From Alphaproteobacteria bacterium (lineage in GTDB: Bacteria > Pseudomonadota > Alphaproteobacteria > Caedimonadales > UBA9215), in contig CBDBFG010000004.1 in assembly GCA_965204765.1 (NCBI GenBank), positions 451,402 through 515,401 on the forward strand: 64,000 nt of DNA, in the 5' to 3' direction. The position numbers and the translations under genes are program-made. Within the stretch, counting starts at the first letter, position 1. Every line of letters begins with the position of its first letter. Shown here piece by piece: positions 1 through 64,000 of this stretch. The notes under the pieces were generated by a model that saw nothing but the letters and a program-made list of their open reading frames with translations, was not told the DNA's origin and searched no databases.

Positions 1-1
1 C

Positions 2-337
2 AAGGAGGTATACCATTTAAAGGGTGGTATTTTAAAATATTTAGAGACTGTTCCAAGTGCACAAACAAAATGGGATGGCGAATGTTTTGTCTTTGACGAT
101 AGAGTAGCGGTGAAAGATAGTCTGCAGCTTGGCTCGTATGATCAATGCTATGGTTGTCGGTATCCGATTACCGAAGAACAAAAACAATCAAAGCATTATG
201 TCAAGGGAGTATCATGTCCACGGTGTTATAACCATACTTCGACAACACAGAAAAAACGTTTTGCCGATCGACAATTACAAGTTGAACTAGCTAATAGTCG
301 TGGTGAAAAGCATATAGGCAAGCAAAATGGCAATTAA
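2..337 (+). CDS. trhO: Rhodanese-domain protein TrhO/YceA (UPF0176, tRNA uridine-34 hydroxylase family), C-terminal part; 5' end lies outside the window
   Basis: The frame of ORF 110..337 stays open to the window edge ([18 protein letters not shown]...[14 protein letters not shown]). It is followed by the CYGC...CPRC cysteine pairs typical of this family's C-terminus. Confidence 0.6.
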
Positions 338-578
338 GTTTGAAGAGCTACAATCTATATTGGAATCTTATTTCCCTGATAGTACAATTTATCTAGAAGA
401 TATGCTAGGTGATGAGGATCACTATGGAGTTACCATAGAAAGTGCTAGTTTTAATGGTATGTCCAAGGTTAAAAGACATCAAGAAGTTTATAAGGCTTTA
501 GGTAATAAGATGGGTAACGAACTGCATGCGTTATCTATTAAAACCATCACACCTGAAGAAAAATTACTAGGAGAATAA
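327..578 (+). CDS. bolA: BolA family protein
   Basis: 83 aa. BolA-like motifs are present ([23 protein letters not shown]...LHALSIKT). It sits directly upstream of a monothiol glutaredoxin, a conserved pairing. Confidence 0.8.
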
Positions 579-580
579 TT

Positions 581-901
581 ATGAGTGCTATTTTTGAGAA
601 AATTAAATCAATTATCAGTGACAATGATACGGTTTTGTTTATGAAGGGTGATGACAAGTTTCCAATGTGCGGTTTTTCTGGTTTTGTAGTGCAAGTATTA
701 CAATCATTAAAAGTAAAATTTACCGCGGTAAATGTTTTAGAGGATCAAGAAATGCGCCAAGGTATTAAGGATTTTACTAATTGGCCAACTATTCCTCAGT
801 TGTATGTGCAAGGTGAATTTATCGGCGGAGCAGACATAATCAAAGAGATGTATAATTCCGGTGAACTAAAGGCTTTGTTTGAAGAAAAAGGATTAATTTA
901 G
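581..901 (+). CDS. grxD: Grx4-type monothiol glutaredoxin
   Basis: CGFS active site (FPMCGFSG) and WPTIPQLYVQGEFIGG motif; 106 aa. Confidence 0.9.
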   Translation: MSAIFEKIKSIISDNDTVLFMKGDDKFPMCGFSGFVVQVLQSLKVKFTAVNVLEDQEMRQGIKDFTNWPTIPQLYVQGEFIGGADIIKEMYNSGELKALFEEKGLI

Positions 902-909
902 GGATTACT

Positions 910-2115
910 ATGTATCGTAAATATTTTTTGCATAATCAAATTAGTCGCGGTGTATGGATAGTCAGTATCGCCATGATGATGGTTAGTATTTCTGCAGCGA
1001 TGATGTTTTCTATCTCTCCATTTTTTGTTACCGAGGTTTTGGGTCTTAGTCTAGTAAGTTTAGGTTGGATAGATGGAGCAGCCGAAGGGTTATCACAGTT
1101 TCTAAAACTAGTCTCTGGTTATACAGGTGATTACTTTAAAAAGAAAAAGCCACCACTGGTGATAGGTGTGATATTGGCTACCATTTCGAAACCTGTGTTT
1201 ATATTGGCTAATGGCCAATTTATGATAGTTATGGCCAAAGTGATAGAAAGAATTTCCAATGGTGTGATGGCGACCCCTCGGGATGCGTATTGTGCCGAGG
1301 AAAGTAAAGAATCTGCGCGAGGGGCCTCACTAGGGCTAATGATGTCATTAAAAACTTTGGGAGTAACCGTAGGTTCACTGATTATAGGTGGCTTGATGTA
1401 CTATACCAACAATTATATTTTGTTGTTGTGGATAGGATTTATACCTTGTTGTTTATCGCTGTTCTTATTGGTGAAGTATATGAAAGAAAATTCTACTAGT
1501 AAGAAAACACACCAAGCCAAAGTTAACAAGATTAATTGGCATGATGTAACTAATTTAAGTAGTAGGTATTGGAGCATAGTATGTACGGCGACGATCTTTA
1601 TGTGTGCCAGATTTAGTGAAGGGTTTATCATGTTACGTATGTCCGAGCTAGGTGTGCATAAATCCATATGCGGGATGACGATTGGGATGTTTAACTTGGT
1701 ATCTGTCTTTGCTTGTTTACCAATAGGTTATATTTCGGATAAATTTGATCGTTCACGTATGTTGTATATAGTGTTTTTGGCATTAATTGGTGCAAATATT
1801 TGTTTTATGTATGCTGATGGTTTGCCATTATTATTGGTTGGAATCGTGTTGTGGGGGTTACAACGTGGCCCATCGCAAATGTTGTTTGCGGCCATAATTG
1901 CTGATGAAGTGCCTAAGAAAATCATTGGCACTGCCCTTGGCATATACTATGTAGCCACAGGGGTTGCCTCATTTGTTGCAGGTGGTTTTGCTGGTAAATT
2001 TGCTGCAATATCTTTGCAATATACTTTTGTCTTTGGTTTTGGAACAGCAATGCTGAGTTTGATTGTTTTAGCACTACGAAATAAAATTTTACCGTCAAAA
2101 GTATCATTAAAATAA
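910..2115 (+). CDS. MFS-type transporter (substrate unknown)
   Basis: 401 aa with about 12 hydrophobic segments, an MFS-like loop and overall MFS layout. No specific subfamily recognised. Confidence 0.65.
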   Translation: MYRKYFLHNQISRGVWIVSIAMMMVSISAAMMFSISPFFVTEVLGLSLVSLGWIDGAAEGLSQFLKLVSGYTGDYFKKKKPPLVIGVILATISKPVFILANGQFMIVMAKVIERISNGVMATPRDAYCAEESKESARGASLGLMMSLKTLGVTVGSLIIGGLMYYTNNYILLLWIGFIPCCLSLFLLVKYMKENSTSKKTHQAKVNKINWHDVTNLSSRYWSIVCTATIFMCARFSEGFIMLRMSELGVHKSICGMTIGMFNLVSVFACLPIGYISDKFDRSRMLYIVFLALIGANICFMYADGLPLLLVGIVLWGLQRGPSQMLFAAIIADEVPKKIIGTALGIYYVATGVASFVAGGFAGKFAAISLQYTFVFGFGTAMLSLIVLALRNKILPSKVSLK

Positions 2116-2395
2116 GTTGCTTTTTACGTTATACGTTGTAGTCCGTAAAGTTGACGCAATGATTGTGACGTATGGTGCTGTCATTGCACAATATTCTGTG
2201 TTGATCGTGGGTGGTATGTAAAAACTGCATAATGAATGGCTGTAATGCAAGTTTCTAGCTAATTAAGGGCAAGAAAAGGTAGTTGTCGCACCAGATATTA
2301 CGCAGATTTATTTTCTTATTTCTATGTGGGTTCGTAACTGATACAGTGTTGGTGCCTGTGTACGGTTCGTATATTTTATTAGATAGGATAACCAA

Positions 2396-3553
2396 ATGTT
2401 TACTTTCATTAAAGTTTGTTTGTTTTGTTTCACTTGTATGCAAATTAGCTATTCAACGCCAGAGATCAGAAAAATTAACCCTCCTAAACTTGGTTTATCT
2501 CACCAAGGTCAAAAAATTATAGCTTATAGGCCTATGCGTAAAGGTTCACCTAGGATAGAGATAGAACACTTAGGTAACAAAATTATTGCCCACAACTATG
2601 GTCACGGTGGTAGCGGGTGGACTTTGGGACCGGGATCAGTGCAATACATTATAGCACAGCTTTGTCGTGAGATAGCAGCTAAAGAAATTAGCACAAACGA
2701 ACGTATTACAGTTATTGGGGCTGGAATAATTGGGCAATTATCAGCCTTGGAGTTACTGGCTAAAGGTTATAATAACATCTTAATTGTTGCTCCGGATTTT
2801 ACTGATACTACTTCACATAATGCCGGTGGATTATTGGCCCCTGTTTCCATGGATAATGACCCAAAAATACAAAAGTTAATAGATGAGATGGTGATGATCT
2901 CGTATAAAGTATACGGTGATATTGCGAAAGGACAGCACGCGTATATCAAAAACGGTTGTAGATTTATGCCGTCTTATTTTGAGACAAGGCAAGAGTCTGG
3001 TTTGACTCCATTGGTAGAAGCCGGCCTACTTTCGCCAGCAAAAGATGTAGTGTTAGATTTTCAAAATGGTGTCAGGCGTGCGATGGTATCTTATGATGAT
3101 AATTTATTTATTGATACGGCTAATTTAATGGTTGAAATTGAGAAAATATTGCGTAGTAAGGGAGTGGTGTTTCAGCAAAGGATGGTACATAATATACAAG
3201 ATTTACAAGATAGAATAATCGTCCATGCCAGTGGTTTTGGTGCCAAGAAATTGGTCAATGATCATAATATGGTATCTGTGCAGGGTCATTTGATAATGTT
3301 AGAAGATCAGAATCCTGCAGATTTAGAGTATATGATTTTGGTATATTTTGCCAAAGGTAAAACTATCAAGGGTTATCCTATAAAAAGATCTTTTTATATT
3401 TTCCCCAAGACGGTCATTAATAATACTAACTCTAATAATGTTGGGGTAATTGGTGGTACATTTGTAGAGGTAGAAAAAGAACAAAATGAACCGCATAAAG
3501 AAGAGTTCATCACGATGTTAAACCAAGCACGTGATTTTTATTTTAAACAGTGA
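2396..3553 (+). CDS. FAD-dependent oxidoreductase of the D-amino-acid oxidase (DAO) family with permuted segment order
   Basis: The DAAO C-terminal signature (AYRPMRKG.PRIEIE....IIAHNYGHGGSGWTLGPG, nt 2591 onward) comes first. The Rossmann motif ITVIGAGIIG (nt 2711) and the TTSHNAGGLLAP, HASGFGA, VQGH and GGT motifs follow it. The N-terminal 20 aa are hydrophobic. Confidence 0.75.
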   Translation: MFTFIKVCLFCFTCMQISYSTPEIRKINPPKLGLSHQGQKIIAYRPMRKGSPRIEIEHLGNKIIAHNYGHGGSGWTLGPGSVQYIIAQLCREIAAKEISTNERITVIGAGIIGQLSALELLAKGYNNILIVAPDFTDTTSHNAGGLLAPVSMDNDPKIQKLIDEMVMISYKVYGDIAKGQHAYIKNGCRFMPSYFETRQESGLTPLVEAGLLSPAKDVVLDFQNGVRRAMVSYDDNLFIDTANLMVEIEKILRSKGVVFQQRMVHNIQDLQDRIIVHASGFGAKKLVNDHNMVSVQGHLIMLEDQNPADLEYMILVYFAKGKTIKGYPIKRSFYIFPKTVINNTNSNNVGVIGGTFVEVEKEQNEPHKEEFITMLNQARDFYFKQ

Positions 3554-3554
3554 T
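3536..3554. repeat. 19-nt direct repeat, copy 1 (ttttattttaaacagtgat), covering the stop codon of the DAO-like gene
   Basis: Exact match to 3921..3939, read by eye. Confidence 0.8.
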
Positions 3555-3920
3555 CGTTTAAGTATGTGTTATATAGTGTGCTTCTGCGCATCATCCATAC
3601 ATATTATGATTCATTTGTTAGGCCATTGATGGCTTGCGTTTTATTAATTGTTGTTGATGTTAAGTAAGGTACGTGATGTTTATTCTAAATAACGGCCAGC
3701 GGTTATAAAAAATAATATAATTCATTTATGTATGTGCTTTGATTAATTTATCAAGCTATTTAAGGCCAATGATGTGCTAATATTTGTCAGTGTTAAGTTA
3801 CAATAGTTAGTATAAGTTAGAGATTGAAACTGGACTTAAAATGAAAAAAAGCTAGGATAAGTGAAGCGTATGACTATCTAAGCATGGACAGCAGCACGGT
3901 CGTAATACCGTAGAAATTTA

Positions 3921-3939
3921 TTTTATTTTAAACAGTGAT
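3921..3939. repeat. 19-nt direct repeat, copy 2 (ttttattttaaacagtgat)
   Basis: Exact match to 3536..3554, offset by 385 bp (366 bp between the copies), inside a 602-bp non-coding spacer. Confidence 0.8.
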
Positions 3940-4115
3940 TGATTAGAAATATACCTTGTAGTGAACCTGTGTAATTTACTTGGTCTGTTTGGTGATTAAG
4001 TTAAAAATTATTGATGATTGGGGTCATGTTAATGTTTATATGCCTGTAAAGTTATAATGGTTGACACTCTAAAGGTGACAGAATCTTTCGCTTATACTAA
4101 TCCACCTGTAATACA

Positions 4116-4141
4116 CAAGATCCATGTTAACATGGATCTTG
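4116..4141. repeat. Perfect 26-bp palindrome caagatccatgttaacatggatcttg; possible terminator hairpin just 3' of the minus-strand ORF 4156..4695
   Basis: The sequence is self-complementary over all 26 nt. A T-rich tract (ttgtgattttgttg) follows on the plus strand only. Confidence 0.5.
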
Positions 4142-4155
4142 TTGTGATTTTGTTG

Positions 4156-4695
4156 TTAGCTTGTTCTTCTTTGTTTTCGTTCACGCTCTTTGTGTAGTTT
4201 TCTATCTGAGTAAGTCTTTTTTAGTTGATCAGAGCCAGTTCTTGATAACTGTCTTTTACGTTTTCTTATCAGTTCCTCGACGGCTTGTAAGCGTTCTGGA
4301 TCTATTTTCTGCGGTTTAGGCTCATATGGGTCATCTGGCGATGGTGGAGGTGGGGTAACAAACGATCGTGCAAGGTCAGCGGTATCTTGTCTCATAAATT
4401 GCTGAGGTGATCTTTGTTCCCAAGATTGCAAGGTTTTTTCTATACCTTTATCAGACCCTCTTCGTGCTCCTTTTTTATACATTATTACAGCCCCATGTTT
4501 GTCACCAGCCATTGACATTTTTCTTCCTTTATTAACCAGATCATCACCCGTTGCCACGGTTGAGGAGGAAGTTTCTAAGCGATAATCACCATGACTTGTA
4601 CATACGATTAATATTAATGTACACATAAATAATACTATTCTCATTTTTATTATCCTGTTTAAACAAATACATAATGCGTAAAAAATGTTAAGCAA
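4156..4695 (-). CDS. Hypothetical secreted protein with a proline-rich segment and a strongly basic C-terminus
   Basis: 179-aa ORF. The internal start MRIVLFMCTLILIVCTSHG (nt 4644) looks like a signal peptide. Also contains PPPPSPDDPYEPKP and a tail RKRKRQ...KERERKQRR. No recognisable family. Confidence 0.45.
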   Translation of the reverse strand: MLNIFYALCICLNRIIKMRIVLFMCTLILIVCTSHGDYRLETSSSTVATGDDLVNKGRKMSMAGDKHGAVIMYKKGARRGSDKGIEKTLQSWEQRSPQQFMRQDTADLARSFVTPPPPSPDDPYEPKPQKIDPERLQAVEELIRKRKRQLSRTGSDQLKKTYSDRKLHKERERKQRRTS

Positions 4696-4798
4696 ATGAT
4701 TATTATTATTTAAAATAAGATTAATGCTGATTGTTTGATTACTAAATATTATAATATCTATGCATTGTATGGCGCCAGTGATAGTGATTTATGGCTTA

Positions 4799-6469
4799 TT
4801 ACAGTTTTACCGATTTTTGTTTCCAGTTTGATTCTAACCATGAGGCAGCCATATCGGATGGCATAGGTTTAGCAATTAAATAACCTTGGCCATAGTGACA
4901 TCCAAGTTTTTGTAAGTGTTGAATTTGCTCTTTTGTTTCAATACCTTCTGCAGTAACGCCAAGGTGTAATTCATTAGCCATTGTAATCGCCGATCGAATA
5001 ATAGCCTCGGAAGCAGAGTTATTTAACATTGATTTTATAAATGATTGGTCGATTTTAATTTCATCCAAGGGCAATTTTAATAAATAATCTAATGACGATT
5101 GTCCAGTGCCAAAATCATCAATCACAATACCTAATTTTTGTTGTTTTAAGGATTGTAATATCTCTGCTATTTTATCAATGTTCTGTGCTACTGCGGTTTC
5201 TGTTATTTCTATTTTTACATTGTGTGGAGAGATCTTATATTGTTTGATTTTTAGCAACAATTGGTCAATTAACCTATGATCTTCTAGATTTTTCATCGAA
5301 AAATTAATTGATAAAATTAAGTTTTTATATTGCTTTTGCCATTGCACCAGTTGCTTGAAAGATTCATTGATCAACCATTCAGTGTATGGATTGATTAATA
5401 AAGTTTTTTCTGCGATAGAGATAAACTCTTTTGGTTCTATCGCACCAAGAGTAGGATGATTCCATCGTGCTAATGCTTCGTACGATACAGCTTTGTTTGT
5501 GGTTAATGAAATTATAGGTTGGTAGTGCAATGATAAGTGATGATCTTTTATTGCTTTATTAAGCTCATGCAAAATGAACATGTTTCTTTCGGGTTGATAA
5601 TAGTCTTTTTGTGGATCAAATTTGGTAATTTGTTGGTTGTTGTTAATTCCTTCTTCTGCAGCAATTGTAGAATTTTTGATCATTTCTTTTAGGTTAGATT
5701 TAGTTAAATTATGGCAATCTGTAGTGCCACAGTAAGTCTCGATATAGAGCGGAATAGAATCGATGATGAATGATCTGTCCAGATGTTGTTGCAAGTTTAA
5801 TGCAAGATTATTCACACTATTATCTTTGTGTGCTGTAATGAGAAATGCATCATTGGATATTTTGGCTAGTAATGAGTTTGGTGCTATCAGGGATTGTATT
5901 CTGGTTGCCAGTTTTTTAGTTACATAATCGGTCAATTCTGGACCAAAGGCTTTTTCTACATTTTTAATATTTTTCAACTTTAATAAGCATATACCGAATA
6001 TACCATCACCTATGTTATTGTTAGCACACAGTTTTTCTAATCCTTTGTAATTTGGTAAGTTTGTTACTGTATCGATCAGGTATTTTTGTTCAATAAATTT
6101 TAAATAGGTTCTGGTTAATTGCGATGCTAAACCGGCGAATAGGCCAACAATCACGAAGAATAAAGTGCGAAAAATCCATGCTTCGGTTGGTTGATAAATT
6201 TGTTCTGGTACTGATTCAGGCATAAATGGTCCCAGTACGATCCCAACCACTATGCCGCATAGCGTGCCGATAGCAACGCCGTAACTAAAGCCAGCAAAAA
6301 TTACTGGTATGTACAAAAAATGCAAATATGATAGTTTTGTTCCACCTGTCTTATAGACTAGATAGCCACCACTGATAATTAATATATTAACGATGAAAAA
6401 AATTAAAATTTTGGCCTTTGTTTTACCGCTGTATAGGTTATTAGCTATGATAGTAAGCCATTTATTCAT
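4799..6469 (-). CDS. Membrane-anchored EAL-domain protein (putative c-di-GMP phosphodiesterase) with a degenerate GGDEF-like middle domain
   Basis: About 4 N-terminal TM helices. The GGDEF-like region has SNDAF in place of GGDEF. EAL-domain motifs are present: YEALARWNHP, EITE, DDFGTGQSSL, KIDQSF, EGIET, QGY. Confidence 0.85.
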   Translation of the reverse strand: MNKWLTIIANNLYSGKTKAKILIFFIVNILIISGGYLVYKTGGTKLSYLHFLYIPVIFAGFSYGVAIGTLCGIVVGIVLGPFMPESVPEQIYQPTEAWIFRTLFFVIVGLFAGLASQLTRTYLKFIEQKYLIDTVTNLPNYKGLEKLCANNNIGDGIFGICLLKLKNIKNVEKAFGPELTDYVTKKLATRIQSLIAPNSLLAKISNDAFLITAHKDNSVNNLALNLQQHLDRSFIIDSIPLYIETYCGTTDCHNLTKSNLKEMIKNSTIAAEEGINNNQQITKFDPQKDYYQPERNMFILHELNKAIKDHHLSLHYQPIISLTTNKAVSYEALARWNHPTLGAIEPKEFISIAEKTLLINPYTEWLINESFKQLVQWQKQYKNLILSINFSMKNLEDHRLIDQLLLKIKQYKISPHNVKIEITETAVAQNIDKIAEILQSLKQQKLGIVIDDFGTGQSSLDYLLKLPLDEIKIDQSFIKSMLNNSASEAIIRSAITMANELHLGVTAEGIETKEQIQHLQKLGCHYGQGYLIAKPMPSDMAASWLESNWKQKSVKL

Positions 6470-6559
6470 GTCTTCCTCTGTCTAGAGCTTAGTTATATAC
6501 TAGATTATATCGTTGTTACCTAAAATTAGTACCCATTTCAACCTAAAAACTATAGGATA

Positions 6560-8062
6560 TTATGAAGATTTTATTTTTTTCTGATAAAGTAGGTTAAGTT
6601 TTTTTACAGCGTTAATCCAGACGAATATTATTACTATTACCATTATAGCAAGATAAGGTGATAAAACCATAATGTCATTTGTTGCGGTTATAACTAACAA
6701 GGTGCCGGCTATATATCCACCACTTGCTTTGGCTAAACTATAGCCTGTGACATCAATTGCGGCTTTTCCCTTTTGGCGTAATTCTTTTTCTAATGGAATA
6801 TATGCCATTTCTTTTGTTGGGTCAAAAATACAATATTTGAATGTTTTACCCAGGATTTGCTGTATCGCACCCAAGCTTACAGCAATTGTAAGAGCACCTC
6901 CTGGTAGCATAGAATGCAAACAATTCATGTTACTATTACAGAACATGAATACAAAAAATGGAATAGCTGTACATGCAATTACTATCGGAGTAATCATAGA
7001 AGTTCTATACCATCCTATTTTTGTGATTAGTCCCTTGAATAGGAAGGTGATTATTATAGTCGACCATCCTAAGTAAGAAATAATTTTGGCAGTAAACATG
7101 GTGTACTCTATTTGTGTGGGGTACAGCATTAATACCTGTTTTTTCCACATAATACCGGTTAAGTTCATCACAGCCCCGTAGCTGACTACAAGGATCGCGA
7201 TGTAAATCAAATATTTTGATTTAGCAATTTCTTTGAAACTTTCAATAATAGAACGTTGTTGTTTTTTTTCTTTCACTACGGGCAATTCTTTCGGAGTATA
7301 ATGCTTAGGATCAGTTAACACCGATTTATGCATCCAATAGTGAATAGTAAAGATCATTAATGAAGAAATACCGATCAAAATTATTGTGCGATTAAGTACT
7401 ATGTTCCACGGATCATTTTCATTGCACCCGTTTGCAAATGCACACATGACCTGCAAGACATGTCCGGCGACTATTAGCGCTAAATGACTGATTAAATTAA
7501 ACATAGCGTAAAATCTGGCTGCTTCCTTGGTATTAGTAATTTCATTGGCGAATTGCCAGAACATTAGCCCTAGGATGGTTGCGCCCCAAAGCTCAGCAAA
7601 GAGATAAAATAAAGAACTGCTCCAATTTGCCGCTACGGCGAACAAATGCTGAAAATTGGGGTAGTTTGCTTGTAGAAGTCGCAATTTTTCAGCCGACATA
7701 TGTAAAGCATCTTTATTAGGGTATATAAATGCAGAGTATACTATGTAGAATCCTATAAAACTGCTTAGGATAATATAAAAAACTTTTTGTTGTGAGAGAG
7801 TGTTGGATAGCTTAGCGTAAAAAGTCACTATCACTACCGAAAATGGTAGGATTACAAAGGTTTTTAAAAATGGTATTATTTCTGGACCAGAGGTGGTAAT
7901 GACCAAAGAATCCTTCATGTTCCTTAGTATCGTATAGTTAAATAAAATAAAGAACATCATTAGATTGAGGGGAAGGAATTTTTTTATCTCATGACCATGA
8001 ATTGGCCATAGGAAACTTCTAATTTTGCCAAAATCATTATTCTGAGATTTGCATGCTTTCAT
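6560..8062 (-). CDS. tlc: ATP/ADP translocase (nucleotide transporter, Tlc/NTT family)
   Basis: 500 aa with about 12 TM segments. The N-terminal signature KIRSFLWPIHGHEIKKFLPLNLMMFFILFNYTILRNMKDSLV is characteristic of Rickettsia/Chlamydia Tlc proteins. Confidence 0.9.
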   Translation of the reverse strand: MKACKSQNNDFGKIRSFLWPIHGHEIKKFLPLNLMMFFILFNYTILRNMKDSLVITTSGPEIIPFLKTFVILPFSVVIVTFYAKLSNTLSQQKVFYIILSSFIGFYIVYSAFIYPNKDALHMSAEKLRLLQANYPNFQHLFAVAANWSSSLFYLFAELWGATILGLMFWQFANEITNTKEAARFYAMFNLISHLALIVAGHVLQVMCAFANGCNENDPWNIVLNRTIILIGISSLMIFTIHYWMHKSVLTDPKHYTPKELPVVKEKKQQRSIIESFKEIAKSKYLIYIAILVVSYGAVMNLTGIMWKKQVLMLYPTQIEYTMFTAKIISYLGWSTIIITFLFKGLITKIGWYRTSMITPIVIACTAIPFFVFMFCNSNMNCLHSMLPGGALTIAVSLGAIQQILGKTFKYCIFDPTKEMAYIPLEKELRQKGKAAIDVTGYSLAKASGGYIAGTLLVITATNDIMVLSPYLAIMVIVIIFVWINAVKKLNLLYQKKIKSS

Positions 8063-8351
8063 TTAAACAACCCTACCGTAGCCTCTTATAACACAACGCT
8101 GTATGCTCGTCGATAAAAAATTGCTCCAATACCCCCTTTTGATGTATTTCAGCTTTGTTGTATTATTTGGTGGGTCTTATGTGATAGTAATTTTTCTACA
8201 GTCCAATATTAAGATAATAAGCAAAAATATATCAAACCGATTTTGGCTGTAAAACTCATACATAGCAAATGATTTTCTGTTTGTTTCCAGAAAATTGTGT
8301 TATACAGGGTATTGGTTGTGTTAGAGTGTTTATGTTAATTCGGGATGATTT

Positions 8352-8609
8352 ATGCGTGCATTGATTGTAGTAGTTGTACTGTTGCTTTCCGGGTGTGTAG
8401 GTTCTGCAATCTTAATTTCGGACGCTGATTATACACAATCTTTTCCTGATTTACATTCTGTGCCTGAGGTTGTGCCAGAGGAAATCAGTAGATTAAACAA
8501 TGAAGAAGTAGATCCTAATCCTGTTGATCCAGAGCAAATTAAACACAGAATGAGTGAAAATGCCAAATTACGCACAGAGCACGGATTGAGTGTGAAACCA
8601 GAGGAATAA
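8352..8609 (+). CDS. Small acidic lipoprotein (hypothetical)
   Basis: Signal peptide with lipobox LLSGC. 85 aa. Its stop lies 4 nt before the atpB start. Confidence 0.5.
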   Translation: MRALIVVVVLLLSGCVGSAILISDADYTQSFPDLHSVPEVVPEEISRLNNEEVDPNPVDPEQIKHRMSENAKLRTEHGLSVKPEE

Positions 8610-8613
8610 TAAA

Positions 8614-9339
8614 TTGAATAATCCTTTAGATCAATTTTTAATCACGAAGCTTATACCAATTTCTGTTTTTGGTATTGATATTTCGTTTACCAATTCTGCT
8701 TTGTTTATGGTTATTGCCACTGTGCTGCTTATCTTGTTTCAGCACTTTGCTTTGCGAAATGCGACCATAGTTCCTGGTAAATTGCAATTGTTAATGGAAT
8801 ATAGCTATAACTTTATCAAGAATATGGTTGACGACAATATAGGGGATAGGGGTAAACGCTACGTGCCGATTATCTTCACCATGTTTATGTTTTTGTTGTT
8901 TGCTAATCTGTTAGGTATGTTACCTTACGGCTTTACTACAACTAGCCATGTTGCGGTTACTTTTATATTTGCAGGTTCTATATTTATTGCAATTACGGCA
9001 ATTGGTTTTATGAAGCATGGTTTTAAGTATTGTAAGCTATTTTTTCCTGAAGGAGCACCTTTGATTTTTGCCCCAATTTTGATCCCATTAGAAATATTGG
9101 CGTATCTAGTTCGTCCTATTACTTTATCCTTGCGGTTATTTTTAAATATGACTGCAGGCCATATCATGTTAAAAGTATTTGCTGGTTTTAGCGTGATGCT
9201 TGGAGCTGGTTTTGCATTTTTGCCGGCATTGTTTAATGTTGTATTAATTGGGTTTGAGTTTTTTGTTGCATGTTTGCAGGCATATATATTTACGATATTA
9301 ATTTGTATATATCTGAATGATGCGTTAAATTTACACTAG
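8614..9339 (+). CDS. atpB: F0F1 ATP synthase subunit a
   Basis: PLDQF...FTNSALFM N-terminus and LSLRLFLNMTAGH motif. Apparent TTG start. Confidence 0.9.
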   Translation: MNNPLDQFLITKLIPISVFGIDISFTNSALFMVIATVLLILFQHFALRNATIVPGKLQLLMEYSYNFIKNMVDDNIGDRGKRYVPIIFTMFMFLLFANLLGMLPYGFTTTSHVAVTFIFAGSIFIAITAIGFMKHGFKYCKLFFPEGAPLIFAPILIPLEILAYLVRPITLSLRLFLNMTAGHIMLKVFAGFSVMLGAGFAFLPALFNVVLIGFEFFVACLQAYIFTILICIYLNDALNLH

Positions 9340-9359
9340 AATATTATTAGGAGAATATT

Positions 9360-9584
9360 ATGGATATTGAGTCTACAAAATTACTTGCTGCTGCTATTGC
9401 CGTTTTAGGTGTAAGTGGTTCTGCGTTGGGAGTGGGACGTATTTTTTCAAGCGTTATAGATGCGACCTCAAGAAATCCTTCGGCTAAGAAAGATTTACAA
9501 ACATTTGCTTATGTTGGTGCTGCTTTGGCTGAAGCACTAGGTATTTTTGCGTTATTGATTTCATTTATGATTTTCTTTAAATAA
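9360..9584 (+). CDS. atpE: F0F1 ATP synthase subunit c
   Basis: 74-aa two-helix proteolipid with GAALAEALGIFAL (the carboxylate E in helix 2). Confidence 0.9.
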   Translation: MDIESTKLLAAAIAVLGVSGSALGVGRIFSSVIDATSRNPSAKKDLQTFAYVGAALAEALGIFALLISFMIFFK

Positions 9585-9598
9585 GAAACGTAATTGTT

Positions 9599-10051
9599 AT
9601 GCCTCAGTTTGCTGTTGATACCTATGCATCTCAATGTTTTTGGTTTGTTCTATGCTTTGTTGTAACGGTTTTATATACGATATTTATTTCTTTGCCAAAG
9701 CTTCATGATCTATTTGATGAGCGCTGGAAAAAAAGTGGTAAAAGCCGGTTGAAAGCGCAAAGGGTGCAGCAACAAGTAGAAACCTTAGAGAGTAAAATAG
9801 AGCGTATCGAGCATGATGCTGATATTAAAAAGAACTTGTTTTTGCGTGATGTAATTATCAATAATGAAAAAGAAATTGCCGAATGCATGCGCAAACTAAG
9901 GCAAGAACACAAAGATAATATATTGTCTGTGGAAAAGAAAATGTCACAACATAAAGAAAAAATATTGTGTGAGTTGTTGGCTAAATCTGACCATTTAAGT
10001 AATTTAATTACGGAACGTGTAATTACGCTTCTACTTGGTAAGACTAAGTAA
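9599..10051 (+). CDS. atpG: F0F1 ATP synthase subunit b' (alphaproteobacterial second b-type subunit)
   Basis: PQF..DTY.SQ.FWF N-terminal motif, a single TM helix and a long charged helix. Position between atpE and atpF. Confidence 0.7.
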   Translation: MPQFAVDTYASQCFWFVLCFVVTVLYTIFISLPKLHDLFDERWKKSGKSRLKAQRVQQQVETLESKIERIEHDADIKKNLFLRDVIINNEKEIAECMRKLRQEHKDNILSVEKKMSQHKEKILCELLAKSDHLSNLITERVITLLLGKTK

Positions 10052-10065
10052 AGGATAAGATTGTA

Positions 10066-10542
10066 GTGATGGATAACCCTTCTGTTTGGTATTTAATTTC
10101 TTTTTTAATTTTTGTTGGATTACTTTATATTCCGATTAAAAATCGTTTAATGCCTATGATGGAGCAAGAACGGGATAAAATACAACAAGATCTTGTAGAA
10201 TCAGCACAAGTTTTGAAAAAAGCAAAAAAAATGTTGGCACTAGCGGAACACAACTATCAAGAATCATTGCTGCGGTCTGAAAAGATGCTGGAACAAGCAG
10301 GAGCAGAAGCCAAACAACTCAAGAGTAAGTCCATGAAAGATATGGATCTTATGGTCAGTAGAAGTAAGGAAAAGTTAGCAGACAGAATTAACAAAATAGA
10401 AGAAGATATTATCCAAGAAGTAAAAATGGAATTTCTGCATAATGTTGAAGGTAAAGTTTTAGCTAGTCTGGAATCATCTATTGATGAAAAAACCGATCAG
10501 GAAATCATCAAATCTGGATTAAATAAAATTAAAGATATTTAG
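10066..10542 (+). CDS. atpF: F0F1 ATP synthase subunit b
   Basis: An N-terminal TM helix followed by a long charged coiled region. Last gene of the atpB-E-F'-F operon. Confidence 0.7.
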   Translation: MMDNPSVWYLISFLIFVGLLYIPIKNRLMPMMEQERDKIQQDLVESAQVLKKAKKMLALAEHNYQESLLRSEKMLEQAGAEAKQLKSKSMKDMDLMVSRSKEKLADRINKIEEDIIQEVKMEFLHNVEGKVLASLESSIDEKTDQEIIKSGLNKIKDI

Positions 10543-10901
10543 TTATCGTCACTGAATAATTGGCAATCTCGATTAATATTTTATCATGACTGTAGTAAGC
10601 GTAATATTACTCCTTCTCTAGATCATTATTCCTCGTAAAAAACAGTGTTAAACAAAGGAATGACTAGCAAAAACTAATTTATTGGTGTGATCGGTGCATA
10701 TTTTATTGTCATTGGTTTCAGCTACGGAATGCCATATATACTTCAACAATCGTCAAATTAATAGAATAATAAGCTTAGCTAATAGTACAGTTTTAAAGGT
10801 GGAGTCGTGCATTAATTTAGCTATGGCACGTGAATTAAAAACGATATATAATCCGAAAAACAGGTATGGACTTAAGGTTTAGATCTTAAGGGGGCATAGA
10901 G

Positions 10902-12266
10902 ATGGATATTGTAATTTGTGGTGCGGGTAAGGTTGGGTTTAGTTTAGCCAAGTACTTATCCGATAGAGGTAACTCGGTTACCGTAGTTGATACCAACAAA
11001 GAACTAATAGATTCTATTAATCAAAAACTAGATGTTAAAGCTATTTGTGGGCAGGCCTCTCACCCAGATGTACTGAAAAGTATTCATTTGGAACAAGCAG
11101 ACATATTGATAGCGGTAACGCATATTGATGAAGTTAATATGATTACTTGTGAGGTAGCGCATGCGTTGTTTCAAGTACCAAAGAAGATTGCAAGGGTCAG
11201 GAGTCAGTCTTATTTAAAATTGCGTGGCACGGGGTTTTTTACTGAAAATAACCTTAGTATAGATTATGTTATTTCTCCCGAAGGTGAGGTTGCTCAGGCA
11301 TTAGCCAGGAAATTTGCTTTTCCTGGTGTTTTTGATGATGCTGTATTCTTGGATGGTCGATTGCATTTAATAGGGGTGAAATGTGAAGTAGGTAAATTAC
11401 TGTATCAAATGACAGTTAACTCATTGCAAGATATGTTATGTGATCTAGATGCAAAAATAGTTGCTTTCGTTAGAAACGGCCAATCTGTTGTTCCGTTATC
11501 TGATTGTATATTAGATAATAATGACGAAGTTTTTATCATTGCTAAAACAGATGACATTACAGCAATACTTTTACGTCTAGGATATAGTGAACATAGTACG
11601 GATAATATCATTATTATTGGTGGTGGTAATATAGGTTTATTTTTTGCACAAGAAGTTGAAGCCAATTATCCTAACATCGAATTGCGTATTATAGAAAAAA
11701 ATAACGAGCGTGCTAGTTATATTGCACAGAAGTTGGATAGAGCAATTGTTATCAAGGGTGATGGTCTGGATAAGGATGTATTGCAAGAAGCTGGTATTGA
11801 GCATAACAATGTAGTTGTATCGGTTACGGCGGATGACAAAGTTAATACTTTGTCTACGGTGCTAGCAAAACGGTTAGGTTGTAATAAAACTTTATGTTTA
11901 TCTAATGATAAGTCATTTGCAGAGTTAGCAATTTCTTTGGGAGCAGATGCAGTAATTAATCCCAAAGAGGTCACTATCTCAAAAATTATGCAATACATTA
12001 GGAGGGAGCAAATAAATTCTTTATACTCATTAGGTGATGGTATAGGAGAAATATTTGATATTGATGCTACCAATACTAGTAATTTGGTAGGCAAAAGCAT
12101 TAACGAGATAGGAAATAATAGTTTTATTAATGTAATTGCAATTGTTCGTGATAAAGAGATTATTATTCCTCATCAAGACGAGATAGTAGAATTATCCGAT
12201 AGATTATTATTAATGCTTTACGCTGGTCATACAAAAAAAGCCTACGATATTATTGGTATTAGATGA
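10902..12266 (+). CDS. trkA: Trk potassium uptake system NAD-binding subunit TrkA
   Basis: Two tandem Rossmann/RCK units (MDIVICGAGKVG... and IIIIGGGNIGLFFA...); 454 aa. Confidence 0.85.
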   Translation: MDIVICGAGKVGFSLAKYLSDRGNSVTVVDTNKELIDSINQKLDVKAICGQASHPDVLKSIHLEQADILIAVTHIDEVNMITCEVAHALFQVPKKIARVRSQSYLKLRGTGFFTENNLSIDYVISPEGEVAQALARKFAFPGVFDDAVFLDGRLHLIGVKCEVGKLLYQMTVNSLQDMLCDLDAKIVAFVRNGQSVVPLSDCILDNNDEVFIIAKTDDITAILLRLGYSEHSTDNIIIIGGGNIGLFFAQEVEANYPNIELRIIEKNNERASYIAQKLDRAIVIKGDGLDKDVLQEAGIEHNNVVVSVTADDKVNTLSTVLAKRLGCNKTLCLSNDKSFAELAISLGADAVINPKEVTISKIMQYIRREQINSLYSLGDGIGEIFDIDATNTSNLVGKSINEIGNNSFINVIAIVRDKEIIIPHQDEIVELSDRLLLMLYAGHTKKAYDIIGIR

Positions 12267-13651
12267 TATTTTCCGGTAAGTTCAAAGATTTCGTTAAGAT
12301 ATCGTTTCCTCTAATTTTATCCATGTCTTCTAGTGCATTAATGGTATCCATCAATCGTATCCTGTTAGGTAGATATGACTTGGAACAATATAATGCGGTG
12401 TTTGTGATAAATTTAATGTATACCGCTATTTTATTCTTTGGCACGGGGATTTCTTCAATTGCAGAGGTGTTTTGTGGTCAATATAATGGTCTTGGTAAAT
12501 ATGCCAAGGTAGCATCACCAAGTTGGCAAATGATCTATTTTTCTTTGCTGATAGCGCCATTATTGATCGTTTCTGGAGTATACGGTAGCAAGGTATTTTT
12601 ACCTTCTGAAGCTATGGTTGCTGAACAGTATTATAAAATTATTGTCTCTACGGCGTTTTTGTCATTTATTTTAACATCATTACAAAGTTTTTTTATTGGA
12701 ATTGGACATACTAAAATAGTACTGTTCGTGGTTTTAGGTGAGCATATATGTAATGTTATGCTAGATGTGATATTAATTTATGGTTCTAGTGGGCTGTTGC
12801 AAATGTGCGGTATACAAAGTGGTTTACTATACAATTTATTGCTTGCTCTTGATATCGCGGAATATGGGTCATCTGGGGCTGCAATTGCTACTGCTACATC
12901 CCAAATGTTGAGTATATTATTTTTATTGGTAATATTTTTAAGTGATAAATATCGTACAGTGTACCGTACCAATAACTATAGCTTTAATTACAATCTATTT
13001 AAGAAATGTTTAAAAATAGGAATTCCACAAAGTATAGGGCATTTTGCAGAAATGAGTGCCTGGTGCTTTATAGGGGTGATAATGATAAAAAAGTCATTCG
13101 CGCATGTAACAATTGCCAATATAGCAAACAGTATAGTACCATTGTTTGGTTTTGTTTATGAAGGTATTGTGAAAGCATGTTCCACTGTTGCAGCAAATTT
13201 AATAGGGCAAAAAAATACAAAACGAATTTTACGTTTAATTATTTCCAGTATGAAACTGCATTGTATATTTATGTTTTGTGCTGGTATAATCTTATATTTT
13301 TACTCCTCTTATATTATATCGTTATTTGTTGATATTACTAAATTAGATGTTGTTTTGATTGGTGCCAGCACTATTTCATTGTTTGGGGTGTTGCTTTATT
13401 TGATTATCGATGGATCAGCATGGATTTTATCATCTGTATTGGTAGCGGGTGGTGATACTAAATTTACGATGTTTGTCAACACTAGCACTTCTTGGGTATT
13501 ATTAGTTATTCCTACTTATATTTGTGTTAATTTTTTCGACGTTTCACCGATAATAGTGTGGACTTTGATTCTCCCTATTAGCCCTATTGTTAATTTAGCT
13601 ATATATTTTATGCGTTACAAAAGCGGTCGATGGTGTACATTACGTTTGTGA
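12263..13651 (+). CDS. MATE family efflux transporter
   Basis: 462 aa with about 12 TM segments. The N-terminal pattern (FPLILSMSSSALMVSINRILLGR) is typical of MATE/NorM-like proteins. Its ATG overlaps the trkA stop (ATGA). Confidence 0.75.
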   Translation: MIFSGKFKDFVKISFPLILSMSSSALMVSINRILLGRYDLEQYNAVFVINLMYTAILFFGTGISSIAEVFCGQYNGLGKYAKVASPSWQMIYFSLLIAPLLIVSGVYGSKVFLPSEAMVAEQYYKIIVSTAFLSFILTSLQSFFIGIGHTKIVLFVVLGEHICNVMLDVILIYGSSGLLQMCGIQSGLLYNLLLALDIAEYGSSGAAIATATSQMLSILFLLVIFLSDKYRTVYRTNNYSFNYNLFKKCLKIGIPQSIGHFAEMSAWCFIGVIMIKKSFAHVTIANIANSIVPLFGFVYEGIVKACSTVAANLIGQKNTKRILRLIISSMKLHCIFMFCAGIILYFYSSYIISLFVDITKLDVVLIGASTISLFGVLLYLIIDGSAWILSSVLVAGGDTKFTMFVNTSTSWVLLVIPTYICVNFFDVSPIIVWTLILPISPIVNLAIYFMRYKSGRWCTLRL

Positions 13652-13939
13652 ACGGGTTCTATCTTTGATAGTTAGTGATAGTCAATTTGTATTTTGTCTT
13701 TGGTATAATAATTGTTTATAAGAATTGAACAGTAGAGTCAATGTTATGCTAACTTTATCGCTCGGCGTATTGATTTTGAGAATACTTGTGCATAACTAAA
13801 GTAACAAACAATAATCATCGCACGCACTTCGTGAGAGCTGTGGTATAGGTGTGCTTTTATTGTTTTATTGGCCGCAATTTTTTACACAACGCTATCACAC
13901 CAACATCCGTTGTGTGTGGAACGTGATGATAAGAAAACT

Positions 13940-14383
13940 CTAGTCTTCTTTGCGTACTTTTTCTTCTTTTTCATGCATTTCTTGCGCTTCAACGCACAAA
14001 GTGGCAATGGGTCTTGCTTCTAGCCTGGCTAATCCTATTGGTTCGTCAGTCTCTTCACAGTAACCATAATTACCGTCTCTAATTCTCAGTAATGCAGCGT
14101 TAATTTTATTGATTAATTTTCTTTCTCTGTCTCTTGTCCTCAGTTCAAGAGAGCGATCAGTTTCTGTAGAGGCTCTATCAGTTATATCGGCCTCATTGTG
14201 ACATTCATCTTGCATATGGTGGATTGTTTCCATAGATTCCGATAACAATTCATCTTTCCATGTTTGTAACTTTTGCCTAAAGTACTCTAAATGCATAAAG
14301 TTCATATACTCTTCACCTTCGGAAGGTTTATAGTCTGGCGGTAAGGTCACTATAGAATTGTTGTACGCACTGTTATCCGTCAT
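13940..14383 (-). CDS. dksA: RNA polymerase-binding transcription factor DksA (2-Cys variant)
   Basis: A coiled-coil with acidic tip (ITDRASTETD) and C-terminal YGYCEETDEPIGLARLEARPIATLCVEAQ. Confidence 0.85.
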   Translation of the reverse strand: MTDNSAYNNSIVTLPPDYKPSEGEEYMNFMHLEYFRQKLQTWKDELLSESMETIHHMQDECHNEADITDRASTETDRSLELRTRDRERKLINKINAALLRIRDGNYGYCEETDEPIGLARLEARPIATLCVEAQEMHEKEEKVRKED

Positions 14384-14442
14384 TTAATGTCTCCGTTAAA
14401 TAAAATTTACAATATTTATTTTGCATTATTTAATGATAATAA

Positions 14443-14865
14443 TCAATTACTAGATAATTCTATTTTTGTTATTTCTATCATCGCTCTTTGCTTTATTTCT
14501 AGAATTATTTCTTTTAACTTTGGATTATCGATGGAATTAGGAATTTTGTTAGTTATTTTGATAATTTGTTGAAGGCTTTTTTCTGAAACTGTACCATTTA
14601 ATATATCATGCTGTAGCTGTTCCAAACTGTGCAATAAATTATCTCCTTGTTGTACATAAAAACTATTATTTCTGTTATCCGGATGTATTTCTTGTAGTTG
14701 CATTAGTTGTGAAATAGGTGATGCTTCTAGTACTGGTTTCACTTTTTGCGTTGTGGTGGCAGAGTCAGAAGAAGAAAGTATAAAGTCATCGTGAGTAGCA
14801 GAAGATTTTTTACCTTTTGCACTTTTTTTAATAGAGTAATTTTTTATAGAGTCTATTTTTACCAT
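14443..14865 (-). CDS. fliX: Flagellar assembly regulator FliX-like protein
   Basis: Divergent from flgI, as in Caulobacter. The C-terminal half aligns by eye with FliX (..LMQLQE......L..L..L..DIL.G......L..I.......D..L.EI..EI..RA.IE..K.E). I prefer the internal ATG at 14865; the ORF track begins at a GTG at 14928. Confidence 0.55.
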   Translation of the reverse strand: MVKIDSIKNYSIKKSAKGKKSSATHDDFILSSSDSATTTQKVKPVLEASPISQLMQLQEIHPDNRNNSFYVQQGDNLLHSLEQLQHDILNGTVSEKSLQQIIKITNKIPNSIDNPKLKEIILEIKQRAMIEITKIELSSN

Positions 14866-15000
14866 ATTTATTATCACATGCTTTATAATTACAAAACCTA
14901 AGAAATACCTGGTGGTAGTACTATTCACTAATTCACTGTAGCATTATTTATATGCGTAATCACGTAAAATTCTTTTCAAAACGTTATGGGTAATACCAGT

Positions 15001-15016
15001 TGGCACGATTATCGCA
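15001..15016 (+). promoter_or_regulatory. Sigma-54 (-24/-12) type promoter candidate upstream of flgI
   Basis: TGGCACGATTATCGCA matches the consensus TGGCACG-N4-TTGCW at every specified position but one. GG and GC have the correct spacing. It ends 25 nt before the flgI ATG. Confidence 0.5.
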
Positions 15017-15041
15017 GGTATATACTTAAGGGGTAAAGAAT

Positions 15042-16154
15042 ATGAAAAAATATGTGTTATTATCGTTAATTTTGTTAGGGTTTATAGAGTTATTTGCCGG
15101 CAATGTAAGAATTAAAGATATTGTTTCTTTTGAAGGTGTACGTGATAACCAATTACTTGGTTATGGGTTAGTTGTAGGTTTGAAAGGTACCGGCGACGAT
15201 TTAAAAAGCTCACCTTTTTCCAAGGAAACTATCATTGGTATGCTTGAACGTCTGGGAGTGAATGTGCGTGAAGACGCAGCGGCAATGAAGGCAAAAAATA
15301 TTGCAGCCGTGATGGTAACGGCTAATTTACCGCCATTTAGTAGACATGGTAGTAAAATAGATGTAACTGTTTCAGCTATTGGGACAGCAAAGGATTTATT
15401 AGGGGGAACCTTGTTGGTGACGCCGTTGATGGGAGCGGATAGTACCGTGTATGCCGTGGCACAAGGGCCAGTTGCTACTAATGCTTTTACTGTACAGGGG
15501 AAATCACAAAGTAGTGTGACCAAGGGAGTACCCACTAGTGGCACTATCACAAATGGTGCAATCATAGAAAAAGAAATAAACTTTGAACTCAAAGATGTAA
15601 AGCAGATGAATTTATCACTGCATAATCCTGATTTTACTACCGCTAAAAGAATTGCTAATGCTATCAATAAATATGCTAAGCAACGAATTGCTTTTGCCTT
15701 GGATCCTTCGACTGTAAAGCTTACTATACCAAATGGTTATGTAAAAAATCCTTTAAATTTTATTACTAGCATCGAACAATTAAGCGTTGTGCCGGACCAA
15801 GCAGCCAAAGTTATTATAGATGAACAGAATGGAGTGGTGGTGATGGGTGACAATGTCCGTATTTCTACGGTTGCCGTCAGTCACGGTAATTTAACGGTTA
15901 AAATTACAGAAACTCCACAGGTATCACAACCAAACCCGTTTGCGAATACCGGAGAAACTAAAGTAGTAGAACGTTCAAAATTAGAGATAGATGAAAATAC
16001 CGACAATAAATTAACCATAGTTAATTCGGGGGCAACTTTGCAAGACTTAGTCAATGGTTTGAACTCTTTAGGTGTTGGGCCACGAGATATGATTACGATT
16101 TTACAGAATATTAAAGCTGCAGGAGCACTGCAGGCTGAAATGGAGGTTAAATAG
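15042..16154 (+). CDS. flgI: Flagellar basal-body P-ring protein FlgI
   Basis: Signal peptide, then RIKDI..FEGVRDNQLLGYGLVVGLKGTGD and a C-terminal LQNIKAAGALQAE..V motif. Confidence 0.92.
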   Translation: MKKYVLLSLILLGFIELFAGNVRIKDIVSFEGVRDNQLLGYGLVVGLKGTGDDLKSSPFSKETIIGMLERLGVNVREDAAAMKAKNIAAVMVTANLPPFSRHGSKIDVTVSAIGTAKDLLGGTLLVTPLMGADSTVYAVAQGPVATNAFTVQGKSQSSVTKGVPTSGTITNGAIIEKEINFELKDVKQMNLSLHNPDFTTAKRIANAINKYAKQRIAFALDPSTVKLTIPNGYVKNPLNFITSIEQLSVVPDQAAKVIIDEQNGVVVMGDNVRISTVAVSHGNLTVKITETPQVSQPNPFANTGETKVVERSKLEIDENTDNKLTIVNSGATLQDLVNGLNSLGVGPRDMITILQNIKAAGALQAEMEVK

Positions 16155-16483
16155 TGAGTGATTCTTTACAAATGTTGGGTAGTTATGGCAATCACGGAGC
16201 TTTACGCGCTCAAAAAGTAGCAGAAAAATTTACCGCTAATTTTTTAAATCCTTTTGTACAGGAAATGTTTGCCTCGACCACAGAAGAATCAGAAGATGTT
16301 TTTCAGGAGTTATTTGCTGCGGAGTTATCAATGTCGTTGGCAAAGTCAGACTCTATGGGATTTCTAGTACAGGCAATAAAAAAACAATTTCTCAAGGGGG
16401 ATAAGATACCTCATGCAAAAGTAAATAATACATATATGGCAATTCAGAAAAAAGGGCAAAATGTTTATACCGCAACTGCTTAA
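16154..16483 (+). CDS. flgJ: Rod-binding protein (FlgJ N-terminal domain only; CheL-like)
   Basis: 109 aa. Rod-binding-like motif (AQKVAEKFTANFLNPFVQEMF). Position immediately after flgI. Confidence 0.6.
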   Translation: MSDSLQMLGSYGNHGALRAQKVAEKFTANFLNPFVQEMFASTTEESEDVFQELFAAELSMSLAKSDSMGFLVQAIKKQFLKGDKIPHAKVNNTYMAIQKKGQNVYTATA

Positions 16484-16505
16484 GTTAATAGATAAATTAT
16501 TCAAT

Positions 16506-16895
16506 ATGACAGAGCAAGAAATGCGCTTAATCCAGATGATGCAAATAAAAAAAGCTACTCATATTGCGAAAGAAAGAGAGCATTTGGTGCAGCTTTATCA
16601 TGGTTGTTTATTTAAAATAGAGAATGATCAAAATATACAGCAGCAGCTTAAGCATTCTGATGAAGCGCACAGAATAAAACAAGAAATTTTACGTTTAAGT
16701 GATTTACTATCACGGTATGATCGTATTTTAAAGAGGGTGGAACGATCTAAGGCAACATTTTTGCAAAATACGCAAAAATCTTTTATGCACAAAGATCATA
16801 AAGTTAAACGTTATGATAAAGAGGGATATATATCAGATGATTTTAAACCTTTTATTAAGCAGAAACTGGATAATATAAAGTATGACAGTCTTTGA
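16506..16895 (+). CDS. Hypothetical flagellar-cluster protein (position of Caulobacter flbY; possibly an FlgN-like chaperone)
   Basis: Helical, charged 129-144 aa ORF between flgJ and flgK. The ORF track starts at 16461, overlapping flgJ. The assignment is by context only. Confidence 0.35.
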   Translation: MTEQEMRLIQMMQIKKATHIAKEREHLVQLYHGCLFKIENDQNIQQQLKHSDEAHRIKQEILRLSDLLSRYDRILKRVERSKATFLQNTQKSFMHKDHKVKRYDKEGYISDDFKPFIKQKLDNIKYDSL

Positions 16896-16906
16896 GGTAA
16901 GCACAT

Positions 16907-18691
16907 ATGGCTAATACTATAGGCGGTAGTTTGCATACAGCCATGAAAGAACAGGAATTGTTAGTGCAAAATATCCAGCAAGCTAGTGATCCCAATTATT
17001 CACGGAAAATATCTGCTACAGAAACTTTAGTCTCAGATGGTGAGGTTGTAGATGTTAAGCCCGGTGTGGTAACAAGAGCGGCTGACTTTTTTCGAGAGCG
17101 AACTATCAGAGAACAAAAATCAGAGGCAAGTTATCTAGAGGTTTTAGCGACAATATATAATAGAATAGAAGGTAGATTGGGTCAGCCAGGAGATGACACT
17201 TCCCTGGGTTCAAGAATAAAATCAGTGGCCAATAAATTAACAGCATTACATAGTGAGCCAGAAAATCATGATTTGGTTACCCATTTTATAAGGGAGTTAA
17301 AGGATACTGTTGGGTACATCAATAATATGGGTAACTTTTATCAATCGCAAAGAGAGCAAGCAGAAAGCAGTATCAAACAAGCAGTAGATAATATCAATGG
17401 TATTTTACAAGAATTACGTAAAGTGAATGATTCTATTACTAAGGTAGATGCAAGTGATATAGCTACTTATCAAGATTTGCAAGATAAATTGTTAAAAGAT
17501 TTATCGCAATATGTAGATTATAATTGTTTTTATAATACTGATGGTACGGTGTCGGTAGATATTAATGGTGGTCATGCGTTATTGCGTCCTCAATTTGCTG
17601 CTACTCTTGCTTTTCAGCCTGTGGCTGCTATCGGACCTCTCAATGAAAACTCAACACTAGGAAAATTATATATAGATGGGGAAAATGTTACTGGTTCTAT
17701 CTATGGTGGAGAGGTTGGGGCGTTTTTTCATATTCGTGATTTTGTTTTGCCTAATTTACAGGCTGAACTTGATGAATTTTCTGTACAATTGCGTGATATG
17801 ATTAATGCTGTGCACAATAAAGGTGTAGGTAAAGAAACAAATAGCAGTCTTACCAGTACACGTGCCTTTAATGCTCCCGGAGTCGAAGTAATGCGCATGG
17901 ATAGTGCCGTGCGTATTGCTATTATGGATGCGGACAATCAGATAGTTGCAGATGTACTAGATCTTGATTTAAGTGATCGTGATTATACTATTACAGAGGT
18001 TGTAACGTTAATAAACAATCATCTGGTGGCAGAGGGAATAGGTACTGCAATCATAGATAGTGGTAAAGTTGTCATTACCGCTAATGATAATAGCCATGGT
18101 GTGGCAATCGTATCCTTGGCTGCACAAGAGGCAAAAGAAACGACCACAGGGCTGGGATTTTCGCATTTTTTTGGTTTTAATGATCTATTACAAACAGGCA
18201 CTAGGTATGTGCAAGATGGTAATCCAGTAAAAGCAGGCATTGCGCAACAGTTATCTGTTAATCCGGATATATTACAAAATTATCACTTATTATCTTCTGG
18301 TTCACTATCGCAAGAGGTAAATATAGACATTGGCGATAAAGCCATAGAATTTGGTAATCCTGAAGTTATACATGAATTGAAAAGTGTGTTAGATTTTGAA
18401 CGCATAGGGTTTGCCGATGCTGGTGCTATGCTACACAGGACCGATACTATGGTTGGGTTTGCTAACGCCATGTGGCAGCATACTTTATTAGATATAAGAA
18501 ATGTCAAAGACGATTTAGATATCCAACAAACAACATTAAAAAAAACCGAGCAGGAATTAAGGGATAATGTTGGCGTGGATATTGAAAAGACCTATGAACA
18601 GTTTTTTAATTTACAATATTTGATTAGAGCCTTGCATGAACTGCGCAAAGCAGATTATGAGGCAAAAATGCGTTTAGTAAGTATTTTTTAA
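16907..18691 (+). CDS. flgK: Flagellar hook-associated protein 1, FlgK
   Basis: 594 aa. The N-terminus (L.TA...Q..L.V...NI.N...P.YSR) and the C-terminal heptad region are typical of HAP1. Confidence 0.85.
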   Translation: MANTIGGSLHTAMKEQELLVQNIQQASDPNYSRKISATETLVSDGEVVDVKPGVVTRAADFFRERTIREQKSEASYLEVLATIYNRIEGRLGQPGDDTSLGSRIKSVANKLTALHSEPENHDLVTHFIRELKDTVGYINNMGNFYQSQREQAESSIKQAVDNINGILQELRKVNDSITKVDASDIATYQDLQDKLLKDLSQYVDYNCFYNTDGTVSVDINGGHALLRPQFAATLAFQPVAAIGPLNENSTLGKLYIDGENVTGSIYGGEVGAFFHIRDFVLPNLQAELDEFSVQLRDMINAVHNKGVGKETNSSLTSTRAFNAPGVEVMRMDSAVRIAIMDADNQIVADVLDLDLSDRDYTITEVVTLINNHLVAEGIGTAIIDSGKVVITANDNSHGVAIVSLAAQEAKETTTGLGFSHFFGFNDLLQTGTRYVQDGNPVKAGIAQQLSVNPDILQNYHLLSSGSLSQEVNIDIGDKAIEFGNPEVIHELKSVLDFERIGFADAGAMLHRTDTMVGFANAMWQHTLLDIRNVKDDLDIQQTTLKKTEQELRDNVGVDIEKTYEQFFNLQYLIRALHELRKADYEAKMRLVSIF

Positions 18692-18727
18692 TGGAAATGA
18701 TTATCAATAATAATCCAGGAGAAGATA

Positions 18728-19693
18728 ATGACTATCCACAAATCATCATATTTAGCAGACAGTTCTGCGGTACAAAAAGGAATGCAAGAAGCAAGCACTA
18801 GGTTATCACAATCTGTTAAACGTGCTTCGTCGGGAGGAAGTTCAGCTAATTATTCTGACCAGGCCATTGTTAATAATGTAAATGCTGTGAACAGTATGCA
18901 GCAAACTATACTAGAATGTTCTACTATGTTACATAACATAGATAAGGTGTCTGGACGTATAAAAGTTTGCTACGGCATTAATGATAGAATTATGGATATT
19001 GCAAACGAAGTGCATGTTAGGGCAGTGCAAAATACAGCTGTATCACCGGATCATAGATTTGCATCTTTTTGCCAGGAAAGATTGGATGAATTGGAAAGAT
19101 TACTTAATACACAAAGTCCAATAGACGGGGTATCAGTGATGGGTGAGGGGAATACTAGTGATAAGGTAGTAGATTTTGCTGTCCTAACTGTACCCAACCA
19201 TGATGATCAGCCCACAGATACGGATTATTATGTTGGGGCTAATGGTAGTAAAAACTTTATTTTAATGGATAACTCAGTACGAGAGTATGGTGTATCGGCA
19301 CGAGACGATGGCCTACGAGATTTAATATTTTTCTTAAAGATGGGTACAAGTATAGAGGGTTATGACGAACAAGGTATGCTGTCAGATGAGGATGCAAATA
19401 TTTTATCCGCTGTTAAGGATGGGTTATCGGCTGTATCAAAGCGATTATCTTCTATTAAATTAGAGCTAGGCGAACAAATGAAAAATCTTGATTCATATAA
19501 AGATACAGTGGAAACATTACAGATGGAGAGTTATGAGCAAAGCTCAAAATTGCGTAATTGTACCACGGAAGATTTAGTAAAAAATCTTCACGAAATGAAC
19601 CAAAACATGATGGAAGTAGAGCTAGGACAAACTTTGAATGCCAAATTATTAGAGATACGCTCTCGTCTTGCCAGTGTGTATAATTATGTTTAG
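18728..19693 (+). CDS. flgL: Flagellar hook-associated protein 3, FlgL (flagellin-like)
   Basis: 321 aa immediately after flgK. The helical N- and C-termini are flagellin/HAP3-like. Confidence 0.65.
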   Translation: MTIHKSSYLADSSAVQKGMQEASTRLSQSVKRASSGGSSANYSDQAIVNNVNAVNSMQQTILECSTMLHNIDKVSGRIKVCYGINDRIMDIANEVHVRAVQNTAVSPDHRFASFCQERLDELERLLNTQSPIDGVSVMGEGNTSDKVVDFAVLTVPNHDDQPTDTDYYVGANGSKNFILMDNSVREYGVSARDDGLRDLIFFLKMGTSIEGYDEQGMLSDEDANILSAVKDGLSAVSKRLSSIKLELGEQMKNLDSYKDTVETLQMESYEQSSKLRNCTTEDLVKNLHEMNQNMMEVELGQTLNAKLLEIRSRLASVYNYV

Positions 19694-19776
19694 AATATTG
19701 TAAAATACTGTTGAGGCACATAAAGTATTAAGTTATAACTGCTTCGGGATTAATTATTAAGTAAGTGAGGATTTGG

Positions 19777-20346
19777 ATGTCAAAAAAGGGCGTTAAGCAA
19801 GATAATAATTTAGGGGAAGACCTAGATAAAAGTGAAAATGACAGTCAACCTATAGACGAAAAAAATACTGCACAAGATGAGAATAATATCACCGAAGAAG
19901 CAAGTTTAGAGTCGCAATTGGCCGAAACGAAAGATCAGTTATTGCGCGCATTAGCAGAAGTAGAAAATACTCGTAAACGTGCTAAACGAGAAAAAGAGGA
20001 TACGGCACAATATGCAATCACTAAGTTTGCCAGAGATATGTTAACAGTTAATGATAACTTGGAAAGAGCTATAAAAAGTGTGAAAAATAAAGATCATGAA
20101 GAAATCAAATCTTTGCTAGAAGGAATTGAGATTACCCAGAAGGAGATTAATAGTATTTTTACAAGATATGCTATTAGCCAGGTAAAATCTGTGGGTGAGA
20201 AGTTTGATCCTAATTTTCATCAAGCTATGTTCGAAGTTGAGGACCAAGATAAAGAGGCTGGTATAGTCATAGAAGAAGTACAAACAGGCTATAAAATTGC
20301 TGATCGTTTACTAAGACCTGCTATGGTTGGTGTGGTGAAGAACTAA
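19777..20346 (+). CDS. grpE: Nucleotide exchange factor GrpE
   Basis: LLRALAEVENTRKRAKRE, FDPNFHQA and GY....RLLRPAMV motifs. An ATG at 19777 is preceded by GTGAGGA; the ORF track starts at 19765. Confidence 0.9.
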   Translation: MSKKGVKQDNNLGEDLDKSENDSQPIDEKNTAQDENNITEEASLESQLAETKDQLLRALAEVENTRKRAKREKEDTAQYAITKFARDMLTVNDNLERAIKSVKNKDHEEIKSLLEGIEITQKEINSIFTRYAISQVKSVGEKFDPNFHQAMFEVEDQDKEAGIVIEEVQTGYKIADRLLRPAMVGVVKN

Positions 20347-20626
20347 CATATTTGTTTCGTTCTCTCTAATTTAACTAGTGAAGTAATTAAATAGATATTG
20401 TTGAGGCCGCTGTATTATCGGTTATGGCGGTTTCAAAAAAAATATGATGTATACGCGCATCGTCTCACTAATCCGTTATGTGCTGTTTTGCATACCTTGT
20501 GAATCAGTACGATTGGGCTAGATGTTATTTCCGCTAAAGAAGGATGAATAGGTACACACGCATCAATCTAGAGATATTTAAATACCAGCATAATAGATAT
20601 GAGTTATGTACGCAGTTTCGTAATTG

Positions 20627-21301
20627 CTAGAATATTTTGGCGGCAATAATTGCCACTTTTATACCAAATGCTATCAGAATAACGCCCGTTACCCTGTTCA
20701 GCCACTTACCAGCCTTGTGGAATATTTTTCTTATTTTAGGATTGGAGAAAAATATAGCAACAAACAAAAACCAAGATGATGCGATAGCAACTATAGTGCC
20801 GCCATACATTATTTTTGCATAGGTCGCGGTGTTATTGGTGACATAACTTGATAATATCCCGATGAATAATAAAATCACCATTGGATTCAAGGCATTGGTT
20901 AACAGTCCAGATTTAAACGCTTGCCAGTTACTTATATGAGAAGTGTGTTCGGTTGTGTCTAATGCTTTATCAACTTCTGGTTTGGCGGTTTTAAACAGGC
21001 TATAGCCAATGTACACCAGATATAAGGCGCCGGTTAATTGAATGGCGCGAAATAGCCAGGGTACGTTGGTGATAAGGTAGCTAATACCGGTAATAGTATA
21101 GATAAAATGTAGTGACATTCCGGTTACGGTACCCAATGCACTATATATTCCAGCTTTTCTGGAATGTAAGATGCTATTTTTCATAGTAATGGCCATATCT
21201 GGTCCTGGACTGACTACGGTAATAAAATAGATATATGCAATTGCTCTTACGCTGGCATAGTAAGCACTTAAATCTAATAAGATCATCTCTTTATCAAACA
21301 C
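20627..21301 (-). CDS. LysE/RhtB family amino-acid exporter
   Basis: 224 aa with 5-6 TM segments. The N-terminal PGPD motif (VVSPGPDMA) and overall layout fit the LysE family. Confidence 0.75.
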   Translation of the reverse strand: MFDKEMILLDLSAYYASVRAIAYIYFITVVSPGPDMAITMKNSILHSRKAGIYSALGTVTGMSLHFIYTITGISYLITNVPWLFRAIQLTGALYLVYIGYSLFKTAKPEVDKALDTTEHTSHISNWQAFKSGLLTNALNPMVILLFIGILSSYVTNNTATYAKIMYGGTIVAIASSWFLFVAIFFSNPKIRKIFHKAGKWLNRVTGVILIAFGIKVAIIAAKIF

Positions 21302-21336
21302 AAATTATCCTGTAGTATCTAGCATACAATGTTAAA

Positions 21337-21822
21337 ATGTGTCAAAATAAAATGAGAAAATTAAAATTACTAAATTTTGCTGCTGTTATGATTTTCTTGT
21401 GCTTTGATACGCGTGTTGATGCGGTAAGGGCACGGAAAATACCGAGGTTTGTTAGCTTAAATTTTAATTTTGTTAAATTACGTTATGGTCCAGGTAAACA
21501 ATATCCTATTAAATGGATTGTGCGTTTTAAAGGTATGCCAGTAAAGATTATTGCTGAATATGAAACCTGGCGACAAATACAGTGTTTTGATAATACCGTT
21601 GGCTGGATTCATAAAAGCTTACTGACCGGGAAAAGAAGTGTAATAATTACAGATAAAGTTAATTTGTTTAGTTCTTCTAGTCTTGATTCTACGATAGTTG
21701 CACAGGTGTTACCTTATAATATTGCTAGTATAAAATTAAAAAAATCTACGAAGCATTCTATTTATGTTACGTTAAATAATTTATCTGGTTGGGTTGATGC
21801 TAAATGTGTATGGGGATATTAA
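21337..21822 (+). CDS. SH3-like domain protein (alphaproteobacterial COG3807-type), secreted
   Basis: Signal peptide, then RFVSL....V.LRYGPG..YPI.W......PV.IIAEYETWRQI......GWIHKSLL. Confidence 0.65.
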   Translation: MCQNKMRKLKLLNFAAVMIFLCFDTRVDAVRARKIPRFVSLNFNFVKLRYGPGKQYPIKWIVRFKGMPVKIIAEYETWRQIQCFDNTVGWIHKSLLTGKRSVIITDKVNLFSSSSLDSTIVAQVLPYNIASIKLKKSTKHSIYVTLNNLSGWVDAKCVWGY

Positions 21823-21990
21823 AGATCTGAGAGCATATACTTTTGTTTCCTCTAAAATATGGTAGGTAGTAATTATTATTTCACTTTTGTTGCATGCATC
21901 TTGGTGATGTTGTGGGTGCGTTGCAGTGACAATGAGAGTTTTTTCTTGCTTGTGTGATTGTAGTGGTGTATAAATCGCATATACTTTTGA

Positions 21991-22071
<81 letters not shown>

Positions 22072-22081
22072 TATTCCTTAG

Positions 22082-22819
22082 GTGTGGTGTTCTGTGCATT
22101 ATCCGTCTCATTTGATTTCTGGTAAGTTGATTAAGCGTTATAAAAGATTTTTAGCTGATGTCGAGCTTGATAATGGTCAGATAATTACCGCACACTGTGC
22201 TAATCCTGGTGCTATGATTACGTTACAGGATCAAGGTAGCAAAGTTTTTTTAACCAAAGTTCCTGATAATATTGATCGCAAGCTAAGATATGACTGGATT
22301 TTAATCGAGGTGGATAACGATCTTGTCGGTGTGCACACTTCGCTGACCAATAAAATAGTATATGAAGGGTTGCAACAGGGCACCGTGCAAGAATTAAAAC
22401 ATTACAATGCTATTAAACCTGAAGTTAAATACGGTTTACAGGGTAGTAGAATAGATTTTTTATTATCACAAGAAGAGTATCCTGATTGTTACCTTGAGGT
22501 AAAAAATGTGAATCATATGGAGGAAAAAGGGACTGCCTTATTTCCAGATGCGATTACTAGCAGAGGTACTAAGCACTTGCAAGAGCTTATGTATGTTGTA
22601 AAACAAGGCATGCGTGCCATAGTATTATATGTTGTGCAACGTAATGATTGTAACTATTTTGCTGTAGCAGATAACATAGATAATGTTTATAGTCAGACTG
22701 TTGTACAGGCAAAAAGGGCTGGGGTAGAATTTCTTTGTTATCGATGTCATATCGACTTACAGTCTGTTACTTTATCAAAAAAAATTAAAATTATTGAGGG
22801 TGGTATGTATGACAAATGA
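22082..22819 (+). CDS. sfsA: Sugar fermentation stimulation protein SfsA (DNA-binding/nuclease fold)
   Basis: G.LIKRYKRFLADVELDNG...AHC.NPG signature; 245 aa. Confidence 0.85.
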   Translation: MWCSVHYPSHLISGKLIKRYKRFLADVELDNGQIITAHCANPGAMITLQDQGSKVFLTKVPDNIDRKLRYDWILIEVDNDLVGVHTSLTNKIVYEGLQQGTVQELKHYNAIKPEVKYGLQGSRIDFLLSQEEYPDCYLEVKNVNHMEEKGTALFPDAITSRGTKHLQELMYVVKQGMRAIVLYVVQRNDCNYFAVADNIDNVYSQTVVQAKRAGVEFLCYRCHIDLQSVTLSKKIKIIEGGMYDK

Positions 22820-23603
22820 TTTTATAGTAAAGCAGTTACATACTTGTGGGTATACCATAAATATTTTCAATGAAACAGGGTTTCAAGGTATGCGTAAAGC
22901 AGGTCAATTAGCAGCCAAGGTGTTAGATTACATTGAACCATATGTTACAGTTGGCACTAGTACCGAGCATTTAAATAAACTTTGCCATGACTTTATTGTT
23001 GCGCATGATGCGATTCCTGCTCCGTTAAATTACCGAGGATTTCCTAAGTCTATTTGTACATCAGTAAATCATGTAATTTGTCATGGTATACCTTCGTCAG
23101 AAAAGATACTAAAAAATGGTGATATTATTAATATTGACGTAACAGTTATCCTTGATGGGTGGTATGGTGATACTAGTCGTATGTTCACGTTGGGTAAGCC
23201 TAGCGTGTTATCACAGAAGCTGATTAATGTTACCTATGATTGTTTAATGAAGGCTATAGATATAGCTAGACCAGGTGTTACTTTGGGTGATATCGGTTAC
23301 ACAATTCAATCTTATGCCGAATCCAAAGGTTTTTCAGTTGTACGTGATTTTTGTGGTCATGGTTTGGGAAGGGTCTTTCATGATGCGCCTGAAGTAGTGC
23401 ACTATGGTAGTCCTAATACGGGAGTAGTCCTAGAAGAAGGGATGTTTTTTACCATAGAGCCAATGATAAATGCGGGTAAGAAAGAAGCTAAGATTCTGGC
23501 AGATGGATGGACTGCGGTTACAAGAGATAAATCTTTATCGGCTCAATTTGAGCACTCTATAGGAATTAATGCTACGGGAGTAGAGATCTTTACTGTATCC
23601 TAA
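22809..23603 (+). CDS. map: Type I methionine aminopeptidase
   Basis: Metal-ligand motifs are present: NHVICHG, DIINIDVT, GWYGDTSRMF, CGHGLG, FTIEPM, QFEH. I prefer the ATG at 22809; the ORF track starts at a TTG at 22794. Confidence 0.92.
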   Translation: MTNDFIVKQLHTCGYTINIFNETGFQGMRKAGQLAAKVLDYIEPYVTVGTSTEHLNKLCHDFIVAHDAIPAPLNYRGFPKSICTSVNHVICHGIPSSEKILKNGDIINIDVTVILDGWYGDTSRMFTLGKPSVLSQKLINVTYDCLMKAIDIARPGVTLGDIGYTIQSYAESKGFSVVRDFCGHGLGRVFHDAPEVVHYGSPNTGVVLEEGMFFTIEPMINAGKKEAKILADGWTAVTRDKSLSAQFEHSIGINATGVEIFTVS

Positions 23604-23895
23604 AGGCTGATGTTTGTTTGATAATGGTATAATTAATAACATGCATCAAACAGTTGCATTATTCTCATTGCCAATTCTACCGGGATTACTACTAAGCATT
23701 GGTTATACAATAAGAAAGATAGATAACAAGTATGTAATATAGAAATTTTCTATGAATTATGAATGGATAATGAAGTTAGACTTTCTTTTTTGTGTCTGTG
23801 AAGACTGATGATAGTTGCTACAATATGAAAGTTTTACTAATATGAATTACAATACAGCAGCCATATAATTTAGGTATGGAGTGGAGTGAATTTGC

Positions 23896-24309
23896 TTAAT
23901 GCGATGAATTGTATTGATGACGTTTAGCACGGCATTGTTCATATAAATCTAGTATAGCATGTATCGTGAACAAAGCGCTTCCTACTAAGAATGCTGGTCC
24001 ATATTTATTGTGTATACCCCATGACTCATCTATTTCAATATTGGCATACAGAAATGATATAGATCCGGACAGGCATAGTGCACTTTTGAATATTTTATAG
24101 CTTTTTGTAGATTCAAATGACGGTTTTGTGCTTTGGGTGTGTCTAATTAAAGTATCATCATCTTCATGATGCTGTGGTGGCCACGTATTGCCCATTGAGA
24201 TCATCAATAATAGTGAAAATAAACTGTGCTTGAAAATAAATCCTTTAGCTGTTGATAGCATGACTGTATAGCAGGAAAAATAGGTGTATGCAATTTTATT
24301 AACCGTCAT
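23896..24309 (-). CDS. Hypothetical membrane protein
   Basis: 137-aa ORF with 2-3 hydrophobic segments. No recognisable motif. Confidence 0.3.
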   Translation of the reverse strand: MTVNKIAYTYFSCYTVMLSTAKGFIFKHSLFSLLLMISMGNTWPPQHHEDDDTLIRHTQSTKPSFESTKSYKIFKSALCLSGSISFLYANIEIDESWGIHNKYGPAFLVGSALFTIHAILDLYEQCRAKRHQYNSSH

Positions 24310-24504
24310 TGTTGTAATAGTTCATTGGTGCGAATGATGATTTTATCTTTGTCTAGAGACATGTACATCATTGAAAGTATTTATAACTATAGATTATTGA
24401 GGCAAAGATACCTTGCGACTCAATAGATGTGAAAAGCACATAGCGGTATAGCCATTATGTATGATGTGGCAAGTAATATGGCTAGTAAGATTGCAATAGA
24501 ATAT

Positions 24505-25382
24505 TTATTTTTTGATTAATTTATTTTGAATTGCAGCTTTCGTTGGTAGTTTTAGTTCCCATGCTAAACCTAGTTTTTCCATGAATTTTATTACTATATA
24601 TGAAAAATCAATTTGCCAAAATTTTAATCCATGACGTGAAGAATAGGGAAAAGCATGATGATTATTGTGCCAGCCTTCACCAAGAGAAAGTATAGCCACA
24701 ATAAAGTTATTTTTGCTGTTGTCCTTTGATTGAAACAGCTTTTTACCTATCAAATGGCATAATGAATTTACGGACCATGTCACATGGTGCCAAGCGCATA
24801 GTCTGATTATTCCTCCCCACAGAAATCCAGATAGAAACCCATACCAATTTTGTGCGATAATGCCGCCTATTATTGCCGGTAACAGCAATCCTATTAACAT
24901 CCATAATCCGTACTTGTTTTGGATTTTGATTAGGGTTATATCTTTACTAATATCTTTTATTACTTGAAGATATTTCTCTTCTGGTAACGGTTTGAATATC
25001 CATCCCATGTGTGAATGAAGAAAACTTTTAATCCTGCCGAAAATCCTTTGTTTAGCACAGGGGAATGTGGATCTCCGTCTCTATCTGTGAAATGGTGATG
25101 TATTCTGTGTGAACCAACCCAAAATTTTAAATTTCCTTGTCCCGCCATAGAGCCCAGGATGCATAATGTGTATTTCATGATCTTATTAGTTTTAAAACTC
25201 ATATGGGCAAAATACCTATGGTATCCAATCGTAATACCAAAAGCAGAGATTAAATAAAACACAACGAACAAGGTTATATCAGTTGTGCTGACACCGTTTA
25301 TAATCGAGTTTGCCACAGCGATTACTAGGCCTATATTTATTGCAGTTATTCCTGAAATTGTCTTAATTGATAGCATGTTCAC
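24505..25382 (-). pseudogene. Acyl-CoA/acyl-lipid (delta-9 type) fatty-acid desaturase, interrupted by a 1-nt frameshift in a T4 run (plus-strand A4 at 25040..25043)
   Basis: The three His boxes are split over two overlapping ORFs: HRYFAH and HRIHHH in 24960..25382, HNNHH in 24505..25008. The downstream frame reads upstream as FGRIKSFLHSHMGWIF, joining directly to ...DPHSPVLNKGF of the first frame. Confidence 0.8.
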
Positions 25383-25565
25383 ATTCCACTAACTAGTATT
25401 TAAAGTACAGTATTTTTTTTAACAGGTACAGACAGCTTGTATCGTACTTATTATTCTCTTTATCTTCATATTAATTAAATATTAAGATGCTAAACGTTAA
25501 GGTAATTAAAGTTTCATATAGCGTCAAGTATTTTTGTATCTGATCAATCAAGTATCAAGCGTCTA

Positions 25566-27890
25566 CTATTGATCAATAAGGTGGATAGCATCCTGTAGTG
25601 TTAATTCTAAGAAATTCATATCTTTAGGGATAGAAGTAAATTTATTTTGATATTTTATATACGGTCCAAACCTTCCTTGTCCTAATAGTATCTCTTGTTC
25701 GGTTTTTGGGTGTTGACCTAAAGTTTTTGGTAATGTTCCTAAGATCATAGCCTGTTCTAATGTTACGGATTCTGGTGCTATATTTTTTGGTATAGAGGCA
25801 CGTTTAGGTTTTTGTTTGGGTTTTGCTTCGTCCCATTGTATGTAAAAACCATATGGTCCTTGGCGCAAGGTTATATCAAGTTTGCTTTCTGAGTCGGTAC
25901 CTAATAATTTAGGAGCAAACTTTTCTGTTTGTTCTGTATTATTTTCTTGCCCAGATTGTTTAGAAGAGTTTGCTTTTTTATTAAGCTGTTTTGTATAATT
26001 GCAATCAGGATAGTTAGAGCATCCAATAAATGCGCCAAATTTACCTAGTTTTAGGCTTAGTTCTCCATCAGAGCATTGTTGGCATAATCTATCAATTTTG
26101 CGTGTTTCGTCTTGGCTAAATAAAAATTGCTCTAGGGATTTATTGAGCAGGTTGATCACATCAGTAATTTTTAAATCAGTAGTAGAGTCAACGTTACTTT
26201 TAAAGGAATTCCAAAAGTCGTCCAGTGTTTTGATCCAGTCTTTATTGCCATCGGCAATATTATCAAGCTTTTCCTCTAGATTAGCAGTAAAATCATATTC
26301 TAGATATTTTGTAAAATATGTCATTAGAAATGAAGTTACTATTCTGCCTAATGCTTCCGGTATTAGTTGTTTTTTCTCTATTTTGACATAATTGCGATCT
26401 GTTAAAGTTGAAATGGTAGAGGCGTAGGTAGATGGTCTGCCTATACCTAGTTCTTCTAATTTTTTTACAATTGATGCTTCTGTATATCGTGCTGGAGGTT
26501 TGGTGAAATGTTGGTTAGGTTCTATTTTAGCTAACGATGCTTTTTCGTTTACGAGAACACTAGGCAAGATGCCGTTATCATCTTCACTATCAGAATCTTT
26601 GCCTTCTTCATAAATTTTAAGGAAACCATCGAAATCGATGGTAGTACCACTTGCTTTGAATGCGGCTTGTTTATTATCTGATTCAATTTGAATGATGACT
26701 TGCTTTAAGATAGCAGATGCCATTTGTGAGGTTAACATTCTTTTCCAAATGATATCATAAAGTTTCAGTTGATCATTATCTAAACAAGATTTTATTGCAT
26801 TAGGGATAAGGGCAATATCAGTTGGTCTAATTGCCTCATGAGCTTCTTGTGCATTTTTAGATTTGCTTTTATATAGAATGGGTTTTGGTGAAAGGTAGCG
26901 TTTTGTATAGTTATTTTCAATATGCTGTCTGGTAGTGTTAATAGCATCCTCGGATACGCTGACACTATCAGTACGCATATAAGTTATTAGTCCTTTAGTT
27001 TCACCATTTATTTTTAATCCTTCATACAATTTTTGTGCTATTTGCATAGTTTTTTTGACGCTAAACCCCAGTTTCCTAGATGCTTCTTGTTGTAAGGTAG
27101 AGGTAGTAAAAGGTGCTACAGGATGTCGTTTTAATTGCTTTGCTTCAATATCTGAAATTTGATATGAATAGTTATTTATTTCATTGGTGATCTCTTGTGC
27201 TTGTTCCTGTGAGGTAATAGTAAATTTTTCTAGTTTCTTGTTGTTGAATTTAAACAACTTGGCTTGAAATTGTTTATGTGCAGTTGCGGTGGAAAATAAT
27301 CCACTTATGGACCAATATTCTTGTGTAATAAAACTTTCTATTTCACATTCGCGATCACATATTATTCTTAAAGCAACAGATTGCACTCTACCAGCCGACC
27401 TGCAACCAGGTAATTTACGCCACAATATGGGGGAAATGTTAAACCCAACTAAGTAATCCAGAGCTCTTCTGGTCAAATATGCATCTATCAGATTGTCATC
27501 TAGTGATCTTGGGGTTTGTATTGCATGTAAAATTGCTTTTTTATTAATCTCATTGAATACTACCCTATGTACGGCCTTATTTTGGACAAGCTTACTTTTT
27601 TGTAGAATTTGAATTACATGCCAGGAAATCGCCTCCCCTTCACGATCGGGGTCTGTTGCTAGGATTATTTCATCGGCTTGTTTAGCTTCTGATTTAATAA
27701 TTTGCATTTGTTTTTTTGCTTTGCTATCCATTTCCCAGGTCATGTGGAATTTATTTTCTGGGTTTACGGAGCCATTTTTTGAGGGTAAATCTCGTACGTG
27801 TCCATAACTAGCAATAACCTTGTATTCTTTGCCAAGGTAGTTGTTAATAGTTTTGGCTTTTGCTGGTGATTCTACTATAACTAGTTTCAT
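25566..27890 (-). CDS. topA: DNA topoisomerase I
   Basis: MKLVIVESPAKAKTI start, TOPRIM DPDREGEAI, active-site region GLITYMRTDS, and C-terminal Zn-ribbon-like CQQC...C..C. The ORF-track N-terminal extension to 27989 overlaps dprA and is rejected. Confidence 0.92.
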   Translation of the reverse strand: MKLVIVESPAKAKTINNYLGKEYKVIASYGHVRDLPSKNGSVNPENKFHMTWEMDSKAKKQMQIIKSEAKQADEIILATDPDREGEAISWHVIQILQKSKLVQNKAVHRVVFNEINKKAILHAIQTPRSLDDNLIDAYLTRRALDYLVGFNISPILWRKLPGCRSAGRVQSVALRIICDRECEIESFITQEYWSISGLFSTATAHKQFQAKLFKFNNKKLEKFTITSQEQAQEITNEINNYSYQISDIEAKQLKRHPVAPFTTSTLQQEASRKLGFSVKKTMQIAQKLYEGLKINGETKGLITYMRTDSVSVSEDAINTTRQHIENNYTKRYLSPKPILYKSKSKNAQEAHEAIRPTDIALIPNAIKSCLDNDQLKLYDIIWKRMLTSQMASAILKQVIIQIESDNKQAAFKASGTTIDFDGFLKIYEEGKDSDSEDDNGILPSVLVNEKASLAKIEPNQHFTKPPARYTEASIVKKLEELGIGRPSTYASTISTLTDRNYVKIEKKQLIPEALGRIVTSFLMTYFTKYLEYDFTANLEEKLDNIADGNKDWIKTLDDFWNSFKSNVDSTTDLKITDVINLLNKSLEQFLFSQDETRKIDRLCQQCSDGELSLKLGKFGAFIGCSNYPDCNYTKQLNKKANSSKQSGQENNTEQTEKFAPKLLGTDSESKLDITLRQGPYGFYIQWDEAKPKQKPKRASIPKNIAPESVTLEQAMILGTLPKTLGQHPKTEQEILLGQGRFGPYIKYQNKFTSIPKDMNFLELTLQDAIHLIDQ

Positions 27891-27892
27891 AT

Positions 27893-29056
27893 TTATTTCG
27901 ATATTTTGTTTCCTGGATGACGCGTTACTTTTGCTGCTAATTCTAGTTCTAGTAGGGTTGACAGCACTAGCGATGATGAATATGCGCATGCTCGTAATAA
28001 TTCATCAACATGAATAGGGGTAGTAGTTAGGTGTTCCAATATTTCTAGTCTAAGATTAGCAATAGATTTTTCATCTTGATTGTAGTCGCTTTCTTTTTCC
28101 GTGGTATAGTTAGTATAATCATCCACTTCACTGTGACTTTCATGCAGTACATGTTTATATGGTTCTTCTAATACATCAACTATATCTTGGGCGCATGTTA
28201 CCAGATTTGCACCATTTCTAATTAAATCATTGCTACCATGATATCTAGGGTCTAATGGCGATCCAGGAACGACGAACACATCTCTGTTTTGTTCAGAGGC
28301 ATATCTAGCTGTAATTAGTGATCCAGATTGCAAGGCTGCTTCAACTACTATGGTCCCTTGTGATAATGCTGCTATTAGATAGTTTCTTTTAGGAAACAGA
28401 CACCCCTTTGGTTCAGTGCCAATGGGAGATTCGGCAACAACTACGCCATTGTCATATATTTCATGATATAAGGTTTGATTTTCTGTTGGGTATATTTGAT
28501 CAATACCACCAGCTATTACAGCTATAGTTCCTGTTTCTAAAGCACCTTTGTGAGCTTGGGCATCAATACCGCGTGCTAATCCTGATACTGTTATGTATCC
28601 TTCTGCTCCTAGTTCTTTAGCCAATAAATAAGCAATTTTTTTGCCGTTTATAGAACAATTGCGTGCTCCGATTATACTTACCGCTTTTTTATTAAAGTGT
28701 TCGGCTTTTCCTTTGATGCTGAGGATAGGAGGGGCTTCATATACGCCTTGTAAAATGTCTGGAAAGTCACATTCCCCATCTACTACTATTCTAGCACCGA
28801 TTTTTTCATGTTGTTCTATTTCTTCTACCGCACTTGATTCTGGATAAAGTTTCAGATTGGCGTTTAGTCCTCCTCTGGCTGCTAATTCAGGTAGCACATC
28901 CAGCGCTCTTACAGCATTTTTATACTTTGATAAAAGATTTCTGTAGGTAACTGAGCCAACATTTTGTGATCTATACAGCCTAATACGAGCTATTTTTTCC
29001 TGAGTGGAGATATTAGATTTGTACAGACTACTTTTTTTGAATGGAATTACGCCCAA
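27893..29056 (-). CDS. dprA: DNA-processing protein DprA (Smf)
   Basis: SGLARGIDAQAHKGAL..G.TIAV.AGG.D..YP..N and VVVEA...SGSLITA motifs. Conserved dprA-topA adjacency. Confidence 0.88.
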   Translation of the reverse strand: MGVIPFKKSSLYKSNISTQEKIARIRLYRSQNVGSVTYRNLLSKYKNAVRALDVLPELAARGGLNANLKLYPESSAVEEIEQHEKIGARIVVDGECDFPDILQGVYEAPPILSIKGKAEHFNKKAVSIIGARNCSINGKKIAYLLAKELGAEGYITVSGLARGIDAQAHKGALETGTIAVIAGGIDQIYPTENQTLYHEIYDNGVVVAESPIGTEPKGCLFPKRNYLIAALSQGTIVVEAALQSGSLITARYASEQNRDVFVVPGSPLDPRYHGSNDLIRNGANLVTCAQDIVDVLEEPYKHVLHESHSEVDDYTNYTTEKESDYNQDEKSIANLRLEILEHLTTTPIHVDELLRACAYSSSLVLSTLLELELAAKVTRHPGNKISK

Positions 29057-29750
29057 TTTTTTTCTCCTGCTTCTTTATAATTCTTGCAATATTATCTTTG
29101 TGTTTGCAAAAGATAAAAATTGTTAATACCCATAGCCAAATATTTGGCTGTTTTGATGGTTGCATTAATATGTCGATAAAAGGAATAGTTATAAAGCTTA
29201 CCAGGGCTGCGGCCGAAGATATCTTGGTACGCCAGAATACTAATCCCCATATTATTACCCCTATCATTGTCAAGGTATAAGAGTAATATATCAGTATTCC
29301 TAGCCCAGTGGCTATTCCTTTCCCTCCTTTTAGTCCAAGCCAAAAAGGAAACATATGTCCCATCACAGGTATTAGATAATGGAAAGAATATTGATAGTCA
29401 ACGTATATTATTTTTTGATTAAGGTACCCTATAAGTGCCAGTGGTGCATAACCTTTTAGTAAATCTAATAGCAATGTTAAAGCAGCAGACAATTTGTCTC
29501 CTGTGCGGAAGACATTTGTGGCTCCTATATTGCCTGAACCAATTTGCCTAATATCTGTTTTTAGTTTTACTCGTGCAATAATAAACCCAAATGGTATTGA
29601 TCCTAATAGGTACAAGAATGATACGGCTATAAATGAATGTGCAATAGCTAGGGGTTGGGTTAAATTGAGGTAATACCCATTACATAATACGAAAATTATA
29701 GCGGCAACTACTACTATTAATGCGTCGGTTAAGTTATTTATTTTTTGCAT
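29028..29750 (-). CDS. plsY: Glycerol-3-phosphate acyltransferase PlsY
   Basis: GSGNIGATNVFRTG and KGGKG motifs in a polytopic membrane protein. Confidence 0.88.
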   Translation of the reverse strand: MQKINNLTDALIVVVAAIIFVLCNGYYLNLTQPLAIAHSFIAVSFLYLLGSIPFGFIIARVKLKTDIRQIGSGNIGATNVFRTGDKLSAALTLLLDLLKGYAPLALIGYLNQKIIYVDYQYSFHYLIPVMGHMFPFWLGLKGGKGIATGLGILIYYSYTLTMIGVIIWGLVFWRTKISSAAALVSFITIPFIDILMQPSKQPNIWLWVLTIFIFCKHKDNIARIIKKQEKKIGRNSIQKK

Positions 29751-30463
29751 TATGCACCATTTTGTCTGTAGTACTCATAGCAGGATACAGCGGCAGCATT
29801 AGAGGCATTTAATGTAGAAAATACAGGGTTTGTTGGGATAGTTAACAGTAAATCGCATTTTTCTTTTGTTAATCTGCGTAACCCTTTTCCTTCTGATCCA
29901 ATTACTATTGCTATATTGCCTGTTAAATCATAATTGTTGATATTTTGTGTTCCATCTTCGTCTAGCCCGATACACCAAAAACCTTTGCCTTTAAGATGAT
30001 CAAGGGTGCTAGCCAGATTTTTAGTGGTGATAATTGGTAATTGTTCGGTTCCACCGGATGATATTTTGGTAATAATCGGGTTAGTAATTGTCGCGCTATT
30101 GTGGTGTGTAATGATTATTGCCTGTGCTTGAAATGCCGCAGCTGTTCTTATTATAGCACCAACATTGTGTGGGTCTGTTAGTTGATCCAATACAACGACT
30201 AATGATCCTGTTTCTGATGTGGGGATTTCTTTGTAAGATAGGTTTTGCTTAAAACGTGTGTTAAGCGCTATGCCTTGGTGATTGGCGTTATTAAATTGTT
30301 GGTCGAAATAGCTAAGATCAACAGTCTCTATTAGAAGGTTATGGTGTGGCTCTAGGTTAAGCTGTGTTCGATCAAAAGATTTGTTGATAATAAGTTTACA
30401 ATGCTCTCTGTTTGGATTTTGCAGTGCAGAGATAACTGCATGTTTACCATATATCCAAGGCAT
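29750..30463 (-). CDS. rlmB: TrmH/SpoU-family RNA 2'-O-methyltransferase (RlmB-like)
   Basis: DPHNVGAIIRTA, IVIGSEGKGL and LNASNAAAV (SpoU motifs 1-3). Confidence 0.8.
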   Translation of the reverse strand: MPWIYGKHAVISALQNPNREHCKLIINKSFDRTQLNLEPHHNLLIETVDLSYFDQQFNNANHQGIALNTRFKQNLSYKEIPTSETGSLVVVLDQLTDPHNVGAIIRTAAAFQAQAIIITHHNSATITNPIITKISSGGTEQLPIITTKNLASTLDHLKGKGFWCIGLDEDGTQNINNYDLTGNIAIVIGSEGKGLRRLTKEKCDLLLTIPTNPVFSTLNASNAAAVSCYEYYRQNGA

Positions 30464-30654
30464 ATCAGTTACATATTTTTTTCTATCATTGCTCTATTGT
30501 ATCAAAAGTCAACGTTTTTTTATAAATGTACACATAGTTAGCTCTGCTTATTTTCCTTGCTGACGGTATAATATCATAATTGCTAGGTAATAAAAAAATC
30601 TGATTAATTCATCATATGCAAAGCGAAATGATTAGCGTATTTATTTTTTTAGCG

Positions 30655-30682
30655 TTGACAATAACGTAGCAAATCTTATAGA
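30655..30682 (+). promoter_or_regulatory. Sigma-70-type promoter candidate for the tRNA-Tyr/tRNA-Gly/tuf unit
   Basis: TTGACA (30655..30660), a 16-nt spacer, then TATAGA (30677..30682), about 30 nt upstream of tRNA-Tyr. Confidence 0.45.
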
Positions 30683-30711
30683 ACTTCATATAAGGTGTTC
30701 CACACTTAAGA

Positions 30712-30797
30712 GGAGGGATGGCCGAGTGGTTAAAGGCAGCAGACTGTAAATCTGCCGACGTTAGTCTACGTAGGTTCGAATCCTACTCCCTCCACCA
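30712..30797 (+). tRNA. tRNA-Tyr (anticodon GUA)
   Basis: Acceptor GGAGGGA/TCCCTCC, anticodon loop CTGTAAA, long variable arm, T-arm GGTTCGAATCC. CCA encoded. Confidence 0.95.
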
Positions 30798-30799
30798 TC

Positions 30800-30873
30800 G
30801 CGGGTGTAGCTTAATGGTAAAGCTCCAGCCTTCCAAGCTGGCTATGAGGGTTCGATTCCCTTCACCCGCTCCA
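30800..30873 (+). tRNA. tRNA-Gly (anticodon UCC)
   Basis: Acceptor GCGGGTG/CACCCGC, anticodon stem-loop CCAGC-CTTCCAA-GCTGG, T-arm GGTTCGATTCC. CCA encoded. Confidence 0.95.
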
Positions 30874-30882
30874 TTGTCTTAG

Positions 30883-32122
30883 GTGTTTAAAGCTATAAAT
30901 TGATAATTAAAGATGTATGGAAGGTAGAGATGAGCAAGGAGAAGTTTGAGAGGAATAAGCCTCACGTTAATATAGGAACGATAGGTCACGTTGATCATGG
31001 TAAGACTACGTTGACGGCTGCGATTACGAAGGTATTGGGAGATGCTGGAGGAGCTGAGTTTACGGATTATGATCAGATAGATAAGGCACCTGAGGAGAAG
31101 GCTAGGGGTATAACGATTAATACTTCTCATGTTGAGTATGAGACGGAGAATCGTCATTATGCGCACGTTGATTGTCCTGGTCACGCGGATTATGTGAAGA
31201 ACATGATTACTGGAGCTGCGCAGATGGATGGTGGTATATTGGTTGTGAATGCTGCTGATGGTCCTATGCCTCAGACACGTGAGCACATACTTTTGGCCCG
31301 TCAGGTTAACGTTCCTGCGTTGGTTGTTTATATGAACAAGGTTGATCAGGTTGATGACGAGGAGTTGTTGGATTTGGTTGAGTTGGAGATTCGTGAGTTA
31401 TTGAGTAGTTATGAGTTTCCTGGTGATGATATACCGATTATTAGAGGTTCTGCGCTTTGTGCGTTGGAAGGTAGGGAAGATAAGATAGGTCGTGATTCTA
31501 TTTTAGAATTAATGAAGTCTGTTGATAGTTTTATACCTGAGCCTAAGCGTGATATAGACAAGCCATTTTTGATGCCGATAGAGGATGTATTTTCGATATC
31601 TGGTCGTGGTACGGTTGTTACAGGTCGAGTTGAGCGTGGTATTGTTAAGGTTGGTGACGAGATAGAGATGGTTGGTATACGAGATACTAGCAAGACTACT
31701 GTTACTGGTGTAGAGATGTTCCGTAAGCTTTTGGATGAAGGTCGAGCTGGTGATAACGTTGGAGTGTTGCTTCGAGGAGTTGGTCGAGAGGATATAGAGC
31801 GTGGTCAAGTTTTGGCGCATCCTGGTACGGTATCTCCACATACGGAGTTTGAGTGTGAGGCTTATGTTCTTACTAAGGAAGAGGGTGGGCGTCATACGCC
31901 GTTTTTTGGTAATTATCGCCCGCAGTTTTATTTTAGGACGACAGATGTTACTGGTTCTGTAGAGTTGTTGGGTGGTAAAGAGATGGTTATGCCCGGTGAC
32001 AATGTGAAGATGAAAGTTCAGTTGATATCTCCGATAGCTATGGATGAGGGTGATCGTTTTGCTATTCGTGAGGGTGGTAGAACTGTTGGTGCTGGTGTTA
32101 TTAGTAAAATTATTAAATAGTT
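30883..32122 (+). repeat. 1240-bp direct repeat, copy 1 (tuf with 47 bp upstream and 2 bp downstream)
   Basis: Appears base-for-base identical to 46941..48180 (offset 16058). Sampled lines match, the proteins match, and the antisense shadow ORFs in other frames are also identical. Confidence 0.85.
30930..32120 (+). CDS. tuf: Elongation factor Tu (copy 1)
   Basis: [31 protein letters not shown]..., [12 protein letters not shown]. The ATG at 30930 is preceded by GGAAGGTAGAG; the ORF-track TTG at 30900 is rejected. Confidence 0.97.
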
Positions 32123-32142
32123 TTATAACTTAATACTAAAGT

Positions 32143-32165
32143 CAACCTTTGATAGGTTGGCTTTT
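32143..32165 (+). terminator. Weak rho-independent terminator candidate after tuf copy 1
   Basis: CAACCT-ttgat-AGGTTG hairpin followed by GCTTTT. Confidence 0.35.
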
Positions 32166-32181
32166 GCACATGGAAAAAAGG

Positions 32182-32257
32182 AGGAGTGTAGCTCAATTGG
32201 TAGAGCGTCGGTCTCCAAAACCGAAGGTTGGGGGTTCGATCCCCTCCACTCCTGCCA
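32182..32257 (+). tRNA. tRNA-Trp (anticodon CCA)
   Basis: Acceptor AGGAGTG/CACTCCT, anticodon stem-loop TCGGT-CTCCAAA-ACCGA, T-arm GGTTCGATCCC. CCA encoded. Confidence 0.95.
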
Positions 32258-32274
32258 AATAAGGGGATTTTTTT

Positions 32275-32463
32275 ATGTTTGCTTCTGTTGTAACCTTTGT
32301 GAGACAAGTTAGTTACGAGATAAAAAAGACAGTTTGGCCTACTAGGCAAGAGACAATTGTTACGTCTATTATGGTGTTCGTGTTGGCATTTATTGCTGCA
32401 ATGTTTTTTCTTATGGCGGATATTTCCATAGAATATGTTGTTAATTTAATTTTGGGTAAGTGA
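32275..32463 (+). CDS. secE: Preprotein translocase subunit SecE
   Basis: 62 aa with a single TM helix. E.KK..WPTR.ET motif. Position before nusG. Confidence 0.9.
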   Translation: MFASVVTFVRQVSYEIKKTVWPTRQETIVTSIMVFVLAFIAAMFFLMADISIEYVVNLILGK

Positions 32464-32465
32464 TT

Positions 32466-32999
32466 ATGGCTAATGCTCGTTGGTATGTTGTTAATGTTTA
32501 TGCTGGTTCTGAAAAAAAAGTGGCAGAGTCCATAAAAGAACAGGCCGAACAGAAGAAGCTTACAGAACAGGTTATTGATGTTCTTGTTCCGATGGAAAAG
32601 ACTGTGGAAATTAAGCGCGGAGAAAAGATTAATACGGAAAAAAATTTTTTCCCCGGTTATGTTTTGGTGCATATGGTTTTGTCAGATGAAAGTTGGCATT
32701 TGATTAGTAATGTTCCTAAAGTTACTGGTTTTCTTGGTGGTAAGGGTAAGCCTTCTCCTGTCTCGAAAAGTGAAGTTGATAGAATTGTATCATATATGGA
32801 GGAGCAAAAAGATTCTCCTGTCTACGCATGTAATTTTGTTGTGGGAGAGGAGGTTGTTGTAGTGGATGGTCCTTTTTCCAGTTTTAATGGTGCTATTGAG
32901 GAGATTGATGAGGAAAAAAACAGGTTAAAGGTTTCGGTAATGATTTTTGGGCGTGCCACTCCTGTGGAATTGGAGTTTAGTCAGGTGAAGAAAATATAA
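32466..32999 (+). CDS. nusG: Transcription termination/antitermination factor NusG
   Basis: RWYVV.VY.G.EKKV, FPGYVLV, and the KOW region G..V.V.DGPF..F.G.I.E. Confidence 0.93.
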   Translation: MANARWYVVNVYAGSEKKVAESIKEQAEQKKLTEQVIDVLVPMEKTVEIKRGEKINTEKNFFPGYVLVHMVLSDESWHLISNVPKVTGFLGGKGKPSPVSKSEVDRIVSYMEEQKDSPVYACNFVVGEEVVVVDGPFSSFNGAIEEIDEEKNRLKVSVMIFGRATPVELEFSQVKKI

Positions 33000-33113
33000 T
33001 TTTTTCTGTTGCAAGTTTATTGAAATAATACTATACAGTAACAGAAATATGTGTTGTGCGGTGGGATGTGGCCATATCTGTACCGCGCGCCTTTAACGTT
33101 TTTAGAGGATAAA

Positions 33114-33542
33114 ATGGCAAAAAAAATTCAAGGTTATATCAAGTTACAAATCGAAGCTGGGAAGGCTAATCCTTCTCCTCCTGTAGGTCCGGCTCTTGGG
33201 CAACAGGGTGTGAATATTATGGAGTTTTGTAAATCTTTTAACGACAAGACCAAGGGTATGGAGGCTGGTATGCCAATACCTGTGATGATTACCGTATATC
33301 AGGATAAAAGTTTTGACTTTATCACAAAAACTCCACCGGCATCTTATTTTTTGAAGAAATTTGTAGGTATAAAAAGCGGTTCTAGTAACCCTGGCCGAGA
33401 TGTTGCGGGTACTGTTACTCGTGAGCAGTTGCAAAAGGTGGCAGAAGCCAAGATGGAAGATTTAAATGCTCATGATATCGAGGTTGCTATCAAGATTGTT
33501 GCTGGTTCTGCGACATCTATGGGATTAAAGGTTGAGGGGTAG
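33114..33542 (+). CDS. rplK: 50S ribosomal protein L11
   Basis: [42 protein letters not shown] at 33114 after AGAGGA; the ORF-track extension from 33051 is rejected. Confidence 0.96.
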
Positions 33543-33544
33543 TT

Positions 33545-34234
33545 ATGGCTAGAGTTAGTAAGAGAGTTCGTAAGTCATACGATGGTTTTGACAGAGGTGC
33601 TGTGTTTGCTTTAGATCAAGCTTTGGCCAAGGTTAAGGAGCTTGCTAGTGCAAAATTTGATGAAACGGTTGATATTTCTATTAATTTGAATATCGATACG
33701 AAAAAAGCAGAGCAGAATTTGCGAGGTGTGGTTAGTTTGCCTCATGGTACTGGGAAAAAAATAAGAGTTGCTGCTTTTGTCGGTGATGATCAGGTTAAGG
33801 AAGCAAAGTCTGCCGGTGCTGATGTAGTTGGTGGAGATAGTCTTGTGGATAGTATTCGCGGTGGTAATATTGATTTTGATCGATGTGTTGCCACTCCTGA
33901 TATGATGGATGTTGTTGGTAAAGTAGCAAGAGTTCTTGGTCCTAAAGGGTTAATGCCTAATCCTAAGTTGGGTACTGTTGATAGTGATTTTGCTTCTGCT
34001 ATTAAGCGTATAAAAGCTGGTCAGGTGGAGTACCGGGCTGAGAAAAATGGTATAATTCATGCTGGTTTAGGTAAAGTTAGTTTTTCTGTTGAGCATTTGG
34101 TTGAGAATGTAAAGTGCTTTGTGGATGAGGTGGTAAAGACTAAGCCTGGTACGGTAAAAGGTGTGTATTTGAGAAGGGTGGTTCTTAGTTCTACTATGGG
34201 GCCGGCTTTGGATATTGATGTATCCAGTGTATAG
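33545..34234 (+). CDS. rplA: 50S ribosomal protein L1
   Basis: FDETVD....L.ID..K..Q.LRG...LPHGTGK motif; 229 aa. Confidence 0.96.
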   Translation: MARVSKRVRKSYDGFDRGAVFALDQALAKVKELASAKFDETVDISINLNIDTKKAEQNLRGVVSLPHGTGKKIRVAAFVGDDQVKEAKSAGADVVGGDSLVDSIRGGNIDFDRCVATPDMMDVVGKVARVLGPKGLMPNPKLGTVDSDFASAIKRIKAGQVEYRAEKNGIIHAGLGKVSFSVEHLVENVKCFVDEVVKTKPGTVKGVYLRRVVLSSTMGPALDIDVSSV

Positions 34235-34366
34235 TGTGTGCTATTGTTATTTTGTCTGAGACTGTGGGTGCGTGAAATAGGGTAAATCCTGCATAGACTT
34301 GAAAATAATTCTTACAAGTTTTCTGACAAGATATTAGCCTAATTATTTTTTTAGTGTGGAGATAAT

Positions 34367-34873
34367 ATGGATAGGAATGAAAAGCGAGCATTTGTAGATT
34401 CTTTTCGTAAAGATATTGAATCATCAAATATGGTGATACTTGTCAAGCAAACTGCATTGACAGTTGCGGAGAGTACTGAATTGCGCGTTAATATTAGGGC
34501 TGCTGGTGCCAATTTTAAAGTGGTAAAAAATAGTTTGGCTCGTATAGCGGTTAAGGGATTGAATTGTGAGTCTGTTGCAGATAGTCTTGCGGGACCAACG
34601 GCATTTGCTTATTCTGATGATCCTGTGGCGAGTGCGAAGGTTATCTCTGATTTTTCAAAAAATAATGATGGTCTAGAAATATTGTGTGGCTCATTAAGTG
34701 GTGAGCATTTGGATGCTGGGTCTATACATAAGTTGGCATTGTTGCCAAGTCTTGATGAGCTTCGCGGTAAGCTTGTTGGTCTAATTACTTCACCTGCTGC
34801 GAAAATTGCTAGTACAGTGCAGGCTCCTGCTTCTGATCTGGCAAGAGTTTTTTCCGCATATGGAAGTAAGTAG
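34367..34873 (+). CDS. rplJ: 50S ribosomal protein L10
   Basis: 168 aa. Position between rplA and rplL. LR...R..G..FKVVKN.LA motif. Confidence 0.93.
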   Translation: MDRNEKRAFVDSFRKDIESSNMVILVKQTALTVAESTELRVNIRAAGANFKVVKNSLARIAVKGLNCESVADSLAGPTAFAYSDDPVASAKVISDFSKNNDGLEILCGSLSGEHLDAGSIHKLALLPSLDELRGKLVGLITSPAAKIASTVQAPASDLARVFSAYGSK

Positions 34874-34906
34874 TAAGTTGTTAAATTGTTTAGTTAGGAG
34901 AATAAA

Positions 34907-35284
34907 ATGGCTGATTTAAATAAGATTGTTGAAGAGTTGTCTAAGTTGACAGTAATGGAAGCTGCTGATTTAGCGAAGAAGTTGGAAGAAGAGTGGGGTG
35001 TTTCTGCTGCCGCTCCTGTTGCGGTTGCTGCTGTTGCAGGTGGTGGTGATACTGCTGCTGCTGCTGCTGAGAAGAGTGAGTTTGATGTTGTGTTAGCATC
35101 TGTAGGTGACAAAAAGCTTAATGTGATTAAGGAAGTTAGAACTATTACAGGTCTTGGACTAAAAGAAGCTAAAGAGATGGTAGAGTCTGCTCCTAAGGTT
35201 GTAAAGGCTGGCGTTGCTAAAGGAGATGCTGATAAAATAAAAGCACAATTGGAAGGTGCTGGAGCATCAGTAGAGCTTAAATAA
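34907..35284 (+). CDS. rplL: 50S ribosomal protein L7/L12
   Basis: Ala-rich hinge and C-terminal [20 protein letters not shown]...K......A..IK..LE..GA.VELK. Confidence 0.96.
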
Positions 35285-35293
35285 TGATTTTTT

Positions 35294-35317
35294 GTAGAGT
35301 TTGCAGCTCTACTTTTT
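35294..35317 (+). terminator. Hairpin with U-tract in the rplL-rpoB spacer (attenuator/partial terminator candidate)
   Basis: GTAGAG-tttgcag-CTCTAC followed by TTTTT. It occupies the position of the known enterobacterial rplL-rpoB attenuator. A second 8-bp hairpin, TGTGCAAA/TTTGCACA, lies at 35373..35400. Confidence 0.45.
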
Positions 35318-35446
35318 ATTGTAAAATTCGGCTATGCTCGTTTTTTTAGTTCTGAATTTTTTTATTTTATACTGTGCAAAGAATGTATATTTTTTGCACA
35401 CTTTTTGCTGTATATTTTTATTTAACTGACAATGAAGTGAGGCATA

Positions 35447-38400
35447 ATGTCATCTATTCCTGCTGGTCAAAAGCGTATTCGTAAGAGTTTTCACAAGATA
35501 GCAAGCGTTCTTGAGATGCCTAATCTAATAGAGTTACAAAAGAAGTCTTATGAAGATTTTTTGCAAAAAGATGTAATGCCTGATAAGAGGTGTGATCAGG
35601 GTTTGCAGGGGATTTTTAATAGTATTTTTCCTATTAGTGATTTTTCCGAAAAGGCTTTGCTCGAATTTCACAAGTATGACTTTGATAACCCTAAGTATGA
35701 TGTAGAAGAATGTCGTCAAAGAGGTGCTACTTATTCTGCGCCTTTGCGTGTTACTTTTCGTTTAGTGGTATGGGATATTGATGAGAGCACAGGGAGTCGC
35801 TCCGTTAGAGATATTAAAGATCAAACGGTATACATAGGTGATATGCCGTTAATGACAGAAAATGGTACTTTCATTATTAATGGTGTAGAGCGTGTGGTTG
35901 TATCACAAATGCACCGTTCTCCAGGGGTATTTTTTGATCATGACAAAGGTAAAACTCATGCCTCAGGGAAGTTTTTGTTTTCTGCTCGTGTGATACCTTA
36001 TCGTGGTTCTTGGTTAGATTTTGAATTTGATAGTAAAGACATATTGTATGTTCGTATCGATCGTAAGCGTAAGTTGCCGGCAACTACGCTTTTGATGGCG
36101 TTAGAAATGGCTGGTAAAAGTGAAGTTAATTCTTTAACTAGATCAGATATTCTGCAAACTTTTTATCAGGTATTAGGTTACAAAAAGTCTAAAACTGGCT
36201 GGGTTACTAAATTTGTTCCTGATCATTATAGGGCTGGTAAATTATGTCATGATTTGGTTGATGCCAAAAATGGTAAGGTTGTTATTAAGTCTGGTGAAAA
36301 AATTAGTCCTCGCAAGGCTAAAACTCTTTTTGATTCTGGCCTAAATGAGATAGTGGTTGATTCATCCGAATTATATTCTCGATACGTAGCCGAAGATATA
36401 ATTAATTCCAGTACTGGTGAGGTATTTGCTATGGCTGGTTCAGAAATTACAGAAGAATTGCTGGCTAAGCTTGGTGATGTAAAGGTCAATAATTTAAAAG
36501 TTTTGTTTATTGATAATGTACAGGTTGGTCCTTATCTAAGGGATACCTTATCGATCGATAAAAACTCTTCTAGGGAAGGTGCGTTGTTAGATATATACCG
36601 TGTAATGCGTCCGGGTGAGCCACCTACCTTTGAAAGTGCTGATGCGTTGTTTAAGTCATTATTCTTTGATATTGATCGTTACGATTTATCTGCTGTTGGT
36701 CGTGCAAAAATGAATCAACGTCTTAATGTTGATGAAAGTGAAGATTTACGCTGTTTATCTGCAAAAGATATAATAGAGATAGTAAAGATTCTTTTGAAAT
36801 TGAAAGATGGTAAAGAATATATCGATGATATAGATAACTTAGGCAACAGACGTGTACGTCCTGTCGGGGAGTTGTTAGAAAATCATTATAGATCTGGCAT
36901 GTCTAGAATGGAACGTGCTATGAGAGAGAGGATGAGCTCCGTTGATGTGGATGCTGTAATGCCACATGACTTGATAAATTCTAAGCCTATTTCCGCGGTT
37001 GTGAAGGAATTTTTTGCTTCTTCGCAATTGTCGCAATTTATGGATCAGGTGAATCCGTTGTCGGAGATTACTCATAAACGTCGTCTTTCAGCATTGGGTC
37101 CTGGTGGTCTGACACGTGATCGAGCTAGTTTTGAGGTGCGTGATGTGCATCCTACCCACTATGGTCGTATTTGTCCTATTGAAACACCGGAAGGTCCTAA
37201 TATTGGTTTGATAAATTCGTTGGCTTCATATGCTAGGGTGAACAAGTATGGATTTATTGAAAGTCCTTATTTTAAGGTTGTCAATGGTACGATTACTGAT
37301 GAAGTAACCTATATGTCTGCGATGGAGGAGGCGCGCCATTCGATAGCTCAGGCTGACGCGAAAATAGATGATAAAGGCATGTTAGTAGATGAGTTTGTTA
37401 GTTGCCGTAAAGGTGGTGAGTTTACTTTGGTGCATATCGATGAAATAGGCTATATAGATGTTTCTGCTAAGCAGTTAGTATCTGTAGCATCATCTCTGAT
37501 TCCATTTTTAGAGAATGATGATGCGAACCGAGCTTTGATGGGATCGAACATGCAAAGGCAGGCGGTGCCGCTAATGCAATCTGAGGCACCGATAGTTGGA
37601 ACAGGGATGGAGTCTGTAGTTGCTAAAGATTCTGGTGTTACTGTTTTAGCTGTTCGTGGTGGTGTTGTTGACCAGGTGGATGCTAATAGGATTGTTGTGC
37701 GCATATCTGATGATGATTCTAATGATTCATCTGTTGTGGATATCTATAAATTACAAAAATATCAACGATCTAACCAGGATACGTGTATTACGCAAAGGCC
37801 TTTAGTGAAATGTGGAGATGTTGTTAGTAAGGGCGATATAATAGCTGATGGACAGTCTACTGATGGTGGTGAGTTGGCATTAGGTCGTAACGTGCTGGTA
37901 GGTTTTTTGTCCTGGAATGGTTATAATTTTGAGGACTCTATAATAGTTTCTGAGCGTATAGTGAGTGAAGATGTGTATACTTCTATACACATAGAAGAGT
38001 TTGAAGTAGTTGCACGTGATACCAAGTTGGGACAAGAGGAAATTACGCGTGATATACCTAATATAGGTGATGATGCTTTGCGTTACTTAGATGAGGCCGG
38101 AATAGTTTCTATCGGTGCCGAGGTCAAGGCGGGTGATATTTTGGTTGGTAAGGTAACTCCGAAAGGTGAAACATCAGCTACCTCCGAGGAGAAGTTATTA
38201 CGTGCTATTTTTGGAGAAAAAGCATCAGACGTGCGTGATACCTCTTTGCGTGTTCCTCCTGGAGGGCGCGGTACAGTTGTGGAAGTAAAGGTTTTCAACC
38301 GTAGTGGTGTAGAAAAAGATGAGCGTTCTTTAGCAATTGAAAGAGCTGAAATAAATAAGCTTTTGCAAGACCGTGATACGGAAAGAAAAATTTTAGAATC

Positions 38401-39577
38401 AGCGTTACAATCTAGGTTGCGTGAGTTATTTATTGGTCAAAAAGCAGATTCGTTTCCTGGTAAAAAGAAAGCTGGTTTTGTAATCGATGCTGCCGCTTTG
38501 GATGAACTGACCGAAGCAGAGGTGCGTAAGGTATCTGTTGTGGATAGTGATATTCAGTCAGAGGTTGATTCGCTTGTAAAGCATCATGAAAGTAGAATAA
38601 AGCAGTTGTATAAGCATTTCGAAGACAAGGTAGAAAAGATACAGCGTGGCGATGATTTGCAGACTGGTGTTTTAAAAGTAGTTAAAGTATTTGTTGCTAC
38701 AAAGCGTAAGTTGCAACCAGGTGATAAAATGGCTGGGCGTCATGGAAACAAAGGGGTGGTTTCTAGGGTGGTGCCCGTAGAGGATATGCCTCATTTAGAA
38801 GATGGTACTCCTTTGGATGTGATTTTGAACCCTTTGGGGTTGCCGTCTAGAATGAACGTTGGACAAATTTTGGAGACTCATTTGGGTTGGGCTGCGCATG
38901 GTCTTGGTCGTCAAATTGCTAGTGTATTGAGTGATATGTACGATAACAAGAAAGATATTGCTGATTTGCGTGATTGTATGTTGGATTTATACAGTAGAGA
39001 CAGCGATGTGAATCTTATTAATAATATGCATGACGAAGATTTGATTGAAATAGCTCAGAATCAAGTCAAGGGTGTGCCAATGGCTACCCCAGTTTTTGAT
39101 GGTGCGAAAGAGTCAGATATTAATGATATGTTGGCAAAGGCTGGTTTTGATAGTTCTGGTCAGGTTACGTTGACAGACGGTATGACTGGCCGGATGTTTG
39201 AGCGTCCAGTGACTGTTGGTTACAAGTATATGCTGAAATTAAATCATATGGTTGATGATAAGATGCATGCTCGATCTGTTGGGCCATATAGTTTGGTTAT
39301 ACAACAGCCGTTGGGTGGTAAAGCGCAGTTTGGTGGTCAGCGTTTTGGAGAAATGGAGGTTTGGGCCCTGGAAGCTTATGGTGCATCTTATACCTTGCAA
39401 GAGATGTTGACTGTAAAATCTGATGATGTTTCTGGTCGTACAAAAGTCTATGAGGCTATCGTGCGAGGTGATGATAATTTTGAAGCTGGTATTCCTGAAT
39501 CCTTTAATGTCTTGGTTAAAGAATTACAGTCTTTGGGTATAGATGTAGAGTTTGGTAAAAATGAGGGTAATGCATAG
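35447..39577 (+). CDS. rpoB: DNA-directed RNA polymerase subunit beta
   Basis: 1376 aa. Contains [64 protein letters not shown]. Confidence 0.98.
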
Positions 39578-39698
39578 TATTGCAAATATAGCGACTTAAT
39601 TTTTTATAGTTTTAGGTGTTGTAGTTTTTTATGAATTGCAATTATTGGGTAAGTAATCCTGTTATGCGTAAGCTAATAACCGTTTTTTGGAGCGAATA

Positions 39699-42600
39699 AT
39701 GAAAGATGTAATGAATGTATTTGGCAAGGATCAAGGTCCTGAAAGTTTTGATTTTTTAAGGGTTTTGATTGCTAGTCCCGAGCAGATTAAGTCTTGGTCT
39801 TTTGGTGAGGTGAAAAAGCCAGAGACTATAAATTATCGTACTTTTAAGCCTGAAAGGGATGGGTTATTTTGTTCGCGTATTTTTGGCCCAATTAAAGATT
39901 ATGAATGTTTGTGCGGTAAGTACAAGAGAATGAAGTACCGTGGTATTACGTGTGAAAAATGTGGTACAGAAGTGACGCTGGCGAAGGTTCGTCGTGAAAG
40001 AATGGGGCATATAGATCTAGCTGCTCCTGTAGCTCATATATGGTTTACTAGGGCTATGCCAAGTAGGGTTGCTACGTTGTTAGATTTGACAATGAAGGAC
40101 TTAGAAAAAATACTTTATTACGATTCATATATAGTGATTGATCAAGGGTTATCTGGTTTGCAGAAAAACCAGTTGCTGACAGAAGATGAGTATTGTGATG
40201 CATTGGATGAATTTGGTGAAGGTTCATTTACAGCAGGAATTGGAGCAGAGGCTGTTCAGTCATTATTGTCCGGTATTAATTTGGCTCAAGAAAGTGTTAG
40301 TTTGCGGGAGGAGCTTGCAGCAACTAAATCAGAGATGAAGAGGAAGCGTATCATAAAACGTTTAAAGTCGGTAGAGGCCTTTTTGGATTCAAAATCTAAT
40401 CCAGAATGGATGATTTTACAGGTATTGCCTGTATTACCTCCGGAATTAAGGCCGCTTGTGCCTCTTGATGGCGGTAGATTTGCTACGTCTGATTTGAATG
40501 ACTTATATCGTAGGGTGATTAACCGTAATAATCGTTTGAAAAGATTAATAGAGCTGCGTGCTCCTGATCTGATCATCAGGAATGAAAAGCGTATGTTACA
40601 AGAAGCTGTGGATGCTTTGTTTGATAACAGCAGAAGAAGTAGGCCAATAGTAGGTTCTAATAAACGTCCGTTAAAATCCTTGGCTGATATGCTTAAAGGT
40701 AAGCAAGGTAGATTCCGTCAAAACTTGTTAGGGAAAAGGGTAGATTATTCAGGTCGTTCCGTAATCGTTGTTGGTCCAGAGTTGAAGCTGCACCAGTGTG
40801 GTATCCCAAAAAAAATGGCGTTGGAATTATTTAAGCCTTTCGTATATTCACGATTAGAGCGTTATGGGCTTGCAACGACTATTAAAGCTGCTAAGAGAAT
40901 GGTCGAAAAATGTCGTTCTGAGGTTTGGGATATATTAGAAGAGGTTATACGTGAGCATCCTGTATTGTTAAATCGTGCGCCTACTTTGCACAGGCTTGGA
41001 ATACAGGCATTTGAGCCAATGTTGGTTGAGGGTAAGGCTATTCAATTGCATCCATTGGTATGTACGGCATTTAATGCCGATTTTGATGGTGACCAAATGG
41101 CTGTTCATGTGCCGTTGTCTGTTGAGTCGCAGTTAGAGTCACGTGTGCTTATGATGTCTACTAATAACATTTTGCATCCGGCTAACGGTAAGCCGGTTAT
41201 CAATCCAACGAAAGATGTGGTGTTAGGGTTATATTATTTGACAGTGGAGCGCGAAGGTGAAAAAGGCGAGGGTATGTGCTTTGCTGATGTTGGTGAGATT
41301 CAGCTTGCACTAGATAATGGTTTAGTTTCGTTGCATACGAAAATTAAGGCGCGTTTTGTTAGTGTTGATGAGGGGGGTGACCCTGCGTCTTGTATGGTTG
41401 ATACTACTGTTGGTCGTATGATACTTTCTGAGGCTTTGCCTAGGAGTGCGAAGATTAAATTTGATATAATCAATAAGATTATTACTAATAAAGAAATTAG
41501 TTCTATTATTGATGAGATATATCGTTACTGTGGACAGAAGGAAACAGTGATATTCTGTGATAGAATTATGGCCATAGGGTTTAAGTATGCTACCGTTTCT
41601 GGTATATCATTCGGAAAAGATGATTTGTTGATTCCTGGTGATAAGAAAATATTGGTAGATGAGACAAGGTCAATAGTTGGTGAGTATGAAAAAAACAATA
41701 TCTAGATGGTTTTATTACCCAAGGTGAAAAATATAACAAGGTTGTAGATGCTTGGTCTCAGTGTACTGATAAAGTAGCAGGATCGATGATGAAGGGTATT
41801 TCTTCGGCAAGTCCAGGTGCTCCTTTAAACTCTGTTTATATGATGTCTCATTCTGGAGCGCGAGGGTCAGCGGCGCAAATGAAGCAATTGGCTGGTATGC
41901 GAGGGTTGATGACTAAGCCTAATGGTGAGATCATTGAAACCCCTATTATTTCAAACTTTAAAGAAGGGTTATCTGTATTGGAGTATTTTAATTCTACTCA
42001 CGGTGCGCGTAAAGGTTTGTCGGATATGGCGTTGAAAACAGCCAATTCTGGATATTTAACTCGTCGTCTAGTTGATGTGGCACAAGATGCTGTGATTATA
42101 GAGGATGATTGTGGTACTGATAAGAAAATAAAGGTTGCTCCTATCATTGAAGGTAGTGAGATTATTACTACTATTTCTGAGCGTGTGTTAGGTAGGACTG
42201 CTGGAGAAGATGTAATGCATCCAGAGACCGGTGACGTTATAGTTGAACGTGGTGCGATAATCAATGAAGCTATTGTAGAGGTTATAGATAGGGCTGGTAT
42301 AGACAGTATGCATGTTAGATCTCCTTTAACTTGTGAGTCTATAGATGGTGTGTGTGCTACTTGTTATGGTAGGGATTTGGCAAGGGGATCCAAGGTGAAT
42401 ATGGGTGAGGCTGTTGGGGTTATTGCTGCACAGTCTATCGGTGAACCTGGTACTCAACTTACTATGCGTACTTTCCATATAGGTGGAGCGGCGCAAGGAA
42501 GTGGTGAAAAATCTAGCATAGAATCGGCTGCTGATGGTCTGGTTACCGTTTTAAATCGTAATGTTGTGAAAAATAGTAATGGCGATTTGATTGTGATGGT

Positions 42601-43852
42601 TCGTAATATGGAAGTTGTGGTAAGTGATGTAAAGGGCTTTGAGAAAGTTCGTTATAAGTTGCCGTATGGTGCTAAATTATTGGTTGATTCAGATAGTAAG
42701 GTAAAAGTTGGGCAAAAAATAGCTGATTGGGATCCGTTTACTACTCCTATCGTGTCCGAGATTGATGGTATAGCCAAATTTGATGATTTAATAGAGGGTG
42801 TTTCTGTGCGCGAAGTGGTGGATAGTGCTACTGGTCTAACCAGCAGGGTTGTTACCAATTGGCGTCAACAGGCGCGCAGCAGTGATTTAAAGCCTCGTAT
42901 TTCCTTAGTGGATAAGGATGGTAAAGTATTAAAGTTGTCCAACGGAATGGAAGCTAGATACTTTCTTTCTGCAGATGCGATTATCAGTACTGATAGTGGT
43001 GTCAAGGTTAATAGTGGAGATGTCATAGCTCGTATTCCAAGAGAAACTTCTCGCACCAGAGATATTACAGGTGGTTTGCCTAGGGTTGCTGAATTATTTG
43101 AGGCTCGTATGCCAAAAGATTATTCTGTCATAAGTGAACTTGATGGTCGTGTAGAATTTGGCAAGGATTATAAGACGAAGCGTTTGATCAGGGTTGTTCC
43201 AGAAGGAAATGATATTCAGCCTGTTGAGTATATGATACCTAAAGGTAGGCACGTTGTTGTGTTTGAAGGTGATTATGTGCGTAAAGGTGAGACACTAGTA
43301 GATGGGAATCCGGTGCCGCATGATATTTTACGAGTATTAGGCTCAGAAGCTTTGGCTTCTTACCTGATTAATGAAATACAAGAAGTGTATCGTTTGCAAG
43401 GTGTGCCTATTAATGACAAGCATATAGAGGTCATTGTGCGTCAAATGCTTAGAAAGGTTGAAATATCAGATCCTGGTGATTCTATGTATTTGGTGGGTGA
43501 GCATGTTGATAAGCGTGAATTAGAAAAGGTGAATTCTAATTTGTTGGCGCAAGATAAAACAGCAGCCAAGTCGTTTGAGGTGTTGCAAGGAATTACTAAG
43601 GCTTCATTGCAGACTAAGTCATTTATTTCTGCGGCATCTTTCCAGGAGACTACAAGAGTGTTAACAGATGCTGCTGTAAATGGAAAGCGTGATGATTTGG
43701 TGGGGCTAAAAGAAAATATTATTATTGGTAAGTTAATACCTGCTGGTACTGGTAGCGTAGTGAGTGAGATGAAGTCACAAGCTATTCTCTCTGATGATTC
43801 TGTCGATAATGGTGTTGAGGTGACAGTTGAAAATGAACCATCTGTAAATTAG
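39699..43852 (+). CDS. rpoC: DNA-directed RNA polymerase subunit beta' with its reading frame interrupted by a 1-nt shift at the A7 tract 41689..41695
   Basis: The N-half (ORF 39687..41705) has the Zn-finger [20 protein letters not shown] and [12 protein letters not shown]. The C-half frame, open from 41690, continues [20 protein letters not shown]...[18 protein letters not shown]...[17 protein letters not shown]. No residues are missing at the junction. Confidence 0.95.
41690..41696 (+). other. Candidate recoding site: in-phase A_AAA_AAC heptamer within the A7 run
   Basis: The 0-frame reads GAA AAA AAC AAT ATC TAG. The -1 frame is closed upstream by TGA at 41687..41689. Both frames are open only over 41690..41702. 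Confidence 0.5.
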
Positions 43853-43875
43853 TTATATTGGCGTCAAGAGAATGC

Positions 43876-43904
43876 TTGACTATTGAAAAAAGTATTTATA
43901 TCAT
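43876..43904 (+). promoter_or_regulatory. Sigma-70-type promoter candidate for rpsL-rpsG-fusA-tuf
   Basis: TTGACT (43876..43881), a 17-nt spacer, then TATCAT (43899..43904). A 6-bp hairpin, GTCAAG/CTTGAC (43864..43880), overlaps the -35 element. Confidence 0.45.
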
Positions 43905-43975
43905 GCCGCCACAAGCAGTACATTTTTTTTTGTTAAGATTGTTTTAGGTAGATAATATTAAGGAAGGAAGGCTTT

Positions 43976-44347
43976 ATGCCAACTATTAATCAATTGATTC
44001 GTAAGCCGCGCAAGGATTTAGCTGCGCGTAATAAAGTGCCGGCGATGCAGGGGTGCCCACAAAAGAGAGGGGTATGTACGCGTGTTACTACTACTTCTCC
44101 TAAAAAGCCTAACTCGGCATTGCGTAAAATTGCTCGTGTTCGTCTGACTAATGGTTTTGAAGTTACAGCGTATATTCCTGGTGAAGGTCACAACCTGCAG
44201 GAGCATTCCGTTGTGCTAATTAGAGGTGGTCGTGTTCCAGACCTTCCAGGTGTAAGGTATCATCTAGTAAGAGGTACTTTAGATACTCAAGGTGTTAAAG
44301 ATCGTAAACAAGGTCGTTCCAAATACGGAACAAAGCGTCCAAAGTAA
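43976..44347 (+). CDS. rpsL: 30S ribosomal protein S12
   Basis: [12 protein letters not shown]...[25 protein letters not shown]. Confidence 0.97.
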
Positions 44348-44359
44348 TAAGGAGTTAGT

Positions 44360-44830
44360 ATGTCTCGTCGTCGTGCTGCGGAAAAAAGAGAATGTTTGCC
44401 AGATCCTAAGTTTGGTGATGTCGTTATTTCTAAATTCATTAATTCTGTTATGATTGATGGTAAAAAGTCGATTGCTGAAAAAATAGTATATGGAGCGATT
44501 GATATTGCCCATTCCAAGGTAAAGCGTGCTCATGTTGAGCTGTTTCATGAAGCTTTAGAGAATGTTAAGCCTTCTATAGAAGTACGTTCTAGGAGGGTTG
44601 GTGGTGCTACCTATCAAGTTCCTGTTGAGGTTCGTCCTGAAAGACAGCAAGCTTTGGCTATTAGGTGGTTGATAAATGCTGCAGGTGCCAGGTCTGAAAC
44701 AACAATGAAGTATCGTTTAAGCGGAGAGCTCTTAGATGCTTTGCAAAATAAGGGATCTGCAATTAAAAAGCGCGAAGATACGCATAGAATGGCTGAGGCT
44801 AACAAAGCTTTCTCACATTATAGATGGTAA
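44360..44830 (+). CDS. rpsG: 30S ribosomal protein S7
   Basis: MSRRR.AEKR...PD.KFGD....KF.N..M.DGKKS.AE; 156 aa. Confidence 0.97.
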
Positions 44831-44851
44831 TTTTAAATTAGGGATGTACAC

Positions 44852-46930
44852 ATGACACGCCAAACGGATATTGCTAAGTATCGTAATATTGGAATAATGG
44901 CTCATATTGATGCCGGTAAAACTACAACAACAGAGAGAGTGTTGTATTACACGGGTAAATCTTACAAGATTGGTGAGGTTCATGATGGTGGTGCTACCAT
45001 GGATTGGATGGAGCAAGAGCAAGAGCGTGGAATAACTATTACTTCTGCTGCTACGACTTGTTTTTGGAATGATCACCGTATTAATATTATTGATACTCCT
45101 GGACACGTTGACTTTACCATTGAGGTGGAGCGTGCTTTGCGTGTGTTGGATGGGGCCGTTGCGGTTTTTGATGCTGTATCTGGTGTTGAACCTCAGTCAG
45201 AGACTGTGTGGAGGCAGGCTGATAAGTATAATGTGCCAAGGATTTGTTTTGTTAACAAAATGGACAGAGTTGGTGCAGATTTTTACCGCTGTGTTGATAT
45301 GTTCGTTGATAGATTGGGCGCATCTCCTTTGGTGTTACAGCTTCCTATAGGTTCTGAGTCGGAATTTGAGGGAGTTGTTGATTTGGTAAAAATGAAGGCT
45401 GTAGTCTGGAAGGACGAAAAGCTGGGTGCGGAATTTAGTTATGTTGACGTTCCTGATGCATTGGCTGATAAAGCACTGGAGTATAGGGCTAAGTTAATAG
45501 AAACTGCGGTGGAAGTTGATGATGAAGTTTTAGAGTCTTATCTGGGCGGTGTTGAGCCTGATGAAGAAACATTGAATAAATGTATCAGAATTGGAACAAT
45601 TCAGGGTGTTTTTAATCCGGTATTGTGTGGTACTGCGTTTAAAAATAAAGGTGTGCAGCCGCTTTTGGATGCTGTAGTAAGTTATTTGCCTTCTCCTTTG
45701 GATATAGGGGCTGTGAATGGTGTGAAAGTAAAGGGTAATGAACCTGATTCTAGGGATCCTTCTGATGATTCTCCAGTTTCTGCTTTGGCGTTTAAAATTA
45801 TGACGGACCCGTTTGTGGGTTCTTTGACGTTTGTTCGTGTGTATTCTGGTAAATTAGAAAGTGGTTCTTATATAGCGAACTCTACCAAAGACAAAAGAGA
45901 AAGGGTAGGGCGCATGCTGTTGATGCACGCTAATAGCCGTGAAGATATTAAAGTGGCATGTGCTGGTGATATAGTTGCGCTTTGTGGTTTGAAAGACACG
46001 GTTACCGGTGATACATTATGTGATAGTTTGAAGCCTATAATTCTTGAAAAAATGGAATTTCCTGATCCGGTTATTGAGGTAGCTGTTGAGCCAAAAACAA
46101 AGGCAGATCAAGAGAAGATGGGAATGGCGTTGGCTAGGCTTGCGCAAGAAGATCCATCTTTTCGAGTGACTACCAATCATGAGAGCAAGCAGACCATTAT
46201 CAAGGGTATGGGTGAGTTGCACTTAGAAATAATCGTGGATAGATTGAAGAGAGAATTCAAGGTTGATGCTGCTGTTGGTGCACCACAAGTTGCGTACAGA
46301 GAGACTATTTCTAAACCTTACCAGGTTGATTATACTCATAAAAAGCAATCTGGTGGAGCTGGACAATTTGCGCGAATTGTTCTGGACTTTGAGCCTTGTG
46401 ATCCTGGTGTTGGTTTTTCTTTTGAAAGCAAGATCGTTGGTGGTGCTGTGCCAAAAGAATATATCCCAGGTGTAGAAAAAGGTCTGGTGAGTGCTATGTC
46501 TACCGGAGTGATTGCGGGTTTTCCGATGATTGATTTTAAAGCAACGTTAGTGGATGGTGCTTTTCATGATGTAGACTCTAGCGTTATGGCGTTCGAAATT
46601 GCTGCTCGTGCAGCATTTAGAGAGGGAATCCCTAAAGCTTCCCCTAAGTTGTTAGAGCCAATTATGAAGGTTGAAGTTGTTACTCCTGAGGATTACATGG
46701 GTGATATTATAGGTGATTTGAATAGTCGTAGAGGTCAGGTTGGTAGTATGGATCAAAGAGGTAATGCCCGTGTTATAGATGCTATGGTGCCGTTGGCTAA
46801 TATGTTTGGTTATGTTAATAATCTGCGATCTATGTCGCAAGGAAGAGCTAACTATACTATGCAGTTTGATCACTATGAGGCTGTGCCGCAGAACGTGTCT
46901 GATGAAGTAAAGGAAAAATATTCATCATAA
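44852..46930 (+). CDS. fusA: Elongation factor G
   Basis: [42 protein letters not shown]; 692 aa. Confidence 0.97.
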
Positions 46931-46940
46931 GTGTGTGAAA

Positions 46941-48180
46941 GTGTTTAAAGCTATAAATTGATAATTAAAGATGTATGGAAGGTAGAGATGAGCAAGGAGA
47001 AGTTTGAGAGGAATAAGCCTCACGTTAATATAGGAACGATAGGTCACGTTGATCATGGTAAGACTACGTTGACGGCTGCGATTACGAAGGTATTGGGAGA
47101 TGCTGGAGGAGCTGAGTTTACGGATTATGATCAGATAGATAAGGCACCTGAGGAGAAGGCTAGGGGTATAACGATTAATACTTCTCATGTTGAGTATGAG
47201 ACGGAGAATCGTCATTATGCGCACGTTGATTGTCCTGGTCACGCGGATTATGTGAAGAACATGATTACTGGAGCTGCGCAGATGGATGGTGGTATATTGG
47301 TTGTGAATGCTGCTGATGGTCCTATGCCTCAGACACGTGAGCACATACTTTTGGCCCGTCAGGTTAACGTTCCTGCGTTGGTTGTTTATATGAACAAGGT
47401 TGATCAGGTTGATGACGAGGAGTTGTTGGATTTGGTTGAGTTGGAGATTCGTGAGTTATTGAGTAGTTATGAGTTTCCTGGTGATGATATACCGATTATT
47501 AGAGGTTCTGCGCTTTGTGCGTTGGAAGGTAGGGAAGATAAGATAGGTCGTGATTCTATTTTAGAATTAATGAAGTCTGTTGATAGTTTTATACCTGAGC
47601 CTAAGCGTGATATAGACAAGCCATTTTTGATGCCGATAGAGGATGTATTTTCGATATCTGGTCGTGGTACGGTTGTTACAGGTCGAGTTGAGCGTGGTAT
47701 TGTTAAGGTTGGTGACGAGATAGAGATGGTTGGTATACGAGATACTAGCAAGACTACTGTTACTGGTGTAGAGATGTTCCGTAAGCTTTTGGATGAAGGT
47801 CGAGCTGGTGATAACGTTGGAGTGTTGCTTCGAGGAGTTGGTCGAGAGGATATAGAGCGTGGTCAAGTTTTGGCGCATCCTGGTACGGTATCTCCACATA
47901 CGGAGTTTGAGTGTGAGGCTTATGTTCTTACTAAGGAAGAGGGTGGGCGTCATACGCCGTTTTTTGGTAATTATCGCCCGCAGTTTTATTTTAGGACGAC
48001 AGATGTTACTGGTTCTGTAGAGTTGTTGGGTGGTAAAGAGATGGTTATGCCCGGTGACAATGTGAAGATGAAAGTTCAGTTGATATCTCCGATAGCTATG
48101 GATGAGGGTGATCGTTTTGCTATTCGTGAGGGTGGTAGAACTGTTGGTGCTGGTGTTATTAGTAAAATTATTAAATAGTT
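46941..48180 (+). repeat. 1240-bp direct repeat, copy 2 (tuf with 47 bp upstream and 2 bp downstream)
   Basis: Identical to 30883..32122. Identity starts at gtgtttaaagctataaattg and ends 2 nt after the TAG stop. Confidence 0.85.
46988..48178 (+). CDS. tuf: Elongation factor Tu (copy 2)
   Basis: Protein identical to copy 1. Canonical position after fusA. Confidence 0.97.
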
Positions 48181-48236
48181 GTTGAATAGATCTTTGTTGT
48201 TGTGTTAGATTACGCAGCATATGTTGGATATATACG

Positions 48237-48545
48237 ATGGAAAATCAAAATATTAGGATAAGACTGAAAGCATTTGATCATAAAATATTGGATCGCTCTG
48301 CTTTGGAAATAGTAAAAACTGCAGAGAGAACTGGAGCTGAAATTCATGGTCCTGTGCCTTTGCCAAATAGAAGGTCTGTTTATACTGTGAACAGGTCTCC
48401 TCATATTGATAAGAAATCTCGTGAGCAGTTTGAGATTAGAACTCATAAGAGAGTCATAGACATTATGAAGTGGAATCCTCAGACTGTTGATGCTCTGATG
48501 AAGTTAGATTTAGCTTCTGGTGTTGATGTTGAGATAAAGTTATAA
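48237..48545 (+). CDS. rpsJ: 30S ribosomal protein S10
   Basis: [13 protein letters not shown]...IV.TA.RTGA...GP.PLP. Confidence 0.97.
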
Positions 48546-48569
48546 CAATAAATAGATTATGGATAGAAT

Positions 48570-49310
48570 ATGCGTACTGGTTTGATAGGTACAAAGATTG
48601 GTATGACAAGTATATTTTCTGATATTGGAGAATATACCGCTGTTACTTTGGTGGAAGTTAAAGATTGTCAGGTTGTTGATATTAAGCGCTCTTCGGAACG
48701 TGGGTATAATGCTGTTTTGTTGGGAATTGGTTCTGTAAAGCAAAAAAATGTTTCCAAGCCTCTTAAGGGTTATTTTGCAAAGCAAAAGGTAGAGCCTAAA
48801 AGTAAGTTGAAAGAGTTTTTAGTTTCTGAAGATTGCTTGTTGAATGTGGGTGATACGATGTGTGTTACTCATTTTGTTCCTGGTCAAGTGGTGGATGTTT
48901 CTGCTCGTTCTATTGGTAAAGGATTTGCCGGTGTGATGAAACGTCATAACTTTAGTGGGTTGCGCGCTTCTCATGGTGTGTCTATTTCGCACCGTAGTCA
49001 CGGTTCTACTGGTCAATGTCAAGATCCTGGTAAGGTTTTTAAAGGGAAAAAGATGGCTGGTCAAATGGGTAACAAAAGAGTGACTGTGCAGAATTTACAA
49101 GTTGTAAAGGTTTTTCCCGAGGATAACTTGATCGCCATCAAAGGTGCAATTCCTGGATCTAAAGGTGGAATGGTAGAGTTAAAAGATTCCGTTAAAAAAA
49201 TTATTAAACTGGATTTGCCTCTTCCTGCGGCTTTAAAAGTAAATGGTGCGGATTCTAAAAAAGCTGTAGAAGACGTTGTGTCAAAGAAAACTGAAACTAA
49301 GTCTGAGTAA
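48570..49310 (+). CDS. rplC: 50S ribosomal protein L3
   Basis: [13 protein letters not shown] and [24 protein letters not shown] motifs. Carries a C-terminal Lys/Glu-rich extension. Confidence 0.96.
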
Positions 49311-49315
49311 GAGCA

Positions 49316-49936
49316 ATGGAAATTGAATTAAAAAATTGGCAAAATAAGGGTGTTGGTAAGGTAAAGCTCCAACAATCAATTTTTGGATGTGAGGTTCGTG
49401 AGGATATAATTGCCAGAGTTGTTCATTGGCAGTTAGCAAAGCGTAGATCTGGTACGCATAATACTAAGCGTATTGGTGATGTAAGTGGTACAACGAAGAA
49501 GCCTTTTAGGCAAAAGGGAACTGGTAATGCCCGTCAAGGTAGTTTGCGTTCTCCTCATATGAGGGGTGGTGCGACTATGCATGGTCCTTTGAGTAAATCT
49601 TATGATTACTCGTTGCCTAAAAAAGTTCGCAAAGCTGGTTTGTGCAGCATTTTATCTTCAAGATTCTCTAGTAAAAATATTATGGTTTTTGATGACCTTT
49701 CAATAAAAGATTCCAAGACAAAATCTTTGCTAGTTGGGTTAAAGAAATGTGGTATTTCATCTGGTTTGTTTGTTGATGCTGATAAGGTCAATGAGTCATT
49801 TGTGCAGGCTTCTGCTAATATTCATAATATCAACGTTTTGCCTGTTTGTGGTTTGAATGTATATGATATTATGCGTCATGAAACAATTATATTTACTAAG
49901 AGTGCAATTGATAGTATAGGAGGCCGTTTGGCATGA
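49316..49936 (+). CDS. rplD: 50S ribosomal protein L4
   Basis: RSGTHNTK.R..VSGTTKKP.RQKGTGNARQGS.RSP..RGG motif. Confidence 0.95.
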   Translation: MEIELKNWQNKGVGKVKLQQSIFGCEVREDIIARVVHWQLAKRRSGTHNTKRIGDVSGTTKKPFRQKGTGNARQGSLRSPHMRGGATMHGPLSKSYDYSLPKKVRKAGLCSILSSRFSSKNIMVFDDLSIKDSKTKSLLVGLKKCGISSGLFVDADKVNESFVQASANIHNINVLPVCGLNVYDIMRHETIIFTKSAIDSIGGRLA

Positions 49937-50262
49937 GTAACAGGTCTTTCGTTAAAAGCGGCAATACGTTAAGTATTGAACGTGCTTATAATATAATAAA
50001 GAAGCCAGTGGTGACCGAGAAGAGCACCTTAGTTTCTCAATATCGCCAATTTGTATTCGAAGTTGTACAGGATACCAATAAGATAGAGGTAAAACAGGCT
50101 GTCGAAAGTATTTTTAAGGTAAAAGTGCAGTCTGTAAATATTAATAATAAAAATGGTAAAAGCAAACGCTTTAAGGGAAGGCTTGGTAATCGGTCTGATA
50201 GGAAATTTGCTTTTGTTACCTTGTTAGAAGGTTATACTATTGATACTGGAGTGGGGGTATAA
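49933..50262 (+). CDS. rplW: 50S ribosomal protein L23
   Basis: II.KPV.TEKS and VF.V...ANK.EVKQAVE..F.VKV..VN patterns. Confidence 0.93.
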
Positions 50263-50263
50263 T

Positions 50264-51091
50264 ATGGCTTTAAAAGAATATAAACCTATTACTCCTGGGC
50301 AAAGAGGGTTGGTTCTTGTGGATAGATCTTCTCTTTGGAAGGGTAAGCCAGTAAAGAAATTAACTTCGGGGCTTACCAAGTCTGGAGGACGAAATAACGA
50401 TGGTAGAATAACCAGTAGGCATAAAGGTGGCGGTCATAAGCGATCTTACCGTATGATAGATTTTAAACGTAATAAAGACGATTTATTTGCTACTGTAGAG
50501 CGTATTGAGTATGATCCTAATCGTAGTGCTTTTGTTGCCTTGATCAAATATGAAGATGGTGAGTTATCGTATATATTAGCGCCGCAGCGTATCAATATTG
50601 GTGATAAAGTAATTTCTGGGAAAAAAGTTGATATTAAGCCCGGTAATACGCTGGAATTAAGAGATATTCCTGTGGGTACTATTGTACATAATATCGAGAT
50701 GAAGCCTTTAAAAGGAGGGCAAATTGCTAGGTCTGCGGGATCTTATGCGCAAATTGTTGGTCGTGACCTTGGATTTGTCGCCTTGAAGTTGTCTTCTGGA
50801 GAGCAAAGAAAATTCCTTGATAGATGTCGTGCTACTGTTGGTGCTGTCTCTAATACGGACCAAAAGAATATCAATTTCGGTAAGGCTGGTAGATCTAGGT
50901 GGTGTGGCAAGAGGCCTCATGTGCGAGGTGTGGTAATGAACCCTGTAGATCATCCTCATGGGGGTGGTGAAGGAAAGAGTTCTGGAGGAAGGCATCCTGT
51001 TACTCCTTGGGGTGTTTCGACTAAAGGTAAGAAAACTCGTAAAGTTAACAATAGATCTGATAAGTATATTGTTAGTCGTAAGAAAAAATAG
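50264..51091 (+). CDS. rplB: 50S ribosomal protein L2
   Basis: [15 protein letters not shown] and [18 protein letters not shown] motifs. ATG at 50264; the ORF-track start at 50240 is rejected. Confidence 0.97.
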
Positions 51092-51104
51092 TTAGGTGGT
51101 TTGA

Positions 51105-51383
51105 ATGGCACGGTCGGTTTGGAAAGGACCATTTGTTGATGGTTATTTGTTAAAAAAAGCAGATGCTAGTCATAGCAGTGGCAGAAAAGATGTTATTAAG
51201 ACTTGGTCCAGAAGATCTACTATTTTACCTCAATTTGTAGGGTTGACTTTTGGTGTGCATAACGGTAAAAAATTCGTGCCAGTTTTAGTATCTGAGGATA
51301 TGGTTGGTCATAAATTGGGTGAGTTTGCTCCTACTAGGACATATTATGGTCATGGGGCTGATAAAAAAGCTAAGAAAAGGTAG
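51105..51383 (+). CDS. rpsS: 30S ribosomal protein S19
   Basis: [12 protein letters not shown] and [11 protein letters not shown] motifs. Confidence 0.97.
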
Positions 51384-51388
51384 TGATA

Positions 51389-51769
51389 ATGGCGAAGAAA
51401 TCATCGGTACGTCGTTTGGGTGATAAAGAGGCTCGTTCTTTTTTGCGTAATATTCGTATAAGTCCTCAAAAATTAAATGTTGTAGCTTCGTGCATACGTG
51501 GTAAGCATGTTAGCGAAGCTTTGGACTCTTTAGAGTTTTCTGGCAAAAGGGTTGCGCGTGATGTGTACAAATCGTTATTGTCTGCTATTGCTAATGCGGA
51601 AGAGAATCACGGTTTAGATATAGATGGTTTATACGTAAAGGAAGCAAGTGTAGGTAAATCTATGGTGATGAAGAGGTTTCATGCCCGCGCAAGAGGGCGT
51701 GGGGCTAGAATACTGAAGTATTTTAGTAATTTAAATATAGTGCTGCAAGAACGTAAAGGGAGTGCGTAA
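51389..51769 (+). CDS. rplV: 50S ribosomal protein L22
   Basis: R.IR.SPQKLN.VA..IRGK.V..AL..L.F S.K. ATG at 51389; the ORF track has a GTG at 51383. Confidence 0.94.
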
Positions 51770-52446
51770 TGGGACAAAAGGTTAACCCAATAGGTTTACG
51801 TTTAGGGATAGTGCGTGATTGGGACTCTAGATGGTATGCTGGCAAGAATTATGCTAAGTTGTTGATTCAGGATACTATGATTCGTAAGTTTATTATGCAA
51901 AAATTTCGCAAGTCTGGTGTTGCCAAAGTTGTCGTAGAGCGTCCAGCGAAAAAGGCAGTTGTGAATATATACACTTCCAAGCCTGGCGTGATTATTGGTA
52001 AAAAAGGTGCTGATATAGAGAAGTTGAAAAACAAATTATCTCTATTGACAGAATCTGATGTAAGTTTGAATATTGTAGAAGTTCGCAAAGCTGATATTGA
52101 TGCAACCTTGGTCTCTCAGTCCATTGCACAACAGATAGAAGGTCGTGTTAATTACCGTAGAGCTATGAAAAAGGCAATGACTAATTCTTTGCGTTCAGGT
52201 GCTGAAGGTATAAGGATTTTAGTGGCAGGTCGTCTAGCAGGTGCTGAAATTGCTCGTAGTGAGGAATATAGAGAAGGAAGAGTGCCATTGCATACTTTGC
52301 GTGCTGATATAGACTATGCTACTGCAGAGGCAAATACTACTTATGGTATCATTGGTGTAAAAGTTTGGATATTTCGTGGTGAGGTTGTTAGCGATAGTGC
52401 GAGTGAGCAATTATCTCATCAAACAAAGACAGTTATGTCTTCATAA
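51769..52446 (+). CDS. rpsC: 30S ribosomal protein S3
   Basis: [20 protein letters not shown] and the KH-domain motif [14 protein letters not shown]. Confidence 0.97.
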
Positions 52447-52461
52447 ATTTATGGTGTGAAT

Positions 52462-52881
52462 ATGTTATTACCTAAGAAAACTAAATTTAGAAAGCAGCAT
52501 AAAGGGCGTATTCATGGTATTGCTAAGGGTGGCAGTAGTTTGAATTTTGGTAATTTTGGTTTGAAAGCTTTAGAGCCAGAAAGAATTACTTCTCGTCAAA
52601 TTGAAGCTGCTAGAAGAGCAATTACTCGTCACTTACGTAGATCTGGGAGAGTATGGATTAGAATGTTTCCTGATGTGCCAGTTTCTAGTAAGCCTGCAGA
52701 GGTTAGGATGGGTAAAGGAAAAGGTAGTCCTGAATTTTGGGCATTCAGGGTGAAGCCTGGTCGTGTTATGTTTGAGCTTGATGGTGTATCTGAGGAGCTT
52801 GCTAGAGGAGCGTTTGAGCGTGCTTCTGCTAAATTACCCATTAGGACTAAGTTTGTAGTTCGTGTTGCAGCAAGAGGTTAA
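52462..52881 (+). CDS. rplP: 50S ribosomal protein L16
   Basis: [16 protein letters not shown] and [11 protein letters not shown] motifs. Confidence 0.97.
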
Positions 52882-52882
52882 G

Positions 52883-53074
52883 ATGAAAATAGTGGATTTG
52901 CGTGCTAAGAGTGTTGCAGAATTAAAGGATTTATTATTGCAATCTAAGAAAGAAAGTTTTAACTTACGTTTTCAGAAAGTTAATGGTAACTTGTCAGCGC
53001 TGGATCAGTTGCATAAGTTGCGTAAAAGAGTAGCAAGAATAAAGACTATAATGGTTGAAAAGCAAAAAAATTAG
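52883..53074 (+). CDS. rpmC: 50S ribosomal protein L29
   Basis: MKIVDLRAKSVAELKDLLLQSKKESFNLRFQ. ATG at 52883; the ORF-track start at 52862 is rejected. Confidence 0.93.
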   Translation: MKIVDLRAKSVAELKDLLLQSKKESFNLRFQKVNGNLSALDQLHKLRKRVARIKTIMVEKQKN

Positions 53075-53080
53075 GAGTTT

Positions 53081-53314
53081 ATGATGCCACGTAGGGTGTT
53101 GCAAGGTAAGGTTGTAAGTGATAAATCTGATAAAACTTTGATTGTTAGTGTGGATAGAAAATTCATTCATTCTAAATACAAAAAGTTTATCACTAGATCA
53201 AAACGCTATGCGGCTCATGATGAAGAGAATAAGTATTGTGTCGGAGATGAGGTGCGTATACGTGAGTGTAGGCCAATATCGAAGCGTAAGTGTTGGGAAG
53301 TAATTGCTGAATAG
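53081..53314 (+). CDS. rpsQ: 30S ribosomal protein S17
   Basis: [16 protein letters not shown]...H..Y.K......KY.AHDE.N....GD.V.I.E.RP.SK.K.W. Confidence 0.95.
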
Positions 53315-53327
53315 TTAGAGGAATAAA

Positions 53328-53696
53328 ATGATTCGTGAGCAATCAAGGCTGTTTGTTGCTGATAACTCTGGTGCTAAAGAGGTAGAGTGCATTAGAGTAT
53401 TGGGGGGGTCTCGTAAAAAGTATGCTTCTGTTGGAGATATTGTTGTCGTAACAGTGAAAGCGGCCACGCCTGATAGGCGTGTAAAAAAAGGTGATGTGTG
53501 TAAGGCTGTTGTTGTGCGTTCCAGCAAAGGAGTGCAACGTGATGATGGTAGTGAGATAAGATTTGATAATAATGCAGCTGTCCTTGTCAATAATAATAAA
53601 GAGCCTGTCGGTACTCGTATTTTTGGTCCAGTTGTAAGAGAATTACGAGCAAAAGGCTTTATGAAGATTGTTTCTTTAGCTCCTGAGGTGTTGTGA
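53328..53696 (+). CDS. rplN: 50S ribosomal protein L14
   Basis: [25 protein letters not shown]. Confidence 0.97.
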
Positions 53697-54016
53697 TGAG
53701 GAAAAAATTTAGCGTAAAAAAAGGTGATTTGGTTCATGTCATTACTGGCCGTGCTAAAGGTAAGAGCGGTGAGGTTATGAATGTTGATAGATTGAACGGT
53801 AGAGTGAAAGTCAAAGGTGTTAATTTGCTTACCACTCATAAACGTCCTAGTGCTCAAGATAAAGGTGGTATTGTAAAGAGAGAAGGTTATATACATATCT
53901 CGAACGTGATGCTTAATGATCCAAAGGACAATAAACCTACCAGAGTAGGTGTAATGGTTGATGATAAAGGGGTGAAGGCAAGGGTTTCAAAGCGCTCCAA
54001 CGAGATAATTAGTTAA
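53693..54016 (+). CDS. rplX: 50S ribosomal protein L24
   Basis: KOW motif [21 protein letters not shown]. Confidence 0.95.
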
Positions 54017-54037
54017 TTTAGAATAAGAGTTTTAGTT

Positions 54038-54577
54038 ATGGCACGTCTACGTGAACAATATGAAAAGGTTATAAAGGCTGAGTTGCAGAAGAAGTTTGGT
54101 TATGCTAGCGCTATGATGATTCCTAAGCTTGAAAAAATAGTTTTGAATATGGGTGTTAGTGATGCAGTAAAAGATCGTAAAGCCATAGATAATGCAATCG
54201 AAGAATTGTCTATGATTGCTGGTCAGAAAGCCGTGATTTGCCGTGCTAAAAAATCTATCGCTAGTTTTAAGTTGCGTGAAGGGATGCCTATTGGGGCCAA
54301 AGTTACTTTGCGTAAGGCTAGGATGTACGAATTCTTGGATCGTCTAGTGAATATAGCAATGCCACGTATAAGAGATTTTCGTGGGATTTCTAGTAAAAGT
54401 TTTGATAGTTCTGGTAATTATGCCATGGGTATTAAAGAGCATATAGTTTTTCCAGAGATTGATTACGATAAAGTTAGCCAGATAAGAGGATTGGATGTTG
54501 TCTTTGTTGTAAGATCTGCTAGTAAAGAAGAAAGTAAAGAGTTGTTGTCGAAGTTTAATATGCCTTTTACAAAATAA
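54038..54577 (+). CDS. rplE: 50S ribosomal protein L5
   Basis: RL...Y...I...L...F.Y...[13 protein letters not shown] and RDFRG.S..SFD..GNY..G..E...FPEI.YD. Confidence 0.97.
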
Positions 54578-54588
54578 TTGGAGTTATT

Positions 54589-54894
54589 ATGGCAAAAGTT
54601 AGTGCAGTTGAGAAAAATAAAACTAGAAGATTAAAAGTAGAAAAGTATGCGGTTAAGCGTTCTTCGTTAAAAGGGTTAGTAATGGATCGTAGTAAATCAC
54701 CCGAAGATCGTTTTGAGGCTACGTTAAAATTGGCAAAATTACCTAGAAATGGTGCTAAGAGCCGTATTAGGAATAGGTGTGCTATTAGTGGTCGTCCTAG
54801 AGGATATTACCGTAAGTTTGATATGTCGCGTATTGCGGTGCGTGATTTGGTGTCGTGTGGTATGGTGCCAGGTGTAACTAAATCTAGTTGGTAG
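54589..54894 (+). CDS. rpsN: 30S ribosomal protein S14 (long form)
   Basis: LPRN....R.RNRC...[15 protein letters not shown]...G..PGV.K.SW. Confidence 0.96.
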
Positions 54895-54905
54895 GAGATT
54901 ATTAT

Positions 54906-55301
54906 ATGAGCATGAGTGACCCGATTTCTGATTTATTAACGCGTATTAGAAATGCTGTTTCTGCCGGGCATGAAGGATTGGTTGCGCCATATTCTAAATT
55001 AAAGGATAGTATTTTGTCAGTTCTGAAGTCAGAAGGTTATATAGCCGATTTTAAAACTGAGAAAGACAGTAAAAAAGTAGTGTCTGCTATACGATTAAAA
55101 TATGTTGATGGTAGTTCAGCTTTTACTCATATAGAAAGAGTATCTAAGCCTGGATGTAGAGTGTATAGTTCATGTAGCGATTTACCTAAATTTCACGGCG
55201 GTCTCGGTATTTATGTGATGTCAACTTCTAAAGGAGTAATGTCTGATCATGAAGCACGTAGGCAAAATTTAGGTGGTGAAGTTTTGTGTAAGGTCTTTTA
55301 G
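54906..55301 (+). CDS. rpsH: 30S ribosomal protein S8
   Basis: MSMSDPISDLLTRIRNA. ATG at 54906; the ORF-track start at 54888 is rejected. Confidence 0.96.
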   Translation: MSMSDPISDLLTRIRNAVSAGHEGLVAPYSKLKDSILSVLKSEGYIADFKTEKDSKKVVSAIRLKYVDGSSAFTHIERVSKPGCRVYSSCSDLPKFHGGLGIYVMSTSKGVMSDHEARRQNLGGEVLCKVF

Positions 55302-55309
55302 GGGAATAA

Positions 55310-55843
55310 ATGTCTAGAGTTGGAAAAAATAGTATTACTGTTCCTGACGGTGTTAAGTGCAGTATTGCGGATAACAGTTTTGTTGTTAGTGGTGCTAATG
55401 GTAATATTTCTGTACCATTATCCAGTGAAGTAAAGGTTGAGATTAGTGATAATAAGGTTTCGGTTAATCCATTAAGTGAGGCAAAGTTTGCTCGCATGAT
55501 GTGGGGTACTACGCAAAGATTAGTTGAAAATGCTATATTGGGAGTATCACAAGGGTTTTCAAAGCGTCTTGAAATGAAAGGTGTAGGATACCGTGCGCAG
55601 ATGAAAGGTAGTAATTTATCTTTGCAACTTGGGTTTAGTCATGATGTAGAAATTCCTGTGCCATCTTATATAAAAGTGGTATGTGAGAAACCTACAATTT
55701 TGCAGATTAGTTCTCCTGATAAGCAAAAGTTAGGAGAGTTTGTTGCTAATATACGAAAATATCGTTTGCCAGAACCTTATAAAGGTAAGGGTATAATGTA
55801 TGAGGGTGAATTTATTTTACGCAAAGAAGGTAAGAGAAAGTAA
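55310..55843 (+). CDS. rplF: 50S ribosomal protein L6
   Basis: MSRVGK..I..P.GV and L...GVGYRA...G..L.L.LGFSH and R....PEPYKGKGI.Y. Confidence 0.96.
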   Translation: MSRVGKNSITVPDGVKCSIADNSFVVSGANGNISVPLSSEVKVEISDNKVSVNPLSEAKFARMMWGTTQRLVENAILGVSQGFSKRLEMKGVGYRAQMKGSNLSLQLGFSHDVEIPVPSYIKVVCEKPTILQISSPDKQKLGEFVANIRKYRLPEPYKGKGIMYEGEFILRKEGKRK

Positions 55844-55850
55844 TTAGATC

Positions 55851-56210
55851 ATGTTATCAATTCGTGGTAAGTTTGTGCGCAGGAAAAGACGTAATACTAA
55901 GAGGATTTTATTAAGAAAAAATAATCTACCTCGTCTATCTGTGTTTAGATCAAATAATCATATGTATGCTCAGCTTATAGATGATGTGAAGCGTTGTACT
56001 ATAGTTTCTGCGTCTAGTATGGATAAAGGGATTGCAAGCAAAGTTTCTCTTAAGAGTACAGAGATTGCGGCATTGGTAGGTAAAGCGCTTGCTGAACGTG
56101 CAGTTTCTAAAGGGATTGAACAAGCTGTGTTTGATAGAGGTGGTTATTTATTTCATGGCAGAGTAAAATCTTTAGCAGATGCTGCTCGTAATAATGGTTT
56201 AAGGTTTTAA
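55851..56210 (+). CDS. rplR: 50S ribosomal protein L18
   Basis: [16 protein letters not shown] and FDRGGY.FHGR.K.LAD.AR..GL.F. Confidence 0.96.
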
Positions 56211-56219
56211 AGGTACATT

Positions 56220-56771
56220 ATGACACGTCAAAATAGTAAAAGTAAGCAGGGTGTTGAATTAATAGAAAAATTGGTGAATGTTGGTCGTGTTGCCAAGGTG
56301 GTGAAAGGTGGTCGACGTTTTTCTTTTAATGCATTGGTCGTAGTAGGGGATGGTAAGGGTAAAATTGGTTATTCGACTGGTAAGGCGAAAGAAGTTCCTG
56401 ATGCGGTGAAGAAAGCGACAGAAAAAGCAAAGAAAAATATGGTGCGTATTCCATTGCGTGAGAATCGCACGTTGCATCATGATATAGGGGCAACAGCAGG
56501 TGCAGCTAGGGTTTATATGCGTCCTGCTCCTTCTGGTACGGGGATTATAGCTGGTGGTTCTATGCGTGCTGTGTTTGAGGCTCTTGGTTTGCAGGACGTT
56601 GTTAGTAAATCTATTGGTACTAATAATCGTAGTAACTTAGTGCGAGCAACTTTAAATGCATTATTAGCCATTAAGTCTCCTCGTCAAGTAGCTGCTAATC
56701 GTTCTAAGAAAGTTTCAGAAGTTATTAGTCGTCGTGAAACTTCAGAGTTAAAAGGAGAAGGCGATGAGTAA
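56220..56771 (+). CDS. rpsE: 30S ribosomal protein S5
   Basis: [35 protein letters not shown]. Confidence 0.96.
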
Positions 56772-56955
56772 TGCAAAAGTGAATTTTATCAAGGTCAAGC
56801 AAATTCGTAGTGCAATTCGTAGGCCAAAGGATCAAGCAGAAACTTTAAAAGGTTTGGGTTTGAATAAAATAGGTCGTGTTCGTGAGTTACAAGATACTAG
56901 TGCTATCAGAGGTATGGTTAATAAAGTGCATCATTTAGTATCTATCGTTAAGTAG
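56764..56955 (+). CDS. rpmD: 50S ribosomal protein L30
   Basis: I.V.QIRS.I.R......TL.GLGL.KIG; 63 aa. Confidence 0.93.
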
Positions 56956-56965
56956 GCTGGTTAAT

Positions 56966-57427
56966 ATGAAGTTACATGAAATTAAAGATAAAGTTGGTGC
57001 TAAAAGTAATTCAAAACGTTTAGGGCGTGGTGAAGGATCTGGTAAAGGAAAAACTTGTGGTAAAGGTCACAAAGGTCAGAAGGCTAGGTCTGGTGTAGCC
57101 ATTAAAGGATTTGAAGGTGGTCAGAATCCTATTTACATGCGTTTGCCTAAAAGAGGGTTTAATAACAGCAAGTTTAAAATTGTTTATTCGCTTGTCGGTT
57201 TTGATGATTTGCAGAATGCAATTGATAATAAGTTAATAGATTCTACAAAACCGATCACAATTAAAGAATTGAGAGATGGTGGGTTAATTGCTAAGAAAGC
57301 TACCAAGGTAAAACTATTATCTAATGGTTCTCTCAAAACTGCGGTTGACTTGGTTGTGGATAAGGCTTCGGAATCAGCATTATCAATGATGAAGAAGTTA
57401 AAAGGAACGGTTACATTATCTAAATAG
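56966..57427 (+). CDS. rplO: 50S ribosomal protein L15
   Basis: GRG.GSGKGKT.G.GHKGQKARSG....GFEGGQ.P...RLPKRGF. Confidence 0.96.
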   Translation: MKLHEIKDKVGAKSNSKRLGRGEGSGKGKTCGKGHKGQKARSGVAIKGFEGGQNPIYMRLPKRGFNNSKFKIVYSLVGFDDLQNAIDNKLIDSTKPITIKELRDGGLIAKKATKVKLLSNGSLKTAVDLVVDKASESALSMMKKLKGTVTLSK

Positions 57428-57436
57428 GTGTTGAAT

Positions 57437-58780
57437 ATGTCATCTGCTGCAGAGCAGCTTGCTGCGAATTTTAATTGGTCTACTTTTTCAAAGGCTGAAG
57501 ATTTAAAAAAAAGATTATGGTTTACAGTCTTTGCTTTACTAGTGTTTAGACTTGGGGCACATTTGCCTTTGCCTGGAATTGATGCGGAAATGATGCGCGA
57601 GGTCGTGCAAAGAACCTCTTCTGGTATTCTTGGTTTATTGGATAAATTCTCTGGTGGTGCGTTAGGGAATATGGCTATATTTGCATTAGGGGTCATGCCT
57701 TATATCTCGGCTAGCATCATAGTGCAATTAATGACCGCAGTAGTGCCACATCTAGAATCATTGCGTAAAGATGGTGAGTCTGGTCGAAAAAAAATTAATC
57801 AATATACTCGTTATCTTACAGTATGTCTGGCCTTAGTACAGTCGTATGGTATCTCTGTTGGTTTAGAGGTCATGCCGTCTAGTCCCGTGATCGAAGGTGG
57901 CTTAATGTTTCGATTATCTGCAGTGTTAAGTTTGACAGGTGGTACGTTATTCTTAATGTGGCTAGGTGAACAGATTACCGTTCGTGGTATTGGTAATGGG
58001 ATTTCAATAATTATCTTCTCTGGTATCGTATCTGGGATGCCTGGTGCATTGGTGCAGTTGTTTGAATTGGGTCGTACGAATCAAATGTCTTCTCTAACAA
58101 TTTTTGCGGTTTTATTGATGTTAGCTGCAACATTGATTACGATTGTTTACATGGAAAGGGCCCAAAGAAGGATATATATACAATACCCTAGGCGTACAGC
58201 TGGTAAAATGCAATATGGTGGTGATAACACTCATATGCCATTAAAGTTAAATACAGCTGGTGTTATGCCTTCTATATTTGCCAGCGCTTTGTTGATGGTT
58301 CCACAAACGATATCTGGTTTTACGGCTAATATGGATTCTGAGAGTATATTTGCTAATCTTATGCTATATTTTGGTTGCGGACGTCCTGGATATTTGATAG
58401 TTTTTGTGGCTCTTATAGTATTCTTTTCATTTTTTTATACTTCGGTAGTATTTAATCCAGTAGAAAAGGCTGAGGATCTGAAAAAATCTGGCGCTATTTT
58501 ACCGGGATATAGACCAGGTCAGCATACAGCTGAATATTTAGACTTTGTTCTGACAAGGTTAACTGTGGTAGGGGCAGCATACCTTGCTGCTGTTTGTGCG
58601 TTACCTATATTATTGATTAATAAGTATTCTATCCCACTTTATTTAGGCGGTACTAGTCTTTTAATCGTAGTAAGTGTGGCTATTGATACAGTTACTCAAG
58701 TTCAGTCTCATTTGTTGGCTCATCAGTATCAAGGTTTGGTAGGGCGTACGCGTCCTAAAAGAGGAAAAAGAAGGCTATAA
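57437..58780 (+). CDS. secY: Preprotein translocase subunit SecY
   Basis: 10-TM protein with L..R..FT...L.V.R.G..LP.PGID, ALGVMPYISASII.QL and GNG.S.IIF.GI. ATG at 57437. Confidence 0.96.
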   Translation: MSSAAEQLAANFNWSTFSKAEDLKKRLWFTVFALLVFRLGAHLPLPGIDAEMMREVVQRTSSGILGLLDKFSGGALGNMAIFALGVMPYISASIIVQLMTAVVPHLESLRKDGESGRKKINQYTRYLTVCLALVQSYGISVGLEVMPSSPVIEGGLMFRLSAVLSLTGGTLFLMWLGEQITVRGIGNGISIIIFSGIVSGMPGALVQLFELGRTNQMSSLTIFAVLLMLAATLITIVYMERAQRRIYIQYPRRTAGKMQYGGDNTHMPLKLNTAGVMPSIFASALLMVPQTISGFTANMDSESIFANLMLYFGCGRPGYLIVFVALIVFFSFFYTSVVFNPVEKAEDLKKSGAILPGYRPGQHTAEYLDFVLTRLTVVGAAYLAAVCALPILLINKYSIPLYLGGTSLLIVVSVAIDTVTQVQSHLLAHQYQGLVGRTRPKRGKRRL

Positions 58781-59436
58781 TGCAAAATATAGTTTTACTG
58801 GGTCCTCCTGGTAGCGGTAAAGGTACACAGGCTAAGTTGTTATCTAAATGCCTAGGGTACCATCACATTAGTACTGGTGATTTGCTGCGTAAAGCCATAG
58901 AGCAGAAGGGCGATATTGGTAGTAATGTAGAGGCGCTGTTAAGTAGTGGGCGATTGGTACCAGATGATATGGTGATGGAAATTGTTACACAAGAATATGA
59001 TCATTATCTAAGTATAAAGAGTGGTTTTATTTTTGATGGTTTTCCAAGAACCTTAGGGCAATCGCGAGCACTTAGTGATATGTTATCTGCAAGAGAAGGG
59101 CAGATAGATTGTTTGATCAAGCTGGATGCTTCTGATGACATTATTAAACAAAGAATATTAGGTAGATATAGTTGTGTATCGTGTGGCACAATTTCCAACA
59201 AATATTTTTGTGGAACGACTTTTGATGGTAAGTGTAGTAATTGTGGTAGTTCTGAACTATCGTTTCGCAGTGATGATAATGAGGATACCATTATCAAAAG
59301 ATTGGCGAATTATAGACTCGACACCTTGCCAGTTTTGGATTATTTGTATGGTGACTGTGCTAACAGTTTTGTAATTAATGCTGAGTCAGATACTCAGTCT
59401 ATACTTGATGAGATAATAGAAAAAATAGGTGTATAA
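58780..59436 (+). CDS. adk: Adenylate kinase with a Cys4 lid
   Basis: P-loop LLGPPGSGKGTQA, GFIFDGFPRT, lid C-VS-C...C-SN-C. Confidence 0.94.
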   Translation: MQNIVLLGPPGSGKGTQAKLLSKCLGYHHISTGDLLRKAIEQKGDIGSNVEALLSSGRLVPDDMVMEIVTQEYDHYLSIKSGFIFDGFPRTLGQSRALSDMLSAREGQIDCLIKLDASDDIIKQRILGRYSCVSCGTISNKYFCGTTFDGKCSNCGSSELSFRSDDNEDTIIKRLANYRLDTLPVLDYLYGDCANSFVINAESDTQSILDEIIEKIGV

Positions 59437-59481
59437 CATAAATGTCGTAATTAAACATTGACTTTTATGTGTTTTTTTTTT
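59436..59481 (+). terminator. Terminator candidate after adk
   Basis: AT-rich stem ACATAAA/TTTATGT (59436..59442 and 59464..59470) followed by a T10 run (59472..59481). The stem is weak; the T-run is striking. Confidence 0.35.
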
Positions 59482-59520
59482 ATTTGTGTCTCAAATGTAT
59501 TTTAAAAGGAGAATAAGATT

Positions 59521-59889
59521 GTGGCTCGTATAGCAGGTGTGAATATTCCTAGCGGTAAACGTGTTGAGATTGCATTGCAATACATATATGGAATAGGTAC
59601 TGAGAACGCTAAGCAAATTTGTAGCGGTGTTGGTATAGAAACAAGTCGTAGGGTGAATAATCTTTCTGATGATGAGGTCGTGAAAATACGAGAGTTTATC
59701 GATTCTCATTACAGAGTTGAGGGTGACTTGCGACGTGCTGTTTCCATGAATATTAAACGTTTAACAGATCTTGGGTGTTATAAGGGTTTGCGTCATCGTC
59801 GTAAGTTGCCAGTACGGGGTCAAAGAACTCACACTAATGCAAGGACCCGTAAGGGCAAGGCTGTTCCTATAGCAGGTAAAAAGAAATAG
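59521..59889 (+). CDS. rpsM: 30S ribosomal protein S13
   Basis: [21 protein letters not shown] and [25 protein letters not shown] start. Confidence 0.96.
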
Positions 59890-59906
59890 TGATTGATAGG
59901 TAAAAA

Positions 59907-60296
59907 ATGACTAAGTCGGTAGCAAGAGTTCGTCGTAGAGAGCGAAAAAATATAGTAAGTGGTGTAGCGCATATTAATGCTAGTTTTAACAATACGATTA
60001 TTACTATTTCTGATATGCAAGGTAACACTATTTCATGGTCAACATCGGGTGCAATGGGTTTTAGAGGTGCTCGTAAGTCTACTCCATATGCTGCACAGGT
60101 TGCGGCAGAAGATGCTGCTAAGAAAGCGATGGAGCATGGACTGCAAACTGTAAGTGTTGAGGTTACGGGGCCAGGATCAGGTAGAGAGTCTGCGTTAAGA
60201 GGTTTACATAGTATTGGCTTGAATGTCACTTCTATACGTGATTGTACTCCTGTTCCTCATAATGGTTGTCGTCCTCCTAAGCGTCGTCGTGTATAA
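59907..60296 (+). CDS. rpsK: 30S ribosomal protein S11
   Basis: [20 protein letters not shown].....GF.G.RKSTP.AAQ and [15 protein letters not shown]. Confidence 0.97.
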
Positions 60297-60320
60297 TAAT
60301 TTAAGGTATGGAGAAATATT

Positions 60321-61337
60321 GTGATTAGTAAAAACTGGCAATCTCTTATTAAGCCTTATAAGTTGAATGTGAAGTCTAAAGATAAACAAAATCGCGGCAT
60401 GGTTGTAGCAGAACCATTAGAGCGTGGTTTTGGTATGACTTTGGGTACAGCTTTGCGTAGGGTTTTGTTATCGTCACTACAGGGTGCTGCGGTGACAGGG
60501 GTTAAAATAAAAGGTGTACAACACGAGTTTTCTGCAATTCCCGGAGTGTTAGAGGATGTTGCTGAAATTATATTGAATTTGAAAAGCCTTGCGATTCGCA
60601 AGAATTTGGATTCTCCTAGCAGAATTAGATTAGTTAAAAATACGCCCGGAGTTGTGAAAGCCTCTGATTTCGGAGATAGCGCAGATGTAGAATTTTTGGA
60701 TCCTGATTTTGTGTTATGTCATTTAGACAAAGGTGCTTCTCTTGATATGGAGATTACAGTAGAAGTTGGTAAAGGGTACGTTCCTGCTGCGCAATTGCGC
60801 AAAGAAGATGCTCCGGTCGGGTATATTGCTGTTGATGGAATATTTAGTCCTGTTAGACGTGTGTCTGTAAAGGTTGAGAATGCTAGGGTAGGACAAAGAA
60901 CAGACTATGATAAGTTGATACTAGATGTAGAAACTAATGGTTCAGTTCGTCCTGATGACGCAGTTGCTTTGGCAGCACGAGTATTACAAGATCAACTTAC
61001 ACAGTTTGTGAATTTTGAAGATCCTGAAGATGAACATGTCGAAGAGGAAATAGAGCAATTTAGTTTTAATAAGAACTTATTGCGTAAAGTTGAAGAGTTA
61101 GAGCTTTCTGTACGTTCGGCTAATTGTCTTAAGAATGAGAACATTGTCTATATTGGTGATTTGGTACAAAAGACTGAATCTGAGTTGTTACGTACTCCTA
61201 ACTTTGGTCGTAAATCTTTGAATGAGATAAAAGAAGTTTTGTTGGAGATGGGGGTAGAGCTTGGGATGTTGGTACCTGATTGGCCGCCTGAAAATATCGA
61301 TGATTTATCTAAGAAATTAGAAGATAATAATTATTAA
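60321..61337 (+). CDS. rpoA: DNA-directed RNA polymerase subunit alpha
   Basis: [24 protein letters not shown] and C-terminal-domain motif [23 protein letters not shown]...E.ELL...NFG.KSL.EIKE.L. GTG start. Confidence 0.96.
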
Positions 61338-61352
61338 GTTAAGGAGAATGTA

Positions 61353-61796
61353 ATGCGACATTCTATTAAAGGTCGTAAGTTTAATAGGCCTAGTGCGCAC
61401 CGTAAGTTGATGTTTGCTAATTTAGCAAAATCACTTATTCGTTATGAACAGATTAAAACTACTTTGCCTAAAGCAAAAGATTTACGTCCGTTTGTTGAGA
61501 AGCTAATCACTATCGGTAAGAAAGATTCTTTACATGCAAGAAGGATGCTGATTGCAAAGTTGGGGGATAACTCGATAGCTGCAAAATTAATAGATGTTGT
61601 AGGTAAAAGATATAATTCTCGTAATGGTGGTTACACAAGAATCATTAAAGCGGGCACTCGTTATGGTGACATGGCCCCTATGGCGTATATAGAACTTGTT
61701 GATAGAGATATGAATGCTAAGCCTGTGCAAGATAAAACTGTAGAAACGGTTGATGATGTTGTTGAACCAGTACAGGATGTAGTACACGCTAAGTAG
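61353..61796 (+). CDS. rplQ: 50S ribosomal protein L17
   Basis: MRH...GRK..R...HR..MF.NLA.SLI..E.I.TT..KAK.LRP..EKLIT and GGYTRI.K....GD.APMA.IELV. Confidence 0.96.
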
Positions 61797-62071
61797 TTTT
61801 TTATTTTTGTGAATTAGCCATGCTTTTTTACGGTTATTTTCTGTGCATGGCCGAATTTTTCTTTGTATGACTTGTCTGCGGTCGTGTTTTTGTTCGTGTG
61901 GATTAGTAAACAATTTGTATGATAACCACTTTTCTTTTTTTTATGGTTTTATACGCTACGAACCCAATGAAACTATTATCATTTGTTCAAGATTGACTTT
62001 GTCACTAATCTTTACTATCCTGAACCGAGTTTTATTTTCAAAGTAGATCGATTAAGATAAGGGGGAGAGCT

Positions 62072-62668
62072 ATGAATTTAGCAAAGATAGTTTTATTTGG
62101 TTTAATTGCTGCGGTTATTAACTGCTCGTATGCTGCTATTTTGGGCGAACCTAAGCGCTATAAAGCCATTAGATGTCCATTGTGGATTCCAACTGCTACC
62201 AAAGAAGAAACAAGCAATCCTAGTTTACGGGATAGAGAAAGACGTAATTCTTTCATATCTTCGGACAAGATAAGATTACTTGTTAACCCAAGGGCCAAAA
62301 GTACCTTCTTAAATAAAGTTGCAAGATGTGAAAGAACCTATTACTACCATAAGCCCGGTGATGGTCTTGCTACTGTGACGGAAAAGATATCGCCATGGAG
62401 AGTAATGAAAAAAAGCAAGTGGTTCAGATTTCACTCTAAAAAATATAGAAGCCTAAAAAAGAAATTGGTAAAAGTAGAATATAAAGTTATACCAGAAAGT
62501 CCTAATAATCACGTTTTTACTTTTATTCATTTTGAAAATCCACGAAATGATGTTAATTGGAAAACATATAGTCCTGGCTTGGATCGCGCTCATTGTAAGA
62601 TAGTATCCAAGTACTTATTTAATAAAAAATTGGAAAAGATGTTATCTCCTAAGCTATTTGTAGATTAA
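62072..62668 (+). CDS. Hypothetical secreted basic protein
   Basis: 198-aa ORF preceded by GGGGGAG. N-terminal signal peptide (LFGLIAAVINCSYA). Lys/Arg-rich. No recognisable family. Confidence 0.45.
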   Translation: MNLAKIVLFGLIAAVINCSYAAILGEPKRYKAIRCPLWIPTATKEETSNPSLRDRERRNSFISSDKIRLLVNPRAKSTFLNKVARCERTYYYHKPGDGLATVTEKISPWRVMKKSKWFRFHSKKYRSLKKKLVKVEYKVIPESPNNHVFTFIHFENPRNDVNWKTYSPGLDRAHCKIVSKYLFNKKLEKMLSPKLFVD

Positions 62669-62693
62669 TTGTATCGCATCATCATGATTTAAC

Positions 62694-62743
62694 CACCTCA
62701 GGTATAGAAACAGTGTTTTATATGTGTCTGATGAGGTGTTTTT
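62694..62743 (+). terminator. Terminator candidate after ORF 62072..62668
   Basis: CACCTCA (62694..62700) pairs with TGAGGTG (62732..62738), followed by TTTTT. The loop is long (31 nt), which lowers confidence. Confidence 0.35.
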
Positions 62744-63041
62744 GTATGTGAGTAATCTTAGAGAGTCGTTTAAAAGCAATACATTAACATGTAATCTTGT
62801 TAAATTTTCACGTTATATAAGCTATATTACTGTGCTGTTTCTTATTATACATGAGGATTGTATACACTAATTTTTGGTAGTATGTACTTATATAGTCATG
62901 TGAAATGATTATTTTGCTGATATTTTTTGGTATAACGTAGGTGATGTTGCAGTGATTAAATGGTTCCTTATACTGGCAGTATGTTGCAAAGGTAAGATTG
63001 CTACCATACGACTAACAAGTCACTATGGTAGCACTAGATTG

Positions 63042-64000
63042 TTATTTTTTACTGTATTTTTTAGCTAATTTCTTCAAATCTTTTTTGGAAACTGTTTTAC
63101 AGTTTACACATTTTTTCTTTTTGTTAGCTGTACTAGCTTTCTTAAGCTTGCGGTTGTTTTTCCTTGCTTCGTATTCTGCTCTGGCTTCTGCTACTTCAGG
63201 ACAGTATTTTTGTATATCAGCATCATCCATATTTTTTACTGTAACGTATACTGATCCTGCATTAATCTGATCAACTTCTAAGTAACCTTTGATTTTTTCT
63301 GCTTCTGGTAATTTATGCTTTATTTTACCCCAAGTAGTTACAGCTTTGTATTGACCATGTTTATCCTTGAACGTGACCTCGATTACTGTTTCTGGGTTAA
63401 GCACAAATGGTAATTCCCACTTTACTGGATTTTCTGTTTCGATAACGCTGGCTTTCATTATTCCTATTACAGCATGTCTTGCTTTTAGGGTAAGCTTTTG
63501 GCTTTTCTTTATTTCTACGGTATCTTTTCCGCCTTCAGTAGTTTCTTTTGATGTTTCAGACACAGTATGGTTCACTCTGCTTTTGCTAAAATTCACTTGA
63601 GGCAGGGTGATGCCACCAGATGTAGTATCAGTTTGCTCTTTTAAAAATCTGCTCTTAGTATTTATAGAGTATTCGTTAGTATATGCTTTATTTAACTCTA
63701 AAGTTGTTTCCTCTACGGCATCGCTGGCGTTACAAGCAAATTGTATCCCAATTATTTTTTGGGTTTCATCAGGCAATAATGACATCAGATCCACCTTGGC
63801 CAATTGCTTTATTGTAGCGTTTCTAACCTTGATGCTGACTATACGCATATTTTTAGCTTTTTTGTTTTTTAGCCTGTTAGGTGAGAACATATCTGTTCTT
63901 AGGATTTCTTGTTGTGCGTTTACATTACCATGAATAGCTTCGGATACAGTACCAGTTACATCTAGATGAAGTGATCCATAACTCTGGCGCGGTAACACAG
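63042..64000 (-). CDS. Hypothetical protein, 5' end probably outside the window; Ser/Thr/Lys-rich, beta-rich appearance, lysine-rich C-terminal tail
   Basis: The ORF is open to the window edge; the ORF-track start at 63998 is a GTG 2 nt from the end. No TM helix. Contains a TDTTSGGITLPQVNFSKSRVNHTVSETSKETTEGG segment and ends in KKKKCVNCKTVSKKDLKKLAKKYSKK. Confidence 0.5.
   Translation of the reverse strand, partial: VLPRQSYGSLHLDVTGTVSEAIHGNVNAQQEILRTDMFSPNRLKNKKAKNMRIVSIKVRNATIKQLAKVDLMSLLPDETQKIIGIQFACNASDAVEETTLELNKAYTNEYSINTKSRFLKEQTDTTSGGITLPQVNFSKSRVNHTVSETSKETTEGGKDTVEIKKSQKLTLKARHAVIGIMKASVIETENPVKWELPFVLNPETVIEVTFKDKHGQYKAVTTWGKIKHKLPEAEKIKGYLEVDQINAGSVYVTVKNMDDADIQKYCPEVAEARAEYEARKNNRKLKKASTANKKKKCVNCKTVSKKDLKKLAKKYSKK

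Follow-up and report, generated by a model that had tools for sequence, protein, structure and literature searches.

Known A-tract frameshifts and divided beta' subunits

In public assemblies, above all those built from long reads, genes can be split by homopolymer or indel errors in the consensus, with a single homopolymer frame change in an otherwise perfect essential gene; the rpoC gene described here has the same appearance. A second parallel is offered by Buchnera and Blochmannia, host-associated lineages in which A-run frameshifts likewise occur in intact genes, including information-processing genes. The work of Tamas et al. (2008) and of Wernegreen et al. (2010), as summarized in PMC3017870, describes the rescue of such poly(A) frameshifts by transcriptional slippage; both papers also appear among the references of PMC4256274. 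The tracts in these endosymbionts are typically at least 9 bases long, and their authors use conservation across strains or species as a criterion, whereas the rpoC tract is 7 bases long, lies in the gene of a core RNA polymerase (RNAP) subunit and is not conserved between species.

The housekeeping gene dnaX also carries an in-phase A-rich heptamer, A_AAA_AAG, accompanied by an upstream SD and a downstream hairpin. At dnaX-type sites the SD is located about 10-14 nt upstream of the heptamer. The rpoC site differs from dnaX in its final base (C, not G), in the absence of the hairpin and in an SD-like element that lies 5 nt rather than about 10 nt upstream. The -1 ribosomal frameshift of IS1 (insA-insB'), which we take to be the 'A_AAA_AAC_1' cluster, presumably operates at an efficiency of roughly 1%. 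Its in-phase heptamer is identical to that of rpoC and has no established stimulator (PMC4066793). However, IS1 needs only traces of transposase and its site is conserved, whereas rpoC would need near-full output of an essential protein from a site that is not conserved.

Finally, beta' is covered by two polypeptides in cyanobacteria and chloroplasts (gamma/RpoC1 and beta'/RpoC2), and the two rpoC frames described below would likewise cover it in two parts. Unlike the present break, the natural cyanobacterial split, which lies about 85 residues further upstream, leaves every residue encoded, provides both genes with a proper start and is found phylum-wide.

Organization of the rpoC locus

The DNA analysed, referred to here as the window, is a stretch of 64 kb with a GC content of 37.3%, 90% of which is coding. 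It contains rpoC as two ORFs, both on the + strand, at 39687..41705 (probable ATG at 39699) and 41786..43852. The features of the locus are:

39699..41705, + strand: N-terminal frame of rpoC, with 665 beta' residues followed by an out-of-frame tail N-N-I and TAG; Pfam Rpb1 domains 1, 2 and 3
41687..41689, + strand: TGA closing the -1 frame upstream, formed from the conserved TAT GAA (Tyr-Glu) codons
41689..41695, + strand: A7 homopolymer in which the frame change lies, two bases beyond the A5-equivalent GAA AAR CAA of relatives
41690..41696, + strand: A_AAA_AAC heptamer in X_XXY_YYZ phase, the phase being forced by the codon context
41696..41785, + strand: orphan stretch of 30 codons, read in the -1 frame, without an ATG, GTG or TTG start
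41703..41705, + strand: TAG closing the 0 frame, produced by out-of-frame reading of CTA GAT, the conserved Leu-Asp codons
41786..43852, + strand: C-terminal frame of rpoC from its first ATG; Pfam Rpb1 domains 4 and 5

An earlier note on this DNA had reported the two-ORF structure, the bounding TGA and TAG and the in-phase heptamer in the A7 run; these coordinates agree with the sequence. Across the run the 0 frame reads GAA AAA AAC, and the frame switch falls within 41689..41695. Counted from the start of the heptamer, the -1 frame extends over 41690..43852, and upstream of its first Met at 41786 it is open for 32 protein letters. There is no ATG, GTG or TTG in frame across 41690..41785 that could start a C-terminal fragment; the ATG at 41686 and the GTG at 41680, near the tract, belong to the third frame. 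Both halves are beta' (Pfam Rpb1 domains 1-3 and 4-5) and show no other defects.

Tract length in relatives

Comparison of the tract with that of close relatives shows whether a proposed repair recreates the conserved protein. The relatives' peptide at this site is E-Y-E-(K/Q)-Q-Y-L-D. Because their codons read GAA AAG CAA, GAA CAA CAA or GAG CAA CAA (codon-level comparison against L001, L003 and L006), the rpoC tract carries two extra bases. The nearest relative, which is 88% identical, has GAA AAG CAA in frame. Identity to this relative is 92% in the N-terminal half and 85% in the C-terminal half, and in the 30 codons that follow the tract 27/30 residues are identical, without a stop.

In the earlier note the break was described as purely a 1-nt change of frame that leaves the conserved sequence complete. 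This description is not borne out: A7 is +2 relative to the relatives, and it is an A5 version of the gene (two A's removed), encoding 1,383 aa, that aligns without a gap to the nearest relative's 1,383-aa protein. Nor does the repair proposed with it (A8 or a -1 slip) restore the conserved beta' exactly, since its product is one residue too long. The SFG-GEKYNK motif spacing becomes 39, against 38 in 119/120 of the closest homologs, and the extra residue is present in 0 of the 119 closest homologs in which it is measurable.

The earlier note had proposed comparing the tract with related species; the frame break is found in none of those compared. A conserved frameshift, as expected for -1 PRF, is absent from the related genomes, all 120 top homologs being full length (1,374-1,418 aa), and the tract itself is of normal length in L001, L003, L006, L087 and L088. 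All 80 of the alphaproteobacterial genome loci listed match unbroken over the junction; these are generic alphaproteobacterial rpoC at no more than 71% identity, a set that lies outside the source organism and its close kin. A metagenome scan with a degenerate pattern spanning the tract returned only two distant contigs, with the same local motif and normal length. The organism itself is represented in the collections searched by one assembly (P0121, cluster of 1), and conservation of the break was judged between species.

The relatives among the top homologs are protist-symbiont-like lineages (Caedimonas, Paracaedimonas and Nucleicultrix). In the relatives examined rpoC is single-copy, in the same context (rplKAJL-rpoBC-rpsLG-fusA). 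This bears on a reading in which A7 is real but is not the sole copy, being complemented either by intact copies in a mixed population (for example in a polyploid symbiont) or by an intact second rpoC outside the window. Homopolymer length variants readily arise, the lesion looks very recent and shows no secondary decay, and the region inspected is a 64-kb window of a contig of at least 793 kb. Nevertheless, this reading is very unlikely: a consensus normally represents the majority allele, and a second rpoC, which the earlier note had named as evidence that would speak against recoding, is absent from the 64-kb window, where one rpoC is present, as in the relatives.

Search for recoding signals at the site

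The precise phase of the heptamer is no independent coincidence, as it follows automatically from adding AA to GAA-AAR-CAA. Because the phase is forced by the codons and the genes of the window contain 47 in-phase A_AAA_AAN and 111 in-phase X_XXW_WWN heptamers, an in-phase heptamer does not discriminate between explanations. Judged from the sequence, the heptamer bears no apparent sign of selection, and nothing at the site appears to be adapted for recoding. A stimulatory RNA structure, which would be expected to begin some 5-8 nt downstream, is absent: three downstream segments (50, 80 and 120 nt) and one of 101 nt across the site fold no better than shuffled sequences (z = +0.4 to +1.1), in agreement with the earlier note, which had found no convincing stem-loop there. 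An upstream SD-like stimulator at dnaX-type spacing is likewise absent. The GGTGAG at 41679..41684 ends 5 nt before the heptamer, rightly considered too close for an SD role, and merely encodes Gly-Glu; the nearest relative has GGC GAA at this position.

The tract is also short when set against published slippage thresholds (PMC6260861, PMC5009743, PMC3017870). Appreciable slippage takes about 9 bases or more; for E. coli RNAP the limit is 8 A's on the coding strand, and on shorter runs slippage is not detectable (PMC6260861). On the ribosomal side, a heptamer that lacks a stimulator yields at most about 0.5% shifting in E. coli (PMC4066793), and in this species A_AAA_AAC is far less shifty than A_AAA_AAG (PMC5009743).

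These figures bear on the reading that the +2 insertion is real and that slippage along the A run rescues a small fraction of the product. RNAP could add one A or omit two, or tRNA-Lys could slip by -1 or by +2, the last giving the exact ancestral protein, and rpoC would then be comparable to IS1 or to genes with frameshifts in insect endosymbionts. The frame change does fall within an A/T homopolymer, the two halves of the gene and the 30 codons between them are undamaged, and the assembly is accurate at homopolymers apart from rpoC. The same heptamer is used by an IS cluster without a known stimulator, the one A_AAA_AAC case proven in bacteria (PMC4066793), the relatives are protist-symbiont-like, and the essential Blochmannia genes dnaX, dnaG and pth have tract frameshifts (PMC3017870). 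However, A7 is under the detection threshold of E. coli RNAP (PMC6260861), and the rescued endosymbiont tracts, typically of at least 9 bases, occur in genomes with more than 100 such tracts (PMC3017870). The 64-kb window is not of this extremely AT-rich kind, dense in long coding poly(A) tracts: at 37% GC, its longest coding A run is 8 and none reaches 9. Moreover, a transcriptome-wide survey of Buchnera detected no restored frames (PMC5574713), and the stimulator that would lift a ribosomal shift above about 0.5% (PMC4066793) is absent here. The -1 or +1 A product would carry its extra residue 4 positions before the Gre/DksA-binding tip, the break is kept in no relative, and a drop in beta' output of about 100-fold or more is hard to square with viability. 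Rescue of a real lesion by slippage thus appears rather unlikely.

Synonymous divergence just downstream of the tract is slightly low (7 observed vs 11.2 expected, P about 0.06). Such a reduction would favour slippage rescue, but as a hidden signal it was set aside, since this P value, obtained after correction for amino-acid composition, comes from a post-hoc window and a comparator that has no frameshift.

A possible two-piece beta'

Alternatively, the frameshift may be real and beta' may consist of an N-terminal fragment ending in GEYEKNNI and a C-terminal fragment from the ATG at 41786 or 41789, that is, a newly split RNAP subunit without the tip of its rim helices. Active enzyme has reportedly been assembled from E. 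coli beta' that was split by engineering, which counts in favour of such an arrangement. The cyanobacterial beta' is naturally split, and its RpoC2 chains (8syi_Z, 8gzg_Z and 8h3v_B) begin within the query region used here, at about query residue 14. The present break, however, maps to query residue 98, close to residue 668 of E. coli, about 85 residues downstream of that point and inside a coiled coil, not between modules. Compared with RpoC1/RpoC2, the split is therefore not at the conserved inter-module position, and the two parts do not each have their own start and stop with all residues covered, 30 codons being orphaned.

The orphan codons encode the tip of the beta' rim helices, with equivalents of E. 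coli L672/V673, E677 and N680/K681 (residues taken from PMC3333854 and PMC6488371). Substitutions at these places (672/673, 677 and 680/681) give viable or active enzyme (PMC3333854, PMC6488371), which would make loss of the tip easier to accept; yet the 30 codons, translated by neither fragment, are intact and retain their 27/30 identity to the nearest relative. As for initiation, an AGGA sits 3 nt and 6 nt ahead of the tandem ATGs at 41786 and 41789, and the public gene call (P0121; 687 aa, 100% identical to the C-terminal half) starts at the second of them. This AGGA is forced by Ala-Gly codons, however, and no start codon stands between the tract and 41786. Since, in addition, none of the relatives is split at this point, a two-piece beta' is scarcely likely.

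Assembly quality and the favoured explanation

The A7 tract is probably an uncorrected assembly or base-calling indel, or at most a variant other than that of the functional gene. Base-calling or assembly error is thus favoured among the three options that the earlier note had left unranked, and transcriptional slippage and -1 ribosomal frameshifting are disfavoured. An artefact is preferred because the break is unique to one assembly, in a gene that is otherwise flawless and intact in relatives; because recoding signals are absent while in-phase heptamers are common; and because any genuine rescue would fall far short of what a core RNAP subunit needs. Further support comes from another indel that breaks a frame in this window and from error-split rpoC genes in other public assemblies. 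In this case the organism would make a normal single-chain beta', and the true tract would be either A5 (GAA AAA CAA, an exact match to the relatives) or A8 (a lineage-specific extra Lys, one base having been under-called). The reads would be expected to disagree with the consensus.

The second indel is a -1 deletion in a fatty-acid desaturase gene on the minus strand, at about 25012..25020, with no long homopolymer nearby. Once a single base is repaired, one Pfam match again spans profile positions 7-228; the break could equally be that of a genuine pseudogene. As to other assemblies, rpoC is split in L089 (GCA_038146985.1) by an extra G next to the EQQYLDG motif, with rpoB and fusA also shattered, and in L090 (ERZ25039540 contig_35812) it is likewise split by an obvious error. 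Both are riddled with breaks, however, including fragmented rpoB and fusA, whereas the present window has two in 64 kb. A hotspot of error or mutation shared with L089 was considered and rejected: L089 has gained a G, a further frame change lies within the same 120 nt of a heavily fragmented locus, and the break in L090 is about 120 residues away.

Homopolymer errors are rare in this assembly, because of the 46 homopolymers of at least 7 bases in genes, nine of them runs of 8, only that of rpoC is at a frame break, and the neighbouring genes (rpoB, fusA, tuf and the adjoining ribosomal protein genes) are intact. This otherwise clean assembly counts against an artefact. So does the size of the lesion, which is awkward for a simple error: it is +2 relative to the relatives' A5-equivalent, whereas typical homopolymer errors are plus or minus 1. 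A -1 error fits only a true tract of A8, and A8 would entail a genuine additional Lys where length is invariant in 119/120 homologs.

A +2 insertion that is genuine and fixed, with either unusually efficient slippage on A7 or a two-piece beta' missing the part of the rim helices that binds Gre/DksA, their tip, is unlikely. By the first route, a +2 slip of tRNA-Lys or a 2-nt deletion in the transcript could recreate the ancestral beta'. If true, beta' would here be the first known case of a core RNAP subunit that relies on recoding or a novel split; the tract would be shorter than any known for useful slippage, with a bearing on the decay of expression in host-restricted bacteria. It should be borne in mind that in an AT-rich genome an indel in an A run automatically places the frame break on a slippery heptamer, and that such a position is not evidence of programmed frameshifting.

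Other candidate split genes in the window, at A8 or T7 overlaps, resolve into separate complete genes: SfsA and an M24 peptidase at 22777, and PlsY, DprA and TopA at 29032/29057.

Anatomy of the rpoC break

The window holds a single copy of rpoC, with rplKAJL-rpoB upstream and rpsL-rpsG-fusA downstream; a mixed population or a second rpoC copy is a distinctly improbable explanation of its broken frame. The elements of the break are as follows.

39687..41705, forward strand: first rpoC frame (0 frame), probable ATG at 39699, Pfam Rpb1 domains 1-3
41689..41695, forward strand: run of seven A's (A7), from the sequence
41690..41696, forward strand: in-phase heptamer A_AAA_AAC, from the sequence
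41786..43852, forward strand: second rpoC frame (-1 frame), Pfam Rpb1 domains 4-5

The 0-frame codons at the break are GGT GAG TAT GAA AAA AAC AAT ATC TAG. The -1 frame is ended by a TGA at 41687..41689, after which it reads AAA AAA CAA TAT CTA GAT and encodes 32 residues, then MMKG. The positions of both frames, their stops, the A7 run and the heptamer agree with the earlier note. The organism's own public C-terminal gene call (P0121, found with the C-terminal half as query) has 687 aa, is 100% identical, forms a cluster of one and lies on a 792,892-bp contig.

Conservation and size of the lesion

The best 120 homologs of the repaired protein are all full length (1,374-1,418 aa). Among the matches listed, 80/80 alphaproteobacterial genome loci span the junction as one segment, all at no more than 71% identity and none from close kin. 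A degenerate DNA pattern spanning the tract retrieved two metagenome contigs (67-71% nucleotide identity), both of normal length. The frameshift at this site is absent from every sequence available for comparison, all of them from other species. The tract comparison proposed in the earlier note thus covers related species, in which the break is absent.

In the closest beta' homolog (P0001, from an ENA metagenome contig, 88% identity), as in the next group at 79%, the stretch is E-Y-E-(K/Q)-Q-Y-L-D, encoded by GAA AAG CAA, GAA CAA CAA or GAG CAA CAA. At the tract, the window reads GAAAAAAACAA, two bases more than P0001 and the 79% group. Deletion of two A's gives a 1,383-aa beta' that aligns without gaps to the P0001 product of 1,383 aa; repair by an eighth A (A8) or by a -1 slip gives a beta' longer by one residue. 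The spacing from SFG to GEKYNK is 38 in 119/120 of the closest beta' sequences (the motif search had no match in the last one) vs. 39 after A8 repair. The claim that the -1 frame continues conserved beta' with no residue missing therefore conceals one residue too many in a segment of invariant length, and the rpoC lesion, judged by alignment, is +2 rather than -1.

The break had also been said to lie precisely in heptamer phase; as the codons read, this exact phase is no signal. Adding A's to GAA-AAR-CAA inevitably places G AAA AAA C in the observed phase, and the genes of the window hold 47 in-phase A_AAA_AAN heptamers, five of them A_AAA_AAG (in-phase X_XXW_WWN heptamers number 111 in the window's 58 kb of coding sequence). 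The -1-frame TGA derives from conserved TAT GAA and the 0-frame TAG is CTA GAT out of frame; the closest relative, with TAT GAA and TTA GAT, thus has the same latent stops. The SD-like hexamer GGTGAG is a pair of Gly-Glu codons, GGC GAA in that relative.

Possible recoding

A real lesion rescued by slippage, ribosomal or transcriptional, is unlikely, lacking the signals and conservation that mark known cases. RNA folds of 50, 80 and 120 nt downstream, and of 101 nt across the heptamer, were no better than dinucleotide shuffles (z +0.4 to +1.1), bearing out the earlier failure to see a convincing stem-loop. IS1, which shifts frame at about 1% efficiency, is presumably the insertion element that uses this heptamer. 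The sole proven bacterial A_AAA_AAC shift site is in an IS element, and E. coli heptamers without a stimulator reach 2.1-10 times a background of ~0.055% (PMC4066793). Transcriptional slippage in bacteria involves runs of about 9-11 (PMC5009743, PMC4256274); with E. coli RNAP it is undetectable below seven T's or eight A's (PMC6260861). It grows exponentially with run length, and a transcriptome-wide survey in Buchnera gave zero restored frames (PMC5574713). The endosymbiont genomes that serve as precedent contain 114-153 coding poly(A) tracts of at least 9 bp, and their authors rely on conservation across strains and species (PMC3017870; bioRxiv 10.1101/2022.08.28.505559). In contrast, the window has 37.3% GC and a longest coding A run of 8. 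With such rescue, the organism would live on about 1% of normal beta' output at most.

Synonymous divergence from the closest relative over the 30 codons at 41696..41785 is low (7 of 27 identical residues, 1.7th percentile uncorrected). As a hidden signal this was rejected: after correction for amino-acid composition, 7 were observed vs. 11.2 expected (P ~0.06, not significant; 3.7% of windows equally low), and the comparator has no frameshift. Composition and chance are probably the cause.

A possible split subunit

In E. coli beta' numbering, the break falls at about residue 668. The rim helices are residues 649-717, with the Gre/DksA contact at L672/V673, then E677, and ppGpp site 2 at N680/K681 (PMC3333854, PMC6488371). 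The break thus lies inside them, four residues before L672/V673 and just upstream of E677 and N680/K681. Cyanobacterial RpoC2 chains, in contrast, start about 85 residues earlier, so this is not the natural split point. A C fragment started at ATG 41786 or 41789 would lack 30 codons for the rim-helix tip; these are intact, with 27/30 identical to the closest relative, and contain no canonical start codon. A functional beta' in two pieces, missing a conserved element and again without the signals or conservation of known cases, is very improbable.

Assembly quality and weighing of explanations

The window is ~90% coding. It has 58 homopolymers of at least 7 bases, 46 in genes, nine runs of 8 among them; the rpoC run alone coincides with a frame break. 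The longest, T9 (43923..43931, between rpoC and rpsL) and T10 (59472..59481), are intergenic and may be the T tract of a terminator or of a promoter spacer. A screen of every abutment of two long frames on one strand found one further broken gene:

24505..25388, reverse strand: split fatty-acid desaturase, lesion ~25012..25020, Pfam profile positions 7-103 and 89-228

Its lesion, at GTTTTCTTC^ATTC, is the loss of one base outside any homopolymer. One base inserted there restores a single Pfam match (7-228), the expected FFHSHMGW motif and a 290-aa protein with histidine boxes HRYFAH, HRIHHH and HNNHHA. Either a genuine pseudogene or a further assembly error could account for this. The window therefore has two frame-breaking indels, +2 in the A run of rpoC and -1 in the desaturase.

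Error-split rpoC is not unusual in public data, because two other alphaproteobacterial assemblies show it. L089 (GCA_038146985.1, JAYQSQ010000016.1, 3395..3545) has an extra G directly before EQQYLDG, with rpoB and fusA fragmented; in L090 (ERZ25039540 contig_35812, ~3085) the frame is lost near residue 545, and rpoB and fusA are truncated as well. Both assemblies are far dirtier than the window, and the position of the L089 break near the shared EQQYLDG motif was judged a chance coincidence.

The A7 break is probably an assembly or base-calling error, a reading that requires one unlikely step. It may be that an A5 run was miscalled by +2, or that the lineage has genuinely gained a Lys (A8) and the run was called one base short. 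Most likely, the rpoC break is not real biology. Should reads confirm A7, it would be an unusual form of the endosymbiont homopolymer frameshift, in a core polymerase subunit and at a tract below the shortest length known to work.

The gene block is itself flanked by a repeat:

30900..32120 and 46958..48178: two tuf copies flanking secE-nusG-rplKAJL-rpoBC-rpsLG-fusA, the usual tufA/tufB arrangement

Duplicated tuf can mislead assemblers, and the closest relative's contig (L001/L002; ENA ERZ25068762 ctg143520_3x_c, 30,239 bp, labels 3x and _c) is seemingly a case. On it the fusA-tuf-secE-nusG-rplKAJL-rpoBC-rpsLG block is present about twice, with tuf, nusG, rplK and rplA fragmented in the second copy. 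The contig appears to come from long reads at low coverage and to have been closed in error via tuf, and so to be error-prone. Both its rpoC copies encode an identical 1,383-aa protein.

Relatives and flagellar genes

The nearest named relatives are the protist endosymbionts Caedimonas, Paracaedimonas and Nucleicultrix (beta' identity 71-73%), yet the organism itself seems not to be a heavily reduced symbiont. Flagellar FlgI and FlgK and a GGDEF-EAL protein are encoded at 15042..18691 and 4799..6469. Neither of the open frames (110 and 156 codons) that lie between flgI and flgK, at 16151..16895, has a Pfam match; they may be non-coding, or else diverged flagellar genes such as FlgJ-like ones.
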